Assembly (NCBI GenBank): GCA_907165135.1
Contig: OU015568.1
Span: 4,092,001 to 4,156,000, forward strand
Direction of reading: 5' to 3'
Length of the DNA: 64,000 nucleotides
Source of the DNA: Oikopleura dioica
Lineage: Eukaryota > Animalia > Chordata
Shown here: positions 1 through 64,000 of the stretch, one piece after another
How the letters are laid out: each line of letters starts with the position of its first letter
How positions within the stretch are numbered: the stretch's first letter is position 1
Made by a program: the position numbers and the translations under genes
Notes under the pieces: generated by a model
What the model was told of the DNA's origin: nothing
The model's database searches: none
The model's input: only the letters and a program-made list of their open reading frames with translations

Positions 1-188
1 CGACTCTGAAAAGCTCAAGAATAAATTTATTTATTCCTTTTTTATCCAAAATTAGCATTTAACATCAATGAAACGAGCTTTTCTTAGCTTTAAATTGAAA
101 AAAAAAATTTTTTCAAACCGGATATTTAAAAAGTTTCTTTCTTTTCACTTATTCACTTGAAATTGCATATTCTAACATTCAGTTCTAG

Positions 189-905
189 CGCGAATCGGAA
201 TCCGACGAGCTCGAGCGGATCCAGCTTCACGGGAGCGAGACGGACGCGCCAATGTTGGCTGACCACCAAGTCGTCCCTGGATCCGAATCGCGACTCTCTG
301 ACCTGCTCGTTGGCCTGCCCGGGCAAGCAGTTCCCCTTGATCTTGGCAAAAGGCGTTCAAGGTACCTCCTTGTCTTTAATTCTCCTATCTCATTGCGATA
401 TTTAGAGCGACAAACTGGATAAATTACCGCGCGGCGTGGCTGGCGAAGGTGCCGCAACGGCCAAAGCCAAAGAACATGTCGAATTCAGCACGCTAGCCGA
501 ATCCTTTCCATGGAACGATTTTGGGATGGGCGCCTATGCTACTGGAAACAAATCGAATGATGATAATGAACAGTCTGTTCCAGAAGTCGACCCAGGTAAA
601 AATTTGACTTTCAGGGCCGTTTTCGTGTGTTTTTGTCAGTTTTTTCTTTTACATTTTTGAAGAATTAATCTTTGGAACTTTCATTTTCGAGTCAGATTGC
701 TCATTTTCCGAGCGAAAATGTCAACCGCCCGTAGAATCATTTTAACAGTCTGATAACTGGTTACCAAGTTATTGCCATTGCGGTTTTTCCACACCCCGAC
801 TCGGTGCCATATGAAACTTTTGCTAACACGCTTTATCGGCAGCCGCGGCAGCCGCCGGGGTGGCACTCGTTGAATGAGCTTCGAATCCATAAATTGGGCT
901 TGTAA
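189..905 (+). CDS. 3' exons of a spliced gene of unknown product (5' part probably upstream of the window)
   Basis: Coding-like blocks separated by short GT-AG introns (e.g. ag|gtacc at ~361, ag|gtaaa at ~596). The last exon reads LITGYQVIAIAVFPHPDSVPYETF...ELRIHKLGL and stops at 903-905. Phases of the middle exons are ambiguous. Confidence 0.4.
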
Positions 906-2414
906 AAATTCCGAGACATTGAGGGGATATTGATATGCTTATCAGAGAAGAGGGCGACATCCTCTTTTCTTCTCTTCAAATTCGTCTGACAGGATATTGC
1001 CTGGACATATCAGAAGGTGATACAAGCAGACGAGGGAAGCAGGTGTATTTGATTTTTTCACAAGACGAAATAGAGATAGAGACGCGAGTAAACAACGAAA
1101 CATGTATAAGCTGGAAAAGATTGTCTCGAATAGGGATGGGTTTTCAAGCGACGTTCCCTTAATTTTCGAGGTTTTTTTTTCGAAGGTAGTCTTCGTTGAT
1201 TTCTGTGTTGAAAATCGCTGAATTTTCGGGTAATAAATTCCTCGAAAGTTCAGAAAATCCCGTTCTCTAGTCATATCCGCTTTCGAAAGTGGAAACCCAT
1301 CACAAAGTCTTTCTTTGCTTGAAGCTCGCCGTAAGTCGCTTCCCATGGGCCGCGCTATGTTGCCCGGAAAAAAAGGTCACATGTCGCCTGTGACATGAAG
1401 AGGAAGGAAATCATAAAAAGCGCCATTTCCGGCCGCCGCGCAGTATTTTTCGTACCTTGTTAAAGAGTAAAAAGATCGAAAGAGGGGCATCGCGGTGAAA
1501 TCTCTGATCTTTAGGGTTATAAAAGCCGCGCTATGGGGCAAGATAATTGAATTATTATCTGAGAAAAATTTTTATTCTCAGATCTTTTCTACAAAACTAA
1601 TGATTTTTAAATTTTAATCCATTGGTTTTCGCAATGTACTGTTTTGCCAATACAATGATCTTGAAGACATCTATTTCTTGAACCACAATATTCTGAAATC
1701 TCTGATATTTCGGTAGCTATTCTGACTCGGCTTTTCAAGATAACTTAGACCTAACCCTAACCTAAAGCTGAACCCTTCTTGATGAAAATAAGAAGATATT
1801 TTTAATAATGGAAAGAATACCATTCATATTTCTTGAAGTCATAAAAAACTCCTTGAAAGTAGCTTTCGGGAAGTCATAAAATAGTTCCCCACTTCCGCCG
1901 CGGCACACGCACTTTGATCCATCTTCTTCCGCAATTATCGCGTCTTCTTTCTCAAATTACCGTTTTTGATTCTTATGATTTTATTGGACCCTGATTTCTT
2001 GTAATAAATCCGGTTATTCTTCCCCTAATACGAGGAGTGAGAATTTCCTCCCTACTGCGCCATAAAGATTTTTCTGTAAAAACAATGATTTAAAAAACGA
2101 CTAGGAAAGCTTCATTCTTTTAAAATACGGCGCTCTTGAAGCTCTTTTCTATCTCAAATTGTCCATGGAAGTAGTAACCCGGATCGGAAGTCTCGGAGAA
2201 TTGTGCTCCGCAGTGTTTCCTTTCGCCAATAGTGCTCAATTTTTTTATCTCTTCTCATAGCATTCTTCTGAGGGCCTCGTGGCAGGCGCGGGTTAAAATT
2301 TTATAAATCACGTAGCACCACTAGTCTGCTAACAAACTGACATTGACACACGGGGAACAACGGCACTTGAACATTTTTGCGGCGAGAGACAACAGCGACA
2401 AAACGATTTTTCAG

Positions 2415-4339
2415 GAATTCTCGAAGGACAGAGCGCCTCAGTAACCGACCTGTACAAGAGCGGAAGCACACCTGCCCTTAATTTAGCGAAAGCAGATGCC
2501 GATCAAGGGTCAGTCGCAAAGACGGAATCAAGCAAAGCACGGCCACCAAGTATCCCGCCATACATGAGCAACCCACTGGGAAATATGCCCTACGGGGCGT
2601 TGTCTGGAAACTTATGGAATGCTTATGGTAAGTCCGGAACCAAGCGAATATTCAATTTTTTAAAATCCTTTTTACAGGTCAAAAACAGCGGAAAACCTCT
2701 GAACGCTTCGAGCCGTACTCGCCCAAGCCCCGCGACATTCAGAACCTGGACACGCCACTCCACGCCCTTAGCCAACTCACCAACAACCTCAACCGCACTG
2801 CCGGCTCCCTGCGCAAATCCGAGCCCAATTCCGAAGTCAAGACCGTAAGTCCCCTTCTTTCTCTTCCTATCTTCACTTTGGACATCATCACTTTTTTCCT
2901 CGTTGTCTTATTATTTGCCAACAGCGCCACCACTTCAACGCGCGCTCGACCAATCACAGCGCTCAATTTCGGTCTCATAATTGTTCCAGATGTTGAAGAT
3001 ACCGTAGCTCAAGCTCAAGTTTAAGTTTCAAAGTCATAATAGATAAATTAAGGAGCCAATGCCCTTGGACTTGACAGACGCTTCAAAAGACCGGTCCAAA
3101 ACGCCAGGCACAAGCGGCCAATCCGGACCTTCCGCAAGCGCGGCACCGAGAAATGCATCGACGGGTTCAGCCCCGCGATCTGGCGAGGGCAATGAAGAGA
3201 AAAAAGACGATCCAGTTCCGGCGCACAAAAGAGGAGGAGTCCAACTCTGGCAGTTTTTGAGACAACTTCTCGACAATCCGGAAAAGCGGAATATCATCAC
3301 TTGGACGAGACAGGGACACGATGGGGAATTTAAACTTCTTGACCCAGAAGAAGTTGCAAGACTGTAAGTACCAGAGAACTCCATTTTCAAATGCTTGAAA
3401 TACAGGAAGGCAGAGATTTCAACTTTAAATTTTAGCTGGGGTTGTGAGAAAAAACGTCCAGCGATGAACTACGACAAATTGAGCCGGTCTATTCGGTAAG
3501 CAAAGTTCGCCATATCCAATTTTTTAACATAACTCTTCAGTTATTATTACGAAAAAGGGATCATGTCAAAAGTCCCCGGCGAGCGCTACGTCTACAAATT
3601 CCTCCCCGAAGCCATGAGCAGTCCAAATCCCCTCGTCGGATTCAACCACCCTGGTTTCCCCGATCCCAGCGGTCTTAACCCAAGTACGTCTCACTTCCCT
3701 CCTCTGACCTTGGGAGAATTAACGATCAAAAAACCTGCCCGGCCCGGCGGCCCCTAATCCGGCTGATAAAAAAATAGAGTCAGGCAGTTTTTAAGCCGGA
3801 GGAGGCCACTTCCTATTTCAATATTTGCGCGGAAAGAGAAAGTCCGCATCCCATCACTTATAGTTTCCACATGCCGACTCATTATTCACAATTCTAATCC
3901 GCCACTTCCTATTTTTTTACGATTACGTCACCACTAATTTACAACAAGACGATTTAGTGTATCTCTTTCTAGTGTGGCCCCTACCTCATCCAGCAGCAGC
4001 TGCTTCAGGCTTCAATCCAGGCTACGGCTTCCTCAACCCAACAGACTCTTTTTACGGTAAGGAGAAGCCCTCTATGCCTTTGTTCATCAAAGTTCTAGCC
4101 CAACAAATGAACCAGTACACGCACCTAGCGATGCAAAATCCTGACCACTTCAACCAAGCACTTCAACAAGTCCAGCAAATGGCCGGTTTTCCTCCCTCAA
4201 GCGCCCTCCAACAGGTAAAAACTCGGAAAATCAGACCTTCTCCGCCGAAATTTCTTTTACTAAATTTCATTTCTAGCTGCCGACATCGACCTACATGCCA
4301 AACTACAACCCCTCAGGGCACCCACCCTTCGACGGATAA
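2415..4339 (+). CDS. PEA3: ETS-domain transcription factor, PEA3 (ETV1/4/5) subfamily-like, multi-exon
   Basis: Spliced ETS domain GGVQLWQFLRQLL...EFKLLDPEEVARL|WGCEKKRPAMNYDKLSRSIR|YYYEKGIMSKVPGERYVYKF. The RYYYEKGIM.KV.GERYVYKF tail is characteristic of PEA3. Frame is open from the acceptor at 2414; first ATG is at 2564; the spliced stop is at 4337-4339. Confidence 0.9.
3805..3914. promoter_or_regulatory. Duplicated 14-mer GCCACTTCCTATTT containing an ETS site (AGGAAGT on minus) in the long intron 3684-3972 of the ETS gene
   Basis: Identical copies at 3805-3818 and 3901-3914 in a 289-nt intron, whereas most introns here are ~45 nt. Confidence 0.45.
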
Positions 4340-5285
4340 TTCAATATCGTAAAACCCTTATTGCGACGTAGTACGAGAAGAATTCTAGTACGAAATCAAC
4401 GAAAAACAAACATCCAAAGAAAAAATCTGCACAAAACAAAAACTATTTTTCCGAAATTTCGTTTTCTTGTCAATATTATTAATAACTTATTCTTGTGAAT
4501 TATAAAATATGAAATTGTCAAAAACTTGTATAAAACGTAGAAAACCCGTTTTTCGCGCTGCAAAAAGTTCAAATATTTTTAATTTCTAATATCAGCAGAA
4601 GGTCTCGTTCCGTTAAAAACAAATTATCTTTATCGAATTCTTTCTACTGCTTATTTCTCTCTCTTTTCTCGCCGATTAAAAACAACGAGGAGAAGTCTTC
4701 AAATTTGGCGAGATCCAAAAAAGTGCAAAATTTACTTTTGTGTGAGAAACTACCTCCTAATAAATTATGACAATAAATTTAATATTAAATTCTTGCTATA
4801 TTCTTGATCAATTTTGAGCAGAAATCACTGCATCCATTCACTAATTCATTGAGCATAAATTATGTTGCATAATTACGAAATATCGTAACAAATTCTAGAA
4901 TATGTTTTTGTATAAATTATACAGTATAATACAAAATCGTAAAAATAAATATAAGTTTCAATTTCGATAATCGAAGGTTAGTCGACAAAAATTAAAAGTT
5001 CTTCTGGATTTGGTGGTTTGGAGTTTCGCCAGGCTTTTCCCAACGATCTAGAGAATCTTTTCGAATGGCAAACTAAACCTAACTCTCTAGATTCCTCATA
5101 ACGCCGGCCTTTTTCTCACTTTCGAAACGTCGTTTTTTCCCGAGAGAAATCCTTGCCGTTTTAGATTTGATTTTTCGGCGATCCACTGTAAGTAACTGAA
5201 TAAATTTTTTAATCATCGGGATTGAACTCAAAAATATTTCCCGAAACTGCCTTGATATGCAAAGATCGAAAGTAATCGACTTATA

Positions 5286-8200
5286 GGTAGGCTCCACGCT
5301 TAAAAAACGCTCCATTTTTTAACACATGATATTCAGGGTTTTAACCTTGTAGACTGGTTAAATATGCTCCAAGGAACAAAAATTGTATTATGACAAAATT
5401 GTCAGGTCAGGTGATGACCAAGAAAAATCGCCCCAAAGTGTCGAAAATCGGCCAGTTTAAGTTTTTGGTCACATGACCCCTCCACACCCCACTTTTTCCA
5501 GGTTATTATATTTTCTGAAAGAGCTTTAAATGCTCTTTCAATTGATATTGGTCTCGACCCTGCCAATTGATATCTTAACCCTTTTTCCAAGGGTTGAAAG
5601 TATTAAAACACTGTTTTTTGTGAATTTCTTTTGAAAAAAAGTAAAATTTATCATAATAACATAAAACCCGGTTAAACATTCAATAATGCCCGGTTATGGT
5701 CGGATTCGGCCGGAGGACCCTTGGAGGACCCATGTGGTTGAAAACAAATTGGTGGAAGACTAATTTTTATAACCGAAGGGCCGTCTCAGCCCCGTCCCTT
5801 GATTTTTGAATTTAAGGGGCTTGACGGCCCTTCGGGCCGTCTCAGCCCCGTCCCTTGATTTTTGAATTTAAGGGGCTTGACGGCCCTTCGGGCCGTCTCA
5901 GCCCCGTCCCTTGATTTTTGAATTTAAGGGGCTTGACGGCCCTTCGGGCCGTCTCAGCCCCGTCCCTTGATTTTTGAATTTAAGGGGCTTGACGGCCCTT
6001 CGGGCCGTCTCAGCCCCGTCCCTTGATTTTTGAATTTAAGGAGCTTGACGGCCCTTCGGGCCGTCTCAGCCCCGTCCCTTGATTTTGAATTTAAGGGGCT
6101 TGACGGCCCTTCGGGCCGTCTCAGCCCCGTCCCTTGATTTTTGAATTTAAGGGGCTTGACGGCCCTTCGGGCCGTCTCAGCCCCGTCCCTTGATTTTTGA
6201 ATTTAAGGGGCTTGACGGCCCTTCGGGCCGTCTCAGCCCCGTCCCTTGATTTTTGAATTTAAGGGGCTTGACGGCCCTTCGGGCCGTCTCAGCCCCGTCC
6301 CTTGATTTTTGAATTTAAGGGGCTTGACGGCCCTTCGGGCCGTCTCAGCCCCGTCCCTTGATTTTTGAATTTAAGGGCTTGACGGCCCTTCGGGCCGTCT
6401 CAGCCCCGTCCCTTGATTTTTGAATTTAAGGGGCTTGACGGCCCTTCGGGCCGTCTCAGCCCCGTCCCTTGATTTTTGAATTTAAGGGGCTTGACGGCCC
6501 TTCGGGCCGTCTCAGCCCCGTCCCTTGATTTTTGAATTTAAGGGGCTTGACGGCCCTTCGGGCCGTCTCAGCCCCGTCCCTTGATTTTTGAATTTAAGGG
6601 GCTTGACGGCCCTTCGGGCCGTCTCAGCCCCGTCCCTTGATTTTTGAATTTAAGGGGCTTGACGGCCCTTCGGGCCGTCTCAGCCCCGTCCCTTGATTTT
6701 TGAATTTAAGGGGCTTGACGGCCCTTCGGGCCGTCTCAGCCCCGTCCCTTGATTTTTGAATTTAAGGGGCTTGACGGCCCTTCGGGCCGTCTCAGCCCCG
6801 TCCCTTGATTTTTGAATTTAAGGGGCTTGACGGCCCTTCGGGCCGTCTCAGCCCCGTCCCTTGATTTTGAATTTAAGGGGCTTGACGGCCCTTCGGGCCG
6901 TCTCAGCCCCGTCCCTTGATTTTTGAATTTAAGGGCTTGACGGCCCTTCGGGCCGTCTCAGCCCCGTCCCTTGATTTTTGAATTTAAGGGGCTTGACGGC
7001 CCTTCGGGCCGTCTCAGCCCCGTCCCTTGATTTTTGAATTTAAGGGGCTTGACGGCCCTTCGGGCCGTCTCAGCCCCGTCCCTTGATTTTTGAATTTAAG
7101 GGGCTTGACGGCCCTTCGGGCCGTCTCAGCCCCGTCCCTTGATTTTTGAATTTAAGGGGCTTGACGGCCCTTCGGGCCGTCTCAGCCCCGTCCCTTGATT
7201 TTTGAATTTAAGGGGCTTGACGGCCCTTCGGGCCGTCTCAGCCCCGTCCCTTGATTTTTGAATTTAAGGGGCTTGACGGCCCTTCGGGCCGTCTCAGCCC
7301 CGTCCCTTGATTTTTGAATTTAAGGGGCTTGACGGCCCTTCGGGCCGTCTCAGCCCCGTCCCTTGATTTTTGAATTTAAGGGGCTTGACGGCCCTTCGGG
7401 CCGTCTCAGCCCCGTCCCTTGATTTTTGAATTTAAGGGGCTTGACGGCCCTTCGGGCCGTCTCAGCCCCGTCCCTTGATTTTGAATTTAAGGGGCTTGAC
7501 GGCCCTTCGGGCCGTCTCAGCCCCGTCCCTTGATTTTTGAATTTAAGGGGCTTGACGGCCCTTCGGGCCGTCTCAGCCCCGTCCCTTGATTTTTGAATTT
7601 AAGGGGCTTGACGGCCCTTCGGGCCGTCTCAGCCCCGTCCCTTGATTTTTGAATTTAAGGGGCTTGACGGCCCTTCGGGCCGTCTCAGCCCCGTCCCTTG
7701 ATTTTTGAATTTAAGGGGCTTGACGGCCCTTCGGGCCGTCTCAGCCCCGTCCCTTGATTTTTGAATTTAAGGGGCTTGACGAAGGCTAGGAAAAGCCTGA
7801 GTTGATCATTCTCAGTTGCGTCCCCAACCCCACCCACCTCCATCTGATGTTAAAATTTATATTGTCCCTATTCTGAGTTTTTTTATGGTTTTTATTTTAT
7901 TTTTTTAAGTTTAGTTTACAGTCGTCAAATTATCTCAGGGCCCTGACGAAAGCTTCTTCTTAGGTCAAGACCCATAAAAATTAATTTTTTTCTGTTTTTT
8001 AATATCATTTTTATAACTTCAGAAAGCTTTTTAAAGAAAATGAAAATTTTCGATTTTCTTCTTCCAGCAGATTGTCTTCCATCAATGAGGTCCTCCAAGG
8101 GGTCCTCCAAGAGGTCCTCCGGCCATAACCGACCAAAAGTGGTTTATTTACAAAAAATATTCATAATTTTATGAAAATAGCCCCAATATTGTCCTTCATT

Positions 8201-8543
8201 AAAATTGTCACCAAAAACGCTGTTTTAAAACTTTCAACCCTTCAAAAAGGGTTGAGATATCAATTGGCAGGGTCGCGACCAATATCAATCGAAAGAACAT
8301 TAAAAGCGCTTTCAGAAAATATTATAACCTGGAAAAAGTGGGGTGTGGAGGGGGTCATGTGACCAAAAACTAAAAATAGCCGATTTTTGACACTTTAGGG
8401 CCAATTTTCACCCAATTCCCATCGAGATGAGATGTTCACGTAATGGAACTAAATGTTCCTTATAGTCATATAATTAATAATTTAGGGTCAAAACACGTGA
8501 TATCACGTGTTTTTCGACCCGATTTTTTAGCGTGGAGCCTACT
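5286..8543. mobile_element. Non-autonomous foldback/TIR element with ~480-bp diverged inverted arms, TA-flanked, carrying an internal satellite
   Basis: Arms ~5286-5760 and ~8070-8543 are reverse complements in blocks. The mirror ORFs 5402..5590(-) and 8171..8362(+) share KGLRYQLAGSRPISIER...ALSENIITWKKWGVEG. Ends are ta|GGTAGGCTCCACGCT and AGCGTGGAGCCTACT|ta. No transposase ORF. Confidence 0.8.
5775..7781. repeat. Tandem satellite, 56-bp unit, about 36 near-identical copies
   Basis: Unit GGGCCGTCTCAGCCCCGTCCCTTGATTTTTGAATTTAAGGGGCTTGACGGCCCTTC; the period is visible as a 4-nt shift per 60-nt line. Variants seen are single-base homopolymer deletions and one G>A at 6042. Confidence 0.98.
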
Positions 8544-8663
8544 TATAGGACTCATAGCTTTTTGCGAATTAAAAGAGGACGTTCTTTTAATAAGGTTATT
8601 ATTAGGCGACTCATCTCAGGTCCATCTGATCTTGGCCAAGTTCTAGAGAAGAACGGCCAAATC

Positions 8664-11600
8664 ATGGGGAGGATAAGGAGAAAAACCAAGCAGATTTCGG
8701 CACTTGGCGATTCTGTTGAAGAAATCATTGCTGGTTCAAGTTAGACATCCATGGGCTTTATTCTTCGAGATATTCTTACCAGGTTAGATATTTAAATACC
8801 CGCTGAGTCTAAAATCCGTGATTAAGGACCCCCCCGTCAGCTTTTTCTTCGAAAAATGGAAATTTTTAAAAACTCCATATTTTTGGTTCTTAATGCGTCC
8901 TTAGGTTAAACTTGCTTCAAAAAACATGATAAGAGAAATATTTGACCAAGAAAAATCAATTTTTATGCCAAAATTGAGGCAAATTCGTCAATTTTCGACG
9001 AAAAGTCCAATTTATAAATGCGATTTTGAAGGTGTTAGAGTCGAGATAGACCCCCAAAAAATGAAGCCTCAAAATCGTTTTTTGACCCGTAGAATCAATT
9101 TCCGGGGTCAAATTTTTAAAATTCCGAAATTTGATTTTTCGAAAAAGCTGACGGGGGTCCTTAAGTATTCTTCGGCTCTCTTTTTATTCTTGGTCGATAT
9201 TTTGGCGAGGCCGAAGTTAAGGCGCCTACAACCTGGGAAACCTTTGCTCCTCGTCAGCTTAATCCTATGAATATGATGAATCTCTGTCGATACCATGACT
9301 ATGGACTCCTCAACGAGGAACCAATGGAACTCGCCTACTCACCAGACTCACTGGCCGCAAAACAGGTCATGGATGAGGTCTTCAACGATCTTATATATAC
9401 CAACTGGAATTTCAGTAATCCGGCAACGTTCCTTAACCCCATTGTTACTCCGTTAATTTTGTGCCCTCCAACCGACATCTTTTTCAATTTCACAAATAAG
9501 ACAGAACAGCAGATTAGTGATTACACATCAACTTTCGTCGAAGTATCATGGTCTCTTCGGCCCTTCCTAAGTGAAGACGACCTAACGGAATTCATCAAAA
9601 CCTCCGAATCGGCAGATCAAATCTTCATGGCAGTTTCTTTTAATGAATCAACTTGGAATACCGATACTATTCCTGATTCTCTTGACTACAAAATCCGGCC
9701 ACAAGCAGTTCCACGCAGCGAGTTGGCGCAAGAAGGGATCAAAGCTGCTCTAGGCTGGAGAACACATACTCTTTATCCGATCATGAAAGAATTCGCTGGA
9801 CCAAGAGATGGATCTGATCCTTCCGGTGGATCGCCTTATTACCACGCTGAAGGGTTTATCTACTTACAGTACTTGGTCAACAACGCATTCAGCCGAGAGA
9901 AGACCTCTTCAGATTTCGGCCCAGTTGAAATGAAGCGATTCCCTTATCACGAATACACTCAAGATCCGCTGGCAAATGGCCTCCAGAATGACATCTCATT
10001 CATTGTTCTCATCACAACATTGTACCTGGCTTCTGGGACGGCAAAAACACTCGTCGTTGAAAAAGAAACTCGACTCAAGGAATACATGCTGATGATGGGA
10101 TTGAGCCGGAACACACTCTGGCTTTCGACATGGATCTTTTCATTGGCGAAATTCGTCATTACGGCCAGCACTTACACAGTTATTATGTTCTATCCTTTTA
10201 CCGATAATGGCGCAGTCTATTTGATTTCGAATTGGTATGTCTTCTTCGTCTTTCTTCTTTCATATGGAACAGCTCTCATCTCCTTTGGATTCTTCATGGC
10301 TTCTTTGTTCAGCAGCTCAACTTCTGCATCCATGGCCGCTGGTGGAATAACTTACTTGATGATGATCCCGAAAGATTTTTTGAAAATTCAACAGGCGGGG
10401 TACACTGCAAAGGTTCTTTTCTCAATCTTTCCACCTATCGCCATGTCCCTTGGTCTGGAAGCCGTGGCAAATTGGGAGATCGCAGGCGAAGGAGCATCTT
10501 TCTCGAATTTCTTCACTCCACTTTCAACCACGAACGAAATCAATGTCGGTACTCAAATGCTTATTCTTCTTTTTGACAGCGTCCTCTACTTCTTGCTGGG
10601 TCTCTACTTCGATACTATTCGCCCTGGACAGTGGGGAATTCCAAAACCTTGGAACTTTTTCTGCCTCCCTTCATACTGGAGTCCACCGAAGAAAAATCAA
10701 ATAAATGCTGACCAAGCCGAAACCACTAATCCCCTGGTCCAAAAACTACCTGCTGGAGAAATAAAAGAATCAGGATTCAGGCTACGAAATCTCGTCAAAG
10801 AATTTGAAGATAAAGGAAAGCCAGAACCGTTCAGAGCTGTTGACAATCTATCAATCGACGCGTACCAGAATGAAGTCACTGTCTTACTCGGACCAAATGG
10901 CGCAGGAAAATCAACGACAATTAATATGATGTCGGGAATGCTCGTTGCTGATTCTGGTTCATGCGAAGTTGGAGGATACAATATCAAAACGAATCCTTGG
11001 GCCGCCAGATCTAGTCTTGGTCTTTGTCCTCAGCATGACATCCTTATCGCTGAGCTTACTATTCGTGAGCATCTTATTTTCTTCGCTGAAATCAAAGGCT
11101 TCACGAATGCGCAAGCAAAGCTCGAAGCAAGTTCGCTAGTGCATGACATTCAGCTTGGCTTAAAGCAAGATGTTTATTCGACAAAGCTCTCCGGTGGTAT
11201 GAAACGAAAGCTCTCAATCGGTATCGCCCTCTGTGGTGGGTCCAAACATTTGATTCTCGACGAACCAAGCTCTGGAATCGACGTACGAGCGAGAAGAGAG
11301 CTCTGGAAGATCCTTGACAAATATCGACGAACGCATACAATGCTCTTATCAACTCATTACATGGACGAAGCAGAACAATTGGCTGATCGAATTATCATTA
11401 TGGCTAGAGGAAGCGTTCAATGCTCAGGAACCGTTCTTTTCCTAAAGCAGAAACTCGGCTCGGGGTATCATCTTACGATGAGTATGTCAGAATCTACCGA
11501 TTTCCCTTCTTTGGAAAGCACAATCCGAAATGTTTGCTCCGGTGCGTATGTCGAGAAAGTCTACGGGCAAGAATGCGACTTTATTTTGCCCTTCGAAGAT

Positions 11601-14427
11601 GCAGAAAAATTTCCAGAGTTGTTTGAAATCCTCGAAAAGTCACGCGAAAGTCTTGGAGTCTCCAGTTTTGGCGTCTCTGTAACAACAATGAACGAAATTT
11701 TCCTGAAAATGACGAAGACCAAGGCAGATCTTGAAGCAAAGAGATCTGTTACATCTGCCATTGAAAACGACGAAATTCTTCAACAAATGACTGAAAAGAT
11801 TGAGCTTCTGACTGGTCCCGCTCTTCGTTTCCAACAATTCAGAGGTTCTTTCATCAAGTGCATGTATCATTCTCTTCGAAATATCAAGACTATGCTTACT
11901 TCTCTCTTCTTCCCTGCTTTGTTCGTTTCTTTGGCGGTCTTCACCATTGGCTTTATTCCTGTCATTGGCGAGCAGGACCCGATGGATCTTTCGCTGACTC
12001 CTTACGAGGGTTCCATCAAAACTGATAATGGCCTATCAAACATTCTGATTGACAATGCTGGCTTCCAAGATGGAATTGACCGTACTTTTGGCAACGTAGA
12101 CAAGATCGCCAATGTAATTGATATCAATCTTCATGATGAATACGGAAACTTCTCCGAATGGGATGACCACATTTTGCAACTTCAAGACGAAGAGAAATCT
12201 AAATTCAACAACGAGTACATAATGTCCTTCCAGCTCAACAGTACTGGCGAAAAACTCGCCCTCTTCAACAATGAAGCTTTCCACACTCCAGCTACGGCGA
12301 TGCATTACATGAGTCTCATTCTTCTCAAGCAGCAGGACGAGAACTTGAACATCAATGCTCAAAACCACCCGCTTCCGCCTGATTCTGGAACCTCTGTTTC
12401 CAGCAACGTCAGTACCGCTATTCAAGGAATCATTGTCACCTTCGATCTTATTATTGGAATGATGCTCATGTACGCGCAGTTCTCGCTGCTTCCTGTTAAA
12501 GAGCGAGAACAGGGTGTTAAAATAATGCAAAAATGCTCTGGTGCACCTCTTTGGATTACCTGGTTAGCAAATTATTGCTGGGATGTTCTGAATGCTCTTC
12601 TACCAAACATCTTAGGAATGGTTCAAAATAATATTTTTTCTTCTTGAACCTATATCGCTGAACCAAAAAAGTCATCGTCATTCTTCTCATTGGTGCCCAA
12701 AACTACGAAAGCCTCGAAATCTTTGGCGAAGAAGCTTTCGCAGTCTCCCTTGCCATGTTTGTCACGTCATTGGCCATCATCCCTTGCGTCTACTGCTTCA
12801 GCTTCTTATTCAAAAATCCCGCCAACGCGTCCAACTACATCGGATTCCTCAACTTCGCACTTGGTCTTATTTTATTCATTGTCAACATGATCATCTTTGC
12901 GTTGGACATTGAAGAGGATACAAAAGATTTGTATGACAAGATATTCTCTTTCGCTCCTCAATTTTGCTTCGCGCAAATGATCTTCATCACCTTCTACAAT
13001 GGTAACATCCGAAAGTCTTGCGAAAAGAACGAGATCACGAAAGCAACTTGCGAGCAAATGGAGTTTAACTATGTTGATAATATTCTAACGACAGAGGATG
13101 GCGGAATCGGAAAATATCTCTTGTTTTCAGTTTACATGATTTTCTTTTATTTCGCGATTCTTTCATTGATTGAATGGGAAAGCGGCACTGGAGTTATCAG
13201 AGCGTTCTTCGGCTGTAAAGGAGGAAGTAACAAACCTAAAGATCCAGAGGCAGAAATTGAATTCGAAGACGATAGTGACGTCATCGCGATGGCTAAAAAA
13301 GTCAATGCAGGTGCCAAAGACTTGACAAAGAACCACTCTCTCGTCGTCGACAATTTGGAGAAGAACTACGATGGTTTCCGCGCAGTAAAGGGTGTCAGTT
13401 TCACTGTCAAGCCAAACAGCTGCTTCGGTCTCCTTGGTCCAAATGGCGCCGGAAAAACTTCGACTTTTAAGATGCTCACTGGTGAAGAGTCTGTCTCAAG
13501 AGGATTCGCGTATATCAATGGCCTGGAAATACAGAAAGATCGATTCGGAAGTCTGAGAGAATTCGGCTACTGCCCGCAATTTGACGCTCTTCTTCAGCAA
13601 CTGACTGGTCGAGAGACTCTTTATTTGTATGCGAGATTACGAGGCGTTCCAGAGAAGATTCTTCCTAAGGTAAAAATTTTTCAAAAAACACCAAAAATCA
13701 AAATTTTCTACAGATGGTTCAAAATCTAATCGAACTCGTTGGAATCAAGCAATACGCCGAGCGTCCATCTTCAACGTACTCTGGTGGTAACAAGCGAAAA
13801 CTCTCCGTCGCCATCGCCCTCACTGGTTATCCCCGGGTAACAATCATGGACGAGCCTTCTTGCGGCTTAGATCCTGGCGCTAGACGACAGCTGTGGAGTG
13901 TCATTTTGAGCGTCATGAAAACAGGTGCTTCTGTTCTCCTTACTTCGCATTCTATGGAAGAAACCGCCGCTTTATGCGATGAACTGGCAATAATGGTCAA
14001 TGGGCGACTCAGGTAAGCTTGAATGAAACAGTATTATTCATCAAAAATGCCTTTTCGGGAGAATTAATTGATTTTCAGGTGCATCGGTGGGCAACAACAT
14101 CTCAAATCAAAGTTCGGAAAAGGCGTAGAAATCGAGGTTCAACTTCCAGAAGGCGGAAGATCCTCTGACGTAACCAGCGAAATCATCAGAAGAATGCCCT
14201 TCCTTCAAGTAAAGGAAGTCAATCAGGTAAGATTCGAAAATCTCGCCTTTTTATGAGGAACATTTTAGTCGTTTGTTTCCTTCCACGCTGAAACTGGAGC
14301 ACAGCTTTCAACTTTATTCAAAGAACTTCAAGCTACGAAGAATTCTGGTGTAATCGCTGGCTACACCGTCGATCAGCCGACATTGGAACAAATCTTCATC
14401 GATTTAACGGGAATCGAACAGAAGTAG
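8664..14427 (+). CDS. ABCA: Full-size ABC transporter, subfamily A (ABCA3-like)
   Basis: N-terminal [29 protein letters not shown] motif. Two TMD-NBD halves with Walker A ([18 protein letters not shown]), signature ([20 protein letters not shown]) and Walker B (LILDEPS, TIMDEPS). Introns at 8783-9165, 12616-12671 (GA-AG) and three near the 3' end. Stop at 14425-14427. The start needs a 1-nt correction or an upstream exon. Confidence 0.95.
8826..9160. mobile_element. TTAA-flanked MITE (GG...CC termini, Kolobok-like) in ABCA intron 1
   Basis: TTAA at 8822-8825 and 9161-9164. TIR GGACCCCC(CC)GTCAGCTTTTT / AAAAAGCTGACGGGGGTCC. Length 335 bp. Confidence 0.85.
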
Positions 14428-14547
14428 ATTTGCTGAATTCTCTCAAGTTCAAGATCTATTAATAAATAAACAATGCTTTATAAAAAATTTCAATCTTGTT
14501 GTCGATTCGTCTTCATCCCCTTTCCAACACCCAAAGGAAAAAAGGTG

Positions 14548-14571
14548 TGCCTTGACTGTGGATCGAACACA

Positions 14572-14615
<44 letters not shown>

Positions 14616-14620
14616 AAGGC
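14548..14620 (-). tRNA. tRNA-Phe: tRNA-Phe (GAA)
   Basis: GCCTTGATAGCTCAGTTGGGAGAGCGTCAGACTGAAGATCTGAAGGTCCTGTGTTCGATCCACAGTCAAGGCA: paired acceptor stem, CT-GAA-GA anticodon loop, TTCGATC T-loop and an oligo-T terminator just downstream. Confidence 0.97.
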
Positions 14621-15103
14621 AGCTGGAGGGTGTTCCATATTTGAGTGTGTGTACTTTGAGCTCCTCAAAACGTAAAATATTGCTGTCAGAAAATGTAAAT
14701 GACAGGAGCAATGCGAGATCAAATATTGTGACGGTGATTCTTCAAAGTTCTTTCTTCGGCATTTTTAGTTAGAATTTGTGTGTTTCTGAAATCAAGGAAG
14801 AGAATTTACAGATCCCAATTTGAAATAATACGACTATGGTTACATAAGATCCTCTATTCAGAATAGTGCCAGTCCCGTTCTTTGTACCTGATTGAAGAAA
14901 GAGAACGAATTTTAAAATGGCATAAAGCTTTGTGGCCAAATACGCACTGCTAACATCGAAACTTTGACTCGCTTTACTTGACAATACTTTCTCGATCTTT
15001 TTTTTTGAGATTTCGAAAGAAGCTCAAGAGATCGAAGTAATGGTAAGAGGATTTTAATGAATTGAATTTTTGATAGAAGATTAAGACAAAAGAAAATAAA
15101 ACG

Positions 15104-15921
15104 ATGGATAAGGGAGCAATTGGATTTGCTATTGCGGGACTTCTTTTAGTCATTGCGGGAATGGCATCACCAAATTGGCTGCGATACACCGGCCTTGTTG
15201 AGAATGGGTTTATCAAGGATCAAGCTTTTGTTGGCCTGTGGAAAGCAGAATTTATTCAGCCGGGCCCGCCTAATGAACTTTTTGATTACTTCACTGAACT
15301 TAAATTTTCCGATGGAAAGGCTGAGGACCCCAATTACGATTGGTATTTTGGTTCTTGGATGAACGCTTGCAGGTAAGAAAAGTAATAAAAGTCTGCTTGC
15401 TATACCGATTCGATAGAGCACTGGCGATTCTGACGATCTTATGGGGAGCTGGAACTATTGCCCTTCATTTTTGGAAAAGCTTCAAAACTCAGAATTACTT
15501 CTGGTCAAAAATTGTCTTTTTCAACTACATAATTACCTGTTAGTAAATCATTAGTATTCGGATGATACTTACCCGTATTTTTAAGCTCTTTTTGGAACAT
15601 GCGCTGCCGGAACATGGGTAGGATCAATCGCTGCGCAGGAGCTTGTTCAAAATGCTGATGGAGTCGAGGAATACATCTGGAGGTAAAGAATGAAATAAAA
15701 GAATCGTCGAGGACGTTTTTTCAGGGGCGATTACGGAGCAGGGCTTTGGATTTTTTGGATTGGAACTGGTTTTTTTCTTCCCGCAGCAGCTCTTGCTTTT
15801 GAAGGGGGCTTTGTTAATCACAAGGTAACGGTTTTAGAAAATGACACCCTTATTTAACCCTTTTCAGAGCGAACAATACAAAAAACTCGAAGAAGAATTC
15901 AACAAGAAGATTCAGCAATAA
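15104..15921 (+). CDS. Claudin/PMP22-family four-TM protein, 5 exons
   Basis: TM1 followed by W...GLW in the first loop; spliced TM4 GDYGAGLWIFWIGTG; GT-AG introns; stop at 15919-15921. Confidence 0.8.
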
Positions 15922-16203
15922 ACCATTTTTAATTATAAGCTCTCCGAATGAATAAAATTTTCTTTGAAAAAAAGCTACTGACTTTCGTGATCCAAAAGCA
16001 TGACCTTTTGAATACAATGAAAAGTCTACGCAGCGCAAATGGAGTAAAAAAAGGTCCATTTGTGAATCGATTCTTCCAGCCAATTTGTCAACCCGTCGAT
16101 AGAAATCGCGAAAAGTTCGATTTTCTGAAGCCCACGCGCCGCTCCTTCTTCTTTTTTTTTACTAAGATTTTCTTTGTACATTTTTCAATCGAGTCAGAAA
16201 AAT

Positions 16204-17750
16204 ATGAGAATTCAAGAGCTAAACAAGCGGTTAATGAACAGACCCCAAGAAGCGGATAATTTATGGTGGGAAAGTTTTGCCACGGAGTTTTTTGACGACG
16301 ACGCGAGATTGACCATCACGGCTTATTTTGACGAAGGCTTGAAGAGCTTCTCTATCGGGAGACGGCTCATCCCGAGATACTTCAGAACCTGGTTCGAAGA
16401 TGGAGTCACCGACTGTTACATGGTCCCGAGAATGGCGAAAGAGACGTTTATGGGAAATGTGATCATGATAGAATGCGATATGGCCAGCCAAATTGCGACG
16501 CATACGAAGGTTTTTAATCGAATATTGTATGTGGAAATATTGATATTGAAATTTATTAGCCGACATATTGTGTGATACAGTCAGATGGCAGATTGACGGT
16601 CGAGTTTAACTTGGAAGACAATATGAGGATCAAAAGCTGGAACTTTTACATTCGAGCGTAAGTGTCTTTCGAAAAAGAAATGAAAATAATAAACTTTCGG
16701 ATTTCATCATTTTATTACATAGGATATGCCTTTGACGAGAAATAAAAAAGATAATGATTCATTTAAATAGATATTTTTCATTACATTAACATTTGTCGCG
16801 CTATACTTATTTGGCTGTCTTAGTGCTTCATTTTCAAGTGATAATGTAAAAGCGCAAATCAGCTGATTAAATTCACGAGCTCTTCCGAAAGAGGGCGTCA
16901 AGGAGTCGTTTTTCTCAGCAGGATACCACTCCAGTAAGATCAGATTTCGAGGACGGCGTTAGTTAGATTTCTTGGATCGACCCAGTTTTGCCAGTTTTTC
17001 TCTCTTCATTCGTATTATGCAATGAAAACTTTCCTGTAGTGCTCACGAACTGGTTCCAAAAGGATACAACCCGATGGATGGTCAGCAGCAAATGCAAGAA
17101 TTTGGTCGACCCGTATCTCGTGGCGGAATTTCTTCGGCGACCTTAAATTTTCTCAAACTCTGTTCGATCATGGAGCCAATGCAGGAACTCTTCTCCTTCC
17201 ACAAGGTACCCAAGAAATAAGACCTTTGCTAAACCAGAATCAAGACATTTCGAATGGAGCCAAGAGAGTGTCTGAAAAACTGCCTCTTTCAAAAGTGGTC
17301 GCGGATCATGCAGCCGACAGATGGAGGACCTCGAGAAGGAGCAAGACCAAGGGGTAAAAAACGATCGAGAAAACCGGGTGCAAACAGTCGCAGCAAGCCA
17401 AGAACTCCAGCAAGGTTTTCTTTATCATCATAAGATCTTTTCAAGCGCTTTCTAGTGAGATTCTGGTGGCTGGGGAACCAACGATAATGGGCGGAGAAAC
17501 TCAGGAAGATGAAAGACCGATTACGAGGATAGAAAATGGAGAGTCTGACCAAATTGATTCAAAAGGAATGGCTCGAAAAATATCTACAGAGGGTACTCTA
17601 GATAACGAATCGGCTTGGCTCCACAACCTGTGCGAAAAACTCAGTAGAAAGTTTATTTTGAGCCAAAACTTAGTCGAAATACCGCCAGTTTCTGACGGAA
17701 TGGACCTCAATCTTCAAATTGGAACAATAAAATCCGAAATAGAAAACTGA
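16204..17750 (+). CDS. LDB1: LIM domain-binding protein (Ldb/Chip)
   Basis: RIQELNKRL...DNLWWESFATEFFDDDA...IGRRLIPRYFRT dimerisation domain; EPMQELFSFHK|TFRMEPRECLKNCLFQKW; LIM-interaction domain EILVAGEPTIMGGETQEDERPITRIEN. Confidence 0.93.
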
Positions 17751-18089
17751 AAATTTCAACTTTTTCTTTCTCAAAAATGCCCGAGACCTGTCTATAATAT
17801 CTGTTTTTTATTCTTTCTTCCAAAGAAGCTTGAGAACTTTTCTTTCAATAAACTTCAACTTCAAAAACCTTGATTTTGAATCATTCAAATTTCCGCCAAT
17901 TGGCGCCGCGAGCAACTTTTGAAGGGAGAAAAATAAGAATTCGGAAAATAAGAAAATTCAGAGAAAAATGGTTTCTATGGCGACTCAGTGTCGAATTCGC
18001 CATTTTCGGAAGGAGAGAAATTCTCTAGAATACGCAAAAGAGAAACTTGTTTTTCAGAAGAAAGAAAATGGAGGAATCAGTTTGATACT

Positions 18090-18664
18090 TGAAAATGACT
18101 TTTGCGGAGCAAAATTCTAGCCCCTATATTTCTTATGCTCATTCGAAAGAACAACACCTGAGGATTCGAATGGTATAGTTTTGAGGGTCTGAGTCATCAC
18201 ATATGACGTCATAAAGGCCTCCCTTTTATAAATGGTCATGAAGCCCTGTATCTCCGAAAATTTTCAGAATTATATGGAGATTTTGATATCGTTGAAAAGC
18301 TTAGCTCAAACTGGTTATGGGCACCCACTGCGCAAGAGAAAATTCCAAGTGAAAAAATATTTTTTGAGACAAATAATTTTCACTCAAAATTTTTTTTCAG
18401 AATTATTTCCTGCGCACCAGGTGCCCATACACAGTTTCAGCTGGGCTTTCGAATGATACCCATATATCCATACTTTTTTCGAAAATTTGTGGAGATACAG
18501 GGCTTCATGACCTGTCATTTTCAGGTACTTTAGGCGCTAGAATTTGACATTCTTCGTGGCTTGGACACATAAAAATTGTACCATTCGACTCCTTAGATTC
18601 TGCGCTACAAACTAAGCACTAAAAATATTGAGGTCAGGATTTTGCTCCGCAGAAGTCATTTTCA
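18090..18664. mobile_element. 575-bp palindromic MITE with nested inverted repeats
   Basis: Outer TGAAAATGACTTTTGCGGAGCAAAAT / ATTTTGCTCCGCAGAAGTCATTTTCA (1 mismatch). Perfect 22-bp inner pair at 18234-18255 and 18491-18512, plus further paired blocks. No TSD identified. Confidence 0.8.
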
Positions 18665-18839
18665 TCTATCGTTTTGAAGGAAAATTCGACGGTAAAAGAC
18701 CAAAAATCTTTATTTTCTACTAAAGTATTTGGTCGCTTTTACTGATAATAGACTCTGTTTTATCATGGAAATTAAATAGTTTCAAATATAACATTAAATT
18801 ACTTAAGATTGGGAAAGAAATTACTCAATTTTTCTTCCG

Positions 18840-18960
18840 TAGCGGCTTTTTTTCGCCGTAGCCGCAAAGCGGCTTTACAAAATACACATTCAAATCTATT
18901 TTTAAAGTTTGAAGAAGCCGCTCCGCGGCTTTGGTTTTCAAATAGCCGCTACGCGGCTTT
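18840..18960. repeat. Cluster of AGCCGC-N2/3-GCGGCT short palindromes (dispersed family)
   Basis: Modules at 18860-18874, 18915-18931 and 18944-18958. The same motif occurs at 24485, 28196, 39531 and 45022-45109. Confidence 0.75.
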
Positions 18961-19076
18961 TCATTTAATATTTTTGGACCCTAACTCAGGTCTTCTTCAC
19001 AGGTTGAGGAGCTAATCAATCATAGTCTATGATTCATAGAACACTCAAAATTTCAATCATTTTTGTATTTCAGGAA

Positions 19077-20742
19077 ATGGCAAAATTGCCGGAGAACTGG
19101 GCGGTTTGCGTCGGAACCGTCTTCGAAGACGCACTCAACCAGTTGCAGATTCTCGGCTGTATTCTTCCCGTGCAAAAGAACAAGACCTCTGTCGCCTACC
19201 AAAACATCGCCGATGAAATAATCGAGTCTCTTTCCGAAAAACGCGACCTAGAAGCAGAAATCGACGGCTTCGACGACACACAAAGAATGATCAAGCAGCT
19301 GACGCAAGAAATCGTCTCTCAGAAGTCGGGCGTTTCTGCGAGAGGCCTGGATGGACAAGACAACTTGATGAAAATTAACCGCGATCGGCAGTTTGCTTAC
19401 GAAGCGCTCAAGCCGTGTCTTGATGAAATTGTTGCCAGTGGCAGTTTTAACTCTCTCTCCAAATCGGTAGAAGAGGAGAGTGTTCGCAAATGCAGATTCA
19501 GAGGTAAGAGAAAACAAGGAAGCAGAATTTTGATTACTTTATTGCAGTAGTAAGAGTAGCGAACACTTGCTAATCATAATTTCCCCGGACCCCTCATCTT
19601 TTCTCTTTTTATTTTGTCTTCATTTTAGTCGCTCAGCTTTAAAATTGACAAGGTTGGGTTAGGCAAGAAATCTGTCCGTTTCATTTTTCGCCCTCAAGTT
19701 GAGGGAGATGATAAAGCAAGCGTTAAATGATAACGACGATGTCTGTTTTTTGCTCTTCCTACATCATCTACTCTAGCTACTGTAGCTATCGACTCTTCGC
19801 CATATTCAATTTCCACATCATTTAATCAAGCCTATTTCGGTAGGGAAAACTATTAACATTCGATTTTAGTTGCGCAGGAAAAAGAAACAAACGCAAAACG
19901 CGAGCTAAAAGATCGAAACCGGCGACTCGCTGCGACGAAAAAAGAAACGGAAACTGAAGTCCACGAGTTGACCGAAATGATCGCCCATATCAAGGTACTC
20001 TTTCTCCCTCTCTCTCATTCTCACTCCCTTTTTTCAGGATCAAATTCAAGAGCTCAAGTCACAAACCGCGATCGAAGGTCGTTACGTCAAAAAATCCGCC
20101 GAAACTGGCATCGAAATGAATCAATCTTTCCGGGCGCAGGAAGAAGGCGAATTACAGGAGGTCCTGGACACGCTAAAACGAGATATCGAAAGCGAAAATA
20201 GAGCGCATACTGATGTCAAGAATTTCCTGCTCAAGAAACGACGCCAGCTCGAAGATAAAGTAAGCTAAAGCCTCATGGAGGAATTTTCCATTATAACAAC
20301 TGATTATTAGATTGAATACTGGATGGAAAAGTACGAAAACGACACGGAATCACGCACAAACGAGCTTGCAAATCTCAAATCCGACAAAGACAAAGATCTT
20401 CGAACGCTCCAAGAGCTTGCTCGAACATACGACGATTATGAGGTACCCACCCTTAAGATTATCCCCCTTCTCTACTCTTTTTCTAGCGCGTTGTTACAGA
20501 AGACCGAGCAGAAAAGAAACGAATCAAGGAGAAAAAGGAGCGGGACGAGCTCGAACGCGTCACTTCCATCAAAATCCAGGTAAAAAACACAAAAAGAGAA
20601 CTAGAATAAATCGTGTATTCTTCAGGCTTGGTGGAGAGGTACTATGGTCCGAAAAGGCCTCGGCGAGTTCAAAAAAGACAAAGGCAAGAAAGGCAAAAAG
20701 GGCAAAAAAGGCGGCAAGAAGGGCAAGGGCAAGAAGAAGTAA
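19077..20742 (+). CDS. IQCG: IQ motif-containing G / dynein regulatory complex subunit 9
   Basis: Spliced product includes INRDRQF, EMIAHIKDQIQELKSQTAIEGRY, EYWMEKYENDTE, the IQ motif SIKIQ|AWWRGTMVR and a K/G-rich tail; matches recalled DRC9 architecture. Confidence 0.88.
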
Positions 20743-20923
20743 GCTTATTGAGCGCCAATTCTGTACATTTCCGATCTCGATTCTTCTATTATCTAATCTT
20801 GTTTTGTAAAAGAGAATAAATGCATCTATTTTTGTACACTTGTGTCCTTTCTCGCTAATTTTCTAGAGTTATTTTGCACAAAGAAAGCATGCAGCTTGCT
20901 CAAAAGCTCAATATTGCTTAAAA

Positions 20924-21888
20924 ATGTTCAAAAAAGATAGAAAAATAGATCTTGAAAAGCAGCAAAAATCGCTGCCGGTAGAGATCTCAAAGGAGGATTT
21001 GGTTCAGTGGGAGAAAGAAGACCGGCAATGCCGGATTATCTGGCTCTCTGTCGCGTTGATTTATACGATTTGGATGTGCTACAGTTTAGGACCTCAATCC
21101 GTCCCCGAGAAGTGCATTTCTATCAGTAAGTTCTATTCTTGTTTTTCCTTTCTTTCCTCTCAATGATCCTTCAGATGGACAACAAAGCATCGAAATCGAC
21201 TTCCCAAGAACCGATTATATCACTTCGAATATGTACTGCCGCCAGAGCTGCCGATACGACTGGAAAGCCAACTGTTTGAGCGGCAGGACCGTTACTGAAG
21301 ATCAATTTGAACAGTACAGAAATCAGGAAAGCTTTTAACCTTTAAAAAAGCGCTCAAGAATCTACGAATTCCGTGTTAAAAGCTTTGAAAGACCATCGAA
21401 ATCATGGTCAACTTCCCTAACTACCAAAACTATTGGCTCTTCGCGAACGGGACTCATATTCGCGTCCTTGAAGTGTAAGAAACCTTGCACATCGACACTA
21501 ATTTGGCTGGAAATTTTAAGGACCTGGCCGAAGACTGTCAATAATACTGTACAAACGAAGATCAGAAGTGGCGATCCAAACGAGGAACGGTTTCGTTTTT
21601 AAAGACCTTCTTAGAGAATACTCTCTCATCTTTCCTTTTTTTCTGAAACTAATGATAGTCGCACTCGACAATCTGCATTTACAACACGACCTGTGGCGCA
21701 GACTACTTTTGGCGTATTCCATCCCCTTTCAATTCCAACGCGTAATCATCCATGCCAAACTAAACAGCCAAAAACTACATCATTTATTTGTCAATCTCAC
21801 TCGTACACTTGCCAAATCCACACATGTATTTCCACACAATAAAAGAATAGGCTGGATAATTTCCAAGCAAACAAACTTCATCACATAA
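20924..21888 (+). CDS. Hypothetical multi-exon membrane-anchored protein
   Basis: First exon has a hydrophobic stretch IIWLSVALIYTIWMCYSL and a gtaag donor; later coding-like exons lie between short introns. Internal phases uncertain. Confidence 0.4.
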
Positions 21889-21967
21889 AAACTATTCAAG
21901 ATCTTTCATTTCAGAAATACAACTCTTCAACTATTGAAATCGGTCTTCGGAGAGAGAAGATTCCGTC

Positions 21968-22991
21968 ATGAGTGGACGAAGTCTCAAAGCCAAGAGGTAA
22001 GATTTTGACCCTTTGAATTGAATGATAATCATTCTTTTCAGGAGATCGTTGACGCAAGACCAAGATATTCAAGATCTCCAACGAGCAGTAGACGAGTATG
22101 TCGCGAAGAACCCAACGCATCGCTGCTCCGTTGAAATCAAGCTCGAAGGCCGCATCATAAAGCGAATAAATTCGGAAGGAAAGAGATTTAAGGGCACCCT
22201 GAAGGAACAGGCGGCGAAGAAAAATCAACCAGACATGCGGACAGTGCTCAAACAAGTGCAAGAAAATGGTCACATTGTGCGGCCAAAACCAAAGAAGAGA
22301 GCAAAACGAGAGTTTGTCGAGCCCATTGATTACATCACGATAAAGAGCTCGCAAAGCCCGTCTACTGATTCTATGGGAAGTCAATCGCCAGGTGATTAGC
22401 TAATACACAAGGCAAGACTTTATAAAGCGTTTTTTAGATATAAAACGAGAACGGGAACTCCGTGGACCGTCCCCAGGAATCATCGATCTTTCGAGCGACG
22501 AAGATCAACCGGGTTTCGATTTTTCAGAAGGTCTCACTCAGCCTGGCGATGATCTTCCTTTGACCACCATTATCTCCGGAAACTTACCAAAAAACTCTGA
22601 CAAAGATCTTTCGGACGAAAACTCGAGCTCACAAGACATGTTCGATCCTGACAAACCAAGTACCTCAACTCAGATCACCAAGAAATTGAATCGGTCGAAA
22701 TCGTCCAAGTCTCTTAGACGTCAAGAATCAGTGACACGGATCTTCGATTCTGATGATTCTTCTTCCGAAGATGAGGCGAATACAACGATCAAAAATGAGC
22801 CTGAAGAAGGATCGTATTCTCCCCTTTCTCAAGAACTCTGTAAAAACGAAAATGACTCATCGGAAGAACCAGACGAACCTGAAGAAGAAGACGATTTGGA
22901 TCGAACTCGGGCACACTCGCAGAATCTCTTCGAAACTTCAGATATTTGGTCTCATTTCAACGACGAGAATTACCCAACGAGATACCACTGA
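21968..22991 (+). CDS. Hypothetical protein with a basic N-half and an acidic, Ser-rich C-half; 3 exons
   Basis: MSGRSLKAKR| joined by GT-AG introns to ORFs 22022..22399 and 22560..22991. Family not recognised. Confidence 0.55.
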
Positions 22992-23442
22992 CGATGGTGC
23001 TGAAGCTTTTTTATTCAAAAAATTATAGAAACCATTCTCTATCTCCTTTTTATTCACTCATTTTCCTGTACATCTCTTTGTACTCAGTTAAACAGTTTCA
23101 AACTTAGAACGTTCCTGAAAATAAGGCTGAAGTCAGCTGATCACATTCTCTTTTTTTAACGGATAAAGCCAATAAACACACGAAAATCAACTTATGCTCT
23201 TTTTCTACTTGCTTGACGATCAGGGATGGTTTTAATAAAACTTAATTCAGAAAGAGAATGAATATTCGAGTCGGGCTCTTTATGATTTGAAAAATATTGT
23301 CGTAACCTTTGATTTACATGATAAAATGCCTGCATATGAATTATCTACATCGTAATAAGGAAAATGTGATAGTAAAATTTTGTAAATGACATTTTTCTTT
23401 ATTGCATAAATTCTCGATAAAATTAAATAAATATATGTATAA

Positions 23443-24951
23443 TCAAACAGTTGGGAACGAATAAATTCCATTAAATAGCACATAATCGAGTTCATAAATT
23501 TCCTTTAGCTTTTGAATTTGATCCTCACGAAGTTCGGCCAAAAACTCGCTGTCGCTTTTTGACTTGCTCGTGAAATGACTATTTGAAAGGCCGCTTTTTT
23601 CGAACTTTATTTCTTCCAAATCGAGGGATTCTAGCACTGGGTCCAGATCCTCGGGGAATTTTTCAACTAAAAATTGTGAATTTTTGTTTTGAAAAGGGTT
23701 GGTTTTCACCTTGAGCTATTGCTCCAAATTTATTTTGGCAAAAAGGAACAGTATCCGTTTGCGGACACCAGTGACCATCACAATCGCCAGGTCTGAGCTC
23801 GAAAAAGCTCGGTAGTTTTCCCAACTTCCAATCAATCACGAAATCCACGAATTCGCCAAAGGTCGGAATCAGTCCTTGTGTTTTTGCTGTTCGTTCATTT
23901 GGCGTCACGGGTCTGTGCGTCCGATAATGGCGCGTGATGTGCCTACTGTATATATTCCAGAAGTACTGGCGACTTTGGTCGCTTAGTTTTGTCCTTCCTT
24001 ATTTAGAGCTCTGAGAATATTTTGATAACGGTCATGATTTCGGGCGGATTCCGTTGAAAAAGGGAACGCTTTTCTTATACATTTGATAGATTCTAGAGCT
24101 CTTTCCTATTTTATCTTTGTAAGCCGAGATAAGCCGATTAATCGGGTCTCTTATCCCGGTATACATGAGCAACTCACTCTTATCACCCTCGAATTCATCC
24201 ACTTTTTTGAGTCCATGTTTCGCAAATTGCACCGGCCAGATTGTATCCGGGTCTGTTTTCGAGATTTCGGGAAACTTCGAGGGCACGATGAAGCCAGAAT
24301 CGGCCATTTCGATCAGTCGGAGACTCGTGGAGCCACATTTTGGCGGTAGGGCGAAGGCGATGTTGTTTTTTGGATTGTACCAAGAAGTTTTGTAGAGCCG
24401 CTGTTCGGAGTATTGAGGGTTTTGTTGAAGCTCTGCAACATGATTTAGGTGATATACCGCGGCTTCAAAAGGAAGAAAAGCGTAAAGCCGCTCGCGGCTT
24501 CTAATAGAGAAAAATACCGCGTCGGGCGCGGCTATAATGCTGGCTACTCTAAGCCGCAAGGGTAAGGGTTAACGTGACTTACTTTTGCAATTTTCTGTTA
24601 TGATGTCGATAATATTTTGAGAAATAATCTCGGGAGTTGAAGTCGTTGATGTTTGCTTTTCAGTACTAGTTTCCTTCAGGATTTCTTCAGGATTTGGGGA
24701 ATTTTCTAGTGTATTTCCTCTCGATACGGAGCTCACATTTATTTCTGTTTTTGACAGGCCGCGTTCTATCAAATGAACGGAGGTTGAATGAGCAGCGCCA
24801 GTTAAAACTTGAACGTAGACTGTTATCGTTTTTTTATTAATTCAATACTGCTTGTAATTCAAAATTTATGAAATTAAAACGTCCCTAATGTTCCTCCAAA
24901 AACGACGCCAAAGCTAAAAGCCAATGCCACCTTCATATCTTCTTTTTTCAT
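23443..24951 (-). CDS. Carbohydrate sulfotransferase (Sulfotransfer_2; CHST8-14/HNK-1ST type), type II Golgi protein
   Basis: TM anchor MKKEDMKVALAFSFGVVFGGTL|VYV; 5'-PSB PKCGSTS; 3'-PB IRDPINRLISAYKDK; PTFGEFVDF...DGHWCPQ; C-terminal IYELDYVLF. Intron 1 (24820-24884) is best modelled as GG-AG. Confidence 0.9.
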
Positions 24952-25212
24952 TTTCGTGGTTCCTCTAAAAATTTTATTGCACTGAAAGTTTCTCCTCCTA
25001 ATTCATAGCCTAACAGTGGGTTTTTACGAGCTCTTGAATTCTCCCCACCTTGCCCAAGGCAGAGGCAGGAGGGGTTGTTGTGCTTTTTAATCTCTAGGGC
25101 TCAAGTTTAGCAAGGATAGTTAATATCTTTGTCTTATTGCCGAGAATTTTCCTTTGTTATCATATATTAGTAGATTTTGGTGGATGATTTTTAAAAAACT
25201 TCGAATTTTAGA

Positions 25213-27958
25213 ATGGCATCATCGGGTCTGAATGATTATGTGAACGAAGTCTGCAAAGCTCTCGATTATCGGGAGGGTATAAAGGTTTGCAAAAATGATG
25301 CTTTGGAATTTTTATTTCATTTACTTAAAATTGGACAAGAGTTTCTTGCGAACGTTTTCGGCTTACCTCTTGGAGTTTTTTGGAGAACTGAAGCTTAAAC
25401 TTTAACCAGAAAACGTCATCCCTGGATCTAGAAAATTACCCAACCCTTAAATAAAAACAATCATTTTTGAGGCCCCTTCGTAGGAAAATTACTTATTAAC
25501 TATAATTATCAATTATCGATATCGACTTGAAGGTTGGACCATGAATTTTCGTATATCTTCAATAACTTTAGCTAAGACTTCCCTCCCAATAGAGTCTCTG
25601 GCCAAAAATGTTTATGAGTAGTATAGTTTTAGGTCTTTGTTTATCTTGACCATCAATCAAAGGATGACATTGTTGACAGTAGAACTCGATACTATACTTT
25701 AGTAGAAGGAACTTTTGGCACATGTCACGTCCCATAGATTCAGTTCGACTTCGATTATCGAAGTATCGAGTTTTTTTATTAAAAAAGTCACTATTAACCG
25801 TCTTTATTCAGGCGTCAGAGTTGCTTAGTTTCTCGCACTCGCATATCGCCAATGCTCGACTACGAGTCGAAGCTCCAGAAGCAATTTGCTCAAGAATTCT
25901 CGCTCAACCGTTCGACGAAATGGTCGCTGCTCATATCAAGACTATTTGGTCCTCTTCAAAGGTAAAAACAAGAGCGCTCCTTCTCTGATTATGAAGGAGG
26001 CTTGGGGCGATCAGAGTTTGTTTTTCAGGTGCTTATCTTGAATTTAAAATTTCCTTGAGAAAACTGCTCTAATTTTAAGCTGTTTTAAAGTCATTTCTGG
26101 TTGATTTTGGTCTTCAAATGTCTGAAAATGGCTTTACTCAATTCTTAATTGAATTTATTAAGAAGCGTTATATTTTATTGATAAATTTTTAAGGGAAATC
26201 ACGATGAAGCCTGGCAATACCAAAACATCACCGTTCAAGCCTTCATAAAAGGCTTCCAAGCGATGAAAGAAGAAAATTGGGCTTTACCTCTTATGCAGAC
26301 GCTTATTCTCGACCTCAGAAATTTCGCCCGACGTGGGGACAAACGAGCGATAGGGGGTAACTCTAGCTTCGCCCATTCAAGCGTTACTAACATCATTAAT
26401 TAAGGAAAGCCGGGCGAGCGCCAGGAAAAGGCCGCGGAAACAATTATGAGTGCATTCAGGTAGAATTTTCTATCTTATTTCATACCCTTACCGTTTTTTT
26501 TCTTTTGGTCTTCTCTTCAATTTGAATCTTAAAAATATCAGCTCGTTAAGGACATTTGACTTAAATAAATTTAAATCCCAGCGGTTATAAAGTTTCAGAC
26601 GTAAAGATAAGATTAACTTTTGTTAGAAAAGATTCGCGGTTTCATGAATGAACACTTTCTTTACTTTTCTCCCATTTTTATATTGATTAAATTTGCTCAT
26701 GAAGATTGAATTCTTCGTCTATTTGCCCCGATTCTCAGTCAAAGTACCTTCAGTCCGTAGCTTCCGGACACGTTTGTTGAATTTGTTACCCTTCTTCCGA
26801 ATCTCTTGCGATTTCTAAGGGAAATGGCTTGGGAAAGAGTGAACATGTCAATTATATGCTAAATAAATATTTTCAATAGACATTTCAAAATAATTTTTTG
26901 TAAGGGCTTGCACCAGCGACACGCGAACGCGATTAGACGATTCCAAGCGATGGGGAATGCTTTTCGTAGTGAACCAGCTATTCAAGACTTATTTCGCTGT
27001 CGGAAAACTCCATCTTTTGAAGCCGTTGATTCGAGCAATTGATGCATGCGATATTCGGGATGAATTCTCACTCTCTCAGGTAATATTGAGATAGAAGATT
27101 TTCGATAAAAAGCGAATTCTAGCGCGTCACCTATCAATACTACGTCGGTCGAAAAGCGCTACTGGACTCAAACTTCTCCCTCGCCGACGAATACCTTTCC
27201 TTCGCGTACCGAAACTGCCACCCGAGCTCCTTCAGAAATCGAAAGCTCATTCTCGTAAATCTGATCGCTGTGAAAATGTTGATGGGACAGGTGCCCAAGC
27301 AAGAGCTTTTGCTCCAAAACGGATTGAGAGAGTACCGAGCGGTAGTTCACGCGATGAAGACTGGAAACATTGGATTGATGGATGATGCTCTTGCTAAGGT
27401 ATATTACGGCTTGTTGGCTCAGAAACCTGTTTAAAAACCTGAGACAGGGTCCCAAAAAGGCTATTTTAAGCTCTTTCAGAACCCTGAGTCAGGTTTATAC
27501 ATAGGTTATCGAGTCCAGAACGCCCCATTTAGAATTCGAGCTATGATTCCATTTCTAGCACGAGTATTTCTTCGTCAGATCAGGAATCTACTTGATTATT
27601 GAAAAACTCAAGCTGGTTGTGATCAGACAACTGTTCAAGAAGGTGATGAAAATGGCTGGACATCATCAAATTCAACTACAGGTAATCCTTCTTCCTGTTT
27701 CGAAAAGAAGCTGATATTTCTGTCAGATCTTTTTGGACGCAATCAACTTCGCAGGAATGCCAGAATGCGACATGGAAGAGCTAGAATGTCTTATGGCCGG
27801 TCTTATCAGGTAAAAAGTCGTTTTTCCACTCGCCAATCATCAAATCTCTCAGCCACAACTTGATCCGAGGATACATTTCGCACCAGTACAAAAAGGTCGT
27901 CTTCTCCCGAAAAGAACCCTTCCCTGTCATCAAGAAATCGCCGCTGACCTTCCTCTAG
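25213..27958 (+). CDS. PCID2: PCI domain-containing protein 2 (TREX-2 subunit)
   Basis: Spliced motifs [31 protein letters not shown]|ACTSDTR...[49 protein letters not shown] and [19 protein letters not shown]. Confidence 0.95.
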
Positions 27959-28335
27959 AATTTTTATAAGAAAATTCTACTTTTCAAATCGTTCCATTTT
28001 CATCTTCATTTGACTCGAAGTTCACGAACTTTAGGAACTTTACTTTTCATTCTTTCCAGAACAACATTAGGAAAATTGACTGTTTGAATACTGCCTTCAA
28101 TAAAAATTGAAAATAATGAACTCGTGAATATTCACCATGTGTTTCTGTTTAAATTTATTTTCTGAAAAAGCCGCGCTTCTTTTTTATTAATTCCGAGCCG
28201 CAAGTGGCTTCTCGATTTGTGCAGAAGAATTATCTTCAATCTGCCACGAAAAAAACCGTTAGGTTATCTTTTTTTCAATCGTGCTTTGGACCGTCCATTT
28301 CGTCATTTTTTTAAGTGAGAGAAATTTTTTGCAGA

Positions 28336-30346
28336 ATGAGTTTTCCTGTTGCCAAATTAGAGGATGCGCGCGTTGACCAGTTCAGCTGGTATTTCGAGGA
28401 TGAAGAGCTAGAGTTCATTCGATCGCACAAAGCATCGTTTTTTGAGAAGAAGGAAGCTGAGAGATTTTCAAAGGTACTCTATTATAACTCTGCCTTTTGT
28501 GACTTTTTCCAAGTATCTCGATGGAATTACAGCTTCCACGTGGTGGCTGAGAAAGCGCGAGCTCGATCGAATCGAGGACAAAGAAAATACTCCTGTAAAG
28601 AATGGGTATTTCAACGCGATGGGCATGCCCGCCCCAGCCCCCTGGCAGAACGAAAAGCGAATAAAGATCGAAGTCCCTGAACATGAGCGAATCCCTCCAG
28701 CAGTCGGGAGGGGGCAATTCAAGAGAATTTCACAAGGAAACGGTCAAAAAATGCTCGAATTTGAGCGCCAAATATTAACATGTAATTATAGACATTGGTA
28801 AAACACGTATAGGTTTTTAAATGGTTACTCTTCATTCGCTCAAAAAATTTGCCACAATAGATCATATTTGTCCAGTTATGGTTTTTTGACCGACAATAAG
28901 AAATTATTGGGCTACCGAAGAAGTTGGACGAAAAAGTGTCAATCTGCGTTCTGACGAGAACAGAGACGAACGTCCCTTCAAATATCATTTGCTCCTACTT
29001 TGATCACAATTTGAAAAAGCGCGTTATCAGCTCAGTCCAGGTTTTCTTTCTTGGTTCCAACCTTTCCTAATCGTGGTCTTCAATCTTTAGGTCTTCAATT
29101 ACGGACACAATCACACTCTTGGTTTGGAGCTCCATGTTCCGAGCAAATTTTCAATCGATAGCGTACTCGAAGAGGCGTCACTGATGATCCAGGACGAGAA
29201 CCCATCGCTTGACAGGCAGTACACCGCGATTTACTCACCAGTCGTCAAGACCGCAAGTGCTAAACTGAATCTCGATTGGACGATTTCACAAAATCATCAG
29301 GGCCCAGAACGCGACCCGGATATTTTATCTGGTAAGCAGTTTCTATCAAAATGAAGCGCGAATGTTACATTCAGGGCCTGACTTCGGCGATGAAAAATCA
29401 TTCCAAGCATCGATAAAGATTCGACCAGAGTTGGGGCTCGATTTCCCCGACGAGTTCAAAGATTTAAGGGCGGACATTGACCAGCTTAAAATTTTCCTCG
29501 AAGCTATGAGCACAGAAATTCTTCCCCAATCGTCGAAATTGTCCGATGATTTGAATTCGATCATCCGTGGATCTTGTAAGATCATGTTTTTCGCTTCAGG
29601 AATGATAGGATAACTTAAGCTAATGTGGAAATAAGCGACTTGGTTTGGAGTTCTTGCAAGTATTCAAGCCTTCAAGAGATCACGAAGAATCTCACTACTT
29701 TAATTACTTTCGCCACGCAAGGGGATGCAACGAACATATCCGTCTTCTCCGACAATGATGTAAGCTCATTCTTTTTGTCAAAATTGATCAAGGAATTCTA
29801 GTCCGACTTTGCGATGAAATTCATCAAGGCCCGAAAGCGAGGCATCCCCTCGAAAATCCATGAAAGTTCTGCATTGGAAATGATCTTCGAATGTGGCGAA
29901 CAAGCGATCTCTAGAAAACTTGATGAATGCATATCTTCTCGCGCTGGATTGGCTCAGCTTCTTGGCTCACCTAACGGAAGCCAACGGGTTCAAGAGCAGT
30001 TGCAGGAGCTTGTTAGACGACTGGAATCGATTTGCTTGCATCATGGACTGCAGGTATGTTTGAGATAAAGAAAAAAAAATAGAAGAACGGGATATTTAAG
30101 ACTCTTGCTCTCCCTGAAGCCACAATTCGCAGCTTCATCTCCGACTGGGTCGCTCAAGGAGGCGGAGAAGTTACCCAAACAGTTTCCGGCTTTTCTGCTT
30201 ACAAAATCGTCAAAGAGCATCGCCCAACCAGCTGGTCGATGAAGATGGATCAATACATGATCGACATCATCTGCAAAGAAGATCACGTTGACCAGAAGTC
30301 AGAATTCTTCGTATACGAGAAGACTACAAACTTTGCAGACATTTAA
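28336..30346 (+). CDS. Multi-exon protein, tentatively Zwilch-like (RZZ kinetochore)
   Basis: Many short-intron exons. The C-half (DLVWSSCKYSSLQE..., ALEMIFECG, VQEQLQELVRRL, RPTSWSMKM) aligns loosely by eye with the recalled Zwilch C-terminal pattern. The identity is inference only. Confidence 0.45.
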
Positions 30347-30526
30347 TTTTTTAAAAACTTCACTCATTCTTACGAAAGTTCACTTATCACAATTTCCTCA
30401 CTTTTACTTTTCACATTCCCGGGAAATAAAAAATCAACTGCCAAATCATATCATCCTCATCATATTTTGTGATATTTCTATCATATTGAACGATTTTCAA
30501 GCTATAGGAATCGGTAATCGAAGAGA

Positions 30527-32282
30527 ATGTCGCAAAATTACATGATGGAGCCGGCGACAAACGGCAAGGTCGTCCTAAGGACTTCTGCCGGCGACATCGA
30601 CATCGAGCTGTGGTCGAAAGAAACTCCACTTGCGTGCAGGAATTTTGTGCAGTTGTGCATGGAGAACTACTACGACGCGACGATTTTTCACAGACTTGTT
30701 CCAGGCTTCATAATTCAAGGCGGGGATCCTTCTGGAACTGGAATGGGAGGAGAAAGTATCTACGGAAAGCCCTTCAAAGATGAAATTCATTCTCGAGTAA
30801 CCCTAACCCTGCTGGTTCCTCAATTTGACGCTTATTTATTCTAGCTCCGTTTCGTCCGAAGAGGTCTTGTAGCCATGGCGAACGGTGGAAAAGATGACAA
30901 CGGTTCTCAATTCTTCATCACTCTTGGGCCAACAAACGACTTGAACAAAAAACACACGATCTTTGGCAAAATCACCGGCGACACGGTCTATAATCTGGTG
31001 AAAATGGCCGAAGGCGAGTGCGATCATAACGAGAAACCAATAAACCCGCATTATATTAAAACAACGCATGTTCTGAACAATCCTTTTGATGATATTGTGC
31101 CAAGGAATTTAGGTAAGAGAATGACAGATGTCTAGAGATGTTTCTGGACATAATTTGGTCGATAAAGTCTCTTACTTCGCATTTTAGAAGAGCAAAAAGA
31201 AAAGAAAATCCAAGAAGAAATCTCCAAAAAGCCCAAGAAAAAGAAATCGAAAGCAAAAGCTCACAAAAAGCTCACAGTTCTGAGCTTCGGCGACGAAGCA
31301 GCTGAAGCTGAAGAACTAGCAGAACAGGTGAATAAGGAGATCAAAGCTAAATCGGCCCACGATGTCGTTAAAGAAGACACATCGATGGTGAAGGAAGAGT
31401 TTAAACCTGAAGAAAAAACGGAAGAGGATGAAAAATGGATTTCGAAAAGAGTCGATGGAGAAGTCGACTTGGAAGATGTCGATGATCTTGCTAGTTGGAT
31501 GAGGACGAAGATGCAAGAAAGGTAGGAATAGTTTAAAAGATGCTGAAGTAAAATGGCTTTTTTAGAAACGAGCAGATAGAAAGAGAAGACAAAGAAAAAA
31601 TCGAGGCTGATATGAATGAGAGAAAAAGAAAAGTCATGTCCTATCAAGGAATGTTGAAAAACCTGTTTGAGAAAATTTTTATAGTTTCATTTTTTTCGGG
31701 AAATTTGCTTTTGATCATCAATCAGAGACTTTCAGATACTTCACAAAAGATATTTTCAACATGAAAAGATCAGCAAAAGATTCTGATGAAGGAACTTAAC
31801 GAGCTAAGAAAAAAAGAAATAACGCGGACAGAAGAAGTCGCCGCGAAAAAGTCGAAAAAAGAAAAACGACTCGACGAGAATTCGCTTTTCGGCGAGTTCA
31901 AGGCTGAGCAAGAACTGTACAAGGAGAAAACGGCTGGGAATAAGTTTACAAAGGCGGATTATAACTCTGGAAAAGTCGTTAGGAAGAATAGAGAGGCGGA
32001 TACGATGGCGATGCTGAAGGGATTTAGGAGCACTCTGTTCGAAGCAAAAGGCATTGAAGGTGAGAATGAATAGCATTTGACACTTTCTAGAACATTTTTT
32101 CAGTTCCAAAAGCACGCGATTGGTTAACACACACCCTCCAACGAGAAACAACAATGAGGGACGACAAGCTAAACATCCAAGATCTCGAGGCAAAAGACAT
32201 GAACCGCCCTATCGATGAGAACCGCTACGACATTTCAGATCCGCGAAATCCACTCAACATGAGAAGAAGAGGAGCAAAATAG
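30527..32282 (+). CDS. CWC27: Spliceosome-associated cyclophilin CWC27
   Basis: MSQNYMMEPATNGKVVLRTSAGDIDIELWSKETP...FHRLVPGFIIQGGDP...DNGSQFFITL...NPFDDIVPR, a charged tail, and the terminal YDISDPRNPLNMRRR motif. Confidence 0.95.
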
Positions 32283-32400
32283 CTAATTTCCTCCATCATC
32301 TTTTGTAATTTCTAGTTCAAATTAAATTTTCAACTGCCAATTTAATCAACGTCTTCATTTTGCTGGTTTATAGATTTTGATTGGCCCCCTCCAACCCGGA

Positions 32401-33823
32401 ATGGCTACTCGAGAGAACGAAAGACCCGCGAAAAAGAAAGATTCGATGAAATATCCGGTGATGCAGAAGATTGACAACCTCATTCCGAATCCGACCAAAC
32501 CGGAGAACAGTTACAACATTCGTATATCCAACAAAATCAACGGTGGCTCTTTTGGTAGTATTCATAAAGTTAAGGTTAGTTCGAATTGATCAGATTCTTA
32601 TATTATAGAGAAAATTCATACTTTTCCATTTTTAAAAACTATTATGGCCTCTTGCTCATTATTTTTTTCAGGCCATTGTCGAAGGAAAAAAGGTCGATGT
32701 AATGGTGAAAATCGAGGCTTCTGATCACCCCAATCCGCAGCTCCAGCAAGAGCACATTGTCTATTCTGTTCTGAGAGGGACGCTCGGATTCGGCTCGATT
32801 GTTGAAGGTCTTGGAACTCACCTTTCGAGGGATATTTGTTTGGAAACAGCCGATGGAGAGAAAGCCGAATTCAACATGTTGTTTCTAACGCGTCTCGGGA
32901 TCGACCTGGCGACGATTCACAAGAGGATGAAGCTCATTAAGAATCCACCTGACGGGCTGCACAGAATGAACAAACATACTGTTCTCAACGCTGCATCTCA
33001 AATGTTCGATGTCATTCAATGTAAGTCAGAGATCGTCTCCGATCGATGTTCATTCAGTCAATTCTAGTGCTGCACAACGCCCATTTCATCCACAGAGACA
33101 TAAAGCTTTCTAACTTCATGATGGGCATCGGAATCGACAGGCACAACGTCCATCTAATTGACTTCGGCTTGTCAAAGCAATACAAGGACCTTTCTGGGAA
33201 CCATATGGAAACGGGCAAGAGAAACTTGCACATTGGTACAACGGTTAGTACGACGGTTATTCATGATTTGCAATTAAATACAACGATCATTTTAGGCATT
33301 CCAGTCTGCGTTTGTCCTCGCTCGCCATATCCCAACCCGTCGGGACGATTTGATCTCGACCATGTATTGCATTCTCCAACTGATCCTGGGCGCTCTTCCA
33401 TGGGACATCGAATGGAAAGCGAAAAAGGAGAGCCTTCTCAAAAACAGCTCCTCTCCCCGTGATAAGATCTACGATGACTTCTGCTTCAAGATGAAGCGAT
33501 TGCCGGGCAAAGATCTGTTCACGCGCTTTGGGATCTACGATGACTACAAGGAGTTTTCCGAGATCTACGAGTACTTCCAGTCGCTTGCGCCAGCGGAGGA
33601 TCCGAACTGGGATTTCATCGACGTATGTTTTATTCAAAAAGTTTATCAGCTCTAAACGATGGCCCTTTAGGGAAAAGTCAGCGATTGCGGAAGGCGCCAC
33701 TGGGGCTGGTTCGACTGGTTTGAGTGGCTAGAAGAAGGCAATCGAACTCCCGAGAATCCAAAGCACAATTACTACGAGGATCTCATCGACGAGTTCAACA
33801 AAAACTACGGCAGAGCGTCTTAA
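32401..33823 (+). CDS. Casein kinase 1-family Ser/Thr kinase (divergent)
   Basis: GGSFGSIH, MVKIE, HRDIKLSNF, LIDFGLSKQY, GTT|AFQS...TRRDDLIS and LPW motifs across GT-AG introns. Confidence 0.85.
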
Positions 33824-34224
33824 ATTTCCGAATTTTCTTTCACCGCCTTATTCAATTTTCACTCATAGATTCCACACGCCCATTAAGCTCTCATATCTCT
33901 GCCTCACTATCATTTTTAATAATAAAAAAAGACATATTTAAATTATTCGGAAGCTCTTGATCAAAAAAAAGAGAAGCCTTGTCTTGTTTTTTCTGGTTTT
34001 TTCTGGCTTGCTGATATTTCGCTTTTTGTATATTTTTCATCTTCATTTGGCTCGATTCAAAATTAGATTCCCGTGCGTATATCTAATGTTAATCGTTCGA
34101 AGATGCGGTATAAATTGCCTGGTATATTGGGCAAAATGCAATTAAGCTAAGTCAGTATCTTTAGTCGCAAAAAAAGAGTAACGGAGGCACTTTAATTTAT
34201 TACTCGCAAGTTAGAGAAAAAAAA

Positions 34225-34977
34225 TGAGCAACGACTCCATTGAAAAAGTGGGCACAGTAGGTCCAAGATTCAAGGGCTGCAATATGGGACAGCTTGATAA
34301 AGAACTGGAAGGGCAGTATGCATCTTTGTTGGAGTCGTTTGATCAGATTTGCGATGATGGTTTTCAAATTGGTGGAAAATTGAAGACAGTAGTGTAAGTA
34401 AAGAGCAATAGCGTATTGCCAATAGGTTAATTCTTGAATGCACTCTAGAATGGTTGGTAAGAAGGTTAAAAATCGATGAAATTTGATGCATAAACCAGGC
34501 ATCGAAATTTTTTCTCCGATCTTATTTATCCTGCTTTCTTCCTAATCAAAGGACTTTGACAGAAGGTCAGATTGAAGTTCAGAACCTGTTTCTCCGATGG
34601 AGCATTTCATCCTCCTCCGAGCATGTGTGAAATCAACGAGCGAAGTGGGGTTGACCTTGGTTATTTGAAAATAACTGCTCATGTGCGTGTTTTGATTACT
34701 GGGTTCATGCTCTCAGTCGGTGAGTATTTGAAAATAACTTGACCCTGTCTACCCTGTTTTTAATCTAGGGATAGTACTGATCATCGTTGGGATCATTTTT
34801 CGAATAATGATAATGAAGAAGCGATCGCATCGAAATCGCAGACCTTCCATTCCTCCAACAAGAAGACGAAACTTCCAACAGGAGCCAGTGGTCATTTCAA
34901 GAGGAAAGCTCAAAAGATCGCAGAGCTTTCAATATCCGGAAGTTACCAGGAAAGGATCGCAAGCATCTTATAGTTAG
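34225..34977 (+). CDS. Single-pass membrane protein with a sushi/CCP-like domain (5' end uncertain)
   Basis: Spliced ICDDGFQIGG...RTCFSDGAFHPPPSMC, then TM VLITGFMLSV|GIVLIIVGIIF and a basic cytoplasmic tail. Confidence 0.55.
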
Positions 34978-35252
34978 GGAGGGATTCCTCCACCCATCTT
35001 GCATCCCAAAGTAGCTCTTCTATCATTTCAAGTCTTCCGAAGGAAATTTAATCATTTGTCTTTTATTTAACAGCTCGTAGTTTTGAAAACAGCCTGAAAG
35101 AAAATATGTGTTTGTTTGACAAGTTCGAATAAATTAATGAACAGCTCAGTGGTTTTACCCCCAGGCGCGCCAATTCAATTATTTACAGGTGATTCGACAG
35201 TTTATACAGCTACTATCAGGGGTTTTCAATTATTAATAATTCGAAGAATCTG

Positions 35253-37511
35253 CTAAATAGTTGGAAGCATTTGATTTTGTGTAAGATCCGCTGAGCTGCG
35301 CTCGTGAGGCAAGTGATTCGAAACTGAGGCGCTTTGGAAGAAGTGCTCGACTGAGTTGGAGTTTCCGACGAATTGGAGATCTGCGTAGCCCATATGACTC
35401 TGAAGAAAAGCTGTTAGTTCGGAAAATCCTTATTCTATAAAGAAGATGAAACGAGACCGCGAATTGTCGGAAATAATCGAACAAAATGCGCCACACTTTG
35501 AAAACTCCATTGAGCATAAACAGTTATCGCGAATCGTAAATATATATCGCTATGTTGTGGTTAACTGCGCAACCGCGGGTTATAAATATTGATTTTTTCG
35601 AAAAATCGGGCGATGGCGAGTTTCAAACCGGAAGTTGAAATTTAGCGGAATAGACGCCGGAAAGAAACGGTAATGAATTGTTTACCTGATTGGAGTAGTA
35701 AGATGTTGGAATTGAAGAATAGTCGTGCAGATGATTTTGTTGAGCTGAACGAAGAACTAGTTTTTGAATGAAAAATATTTACTTACAGGTAGAAGGTTCT
35801 ACGTGGGACGGATGGTGGATGAACATTTCTGAGTTGTCGGCTGAAATCGTCGAGTCTGGAGACTCATTGAAGGAAAGCGAGGTTTCGTAGTTTTGAGGAG
35901 ATCTTTTTGAAAGCTGAAAAACATATAAGAATTCATACTTATTCTTTTCATTCGAGGCTCGAATTTCGAGCTTATGATTAATCGTTCTTACCTCTTCTTC
36001 CTGAGGAGTCATTTCAAGCGTTGAATTTAATGTCGGGTTTCCACCACCATTCATCGGGGAAAGCGTGTTTTCCACTATGACTGTCTGGAAGATCCCGGAA
36101 GAAGGAGTTGGCGTGGCAGACGGGTAGACAGTTTCATCGTATGTTAGCGTTGGTTGTTGTTGGGAAACTTGGTGTTGTGCCTGATGCTGGTGTTGTTGAG
36201 ATACTTGGTGTTGATCTTGAATGTCACTGTAGCTTTGGGAGGTTCGCAGTGCTTCTTCGGACTCCTAGGAAGAAGGATTAACGATAAAATTCAAGATGTT
36301 CAAGAATTTCGATTCGAACAGTCAATGACGATCAAGCAGCTAGGACCTAGCTGCTAGGTCAATAAAATAGGACCATCAGGCCTGAAGAAACTGTATAAAA
36401 CTACCACCGTTTCCATCTATTTCGGGAGAGAAATAACTCCCCAGATGAGATCCCGGATGTTCTATCCTCGCTTTTCTCTTACCGGATCGATGAGTCCATG
36501 AATGGCGGGTGTGTAAGGATGGTAAGGCACACTCATAGGAGCCTTAATACAGAGTCTAGACTGGCGATGTCGATTCAGCGACGTATTCGATCGAAGCCGT
36601 TTTCCACAATCGGGGCACTGGTATCGGCCTGAACGCGGAAAGATGATGAAATATGTATTTTAGAGGAACAAGCTTACCAAAGGCGGAGTGCACATTTAAT
36701 TTATGACGGATAAGGTCGGACTTGCAAACGAAACCCTTTCCGCATTCGGGGCATTTTTCGTCTTTTTGGCCAAGATGTCGTTTGATGTGAATTTCTAAGT
36801 AGTCCGCTCTGCAGAATGTCTAAAAAGACGCTTGATAAAGGGTTGAAGTTGGATTTCCCACCTTTTCGCAATGTGGACATTTGAGATTTCCTTCCCTATG
36901 ATCCCTGTGGACCTTCAGATGTCGTCTGAGCAAGTGTTCTGTTTTGTATTCCTTTGAACATTCTGGCTCTGGGCACTTGAAAAGCTGACCTTCGTGAGTT
37001 TTCTGATGATGATACAGTCCTGAAAACAAGGTTGAATGCCTGTAAATTGGTTTTGATGGAAAAAAAAGGTCACCGATTTTGAAATAAAAAGAGGGAAAAG
37101 AATGAGCACCAAAAGTACCTGAGAACGAGCGAAACGATAGCCCGCACTCATTGCAACGGGCGACTGGAGTGTTTCCCCGGTTATAATCAGCTAAATTGGC
37201 AATTATTTATCAATTAGCGAAAATATTATTATTAAAAAATTTTTAGCTCGAAAACTGTCAATTTTGATTCTCTATTCTGGAGTCTTTCCCGTTCCTAGAA
37301 AATCTTTCAGTTCTTTGAAAATTTAGTCGATCTCGACGCTCAATTTAACGCCGTGGTCGGAAAATACGCGTGCACACAATTCTTTCCGGCTCTTACTCTT
37401 TGAGTTGCTGACTCTGACTTTGATCGTCTTTTTGACAATGACTGGTTTTCCGTCCTCATTGGAAATTGGAACTAGATAAATGTTGTTCTGTTCGACAAGT
37501 CTCTCACTCAT
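35253..37511 (-). CDS. C2H2 zinc-finger protein (about 5 fingers) with a Gln/Ser-rich C-terminus
   Basis: CNECGLSF...HQKTH, CPEPECSKEY...HLKVH, CPHCEK|TFCRADYLEIHIKRH, CPECGKGF...HKLNVH and CPDCGKRL...HRQ, joined by short introns. Confidence 0.85.
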
Positions 37512-37651
37512 ATCTATCTTTGGTTAAAAAATAATGCTGGAAATGCCGAAGAGATGGATCTATCGATCTTTATTTTTCTAAAAATGAGCCGGAAGATGGT
37601 GCTAGTGGGCGCCGGAAAATTCCATAATTTTTTAGAAACAGAAGTTGTCTT

Positions 37652-38264
37652 CTAGACACTCTCTCCTGTTATTAGAATAATGCTTACCTAGTCCGTCAAT
37701 GTCGTTATCCGAGTCGTGTTCTCTTTGATTGTGATTTTCGTTTATCATGCCAAAGTCTTGGTTGTTTCCGAGCTGGAGCTCGAACTCCGAGTATGGTGGA
37801 TTTTCGATCGGAACCGAGTACTGATCGACCTGGATGTAATCCGAAGGGTGGGTGAAATGGTCCTGTGGAGCATCTGTGTAGTAAGCATCCTTTCAAAGCG
37901 TATCAAAAAAGGGTAGCTCAAAGTAAAAAATAGAGTTAAAATTTCAAGCGTTATATCAACTAGTCATTGACAAAGAAGAAACCGTAAAATTTTAATAAAT
38001 AAGTTAAGTATAAAGGTTTTTTTTGACGAATAGACGAAAATTTAATATCTTCTCTCATAGAGATCGTAGATTCAACAATCTTCTCTAGATGCGTAAGTTT
38101 CTTTTGAAATGTCGAAGAAAAATCAATCCATTTTAGAATTTTGAAACACTTTCCTGGTTCTCGAAGGCGACTCCAAGTTTAATTTCTTGACCTCTGTGTG
38201 AGTAAATAATCTGATCTTGTTCCGTGCTCTGAGCGGTTGTATTTTGTCTTCTGGTCTCGATCAT
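37652..38264 (-). CDS. Hypothetical small acidic protein, multi-exon
   Basis: MIETRRQNTTAQSTEQ... first exon; an acidic exon (DAYYTDAPQD...DNDIDGL) with a gtaag donor and a short terminal exon. Middle junctions uncertain. Confidence 0.35.
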
Positions 38265-38762
38265 GGTTGATCACTGGCTTGGGCGCTGGTTGAGACCAGT
38301 GTACCAGATGGTAGTTTATATTATCTAACGTTTATCTGATCAAGGCGTCGAAAAAAGCCCCTTTCCTTTCTGACCTGGCTTTTTTCAGCGCTGAACCTGC
38401 GATTAGAAACGGAAAAGAAAAACGAACGCGCCCCCGCGCGGCAGCGAAAATAGCGCCGCGCGCGGATCGAAAAGGGTTGAAGGTATTGTCGTATTGATAG
38501 ACTCCTGCTGCGAAGTGTGGGGGTTATCAAAGCGAATATGGGATTAAGAAAGGTGGAGTTAAGTGTTTTGTGGCTTTTAAATTGATATTATTTCATTAAT
38601 TTTAAATGATTTTACTCAATCCTTTTCTTATTTGAAGACCTGGGCTAATTTTCAGATGAAAATTTCGTTCTGAAATCTGTAAGTTACAGTTTTTTCATAA
38701 GCTTATTTTTGAAAGACGAAGAAAAAATATTTTAGTGAAGAAAAAAATTTCAAAAACCTTAA

Positions 38763-38819
38763 GGGAGTCAGCCCGAAATCAAATTTTGAAATTTTCATTT
38801 CCACTTGACGGGGGGATCC
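38763..38819. mobile_element. 57-bp TTAA-flanked mini-derivative of the Kolobok-like MITE
   Basis: TTAA at 38759-38762 and 38820-38823. The right end TGACGGGGGGATCC matches the 8826-9160 element; the left end is a degenerate GGGA-GTCAGC. Confidence 0.55.
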
Positions 38820-39607
38820 TTAATAATCGCCAACAATTCAGGTTCAAGAAAAACTTATCGATGGAAGACTCTTTAACAACCTGAATTATCCTGTTGATTT
38901 TGTAAAAAAAATCAACCTAATTTGGTGGCCTCGCGAATCAAATGACACCTGACGCGTGTACAGACAAATTGAAATGAAAACATTCTAGCGTAAACAATTC
39001 ACACGATTCCATTCTCGCATCGAACTATTGCACCTGCGCAAATATACAGAATGAGAAAAAAACGCGTTGATTTTCTGTATTGTTAACGATTCTAAATAAA
39101 TTAATTCAAAAGTCGATCGAGATTTCGAGCGTTGATTTATTCTGTATCCACTTTTTTTCGCTTTTTGTTGGCCGGGTGAATTTTATTCTTTCATAAGTAC
39201 TAAAGTAACTAACGAGTTTGATTAGCAATTCAAATTCGAGGCTCATCGTTTCCTAGTCGAAGTTGGGAATTATCCGGGCTCCCTGGGGAGCAAAGATGCT
39301 GACAAATTACCATTATTATCCGACTTAGAGCGAATTTGATCGTATATGAAACTTTCGAAAAAAAATTTTGAAAAAATAAATTTAATAACTTCTTTTTATC
39401 CTTGTTTTAGCCAATCTTTTATGCAGTAAGAAATTAAGCTTATATTTCTCTAGAATAAAAGGTAAAAATTCAGAAGCCGAAAAATAATAAAAATTATGAG
39501 CTTTTCGCGGCTTTACTTTTCATTTACTCGAAGCCGCGAGCGGCTTCTCGACTTCTGACTTTAACTCATGAAAAAATCTGAATATAAGTTTTTGTCCTTG
39601 ATGAGGT

Positions 39608-40533
39608 CTAATCAATTCGATCGTTAATTAACATGTTTACTAAAAGGCGATTTCCGCCGCGCGCAAGCTCCATTGATTTCAAATTCAAATCCGCTAAAAA
39701 TCGACAAGTTAGGTGAGGCTCAAGCTCAAACTCCCCTGTTTGATTTTGCTGATCAAAGTGCTCCATGAAAATTCGAAGGTCCAAAAAGGTGACGGCGCTT
39801 GAATCGGATTCCGCCTTTGTTTGAGCCACTAATTTGCATGGCGATAATAATAATAAAGTGAAGAAAGAGGGAGACTAGAAACGAAGAAGTCTGGTGGAGT
39901 CGACTTTGTGTGTTTGGCTAGGGCCAGGGCTTCAATAAACAAAGATGCGGTTGAAGAAAGGGATCGTTGTTGGAGGGCGGATGATGATGAGGTTTCATGA
40001 TCTGGGGCGAGAGAAAAATTCTTTCTTTTGAATTATGAAAGAAATTTTTTTTTGTTAAATATCTCAACAAAATATTGAAAATGCAGAAATACGAAATGAA
40101 AAGAGGATAATTATGGTAATTTGTCATCCTTTTCGAGCAGCGGGGTGCCCGAATTTTGACACGATTTACCACAAAGGATCATCCTGTATTTTGAACGATT
40201 TTGAACGATTATTTTTTTCTTAATAATTCACAAATGGAAATTAACAATTTCTTTATTGATAATATGATTCACTGTGTTATTTATTCTGCCTCAAATTTAA
40301 TCAAATGGCACAGAATGTAGAACATGAATTGATCATTTATCGTCAAGTTGAGCAAGCTCGAAGCAAGAAATACTTTGGATAAAAATCTCTCGCGTTCCTG
40401 TGGCACCTGTCAAACATTGGCGACCCTGGCCCGTGCGGACGCGCGCTCGGGCTGCTTCTGTTTGTAAATTCGCGAAACCAAAGTTTTGATAAAGGCGATT
40501 GTTTACATCGCGATATCGAACGTCCATCGCCAT
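39608..40533 (-). CDS. Hypothetical three-exon protein
   Basis: ORF 40333..40533 can join ORF 39608..39829 in phase through a GA-AG intron (40002-40397), a middle exon and a 47-nt GT-AG intron. No family recognised. Confidence 0.35.
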
Positions 40534-40642
40534 TTTTGTAGAATCTCGGTGCTAAATTCTAGCGCTTTCGGGAGAAGAGAGGTCAAAGTTTTGTTTGACT
40601 TCCGGTCGAATCAACTTTTGGGCATCAGTTACAGTTTGAAAC

Positions 40643-41854
40643 ATGGTACAGTTTTGACAGAGTTTTCTTTGAAAAATATTTATCGATGTTGATTTTATTC
40701 CTGCTGTCTTAAGCATTCTCAAACCTGTCGCACAGAAAGGGTGGTATCTGACACTATCAGTGCGATTGTTAAGTATAATACAAACGGTATTGGTGAAAAT
40801 ATCTCACTCTCCAGAAAAATGAGTTCCGAAGTTGAGCAAAATTTTGTTCCTGTGAAATGGAACAAAAAGAGAGTTATTGGACTGTCTCTTTCTGGATTCG
40901 GTGAGATTAAGTTCTTCAATATTTCTAGTAAACCTAGAAGTGATCGTTTGCTGCCTTGTCGTTTCTGTGACGGTGCCTGTGGTAACAAATAATTCCAAAA
41001 CTACTTCGTCTTCTACCACGTCACCTTCCTCGTCACAAACTTCCTTCACATCTTTAACATCTGTGCTACCATCCTCAACACAAACTTCAATGACTAATGG
41101 TCAAATCACAACCAAATCAGGAGTAACAACACTTACGTCTACTTCGCTGACAACAACAACGACAAAACAACCATCAGGAGAAATGACCACGTCAACAGGA
41201 AAAGAAACTTCAACAACAACAACAGCACCAACGACGAAATCATTATTAACAACAATAAGCGCACCTGCGACAACAAAAACTGACATAACAACTGAACCAA
41301 TTTTTTATCCACGCCAAAAAGTTGGCACAATTTGTAGAGATGACAGTGGAACTTGTAATAATGTAAGTTTTGATTTTTCAATTTGTACACGTGAAAAAAT
41401 TTTAAGCGATTTATGATGATCGTTAATGTGATTGACTCAGTTTTGTACCTGAAAGTATGGGTTTATCATTTCAGGAAATTATAGCCTGTTATTTTTCGTA
41501 AACTCGGGAAAAGTTGGCGATGTCGATAGTGAACAAGAAATACAGGACTTCGTCATGATTGAGATCGAAAAGGGGATCTTTCATCTGGCCTCGGATAGCT
41601 TTGGCGAGCGTTTATTTGCGACAAGATTAGATAGTGATTTGGTCGGAATGAAACAAGAACCTCATGAGGATGACTATTTTTTTGATGACTACAAATGGAA
41701 GATTTCAATGAATGAAGGTGCATTTATAATTGTGCATTCTGCCAATGATGTTGGACTTTATGATGATAATCAGGACTTCATTGATTATATTCTTCTTGCT
41801 GAACACCCCAGTCAATGGATATTCAAAAGCAAAACTGAATGGATCCCTTTATAA
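40643..41854 (+). CDS. Type II membrane protein with a mucin-like Ser/Thr stalk and a globular C-terminal domain
   Basis: Spliced TM VIGLSLSGF|VNLEVIVCCLVVSVTVPVV, a Thr/Ser-rich tract of about 100 aa, then ICRDDSGTCNN and the ORF 41555..41854 exon. Confidence 0.6.
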
Positions 41855-42354
41855 TAAAACGTTTTGAACGTCTGTTTAAATATAACAAGGAAGTTTTTCT
41901 TATATATAAGTCGTGTTAGATTTATTATTATTGAAATAAGATAAATAGATTTATAATTTTGAGATCATTTTATTGTCAGTCAAAAATCATCTTTTTGATC
42001 GGGCAAGTGTTCAGCTATGTACAAGTATAAACAGTTCTTCGTATGAATAATTCTAAAGTTGCTGACTTTGAAGGCGACCCTTGAGAATTCCCAGTAGTTT
42101 CTCCATTCTAGCGACGAGTATTTCTGTACTGATGTTTTCATTTGTCAAGCTTCTTGTCTAAAAAACCATTAATTATAAATCTCCTCCATGATTTCATAAC
42201 GATCCCTTATTTCTAATAAGTTATTAGGTATTATGAGAAAACAAGAAAGTTTCTTTTTGCTAAAAGCCCTGAGAAAATCAAAAGCTGCTCGAGAAAACAC
42301 TATCTCGGTCAAAGCTACGAGTACTTTTCTCTCGTCCGGAGCGGCTGGGTTCCC

Positions 42355-45300
42355 TTAATTACCCCCCTGAAAGTGCCGAACATGTCCGTGACGTAATACT
42401 TAGACATTCAATATCCCCCTTATTGATAACCCAAAACAGCTTTCTCGCAATCAAAAAGTTCAAAAAACAAACTGAAAGAAACCAACCTCCTTGACTGAAC
42501 CACTAGGGACGGCTCTGAGGCGAATTCTGAAGCCCCGTTTGACAGCGACAGTGCCAGATTTGAAGTCGATACTCATTCTTTGATTCGAAGATGTGTAGCT
42601 GTGATATTGAAGGGCATTCTCAGCGATTCTTCCGCAGATTTTTGCGAGTTCTTTTTCATCCGAATCTTCAAAGATTATGAGGATGCACTTTTCAACCGAT
42701 TTTTTACCGTTGATGATAAGGTGAGATTTTGTGCACTCGTTCATGCTACTTCCTCCAATCCAGAAATCAACAACTTCGGCGAGAACCACATGACCCAGCG
42801 GAGCTTCGATGACCCAATCACACGCAGCGTTAGAATTGTACTTTGCTGGCCAGTTCATTGATCTGAAATAAGATTGGAAACTCGAGTCTCGGACAAATTA
42901 GGGGAGTCAAACGTGATGTGATGAACTTGATCGGGAAGAAGTTCCACAAATTTTTTGTCCCCACAGCGGCTTGGAATGTAGGGGATCGATTCGAAGCGCA
43001 GTTTGAAGCCTTGTTTTGAGTTTGACGATGATTTCGAAGAGTGCATGATGACAGAAGCTGATTTTCTCGCATAAACCTAAAATGATTACTTTTAAAATTT
43101 TGGAAACTGCTGATATGAAAACAGACTGAATCGACCTCTAGAAAACCTCGAAAAGGATCAACTAAAAGAATGGACCGGAAACAAACCTTGACAGGGGCTT
43201 TTCCGGAGGCTTTGCAAATGTTTGCCCTTATGACACGTTCATTTTCATCAAGCACAACCACGTAGTCGCTAGAAACAATATTCATTTTCAAAACTTGCCA
43301 AAACTCTTTCCCAACCTCGGGAGGGACACGCCATTGCCGAATCCTTTATCCTTGCAGTTTCCCATGCTGGCTCGTTTGAAGGTGATTTCGACGAATTGAT
43401 TTTCAGAAGCGGGCTCGATGTTCCATCGACAAGTGACTCCGTTTGGATATTCAGCGCCAATTTTCGCGATTGAGAGTTGACCTTCAAAATTTCAAATTAA
43501 TGAAATAAAGTCGAATTTTCTCGATGAAAAAAGGCCCGACCGAGATTTGAACTCGGGATCTCCTGATTACTAGTCAGGCGCTTTAACCAACTAAGCCATC
43601 GGGCCTGCCCCCCACAGTTTCTAGTGTTTGCTTCATCGTAAGCTTTTTCCTTACCCAAGAGTTTGTCGCTTCTTCCGCCGCAAGATTCAAAATCCTGAAG
43701 ATCAAGTTCAACCTGTTTCTGGACATTCAAGGAGGTGATGAATTCTGTCGGTTTAGCAGCAACAGGCGCCGACATTGTCGTTGAAGTCTTTGCCAGCTGG
43801 GTTTGAGAAATTTTCGTGGGCGAAGGTTCAATTGGTTTTTCCTGATTATTGCTGGATTGGGAACAAGTAAGGCCCCAATCAGAGCCGAAAATGGAAGCTT
43901 CGACTCTAGAAACTTTTGTTATCCAATCAATGAGAGCTTTTCGCGGCTTATTTTCACTGTAAGTTTTCCTGTGAAAATCGACGCCAGCTGCCAAGTACAA
44001 GGCCGACAAGATCAAAAGATCATCAAAAGCAAGCCGATCCTGTAACTCGAGCATAAACACCCGGATGAAGTGGATCGCCACACCCGATTCCCCAAGAAGT
44101 GATTCCATACAGCATCCAAGGCCCATTCTCCTCAACTTGGCAAGCCAAAGGCCCCCCAGAATCGCCCAAACAAGCATCGCGGCCTCCTTCCTTGTAGCCC
44201 GCACAAACCATTTGCGCAGAGAGCTGATCGTGGTAATCCGAGTGCATGTTCCAGCACGTGTTGTTCTCGATGAGCAAAAAACATGGATACAGACAATTTC
44301 TGACATTCAAACTTGTGCAACCAAAAAACTTTTGAACCAAAATTTGGTGCTGTAAAAATTTCTGATAAGACTGAAAATTAAAGTGCTTCATACACGTTCT
44401 TAATTTTGAGTGCTAAAAAAGCAAATTTTCTCAACGTCAAATCCTTTTTTAGTCGGATAAGCTCAAGATCAAAATTTTAACGAAAAAACGAGACTTCCGA
44501 AAACACCAAAATTAAATAAAATGAGACTCTTTTTCAAAAATTTTTTTGAGCCAACTTTTGAAAATGAAGTTAAAAATGTTATCTGTATCCATTCCTTGAG
44601 TCCAACCTCATTAAGCGCGTTTGGTGGGGGCGAGATTCCTGTTTTATCAGTAACTCCCCAGCCGGTGGCGGCGCATTTCGTCCCCTCTGGTAGACAAGCT
44701 TGTGCATCTGGCAGGCAGATTGGTTGTATTCTATCAGAAAACCTCAGCGGCTCACTCAGCTCAATTAAAGCGATGTCGTTGTTGTCCATGATTGGCACGC
44801 CGTAATCTTCGTGCGCTAGAATTACATCGTGAATGAGAGTTGATAAATGTCATGTAAAACGAGCTTATATGGCTAGAAGACACGCTCAGGCGCAAACATT
44901 GAATGTATTAGATAAGTTTGACAAAAGAACTTGGAACACAGTCAAATCATTACATTATGTTAATTTGAGATCAAGAAATGTCAATATTCAAAATTAAGAA
45001 AACTCGAAATCTCAGATCGAGAAGCCGCTTGCGGCTTCGAGCATGTTATAAAAAAGCCGCGCTTTGCGCGGCTTAAATATATATGTCGGCTCAAAGCCGC
45101 ATGCGGCTTCTCGATCTGATATATTTAGTCTTCTTGGCTAAAAAAAGATCAATTATTTTAGGGAGATGTCTGGAACAGACAAAAAAAATTTCGACAAAAT
45201 TTGCGTGGAAATTTTCAACCAATCAGAAACCTTGATTCGGTAGCCCGGCCAATCAGTAGCCGAGTAGCCGCCCACGCAAGATTTGTCGAAATTTTTTTGT

Positions 45301-48300
45301 CGGTTCCAGACACCATCCCATTATTTTGGTCCTTTTTGGATGCTCATGAGTCCAATTCGTTTTTTTTTTCTTTTTTTCTTTCCGAAATTAACCTTGAGCT
45401 CTTGAGCCCTCGAATAAAAATTCCGCCAAGTTGATTCTGTCCCAAGTGTTGGCTCTTGGGCGCAAAATCAGCTTAGAAAAACACTTTCGTCAGAATGAAA
45501 ATCACCCCCTTCTGGCTTCTTCTCTAAAAAGGCGAAATCCGGCGGATTATCCTTGAGATTGAGAAAAAATTTGACAGCGCGGAAAATTGCTGTTTTGCTC
45601 CCAAGTAGTGAGCTCACTCAAAATAATCGGATAATCGGGCCAGCTTATAGACCTTTTAGCGAGGCACATGTCACAATCATTTGGTAATAACCCAGAAACA
45701 AAATCGTTCAAAGAAATAAAGTTCAATCTTTATCGCTTTTTTACTTACTGATAACACGCTTGACTCTGTAGCGCCTGCTTCCAGTTGATGTTCTAACTTC
45801 ATGAACTCCAGGGAGGACGTAGGAACGTGACGGAATGACTCTAGAATAGACGAGTTAGAGCTCCGTTCAAGTCGGCAATAAGTGGGATTTACCGATAAGG
45901 AACACAATGAGCGGCTGTGATGATCCACTTTGAGTCTTCACGCGGGCTGATGGATTAACGATGGCAAAGTTCAAAATTATTAACAAAAATATTTCGCGGA
46001 AAAATTAAATATTCCTAGAAAATTATTGTTAAAAAAGAAAGCCCGTTCCTATTATTGAACCGCCACAATCATAGGACTGAGTTTTGCCACTCAATTTTAT
46101 GAAGACCTTTAAAGAGGTTACCAATTTAAGGGACCCTTTTAACGGCTTAGGGTTAAGTTAAGGGTTAAGTTAGGGCTTATTTTTTCTTACAATTATTATT
46201 AAAATAATTAATTATTATATTTTTTTCAATTTATTTTTTGTCATAATTTTCCGAGAAAAACTCTTTCTTATTTTTATCATTCTTCAATAAAAATAAGCTT
46301 TGATAACCTTAACCTGCCAGGGCCACGATCCAGGCACGGCTTCATGACCGCCAACCAACCGCTGCGAGTCCTTACTTGTAAGTGATTCTTCCGCTTTCTT
46401 GGCCTTGTTGAACCATTTTCGATCAAGTGACCCGTAAGATCGCTGACCGCTTGTTTCTGCTGAGGATTCTTCATTTGTAATTGGTGAGAACGATCGTCGT
46501 TTTCTAAAATATGAAAAATTCTAAGGCCTTTTTATCTTCTAAATTTTATTTTATCCACTTCAAAGAAGAAAATTCCAAGGTCATTTTTTCAAGAATTTAA
46601 TAAGAAGGCTTTTAGGTGGTTTTAGTTCAAGAGCTCAAGCGTGGTTAATTTCAGGTTTCATTAATTCGTTTGAGCTTGACTTGAGCGCTAGAATTTCCGT
46701 TTTTTCAATATTTTTAAAATTAGCCACGTTTCCTTCCGTAAATTCCAGCCGCTAAAAATTCAGCGAAAATTCCGAAATGTCAATATCCACCTTTTTCTGT
46801 GTTTTCCGCCTGTCAGATAAATTGCGACTTGAAAGATAAAAATTGCAACATTTGAAATTCAAGATTGATAAAACTTCAAATTTGTAAACTAGGAATTGAA
46901 AGTCGACTCGTCATGTCCGCCTGATTTATGATTGCGAATGTCAAATTATGCGCAACTTCGTAACAAACTATCTAATGGTCCATTAGTAATGGATGTAAAA
47001 AAGATCAGATACAATAGTTCAGCCTTTAGTATCATAACCGTATAATTGGCCATACTTTTGTAATTGTTTTGTTTTCATCAAAATTGTTCTTTTGTTCTTA
47101 AAACGAACTGTTTAAAAACAAAGGGAATACATCCATTGTCAATTGTGCATGTTTTCTTCATTTGATCAAGGTCAATGTATTTACTTTTTGTAAATAATTT
47201 CTTTTTCACTTCCTTTTTCATTCTGTCTTTTCATTTTCCTAGGCAAATAATTCTAGTATATAAGAAAAGAAGCAGGCTTTGTTCAAGTTAGTTAATTGAA
47301 AAATAATGCTTTGCTACTATTGCAATTTTTCGTCCACCTCAAGGCATGAGTCGAGATGCTTGAACTGTACATCTGCGTTTCTTAATGCTCCTTTTGAGAT
47401 ACTTCAAAGCTTGTTGGACAACAATGTTGATGCGATCGATATTGATTCGATCCACAACGTGTCCAACATCATTGAAGACGATCACGATTCGGTGCAGGAA
47501 GGAATAACTACTTCTAACGGAGAAGTTGATGAACACTTTTCCGGTGGAGAGAATTCTTCCCAATCACGGAATGTCTCCCGGAAAATCTTCGGATTAAACG
47601 ATCTCGTCTGGACCCACCGCTCAACTGTCGAAAACACTGTCTTTCGACGTGGACAGGCTCTCATGTCCGCCGAGGTCGAGGGACTCGTCATCGAGATCCG
47701 CTGTGCGACCGATGCACATCTTTCCTACATCCGACCAGTTCCCGGGACGCAGAAATTCGCGATCGCCATCAAGAAAAACTCACCCTGAGAACTCACAATT
47801 GATTGAATCTCCACATTCAAATTCGTTGAATAAGTTCTTGAGCCAAAAATACTTTTTAAAAATTTATTTCTTTATGTTTTGATTGTCTTCTTGTAAGAAA
47901 CTTTGAAAATATGAAAGGTGAAGGGCATGCCGCATGCCTGATTCGGAAGTGAATGGGAATTACCTGCTTGGCAGCTCGAAGAAAAGGTTCCATTGGTGGT
48001 GAACTCGGGGTCGACCGCATCTGGGACTCGCCGATTGGAATTCCTTAATTATTCAAATTTAAATCTTCCCCAATTATTTGCATTTTTTCGAGCGTCTTTT
48101 AGCCTTGAATTTGACTATTCATCGATTTCAAAATTCATTTACCGCCTTAGTACAAACGTCTAGATAAATTCATATTTTTGGCTCGAAATTTTTGATAAAA
48201 ATTTTTCATTTTGTTTATTTTGATTATTATAAAATTATTTTTTGAATAAAATACCTCGTTTTTCTGACTAGACTTTTATAACAGCCAAAAATTTACCTGG

Positions 48301-48389
48301 CTTGTTGGGCCACTTCTTATTGAAGCCATCCAATCTTGCCCAAAAACCGCATTTTCGGCAAAATATGACAGGAAAAGGCTTATTTTCAT
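42355..48389 (-). CDS. Secreted trypsin-like serine protease followed by two CUB domains (ovochymase-like architecture)
   Basis: Signal exon (ATG 48389); pro-region CGRP; activation site [17 protein letters not shown]; CGGSII|[11 protein letters not shown]; NNDIAL; GDSGGPL (DA before C in GRDAC, trypsin-like); GVYARVT|ALIDWI; two CUB domains ([27 protein letters not shown]). Confidence 0.9.
43532..43605 (-). tRNA. tRNA-Thr: tRNA-Thr (AGT), intronic
   Basis: GGCCCGATGGCTTAGTTGGTTAAAGCGCCTGACTAGTAATCAGGAGATCCCGAGTTCAAATCTCGGTCGGGCCT: cloverleaf stems pair, anticodon loop CT-AGT-AA, followed by oligo-T. Confidence 0.96.
44283..44592. mobile_element. 310-bp element with 11-bp TIR (ATGGATACAGA) filling a protease intron
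   Basis: ATGGATACAGA at 44283-44293 and TCTGTATCCAT at 44582-44592; AT-rich interior; no TSD seen. Confidence 0.55.
45012..45119. mobile_element. 108-bp palindromic element made of three AAGCCGC..GCGGCTT modules
   Basis: Perfect 17-bp terminal IR TCAGATCGAGAAGCCGC / GCGGCTTCTCGATCTGA and three internal hairpins. Confidence 0.75.
45161..45319. mobile_element. MITE of about 160 bp with ~45-bp TIRs
   Basis: TGTCTGGAAC.GACAAAAAAAATTTCGACAAAATTTGCGTGG pairs with CCACGCAAGATTTGTCGAAATTTTTTTGTCGGTTCCAGACA. Confidence 0.75.
45455..45605. mobile_element. Putative ~150-bp MITE with imperfect 17-18-bp TIRs
   Basis: CTTGGGCGCAAAATCAGC versus GCTGTTTTGCTCCCAAG. Confidence 0.5.
47306..47788 (+). CDS. 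Intronless 160-aa protein with an N-terminal CxxC-x10-CxxC zinc-ribbon-like motif, nested antisense in a protease intron
   Basis: Single [29 protein letters not shown]..., an acidic linker and a C-terminal domain; a near-canonical AATAAG follows the stop. Confidence 0.6.
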   Translation: MLCYYCNFSSTSRHESRCLNCTSAFLNAPFEILQSLLDNNVDAIDIDSIHNVSNIIEDDHDSVQEGITTSNGEVDEHFSGGENSSQSRNVSRKIFGLNDLVWTHRSTVENTVFRRGQALMSAEVEGLVIEIRCATDAHLSYIRPVPGTQKFAIAIKKNSP

Positions 48390-48634
48390 CGTCTTCTTAA
48401 AATTCTTTCCGGATTCTTTTCTCTTAGATTTATTTCGAAAACGATCAACCAAAAGAGATACTTTTAATTTCAAAGTGTATCTGTAAAATTCCGCGGCACC
48501 GCGAATCGTTCATGCGCGAGCGCTCGCGCGCGCCCTCGGAGAAGTCGCGAAAATAGACGATTTTTTTTCTTTTTTGAAGCTTTTATCTGGGGTTTTCTTG
48601 GCGAAAGTTTTACTTTGTTTATTATTTTTTCTGG

Positions 48635-49700
48635 CTAAAAATCATGAAAATAAATTTTAGACCGAAAAATCTTGAGTCTAAAAAAAGAACAATCACAAGT
48701 GTCAAAACGTGTTTCAAATAGCGAAATCATTGGGAAACACGGAAATGAGCGTAAACATGCTTGTTTTTCTCTCGCTTGCGATTTGGAGATTTCACATTTT
48801 ACGAAATTTAAGGCTACCACGTTGCCTGGTACTTTGAGCTCCTTATCTAGGAAGAATGTAGGCCAAGATTAGCCAGTATCTAACCCTGAGCATGCCCTGT
48901 TCTATCATCATCATACCAGGCCGTTTAAACACGAATACTTCTTGATGAATAAATCGTCATTGAGCAAAGTGTCTGACTCAAAATTTCGAGAATCTGTAAG
49001 CTCCGATTAATCTGACTCCAAGGCTGTTGCAAATTCTTGAATCTGTTCCGCGGGAAATCGGCAGGAAGGATTATCCCGTTCATTGGTTAGCAATTCCTCT
49101 CCTTATCTCCTCTCTTATGCAACATGAGAGCACAATTTTCTAGCTTGGGCAAGATTCGGGCTATTCTTCTTGAAGAGCAAACTTCTTTGGTCCTCCGAAA
49201 ATGGAGCGTTTCTAAATTTAGAATCGAAACTCGACTTTTTCGTGACGCAAATTTTTTCGAGATAGTCGGAGCTTTGCGAAAGCCATAAATCTATAAATGC
49301 TAAATTTTTATTTCAAGTTTTTAAGCGTTTTTGATTACGCTTATTAACATAAAAACACTTCAATTTTTGCCGCCTCGACTTCATACAAGGCAAATTTCAA
49401 AAGAAAAAAAAATAAAGGCCAGATCAATAGAACGATAGAGAGAAGGAATTTAGGTTTCAATGCCGAAGTAAGAAAAAAAATGCTGAGATCAACGTGTCCG
49501 TTAGCAGTTTGATTTGGTCAGATGGAATTTCGATTTGTTAAAAGAAGAAGAAGAAGCTGGTCTGCGAAGTGGTCCTGAGAGCCGAACAGCTCGAGGTATT
49601 CAGCTGCGGTTGATGCATGGCGACCCTTGTGCCGTCTCTGAGCTGATTGCTTGTGGTCGCCAAGAACCGTTTCTTTCCAGAAATAAGACTGCCATCTTGT
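48635..49700 (-). CDS. Possible multi-exon hypothetical gene
   Basis: Coding-like blocks (EELLTNERDNPSCRFPAEQIQEFATAL; DSRNFESDTLLNDDLFIKKYSCLNGL|gtatga; DKELKVPGNVVALNF...) between plausible splice sites. No full model obtained. Confidence 0.25.
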
Positions 49701-49722
49701 TTTATTGAGGATAATTTACAGA

Positions 49723-51100
49723 TTAAAAGAAAGTGCCAACTCTTTCTTCGACAAACTTTGCGCATTCGTCGCGGAATTCCAAGACAATAGAATTTCCACA
49801 AAGAGCAGCTGTTGAAGGACAGTTGACAACTCCAATGTTCGTATGCATCGGCCCTCTAGGAGAAATAAATTACAGAGAAAAAAAGAGATAAAACGAACAA
49901 AAACTCAAAAAATATCGACAAAACTTGATTCAATCTGCAAAGAATCGTATCCGTTTTCAGATCACTTCCAAGGATGTAATTGTTCAGCGAATCTTCGAAT
50001 TGATGAAATACTTTGGTTTCTGAGATCAGAGTTGCAAATTTTGATTAATTTTTTTGAGCTGAGCTGAGCTGACCTGAGTAAAGATTTCTCTGTGCTGAGC
50101 TGAGCTGAGCTGTTTTTTACTGTTTTTTTGGTAGTAAAATTGTATTCAAATCATTGAGCCGAGCTGAGCTAAGTGATAATTTTCTGAGCTGAGCTAAGTG
50201 ATAATTGTCTGAGCAGAGCTGAGCAGAACAGATCATGTTCGAAAATTATTGAGCTGAACTGAGCTGAACTGAGTGAAAATTGTCTGAGGTGAGCAGATCA
50301 GATCATTTTCCAAAATCACTGAGCTTAGCTGAGCTGAGCAGCTCAGCTCACTCAGCTCAGCAAATTTGCAACTCTGTCTGAGATCATGAATGTCAGATTC
50401 GCGAGGGGGTATTGATCCGAATCATAGGTAATAACTGATTTCGTCTCAGCTGGAACTCCCACAATTCCTTGGTTGACGAGCGGGACTTCTCCATTTTGAT
50501 ATGTCTGGCCCCAGTTCGAATTCAAGCTTAAAATTTAGCAAAAGATCATTGTTAAATAAAGAGCTTACCATTCTTTTCCTGGTACAGTTGTTATCTCTGC
50601 ACTTGAAAATTTGGCTTCGAAAAAGCTCGCTATTTCGGGATCATATTTTTCGAATCCATATTGAACGCCGTATCCCAAAAAGTAGAAGGTATCGTAAAAT
50701 AACATCTGGGCATCTTACTCTTAAAACTATCCGAATCATTAATGCTGACCTTGTTGATGGACTCGTAGAAATATTTCTCAGTACAGTCAGGGTAGCAGAC
50801 ATTCTCGATATTCGCCGTAAAATTGACTCGCTCAAATGTTCCATTTTGAAAAAAGCATCCCGTGTCTTTGGTTTGGAACATCTGAACGGGTTTTTCTGAA
50901 AAGTGGTCGTTGTTGGTCTCGTTTCTTTGCTGATTGCGGGGGTAATTGATGATGACGACGATGGGCGCTCTGTGAAAAAAAGTTCAAAATTTTGAAAGAA
51001 AAGCTCGGAATTCCGAAGCTACTTTTATTTGAGAACTTTTGATAACAACGGCGTAAAAAGTCAAACACCAAAAAATCAGAATCTTCTCTTCTTTTCGCAT
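49723..51100 (-). CDS. Tandem paralog A: type II membrane protein with a Cys-containing luminal domain, interrupted by a MITE (possible pseudogene)
   Basis: MRKEEKILIFWCLTFYAVVIK|...TKDTGCFFQNGTFERV...CYPDCTE...CLNSNWGQT...MIS[MITE]ETKVFHQFEDSL...ILCRLN...CPSTAALCGNSIVLEFRDEC. Co-linear with paralog B exon by exon. Confidence 0.7.
50027..50376. mobile_element. hAT-type MITE (350 bp), GAGCT-repeat interior, 8-bp TSD TCTGAGAT
   Basis: TIR CAGAGTTGCAAATT / AATTTGCAACTCTG; TSD at 50019-50026 and 50377-50384; interior rich in (GAGCT)n. Confidence 0.92.
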
Positions 51101-51446
51101 TTTATTTTAAATAACTAAAAAAATAATACGAATTTTGCCGATTTTTATGATCTTTTCTCTATTTTAGGAGCGAGATAGAACATAAATTTTTATTTCTGGC
51201 GCTGAAAAGAAATTATTTTAGATATGATCATGCTTTTATTTCTATTTTGAGATAATCAAAAATAGCCAACAACTCTTTTTGAATAGTAAATCGTCAGACA
51301 ATTAGTTTACAAATACAAAGACAATTTTAAAATATAAACCGTTTTGATCATGACGTCTTTTTTCTTTTTTAGGAAAGAGATCATATGCATTGTTGTAACC
51401 GTTACAATGTAACGTTTCTTTTCAGAAATAAGTTTATTTAGTAGTA

Positions 51447-52722
51447 TCAAGAGAAAGTGCCAAAGTTTTCATCAACGAATTTCAAGCATTCTTCGCGAAA
51501 CTTGAAGACGATTGAGCTTCCGCAAAGAGCACTTCGTGATGGGCAGTAAATAACGCCGATGTCTGAACGTCCAGGTCCTCTGAAACATACTTTAAAAACA
51601 GTCCAACGGGCATTAAACGAACAAATATTCGAAAAAAGTCGTCATAATTTCATTCAATCGACATAGAATCGTGTCCACTTTCATTTCACTTCCAAGGCTA
51701 TAATTTTTCAGAGACGCTTCAAATTGATGAAAGGCCTGGCTTTCTGAGACGGTAAGAGTCAAATTAGCGAGGGGAAATTCATCCGAAGAGTAGCTTATCA
51801 CGTGGTTTGTCACCTCTGGAATTCCTTCTTCTCCTTCTTTTATGTGTGGGACTTTTCCGTTCAGGAAAGTTTGCCCCCAATTCGAATTCAAACTAAAGAA
51901 AGAGGACTTTTAGATGATCTAATATCAAAAAACTACCATTTTTTCCCAGGCACGTTTGTTTTCTCCGCGGTTTGAAATTGGACATCGAAGAAGGTTGCAA
52001 TTTCTTTGTCATATTTCATAAATCCGTTTTGAATTCCGTGTCCGAAAAATTGAAATGTATCGTAAAACAACATCTAAAGAAAGCTTTCTTCGTACAAATA
52101 AGATTTGAAAATGGACCTGGTTGATAGACTCGTAGAAATAAGACTCAGTACAGTCAGGGTAACAGACATTTTCGAGATCCGCTGTAAAACTGACTCGCTC
52201 AAATGTTCCATTTTGAAAGAAGCATCCCGTGTCTTTGGTGATGAACATTCTGACCAGATTTGCAAATTTTGATTAATTTTTCTGAGCTGAGCTGGACATT
52301 TTCAGAGGTCATTGAGCGGAGCTGAGCTGAGCTAAGTGATAATTGTCTGAGCTAAGCTGAGCAGATCAGATCATTTTCCAAAATCACTGAGCTGAGCTGA
52401 GCTGAGCGACTGCTCAGCTCACTCAGCCAGCTCAGCTCAGCAAATTTGCAATTCTGATTCTGACTGGCTCTTCTGGAGATCCATCGTCCGCTATTTCGCT
52501 CGTTGGGGTCGAGAGCAAATGCGAAGGAACCTGGTTACAATTTATGATGATAACTATTGGCGTTCTTTCACAAAGTTCTGGCAAATTGGAAAAGCTAATA
52601 ATTATTTTTTCCCTTTTTAAAAATAAGTTTTTAAATTAATTAATTTTAGAACTTTTCATGATAACCCCGTAAAAAATCAGGCACAAAATCGCCAACCTCT
52701 TCTCTTCATTCTTAATTTTCAT
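51447..52722 (-). CDS. Tandem paralog B of the same unknown family, also MITE-interrupted
   Basis: MKIKNEEKRLAILCLIFYGVIMK|KLCERTPIVIIIN...EEPVR[MITE]MFITKDTGCFFQNGTF...CYPDCTE...CLNSNWGQTF...ILCRLNE...CPSRSALCGSSIVFKFREEC. One donor site was not resolved. Confidence 0.7.
52255..52456. mobile_element. hAT-type MITE (202 bp), same family as 50027-50376, 8-bp TSD ATTCTGAC
   Basis: TIR CAGATTTGCAAATT / AATTTGCAATTCTG; TSD at 52247-52254 and 52457-52464; GAGCT repeats inside. Confidence 0.92.
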
Positions 52723-53081
52723 TTTTGACAAAGAATGTAGAAAAATAAGGACGATCGAGCGGATGTGATGAAGATCAGTCAACGCTCGAATAGACGGAGT
52801 AATTGTGAAGGAGGACGTTATAGAGAGAAAATCTTGATAATTTTTTCTCTCAAGAAAAGTGTTCTCAGAATATTTCATCTCTTGTACTCTTCGTTAAAAC
52901 GGTGAGTTGCTAATTTATCTTTGCTGAATTGAGAATTATCCACCTGGTACGATTATTTCTATTTTATAATGTTTTCCAGCTTAAAAAACAAAGCTTGATT
53001 GACGATTTCGAAAATATAACAAATTCAGAAAGAAACCATAACTTATGACGGTATTTATTTTATTCAATTTTTGAAGAATAA

Positions 53082-53496
53082 CTAATTTTGCAGCATCATC
53101 ATTAGCCCAGCAAAAAAAAGAGTCCGCAAGGCTGCGACTCCATTGCCAATGGCAGAACTTGGAGCAGAAAAGAGCTCTGCAAGTCGAGCTTTGACAGCAT
53201 CCAGACCTCCTCGAACGTCGATTTCGTGTTGGAGAATTTCGTTATCAGTTGTTTCCAAAGTCTCGAGAAACTCATCTGCTCCTCCAACGACGTCTAAAGC
53301 TTGCTTGATCAAGGGTTTATTTAGATCCGCTTTTGAATAAAACATTACTTTCGCTAACCCTCTCCTGAGCCGTATCTGGGTGCGCTCCTTTCTCCATCAC
53401 CCTTTGAAGGACTCCTACAATCACAGAATTGTCCTCTGCTTCAGCCAAGTTTGCTGAACCAAGAGCAAAAACGGCCAAAAACTTAAAAAGCTTCAT
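53082..53496 (-). CDS. Small secreted or GPI-anchored-like protein, 2 exons
   Basis: Signal peptide MKLFKFLAVFALGSANLAEA; acidic core; C-terminal PSSA followed by a hydrophobic tail (ALRTLFFAGLMMMLQN). The ~30-nt intron boundary is uncertain. Confidence 0.5.
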
Positions 53497-53821
53497 TTTC
53501 TCTCAATCGTGCAGATCTGACGCTCTGATTCCTAGCTCCTGATTATCATCAAATACGATACATTTTATAGCAAGCCGTCCAAGGGAATAATAATAAAAAT
53601 ACTCGGATTTTGCAAAATCGGCGAAAATATTTATTTATCACGCCGATAAAATGATTGATGTTAGGTTTCAAACCAGAGTCACATTTAACCTTTGACGCTC
53701 GGTTTAATGAAGGGTACTCTTTGCCATTTCTTCTTATTAGGAAATTGGATAGGGTTTCTCAGGAAAATCAGAAAGAAATTCATGATAAGCAGTTTTTATA
53801 AATAATTTATTGGCTTATTTT

Positions 53822-53903
53822 TAGGGTGGGCAAAAAACGGAGGCCAAAAATTGGCCTGCTTTTTGAGTAAGAAATCAGAAATGGTACTTTTTTGCCAACC
53901 CTA
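53822..53903. mobile_element. 82-bp mini-MITE, TA/TAGGG termini
   Basis: TAGGGTGGGCAAAAAA versus TTTTTTGCCAACCCTA (1 mismatch). Confidence 0.6.
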
Positions 53904-53953
53904 TATTATATAGGCTATATATCTATGTACAGATGACGTGAAAGGTCGAAGCT

Positions 53954-56487
53954 CTAGAATTCTGCAAAGGACTCATCTTTCTTCATTGACCCACTTGAGC
54001 TCAGGGAGCTATCATCACCATCACCTTCATATGCTTTGTTAACCATTTCGTTTTCATTTGATGGAAGTCCGCAGTGCTAGAATTATTAACAATAAACTCT
54101 TTGTTGTAATATTTGCTTACCTCCAGCATTTTGAGCTGTTTCTCCTTGATATTCTCCAACTCGAATCTGAAATCCGGATGCAGCGTTTTCGAAAAGCTTA
54201 GAGCCTCGCAAATTGACTCAGCAGCGGTTGAATCAATTGCTGGAACTCGCGCGAAATCGAGGATGACAGTTTTCTCTCCATTCGAGAATTTTGCGGCGAT
54301 GGCGTTTATTGTCGTGAAAAGAGTGTCGGAAGATGGGAAAAGGAGTTTTCCCTCGAATTCGATGATGTTTTCGTTTTCTTGTTTTTGTTCAAAATGATTT
54401 TTTTGATACGAAAAAATGCGATTTTTAATTAAGAGTATTTATGAACAATTTCCTTCTTCATCGCTCTCTTCAATCTCAACCTTTCCTCCGAGCATGGGGG
54501 TCACGTGCCCCGAGAGCACCATGCAAAGATGAACGATCGTTCCCAAAATGATTCCAACAGAACTTGAGTGGAGGCAGACGATGAAAGTGACGACGAATGG
54601 AGCCATGTCCGTCCTTTTTGTTCCCCACAAATGCTAAAAAACGATGCTCAGCGGCATTAAAAAAGGAAGAAAATACCTTGATATCAGCCCACGAGAACAG
54701 ATTCGCTGCAGAAACGATGATAACAGCTCCTAAAGCCGCGGAAGGGACATAAACAAACAAGTCGGACAAAAATGCAGTTGCTACGACCACAATGATCGCC
54801 GCTTGAATTAAGACATTTGATGAAAGAAAAAGAAGAAGGTTTACCGAACCAGCCGGAAATCTGAGTAGCGACGTTTGCAGAATAATTGACCGAAGATCGA
54901 GACATTCCAGCAGAAACGGGGAATGATTGGAAGAATGAATTGCCGATGTTGCTGATTCCCAGGGCGATGAACTCTTGAGTCGGGTCGATTGTGTACCTGA
55001 AAGCATCTATTTCTGATCTATTTATATCTTTTGTTACTTTTCTTTCTTAGCAAATGCTTTTCCGAGTGAAATCACTTCTAGATAATTGACGATTGGGACG
55101 ACTATGAAACCGGTTCCGATCGCGGAGAAAATTGCCGATGTTGTCACTTCGTACTCGAAAGTCGATCCGTTGATTTCCGTGTAGTTATAGAAAAAGCCAC
55201 CGAAAGAGGGAACCGCAGGGAAAGGGAGGGAAACGTCTTGGATCATCGTCATTGTGAACATGGTGCAAGTGTCGTTCGGATCTGAATCGAATAAGGGTCT
55301 GGAGAATTTTAGAGTCGATAAAATATCCGCTTTTTGAGCCAGTTAAAGACCCTAAAAAGCGAGAAAACTTACTTTTAGGGAATTGAGGGATGCATTCTTT
55401 CTCCAAAAATCTATCCACTTCTTCCGGCGTCGTCCAGATCGCCGTCACCCCCATCATCAAAATCGTAATAATCGCAGCTTTTGCCGTAGCTGTGAACCAC
55501 AAGACCTTGTCCGTTATTCTTCCACAAAGGCTACTCATCAGTTTCGGATGCCCACCATATCTTGCTTTGAGTTCTTTCAACAAAACGAGAACGAAGATGG
55601 AAGAGGAGCCGATCGCAAAGTCGTACCAATTTGTATGGCCGGTAAAAACCAGCTCGCAAAGTCGGTAAATCTTCATCACGAAAAAGTCTTCCTTGACTTT
55701 TACCCCGAAAATCTTCGGCAGCTGATTGAGGGGAATCGTAAAAGCGGCGGAATTGATGAAGCCGGCCAAGACAGGACCACTGATGAAATTGACGATCGAG
55801 CCAAGATCGAGAAGACCAACGACGAAGAGAATGGAGCCAGACATGAAGGCAAGCACGTGAGCAAGCTCTGGAACACCGTCGGTAGCGTCTGGTCCAGGAA
55901 CAGGCCAGTCATCGGGTCGTTTGAGAAACTGGGCGATTAGGGCAGCGGAAATGGCAGTGGGGCCTTTTTACGAATGAAAAATGATCTTTCCCCTGTTTTT
56001 TAACGAAGGATCTCTAGAAAATTCTGTTTGTATAATTATGAGCATTAATAATTGTTTGCACCCGTGCCGATAGCAGTGTGGAATGAAGTTCCCAGCAAAG
56101 TGTAAACAGAAACGGCGAAGAATGAAGAGTACAAACCAAAGTAAGCCGGCAATCCAGCCAGTTCAGAATACGCAAGAGCTAAAAATGATAACTTTTCTTC
56201 TCTAGAATTTTTTTTCAAAACAATAATTGATGTAAAAAAGGGCTTTTTATAGATTTTTATTGTCTAATTAACTTTTGAATTCTACTTTGAATCTCTGATT
56301 AAATCGGTGAAAGAGTCCTTAATTGATTACCTTGTGGAATAAGCATCAACCCAATCGTAAATCCCGCAATAACATCTCTTATAAAAAACTCTGGAAACTT
56401 GTAATCGAGCAACCATTTCGTGATCGGAAAAATTCTGTTGTAGTGAAATTTCCTCGCCAATTTCTTTTTCACTGACTCTTTCGCCAT
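53954..56487 (-). CDS. SLC26/SulP anion transporter (SLC26A11-like) with a C-terminal STAS domain
   Basis: RIFPITKWL...[16 protein letters not shown]|[51 protein letters not shown]...SRSSVN, and [19 protein letters not shown]. Confidence 0.93.
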
Positions 56488-56906
56488 TCTTTTTCTCTGT
56501 TTTTCTCAGTTCAAATCACGGGCAAAAATCGATCTGTTTTTTTTTTCTTGTGAAATTGCGGTCAAGAAATCGCGTTTTGGATTGATCTTCTATTTGGAGA
56601 TTTTGGCAAAGAGGGATTCTTATATAAGGTCAGTGTTGAATTTACGACGTTCCAGATCGAAATTCTGTATCTGTCAGAAAGCACTCCCCCGCGCCCTCTG
56701 CTACGCTCTCACAAGCTCTGTATGTTCTTCTGAGATACTTAAGTTTCAGAATGATAAAAAAAGAAAACAAGTGCGAACTGAAAAAATGAACAAACGCAAA
56801 ACTGATCCGCGCAAATAAACTGTTTGTTTTGGCGCAATTAACTTGTCTAAAATCTTTCTTTTTCTTGTAAAATCATCATTCCTTCGGTAGACATACGAGT
56901 CTCCAC

Positions 56907-57361
56907 CAGGGCTGGCAAATTAGGGTCCTAACAGCCGCACTACCGAAAAATTGTTAGGGTTCTAACTCAAAATTAGTGCGAATTAGTGCGGCATCCCCGT
57001 CCTACCCGTCCTATTTTTTTTCCTTGATATTTTTTCGTCTATTAGGACTGAATCGTCGCCCTAACCGTACTAATTTGGAGGCTCTTTTTCATCATCCAAT
57101 CGGCGCGCGCTTCCCACGAGGCGCGGAGGACAAATTGGTGGAAGATTGAAAAAAGAATGGAGCTGAATGGATGAGAAAAACGAATGACCCGCCATGATTG
57201 GCGGACCAATAAGCGCGCGCCTCTTTTAGGACGATTTTAGTGCGGCTTTTTCCAACTCGTACTACTCGCACTAAAAAGTTATAAAATGAGAGTTAGGGTT
57301 CTAACAATAGGGTTCTAACTCAAATTAGTGCGGCTGGCGGGACCCTAATTTGCCAGCCCTG
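56907..57361. mobile_element. hAT-type MITE (455 bp) with perfect 8-bp TSD GTCTCCAC
   Basis: 36-bp TIR (first 22 bp perfect: CAGGGCTGGCAAATTAGGGTCC); TSD at 56899-56906 and 57362-57369; subterminal TAGGGTTCTAAC and ATTAGTGCG repeats. Confidence 0.95.
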
Positions 57362-58275
57362 GTCTCCACCCTTAAATTTATCAAAAAGGCTCTATTCGGC
57401 AGAAAATGCGAGAAAAATTACAAATTTCTGGACATTTTTCAAGCCTGACGAACGCAAAATTTCGAATTTGACCAAAATTTTGGTCGTTATTTTATCAATT
57501 TTAAAAAATTGACGATTCTCAAAAGTTTGAACCTTAGTTTTATTTAAAGAACTTCGCCGAAAAACATTCAAATTTGAAGATACTTAAATTTTTTATAACA
57601 CAAAACGGCCTTTTTATAGGAATTTAAAGAAATTACAGAGAGCGCTAGATCATTACTGTAACATCCAGCAGGTAAAAGCTTATGTAATTACTGACTCTTA
57701 TTTTTAACTTTTCAAAATATTTGATTTTCTTGGCAAAATAAACCATGAGCAAAATATGGGAATCCAAAAACAATGATTGTTTTCTAGAAGAATCGAAATT
57801 CTCCTCGTTGATATCACCACCCGGAATATTTCTGCCATTTACACCTCGCTAGCCGGAAAGTGTTTTACGATAGAATCTGTTAGCCAGATTGCTAGAACGC
57901 CTCGTAAAACTGGCGGCGCTGTATTTGTTTATGCTGACCTCATTCAAGAGCCCTATCGGCCTCGTATATTTACTTACGTTGTGAAAATGTTCCAATTCAA
58001 GTTGCTGCACTTTCATCTTTGCTGCGATAGATTTGCTGCACCGGTGAAAAGGGAACAGAGGAAATTTGCTTGCTCTACATTTTCAAGTGATCCGAATTGC
58101 AAAAAATTTGGTGCAAAAGCAAATCTTTATTGAAATAAAAAGAAAAGAAGAAAGAAAAAAATCCGAAAAATCTCGGAGACATGAAAAATATGATCATTTT
58201 CAGGGCTGCAACCCTTCGTATTTCTGACATCGTTGTATTCGCGTTTCGTGTTTTTTTGGATGCTCGCGCGCAGCG

Positions 58276-58470
58276 ATTGGTATTTTGAGCAGGATCCGTT
58301 GTCGTCATTTTTTGATTGGTCGTTTTGTTTGACCGTCGTTTTTGATTGGTTCTGGCTCTTTCTGGCTTTATTCGCCAGGCGTTTTTTTTTTGATTGGACC
58401 AAGCGGGTCGCGTCGGTTTTTGATTCGTCAAGGCGAATGTGATAAAATGTCGACCACTTTTATCACATTC
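58276..58470. promoter_or_regulatory. CCAAT-box array plus a 13-bp inverted repeat containing GATA sites
   Basis: ATTGG at 58276, 58315, 58345 and 58393 (three in the context TTTTTGATTGG); GAATGTGATAAAA-N10-TTTTATCACATTC at 58435-58470. Confidence 0.5.
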
Positions 58471-58739
58471 TTGCGTTTAACATAATTTTATACAAGTAAA
58501 TACGGTTTTTTGGCGTTTGTATGAATTTCGAATTGAAGGTTAAGTTTCACTGAATAATTCTAAAAAGAAAAGTTTTAACCATTTTCCGTTCTAGAGCAAT
58601 TTTATGCCAAAAATATAGTTTGAGTACTATACCGGCTCAGGAAAGTCCTGAAAAGAGAAAAGTTGTTGTCCAAAAATCATCATCTTATCCAAAGCAGGGG
58701 TCCGTTATCCGTGTCGGTTCATCATTTTCCAACATGTCA

Positions 58740-59078
58740 TTAGCAGCCGGGATAGCTCGAGTAGTAGCTGCAGAATAGAGTGAGGCGGATGGCGCGCTCG
58801 TGGACGGATCGGCGGTGCCGGACAAGCAAGTCCTCTCCCGACAGAAACTGAAAGAAATGAAATGAAAAGAATAGGTTGTTGACTTACCCGTTTTGAGCGC
58901 CGCAGCACTTGGGTATCTTCGTCAATGCTAGAATTTTGGATTTTCGAATCTTGTTTTTTGAGATTTATATATTATATAGCTTTTTATATATAATTTCAAT
59001 TATATTCATATATTTCAACCTTGGTACATAAAAAGCGGCAGCTAAGACTGGCAAAAGAAGTGAACCCATCATGACCAT
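58740..59078 (-). CDS. 68-aa peptide-hormone/neuropeptide-like precursor, 3 exons
   Basis: Exons 59078-59020, 58927-58888 and 58847-58740 with canonical GT-AG introns give MVMMGSLLLPVLAAAFYVPSIDEDTQVLRRSKRFLSGEDLLVRHRRSVHERAIRLTLFCSYYSSYPGC*. Confidence 0.75.
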
Positions 59079-59571
59079 CCTGAAATAAGAATTTTAGGGC
59101 AAGAAAAAATCTGTAAAAACCTGTATGAACGGAGAACCGGACGAATTCCAGCCTGCGAAATGGATAAAATCAAGGTTGAGAAGTGAAACAACGCGTTTTA
59201 TAGTCAAATTATCGCGCGGGAGGTGACGTTGAGGAATATTAGACGGGAAGGAGGAGGAATTGAACGATTGATCAGATGAGTTCTGAAGAATCGGGCAGAT
59301 ATTTTGGGAAGCAAAACAACGACAGTTCCAAAAGAAAACTTTCTGGGGTAAACTTTACTTGGCACGCTTATCGGCTTACTTTATCCGTGTCTGAGAAATT
59401 GAGTACAAATCAGTCAAAACAATTGGCAGGTGCTTTTGAGAAATTTTTACGCGCGAGCGCCTTGCCAAGTCGATTGCTGATTTTGATAAAGAATCCGCGA
59501 AATCGGTGACTTATATAAATACGGGCAACTCCCACTATTTTTCATAAAGGAAAATTAGTGAAATCATAAAT

Positions 59572-61722
59572 ATGGAGAAGGATTCTTTTGGAGGAAACAT
59601 GAAAGATTTACTGGATTTTGAAACGATTCAGAGATATTTGGCAGCGAAAGAAGAGGAAGAGAAAGATTGGAAAGAATATATTTATAATGTGAGTATTTAG
59701 ACTATCCTTGCAAAATCAAATGTCCCTCTTTAGGTCTTTATTATTATCAACGGCTGCACAGTCCTCTTCATGCAGTGTGGTTTTGCCCTTCTCGAAGCCG
59801 GAGCAGTCAGATCAAAAAACGTCACCAATATTCTCCTGAAAAACTTCCTCGATCTTCTCATTGGAATCGTGATTTACTGGGCGTTCGGATTTGCATTTGC
59901 TTATGGAAAAGTGAAGGTCAAGGACGACTTTGGGAACTACACCGGATATTCGAAAGCGAATCGATTTCTTGGGCACAAGCACTTCTTTTTGATGGATGAA
60001 GAAGATTTTGGGACGGAGTTGCTAGAAGGATACCCGGAGAGGGTGATTCATATGGGCTCTTTTTACGGAGAGTTTTTTTATAATTTCGTTTTTGCGGCGA
60101 CAGCTACTACAATTACCTCAGGTAAAGGAATCAATCTAATAACAATGCTAGAAACAATATGTATCTCATTTCTTCATTCAACTTTTTGATAGGCGCTTTG
60201 GCTGAGCGATGCAAAATGTCAGCATACTTCATCTACGGCATCATCCTGACCGGTTTCCTCCAGCCCGTAACTGTCCACTGGACCTGGTCCAACGGATTTC
60301 TTCTTTACCCGCAACAGTATCTCGATCTCCCTCCAGAAGTCTACTTCCGCGATTATGCAGGTGGAGTCAATGTTCATGCTGTCGGCGGCCTTGCTGGTCT
60401 TGTCGGTTGTATCTTCATGGGGCCAAGACTTGGAAGATTCGACACAACGAGAAAGTATCATATTCCAGGACATTCAACGCCGCTGACTGGCCTTGGCGCT
60501 TTTATCCTGATGACTGGTTTTCTCGGAATGGTGCTTGGTCATGGACAGAATATTGAACTTTCAGCTACGAATATTGTCCTTGGTGGTGCTACATCAGGTT
60601 CGGGTTTTTCCTCAATGGGCTTTTTATCAATAATTCAGGGCTAACTGCAATGATGATAAAGTGGATCAAACCTCGCCTCGCCGGCCACTCCCGACACAAA
60701 CAATATTGGTCGTTCCTCATCCTCGTTGATTCCACCCTTTGCGGCATGGTCGCCTTATGTGGCGGGTGCAATATCGTACCCCCGTACGGTGCGGCTGTGA
60801 TTGGCGTTCTTGCTTCCCTAGCGTTTCTTGGAATCGAACATCTGATGATCAAATTTCACATAGACGATCCTCTCGGTTCGTTTGCCACGCATTTTGGCGG
60901 GGGAGTCGTTGGTTGCCTCATGACGCCGTTTTTTATGGTCAAAGAACATGCCGGACTTGATGGCATTTTCTTCTGGGAAGGGTGCGATAAGGACTTTGCG
61001 AAGGTAAGAATTATTGATTCGAAAAGAAAGGGCAATTTTTTCTAGGGTCTTCCAGGTTGGGAAGACGGAGCTTGTCTTTACTCTCCATTCTACCAGCTTG
61101 CATGGCACATTGTCGGCCTACTCTGCATTTTCGTCTGGACGATTGTTCTATCTGTCATCGTATTCGGTCTTCTTTGGCGGTTCGGCCAGCTGCGCGTCAA
61201 CTCAGACTTGGAAATTCGAGGCATCGATATTAAACTTCACGGAGAACCGGCTTATCCAAATGCTGCATATGGCCATGGATGGGATAATGAAGGCGATTTT
61301 GCTTTAGAAGGTAAGAGCTCTTCTTGAAACAATAAAACCAAATTTTTCTAGTTCTTGAAGTTCGAAATGGTCTTGATGGGCAAGCAGCTCCAACGGCTCC
61401 TACTGGCATTCATTCAAGAAGAACAGTCAAGGCCCTTATCAACCCGAATTTGCGAGAAAACTGGGTGAACGAAATCCGACCAGGAGGACTTATCGAAATG
61501 ACGATCGCAGAGCAACAGAAAACGATGAAAGTCCTGAAGCATCTTTTAGAAGAAGACGTCGAAGGCGATGTTTCTCTTGGAATGCCCATGGATACATTCA
61601 CTCCATTGTCTGTCATCGGCACAGGGCAGCTGCAGGAGCGACTGAAGCAGCGAGAAATGGTTGCATCGACTTTTTCAAAAGATGGAATTCCGAATCCTGC
61701 GTGCGACATGCGAGATGATTGA
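59572..61722 (+). CDS. AMT: Ammonium transporter (AMT family), divergent pore residues
   Basis: FMQCGFALLEAGAVRSKNVTNILLKN, FAATATTITS|GALAER, HWTW, DYAGGVNVH, GPRLGRF and DDPLGSFATH motifs. Confidence 0.93.
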
Positions 61723-61946
61723 AGTCAATTTACTGTAAATAGCGCTTTTCACTGTACTGACTGAATAATTTCTGATTGAAACTAAAATATACTAATTGAT
61801 AAATTTTCAATGTCGGGGCTCGAATTCGATACCGGGCACGCGAACGATTTCGGAGTTCGAAGTATTAGTTTTGACGTTAGTATTGAATTCGATTCGTTGA
61901 GCACTAGTAGATTAGAAATGAGAAAATTTTGGGAAGTTCAGAAACA

Positions 61947-63247
61947 TCACTGACAGAAATGAAAATCTGCTTGAAAAAGAACAGGAATCCAATTTTGACC
62001 GTCATTTGAGCCAATAACTTCTGATCCCAAAAACTCGTCGTTTTCAATATGAACTCGCTCGACAGGATAAGTTCCATCAGCAGATTTAACATAGCCAGAG
62101 ACAACAAAAACGTAATTCCCAATTTTTATAGCAGAAGCAGCATCATAATTCTTAATTTTTATGATTAACTCGTAATTAATTATAATTACTTACACTCAGA
62201 ACTTGTCCAAGGATATTCCAGACATCGTCCTTTAGAATCCAAACATTCTTCGACACCTCTTCATCATCCTCTCCACCAATCAATAACAAAGACCCGGAAT
62301 CAAGGCCAGTCAAAGTATGCCCATTTATTTTCCTGAAATCATCGATCTCTTTTTAAAATCCGTGAAAAATCTTGCCTTGGATGGTCGGGAAGAGAAGCCC
62401 ATCCAGTTGAGTTGTAGGTCTCAACCTTTTGCGCACCACTTTTGTAGTAGCTTCCGACTGTAGTTGGCTGACCCTTGTAAAGCCCTAACTTGCCCCAGTC
62501 ATGATTGTTCTGGGCCGAATGAGTGGAAGAGACACTTTCTCCGTCAAATATTTCACAGGCTTCATAAGGTCCGGGAAATCCGGAAAGCAAATAAGCGCTG
62601 AAAAGATTGATAAACAGCTAATCTTATTCTAACCTTTTGTTCCATATTCAATCGCAAGTGCTGCGGACCCATCATAAAATCGGTAGCTTAACCTCGCTGA
62701 AATCAAGCTAAAACTGCATCCGACGAGTTTTCCTATCTTCTGATTGTCCGCGTTTCCTCCAAAAATAAACAACTCATCCTGCAAAATAGCAAAAGGTGAA
62801 CCAGCGACAAAGTCATTTGAAGGAGCGTCTAATTGGGGAGCAACAATGCTGATGCCATCACCAGAATTGATGTAAGAGGAGGTCAAATCATTCAGCAAGA
62901 CGGCGAAATGCATGTTTGACTAAACTACTGTCCGAAAAGAAGAGCGGTAAAAAACTTACAAGATCGTCGGGGCAGATCGGGTTTTCACAGTCTTTGCATC
63001 CTTGAGGACAATTCTCTCCACAGGGACACGAATCCAGGCAGACTTTATAAAAAGAAAAAAATATAATTTCAAATTTCAAAGGACTGACTTTCGTATGATC
63101 TTTCGCAAGTTGTGAGGCAGAACTCATCCTCACAGGACAGCCGACATTGAGTGTAAACGATTCGACAGTTGCCATTGCATTCTTCTTGAAGTTCTTGATC
63201 TCTTGAATCATTTTAGTAATCAATTTAGGGCTCAATCTTACGGGCAT
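61947..63247 (-). CDS. Cys-rich motif plus kelch-like beta-propeller protein (family I recall as expanded in Oikopleura)
   Basis: CLDSCPCGENCPQGCKDCENPIC; DELFIFGG; LGLYKGQPTTVGS; WASLPDHPR; LLLIGG; C-terminal IPVLFQADFHFCQ*. Confidence 0.75.
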
Positions 63248-63649
63248 TTGAGAAGACCTGCTCTAGAATCGATTATAGAGGCGTGAAAAGCCTGAAAAAG
63301 ATTGAAAATAATCATTTTCTCTTGAAAATAGTGGAAAAAAATCGAGCTAAAGATACGAATTTTTCGCTAATAATTGATCAGATCATAAACGAGAAAAAAC
63401 ATTTGAAATTTTTACGGAAACACATTTTGTTTGAATAACCATAAAATTTTGAGTTCGAGAAAGTTCAGAGCCAAAACTGTAAAACCGGACTTACATGATC
63501 TCCGATTCTGTCTAAATTTCGCGAAAACATGCATCTGGCGCGAAATCAGCAAAGCCATTTTCGCATTTTTCTTGGCGACCCTCTCATTCCGTTTTATTTT
63601 AAGTTTTCTGAGTTTCAATTTATTTAAGTTTCAATTTTACGTTTTCAAA

Positions 63650-64000
63650 ATGCCACCGCGAGGGAACGATACTGACGTTGAAGAGACGACTAGTTGTGAT
63701 ATCTACGAGATTATTTCGGAAATAAAAGGACTTCAGCTTGAAATAAGTACGAAAATTTTCATCTCAAAATTGAATTCTATGACCCTTAAATTCATCCCTT
63801 TTTTAGAAAAATGCGACGCGAAAATCGACTTGTTGCCAAATCTAGATCTGCCCAATTCGGACTACTTTGGCCCGCCGCTCCCACCTGATTATGAGAAAAA
63901 TAATTTGGTCCAATACATCGAAGGTATGCCAAAAGAGACGGTTAAAGGCTGAAGTCAATTTTTCAGAGCCAAGCTCCAACACTTGCGAGCAGCGTGGATA
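63650..64000 (+). CDS. 5' exons of a hypothetical gene running off the window
   Basis: MPPRGNDTDVEETTSCDIYEII... with GT-AG introns at about 63746 and 63924. Confidence 0.45.

Follow-up and report, generated by a model that had tools for sequence, protein, structure and literature searches.

The window, a stretch of 64,000 nucleotides from the Okinawa assembly of Oikopleura dioica (contig OU015568.1, positions 4,092,001 to 4,156,000), carries on its minus strand an unannotated precursor gene that is real, spliced and transcribed. The coding exons lie at 59078-59020 (59 nt), 58927-58888 (40 nt) and 58847-58740 (108 nt) and join to 207 nt, which is 68 codons and a stop. They are separated by two GT-AG introns, the first of 92 nt in phase 2 and the second of 40 nt in phase 0, and the GC content of the exons of the gene is 44-60%, compared with 17-30% for the introns. 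An ammonium transporter gene (Amt, PF00909) is arranged head-to-head with the precursor gene, and a gene of the sulfate permease family (PF00916) lies downstream of it. The original prediction, of three coding exons with GT-AG splicing and a product of 68 residues, was borne out by the coordinates and the frame; the basic site RRSKR coincides exactly with the end of the second coding exon, as claimed, and both the TATAAAA element and an acceptor just 5' of the ATG were located where they had been placed. The description of the gene as having three exons stands for the coding part and falls short for the transcript, which contains at least four exons when the non-coding first exon is counted and probably a fifth after an intron in the 3' UTR. 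The features are listed here in the order of transcription.

59212-59194, minus strand: run of 19 nt identical in the orthologue by DNA comparison, spanning the TATA element.
59196-59202, minus strand: TATA element TATAAAA, which fits TATAW and not the full TATAWAWR.
59121-59171, minus strand: non-coding first exon, 5' end approximate; reads reach 59120, and 50 of 51 positions are identical in the orthologue.
59080-59120, minus strand: 5' UTR intron, 41 nt, GT-AG; bridged in five reads that run from 58848 to 59120, and matched by a 42-nt GT-AG intron in the orthologue.
Ending at 59080, minus strand: acceptor AG, separated from the ATG by a single base.
59020-59079, minus strand: first coding exon, with the ATG at 59078, the signal peptide and the start of the propeptide.
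59078-59034, minus strand: predicted signal peptide of 15 residues, ending Ala-x-Ala.
58928-59019, minus strand: intron, 92 nt, phase 2, 17% GC; the orthologue has a 71-nt GT-AG intron with 32% identity.
58888-58927, minus strand: second coding exon, acidic spacer and RRSKR (58902-58888), found in spliced reads; RRSKR is invariant, with two silent changes.
58848-58887, minus strand: intron, 40 nt, phase 0; spliced out in 12 RNA reads, retained in the X7 contig, 45 nt in the orthologue.
58821-58847, minus strand: 9-mer FLSGEDLLV, flanked by both basic sites; 9/9 identical, one silent change.
58809-58820, minus strand: furin-type site RHRR, followed by Ser; 4/4 identical, two silent changes.
58743-58808, minus strand: predicted 22-residue C-terminal peptide, a 12-residue linker and a ring, without an amidation signal.
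58772-58743, minus strand: C-x8-C ring, ending at the last residue; 8/10 identical in the orthologue.
58740-58742, minus strand: stop codon, position unchanged in the orthologue.
58550-58632, minus strand: probable 3' UTR intron, 83 nt, GT-AG, from read ends; donor and TTCAG acceptor conserved.
58435-58470, minus strand: 3' UTR hairpin, conserved, with a folding z of about -4 in both lineages.
58126-58131, minus strand: poly(A) signal AATAAA, conserved, with RNA reads in the bin 58124-58254.

The RNA runs represent a diverged sister lineage in which most reads are less than 90% alike, and alignment was therefore restricted to conserved blocks. The library was unstranded, and the strand of the transcript was read from the splice sites. 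In the polyA run X4, position 58812 was covered by 27 reads, and 12 reads extended past 58848 into the orthologous upstream exon (D-E-Q-I-L-R-R-S-K-R) at the predicted phase-0 junction. Unspliced intron sequence follows RRSKR in a contig of X7, a run whose labelling as RNA is conjectural. Thus, of the two junctions proposed for checking against RNA, 58888/58847 was found; the other, 59020/58927, joins coding exons 1 and 2. No read showed it directly, and it is accepted because the orthologue conserves its splice sites and frame. The reads that connect 58848 with 59120, a GT donor, establish the non-coding first exon and the 41-nt intron of the 5' UTR. No reads were found above 59171 (bin from 59172 up), which fits transcription starting some 30 nt downstream of the TATA box; TATA boxes of O. 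dioica lie 28-31 bp upstream of the start, and TATA promoters in this species are mostly adult-specific (PMC6389100). At the other end, transcript reads extend to the AATAAA at 58131. Four reads end exactly at 58633, ahead of a conserved GT, while genomic identity continues to 58630, and realign at 58479. These read ends suggest the 83-nt intron, and the 58633/58549 junction itself was absent from the diverged-lineage reads. No RNA reads aligned across 58711-58804, although the orthologous DNA keeps the ring at 8 of 10 residues. Position 58812 had 27 reads in 6.7 M in X4 versus 0 in 5.7 M in X6, with Amt covered in both, so expression is sample-dependent; it is also low, at about 4 reads per million, near the level of the Amt neighbour. 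Such expression, together with the TATA promoter, would suit a product made by few cells.

A scan of metagenomes with a 36-letter degenerate motif from the read-conserved block gave two contigs, identical where they overlap. These match the loose ends of the RNA reads and therefore belong to the same non-Okinawa lineage; the Okinawa and non-Okinawa lineages split about 25 My ago (12-41) (PMC11067885). The orthologue on these contigs keeps the exon lengths of 59, 40 and 108 nt, every splice site, the TATA box, the position of the stop and the head-to-head Amt neighbour. Identity between the two precursors is 48 of 68 residues and is unevenly distributed: 9/15 in the signal peptide, 8/13 in the N-terminal propeptide, 5/5 in RRSKR, 9/9 in the 9-mer, 4/4 in RHRR, 5/12 in the linker and 8/10 in the ring. 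Both basic sites and the 9-mer are together invariant (18/18), and the ring differs by a Ser to Thr and a Ser to Asn substitution. When the sites, the 9-mer and the ring are taken as a core, 26 of 28 residues are identical versus 22 of 40 elsewhere (Fisher p=0.0009), counts that are small because two lineages of one species complex are compared. Within the core, changes were found at 2 of 60 non-synonymous versus 8 of 24 synonymous sites (p=0.0005). The dN/dS ratio is 0.94 for the linker and 0.19 for the ring, and ring and linker differ in non-synonymous changes (p=0.02); tested singly, neither the ring (p=0.10) nor the 9-mer (p=0.26) reached significance. Judged from these substitutions, the cleavage sites, the 9-mer and the ring are under purifying selection. 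The original prediction had staked itself on a spliced transcript and on cysteines and basic sites better kept than the spacer, and both were found, in the spliced reads and in the difference between core and remainder. Conserved peptides and sites among drifting spacers are the usual pattern of a prohormone. The same mosaic has been stated for elevenin precursors (PMC10175484).

The dS of the precursor gene is 0.44 versus 1.44 for Amt, so constraint at the level of DNA or RNA contributes to the conservation; the 9-mer, with purine-rich codons beside the acceptor, is an especially likely place for such a contribution. That the locus is mainly a regulatory RNA or an enhancer block for Amt, the peptide being incidental, is nevertheless extremely unlikely. 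The identical non-coding runs of 54, 23, 21 and 21 nt, the low dS with a conserved UTR hairpin, and a head-to-head linkage to Amt that is kept while the other flank is rearranged would all suit such a function, but exon lengths, frame and stop are kept, the 207 coding nt are free of indels while introns and UTR carry many, and the changes in the core are nearly all silent.

Several conserved elements were observed around the coding exons. The block at 59179-59126 (minus strand), 54 nt identical between lineages whose Amt dS is 1.44, covers the start site and the 5' UTR exon; it contains no ATG and no notable fold, and includes the acceptor-like TTTCGCAG. An N-terminal extension of the precursor through the open first exon was not adopted, because the exon has no ATG and the block no silent changes. 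The intron that follows RRSKR is 45 nt long in the sister lineage (L004 2421-2465), in frame and stop-free, yet it is spliced in reads; the Okinawa intron, 40 nt, contains a stop. A second identical block, 23 nt at 58652-58630 (minus strand), consists of an acceptor, 15 nt encoding D-F-P-E-P in phase 0 and a donor, and doubles as a small hairpin; the exon that follows it (from 58550, minus strand) opens with TGA. Splicing of the RRSKR exon to the acceptor at 58648 may exchange the 9-mer and the ring for the pentapeptide D-F-P-E-P. Sixteen reads retain sequence upstream of this acceptor, so the pentapeptide isoform is not the main form. The hairpin at 58470-58435 (minus strand; orthologue L003 2812-2872) has 13 bp and one compensatory change, U-A to C-G; no other copy was found in the genome, and no Rfam family matched, with scores far below gathering. 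Further short palindromic blocks are conserved at 58214-58194 and 58176-58161. Amt lies at 59572-61400 (plus strand) in the window and is paired in the same way on L004, with about 0.5 kb between the start codons and conserved intergenic blocks; an enhancer shared by the two genes is possible. The other flank is a rearrangement breakpoint, as the downstream neighbour of the orthologue (L003 1-2450) is a different gene and maps to C1:1.62 Mb, 2.5 Mb away in the Okinawa genome. Elsewhere in the window, short frames at 53500-53082 (minus strand), one with a signal-peptide-like start (MKLFKFLAVFALGSANLA), point to a possible further gene for a small secreted protein; comparison of these frames with Pfam gave nothing significant.

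The reading we favour, and consider probable, is that convertases cut the precursor to yield two products that signal through a lineage-specific GPCR: a ring peptide of 22 residues, not amidated, and a 9-mer. The secretion and cleavage of the precursor, the disulfide and the receptor are each putative, and we infer them as follows. The predicted signal peptide of 15 residues would direct the precursor into the secretory pathway; it is short and without a basic N-region, its opening residues have a hydropathy near +2 in either lineage, and A-A-A in one lineage and A-S-A in the other precede the predicted cut. A furin/PC convertase would then cut after RRSKR and after RHRR, and a furin-like convertase is encoded in the genome (E 3e-56). 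R-x-K/R-R sequences are furin-type sites, compatible also with constitutive secretion. RHRR followed by Ser is the more favourable cleavage context of the two, so the non-amidated 22-mer is the best-supported product. Trimming by carboxypeptidase through R-H-R-R would free the linear 9-mer, which could also remain an 11-mer. A disulfide would join the only two Cys of the precursor and close its last ten residues into a ring presenting receptor-facing residues (three Tyr, Pro and Gly), while the N-terminal linker drifts. Within this drifting linker, A-I-R is retained in both lineages; as a potential third site it would yield a ring peptide of 13-14 residues, but the aliphatic residue that follows disfavours such a cut. 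The products would most likely serve as neuropeptide or hormone, through a class A GPCR specific to the lineage; as both sites are full R-x-K/R-R furin sites, a neuropeptide, a hormone and a paracrine factor would look alike here. The original claim of a secreted prepropeptide that yields a C-x8-C ring peptide and a 9-mer thus gains support from the conservation of the core and from the genomic convertase.

Other secreted products could have a similar layout. Larvaceans secrete many lineage-specific proteins, and the precursor might supply a structural or matrix peptide, such as an oikosin-like component of house or cuticle, from which furin frees a Tyr- and Cys-rich piece for cross-linking. 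Furin-type sites fit such constitutive secretion and the ring does carry three Tyr and two Cys, but reads are few, at a level like that of the Amt neighbour, the gene is single-copy and without repeats, and two small, separately conserved peptides are atypical of bulk matrix proteins. We regard this role as unlikely. A defence peptide is considered very unlikely. Precursors of frog brevinin-type antimicrobial peptides consist of a signal, an acidic spacer, a basic site and a mature helix with a C-terminal Cys ring, and the architecture here recalls theirs; the AlphaFold model of the last-exon product, a predicted helix (residues 4-28) followed by a loop, would agree with it and says little. 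Against this, the net charge of the 22-mer is only about +1 and the ring is neutral, the gene is single-copy, selection on the core is purifying and not diversifying, and the conserved internal RHRR would cut the helix.

Homology searches were made with the last coding exon and with natural open frames, coding exons 1 and 2 having only 19 and 13 codons. Two word-index protein searches, with a 47-aa frame of the window and a 64-aa frame of the orthologue, gave no match, nor did a phmmer comparison of the last coding exon with 1.84 billion representatives. A search of representatives without a length limit should find an annotated orthologue, and the protein therefore appears to be absent from the collections. 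Pfam and the ESM Atlas gave no match, PDB sequences gave none beyond one chance hit (E 0.6), and literal peptide strings were not found in papers. Across 64,281,565 bases in 19 contigs of the genome, no paralogue was found by protein, DNA or degenerate ring pattern; the gene is single-copy. The precursor defines a peptide family that is new, known so far from the O. dioica complex alone and absent elsewhere in the collections searched, inside a familiar kind of system and with no new mechanism. Almost nothing was found in the literature on larvacean peptide signals, and peptide genes of fewer than 70 codons are missing from protein collections for O. dioica. Larvaceans, whose nervous system is very small, rank among the invertebrates most closely related to vertebrates, and the precursor supplies a candidate ligand pair that can be synthesised and set against the few dozen class A GPCRs in the genome.

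Class A GPCR exons in the genome are nearest to angiotensin, opioid, somatostatin and chemokine receptors, so candidate receptors of the peptide type exist. Receptors were compared by single exons at four of about 45 GPCR loci, with AT1R, opioid, SSTR and CCR8 as best matches and no MCHR among the matches listed. One exon, at C4 ~2.973 Mb (L022 1348-1794, minus strand), was the sole exon among those inspected with Asp at 3.32; its best PDB matches are CCR8 and AT1R, again without an MCHR among the matches listed. We regard it as doubtful that cyclic peptides of this kind form a wider family in tunicates or chordates, with the ring peptide as founder and an orphan angiotensin-, opioid- or somatostatin-like GPCR as its receptor; annotation would then have missed such genes because the gene is tiny.

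The precursor was compared with known families of ring peptides. In pro-MCH a linear acidic peptide, NEI, precedes the ring peptide, much as the 9-mer is placed here. The original prediction had noted a weak resemblance to MCH in the size of the ring and in Tyr at loop position 6, the only points in which the rings agree; in both precursors the C-x8-C ring lies near the C-terminus. The resemblance did not hold up, as the ring lacks the LGRVY core and Arg, Pro stands one place earlier, no tail follows the second Cys, and the O. dioica precursor is far shorter than pro-MCH. The activity of MCH depends on the LGRVY core, in which Arg11 binds Asp3.32 (PMC11074101); with neither Arg nor Lys in the ring of either lineage, MCH membership was rejected. 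Elevenin shares two Cys eight residues apart, Pro at loop 7 and an aromatic residue at position 3. It has a conserved Asp-Cys before the ring and a Cys-Arg-Gly tail, residues outside the ring matter for activity, and it is mainly known from protostomes (PMC10175484). Here Phe or Leu precedes the first Cys and a stop follows the second, and elevenin membership was also rejected. MCH and elevenin, which are unrelated, match equally well, and the size of the ring therefore proves little. Membership of the somatostatin, cortistatin and urotensin II families was rejected as the ring lacks FWK/IWK, and that of the allatostatin-C and echinoderm SS1 families as it lacks FXP; the ring has S-Y-P or N-Y-P, with Ser or Asn two residues before Pro. 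As in somatostatin and allatostatin-C, the ring terminates the precursor, a phase-0 intron lies upstream, and a possible second Arg site (A-I-R) could give short and long forms, although the aliphatic residue after A-I-R is unfavourable. The loop has 8 residues versus 6 in ASTC and 10 in human SS, and SS/ASTC genes contain an intron of phase 0 in the N-terminal half (PMC7536072); the intron here follows codon 33 of 68, in a phase that is common and at a position that is not alignable with SS/ASTC.

Strong erosion of a precursor from the superfamily of MCH, somatostatin, allatostatin-C and urotensin II, or from the elevenin group, would account for the putative C-terminal disulfide ring, the 8-residue loop shared with MCH and elevenin, Tyr at loop 6 as in MCH, Pro at loop 7 as in elevenin, the phase-0 intron, which falls within the N-terminal half as it does in SS/ASTC genes (PMC7536072), and the SSTR- and opioid-like receptor exons in the genome. 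We hold this to be distinctly unlikely, as LGRVY/Arg, FWK, FXP, Asp-Cys and Cys-Arg-Gly are all lacking, and MCH receptors are not among the matches listed for the four receptor exons. By the tests made on its sequence, the precursor resembles a ring-peptide prohormone in its predicted working and belongs to none of the MCH, somatostatin, allatostatin-C and elevenin families.

The Ciona peptides Ci-NTLP, Ci-LF and Ci-YFV/L are linear and often multi-copy, whereas the O. dioica precursor has a single ring peptide and a single 9-mer. No match to Ciona precursors was found, in keeping with the original prediction, which recognised no tunicate peptide of such a sequence. The likeness lies in the type of gene, as the Ciona peptides come from the same subphylum and from short secreted precursors that are unlike other peptides, and the receptors of the tunicate-specific peptides form lineage-specific GPCR clades, one of them with presumed Oikopleura sequences (PMC6475428). 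These tunicate-specific Ciona peptides with receptor clades of their own are the nearest precedent for the O. dioica precursor.
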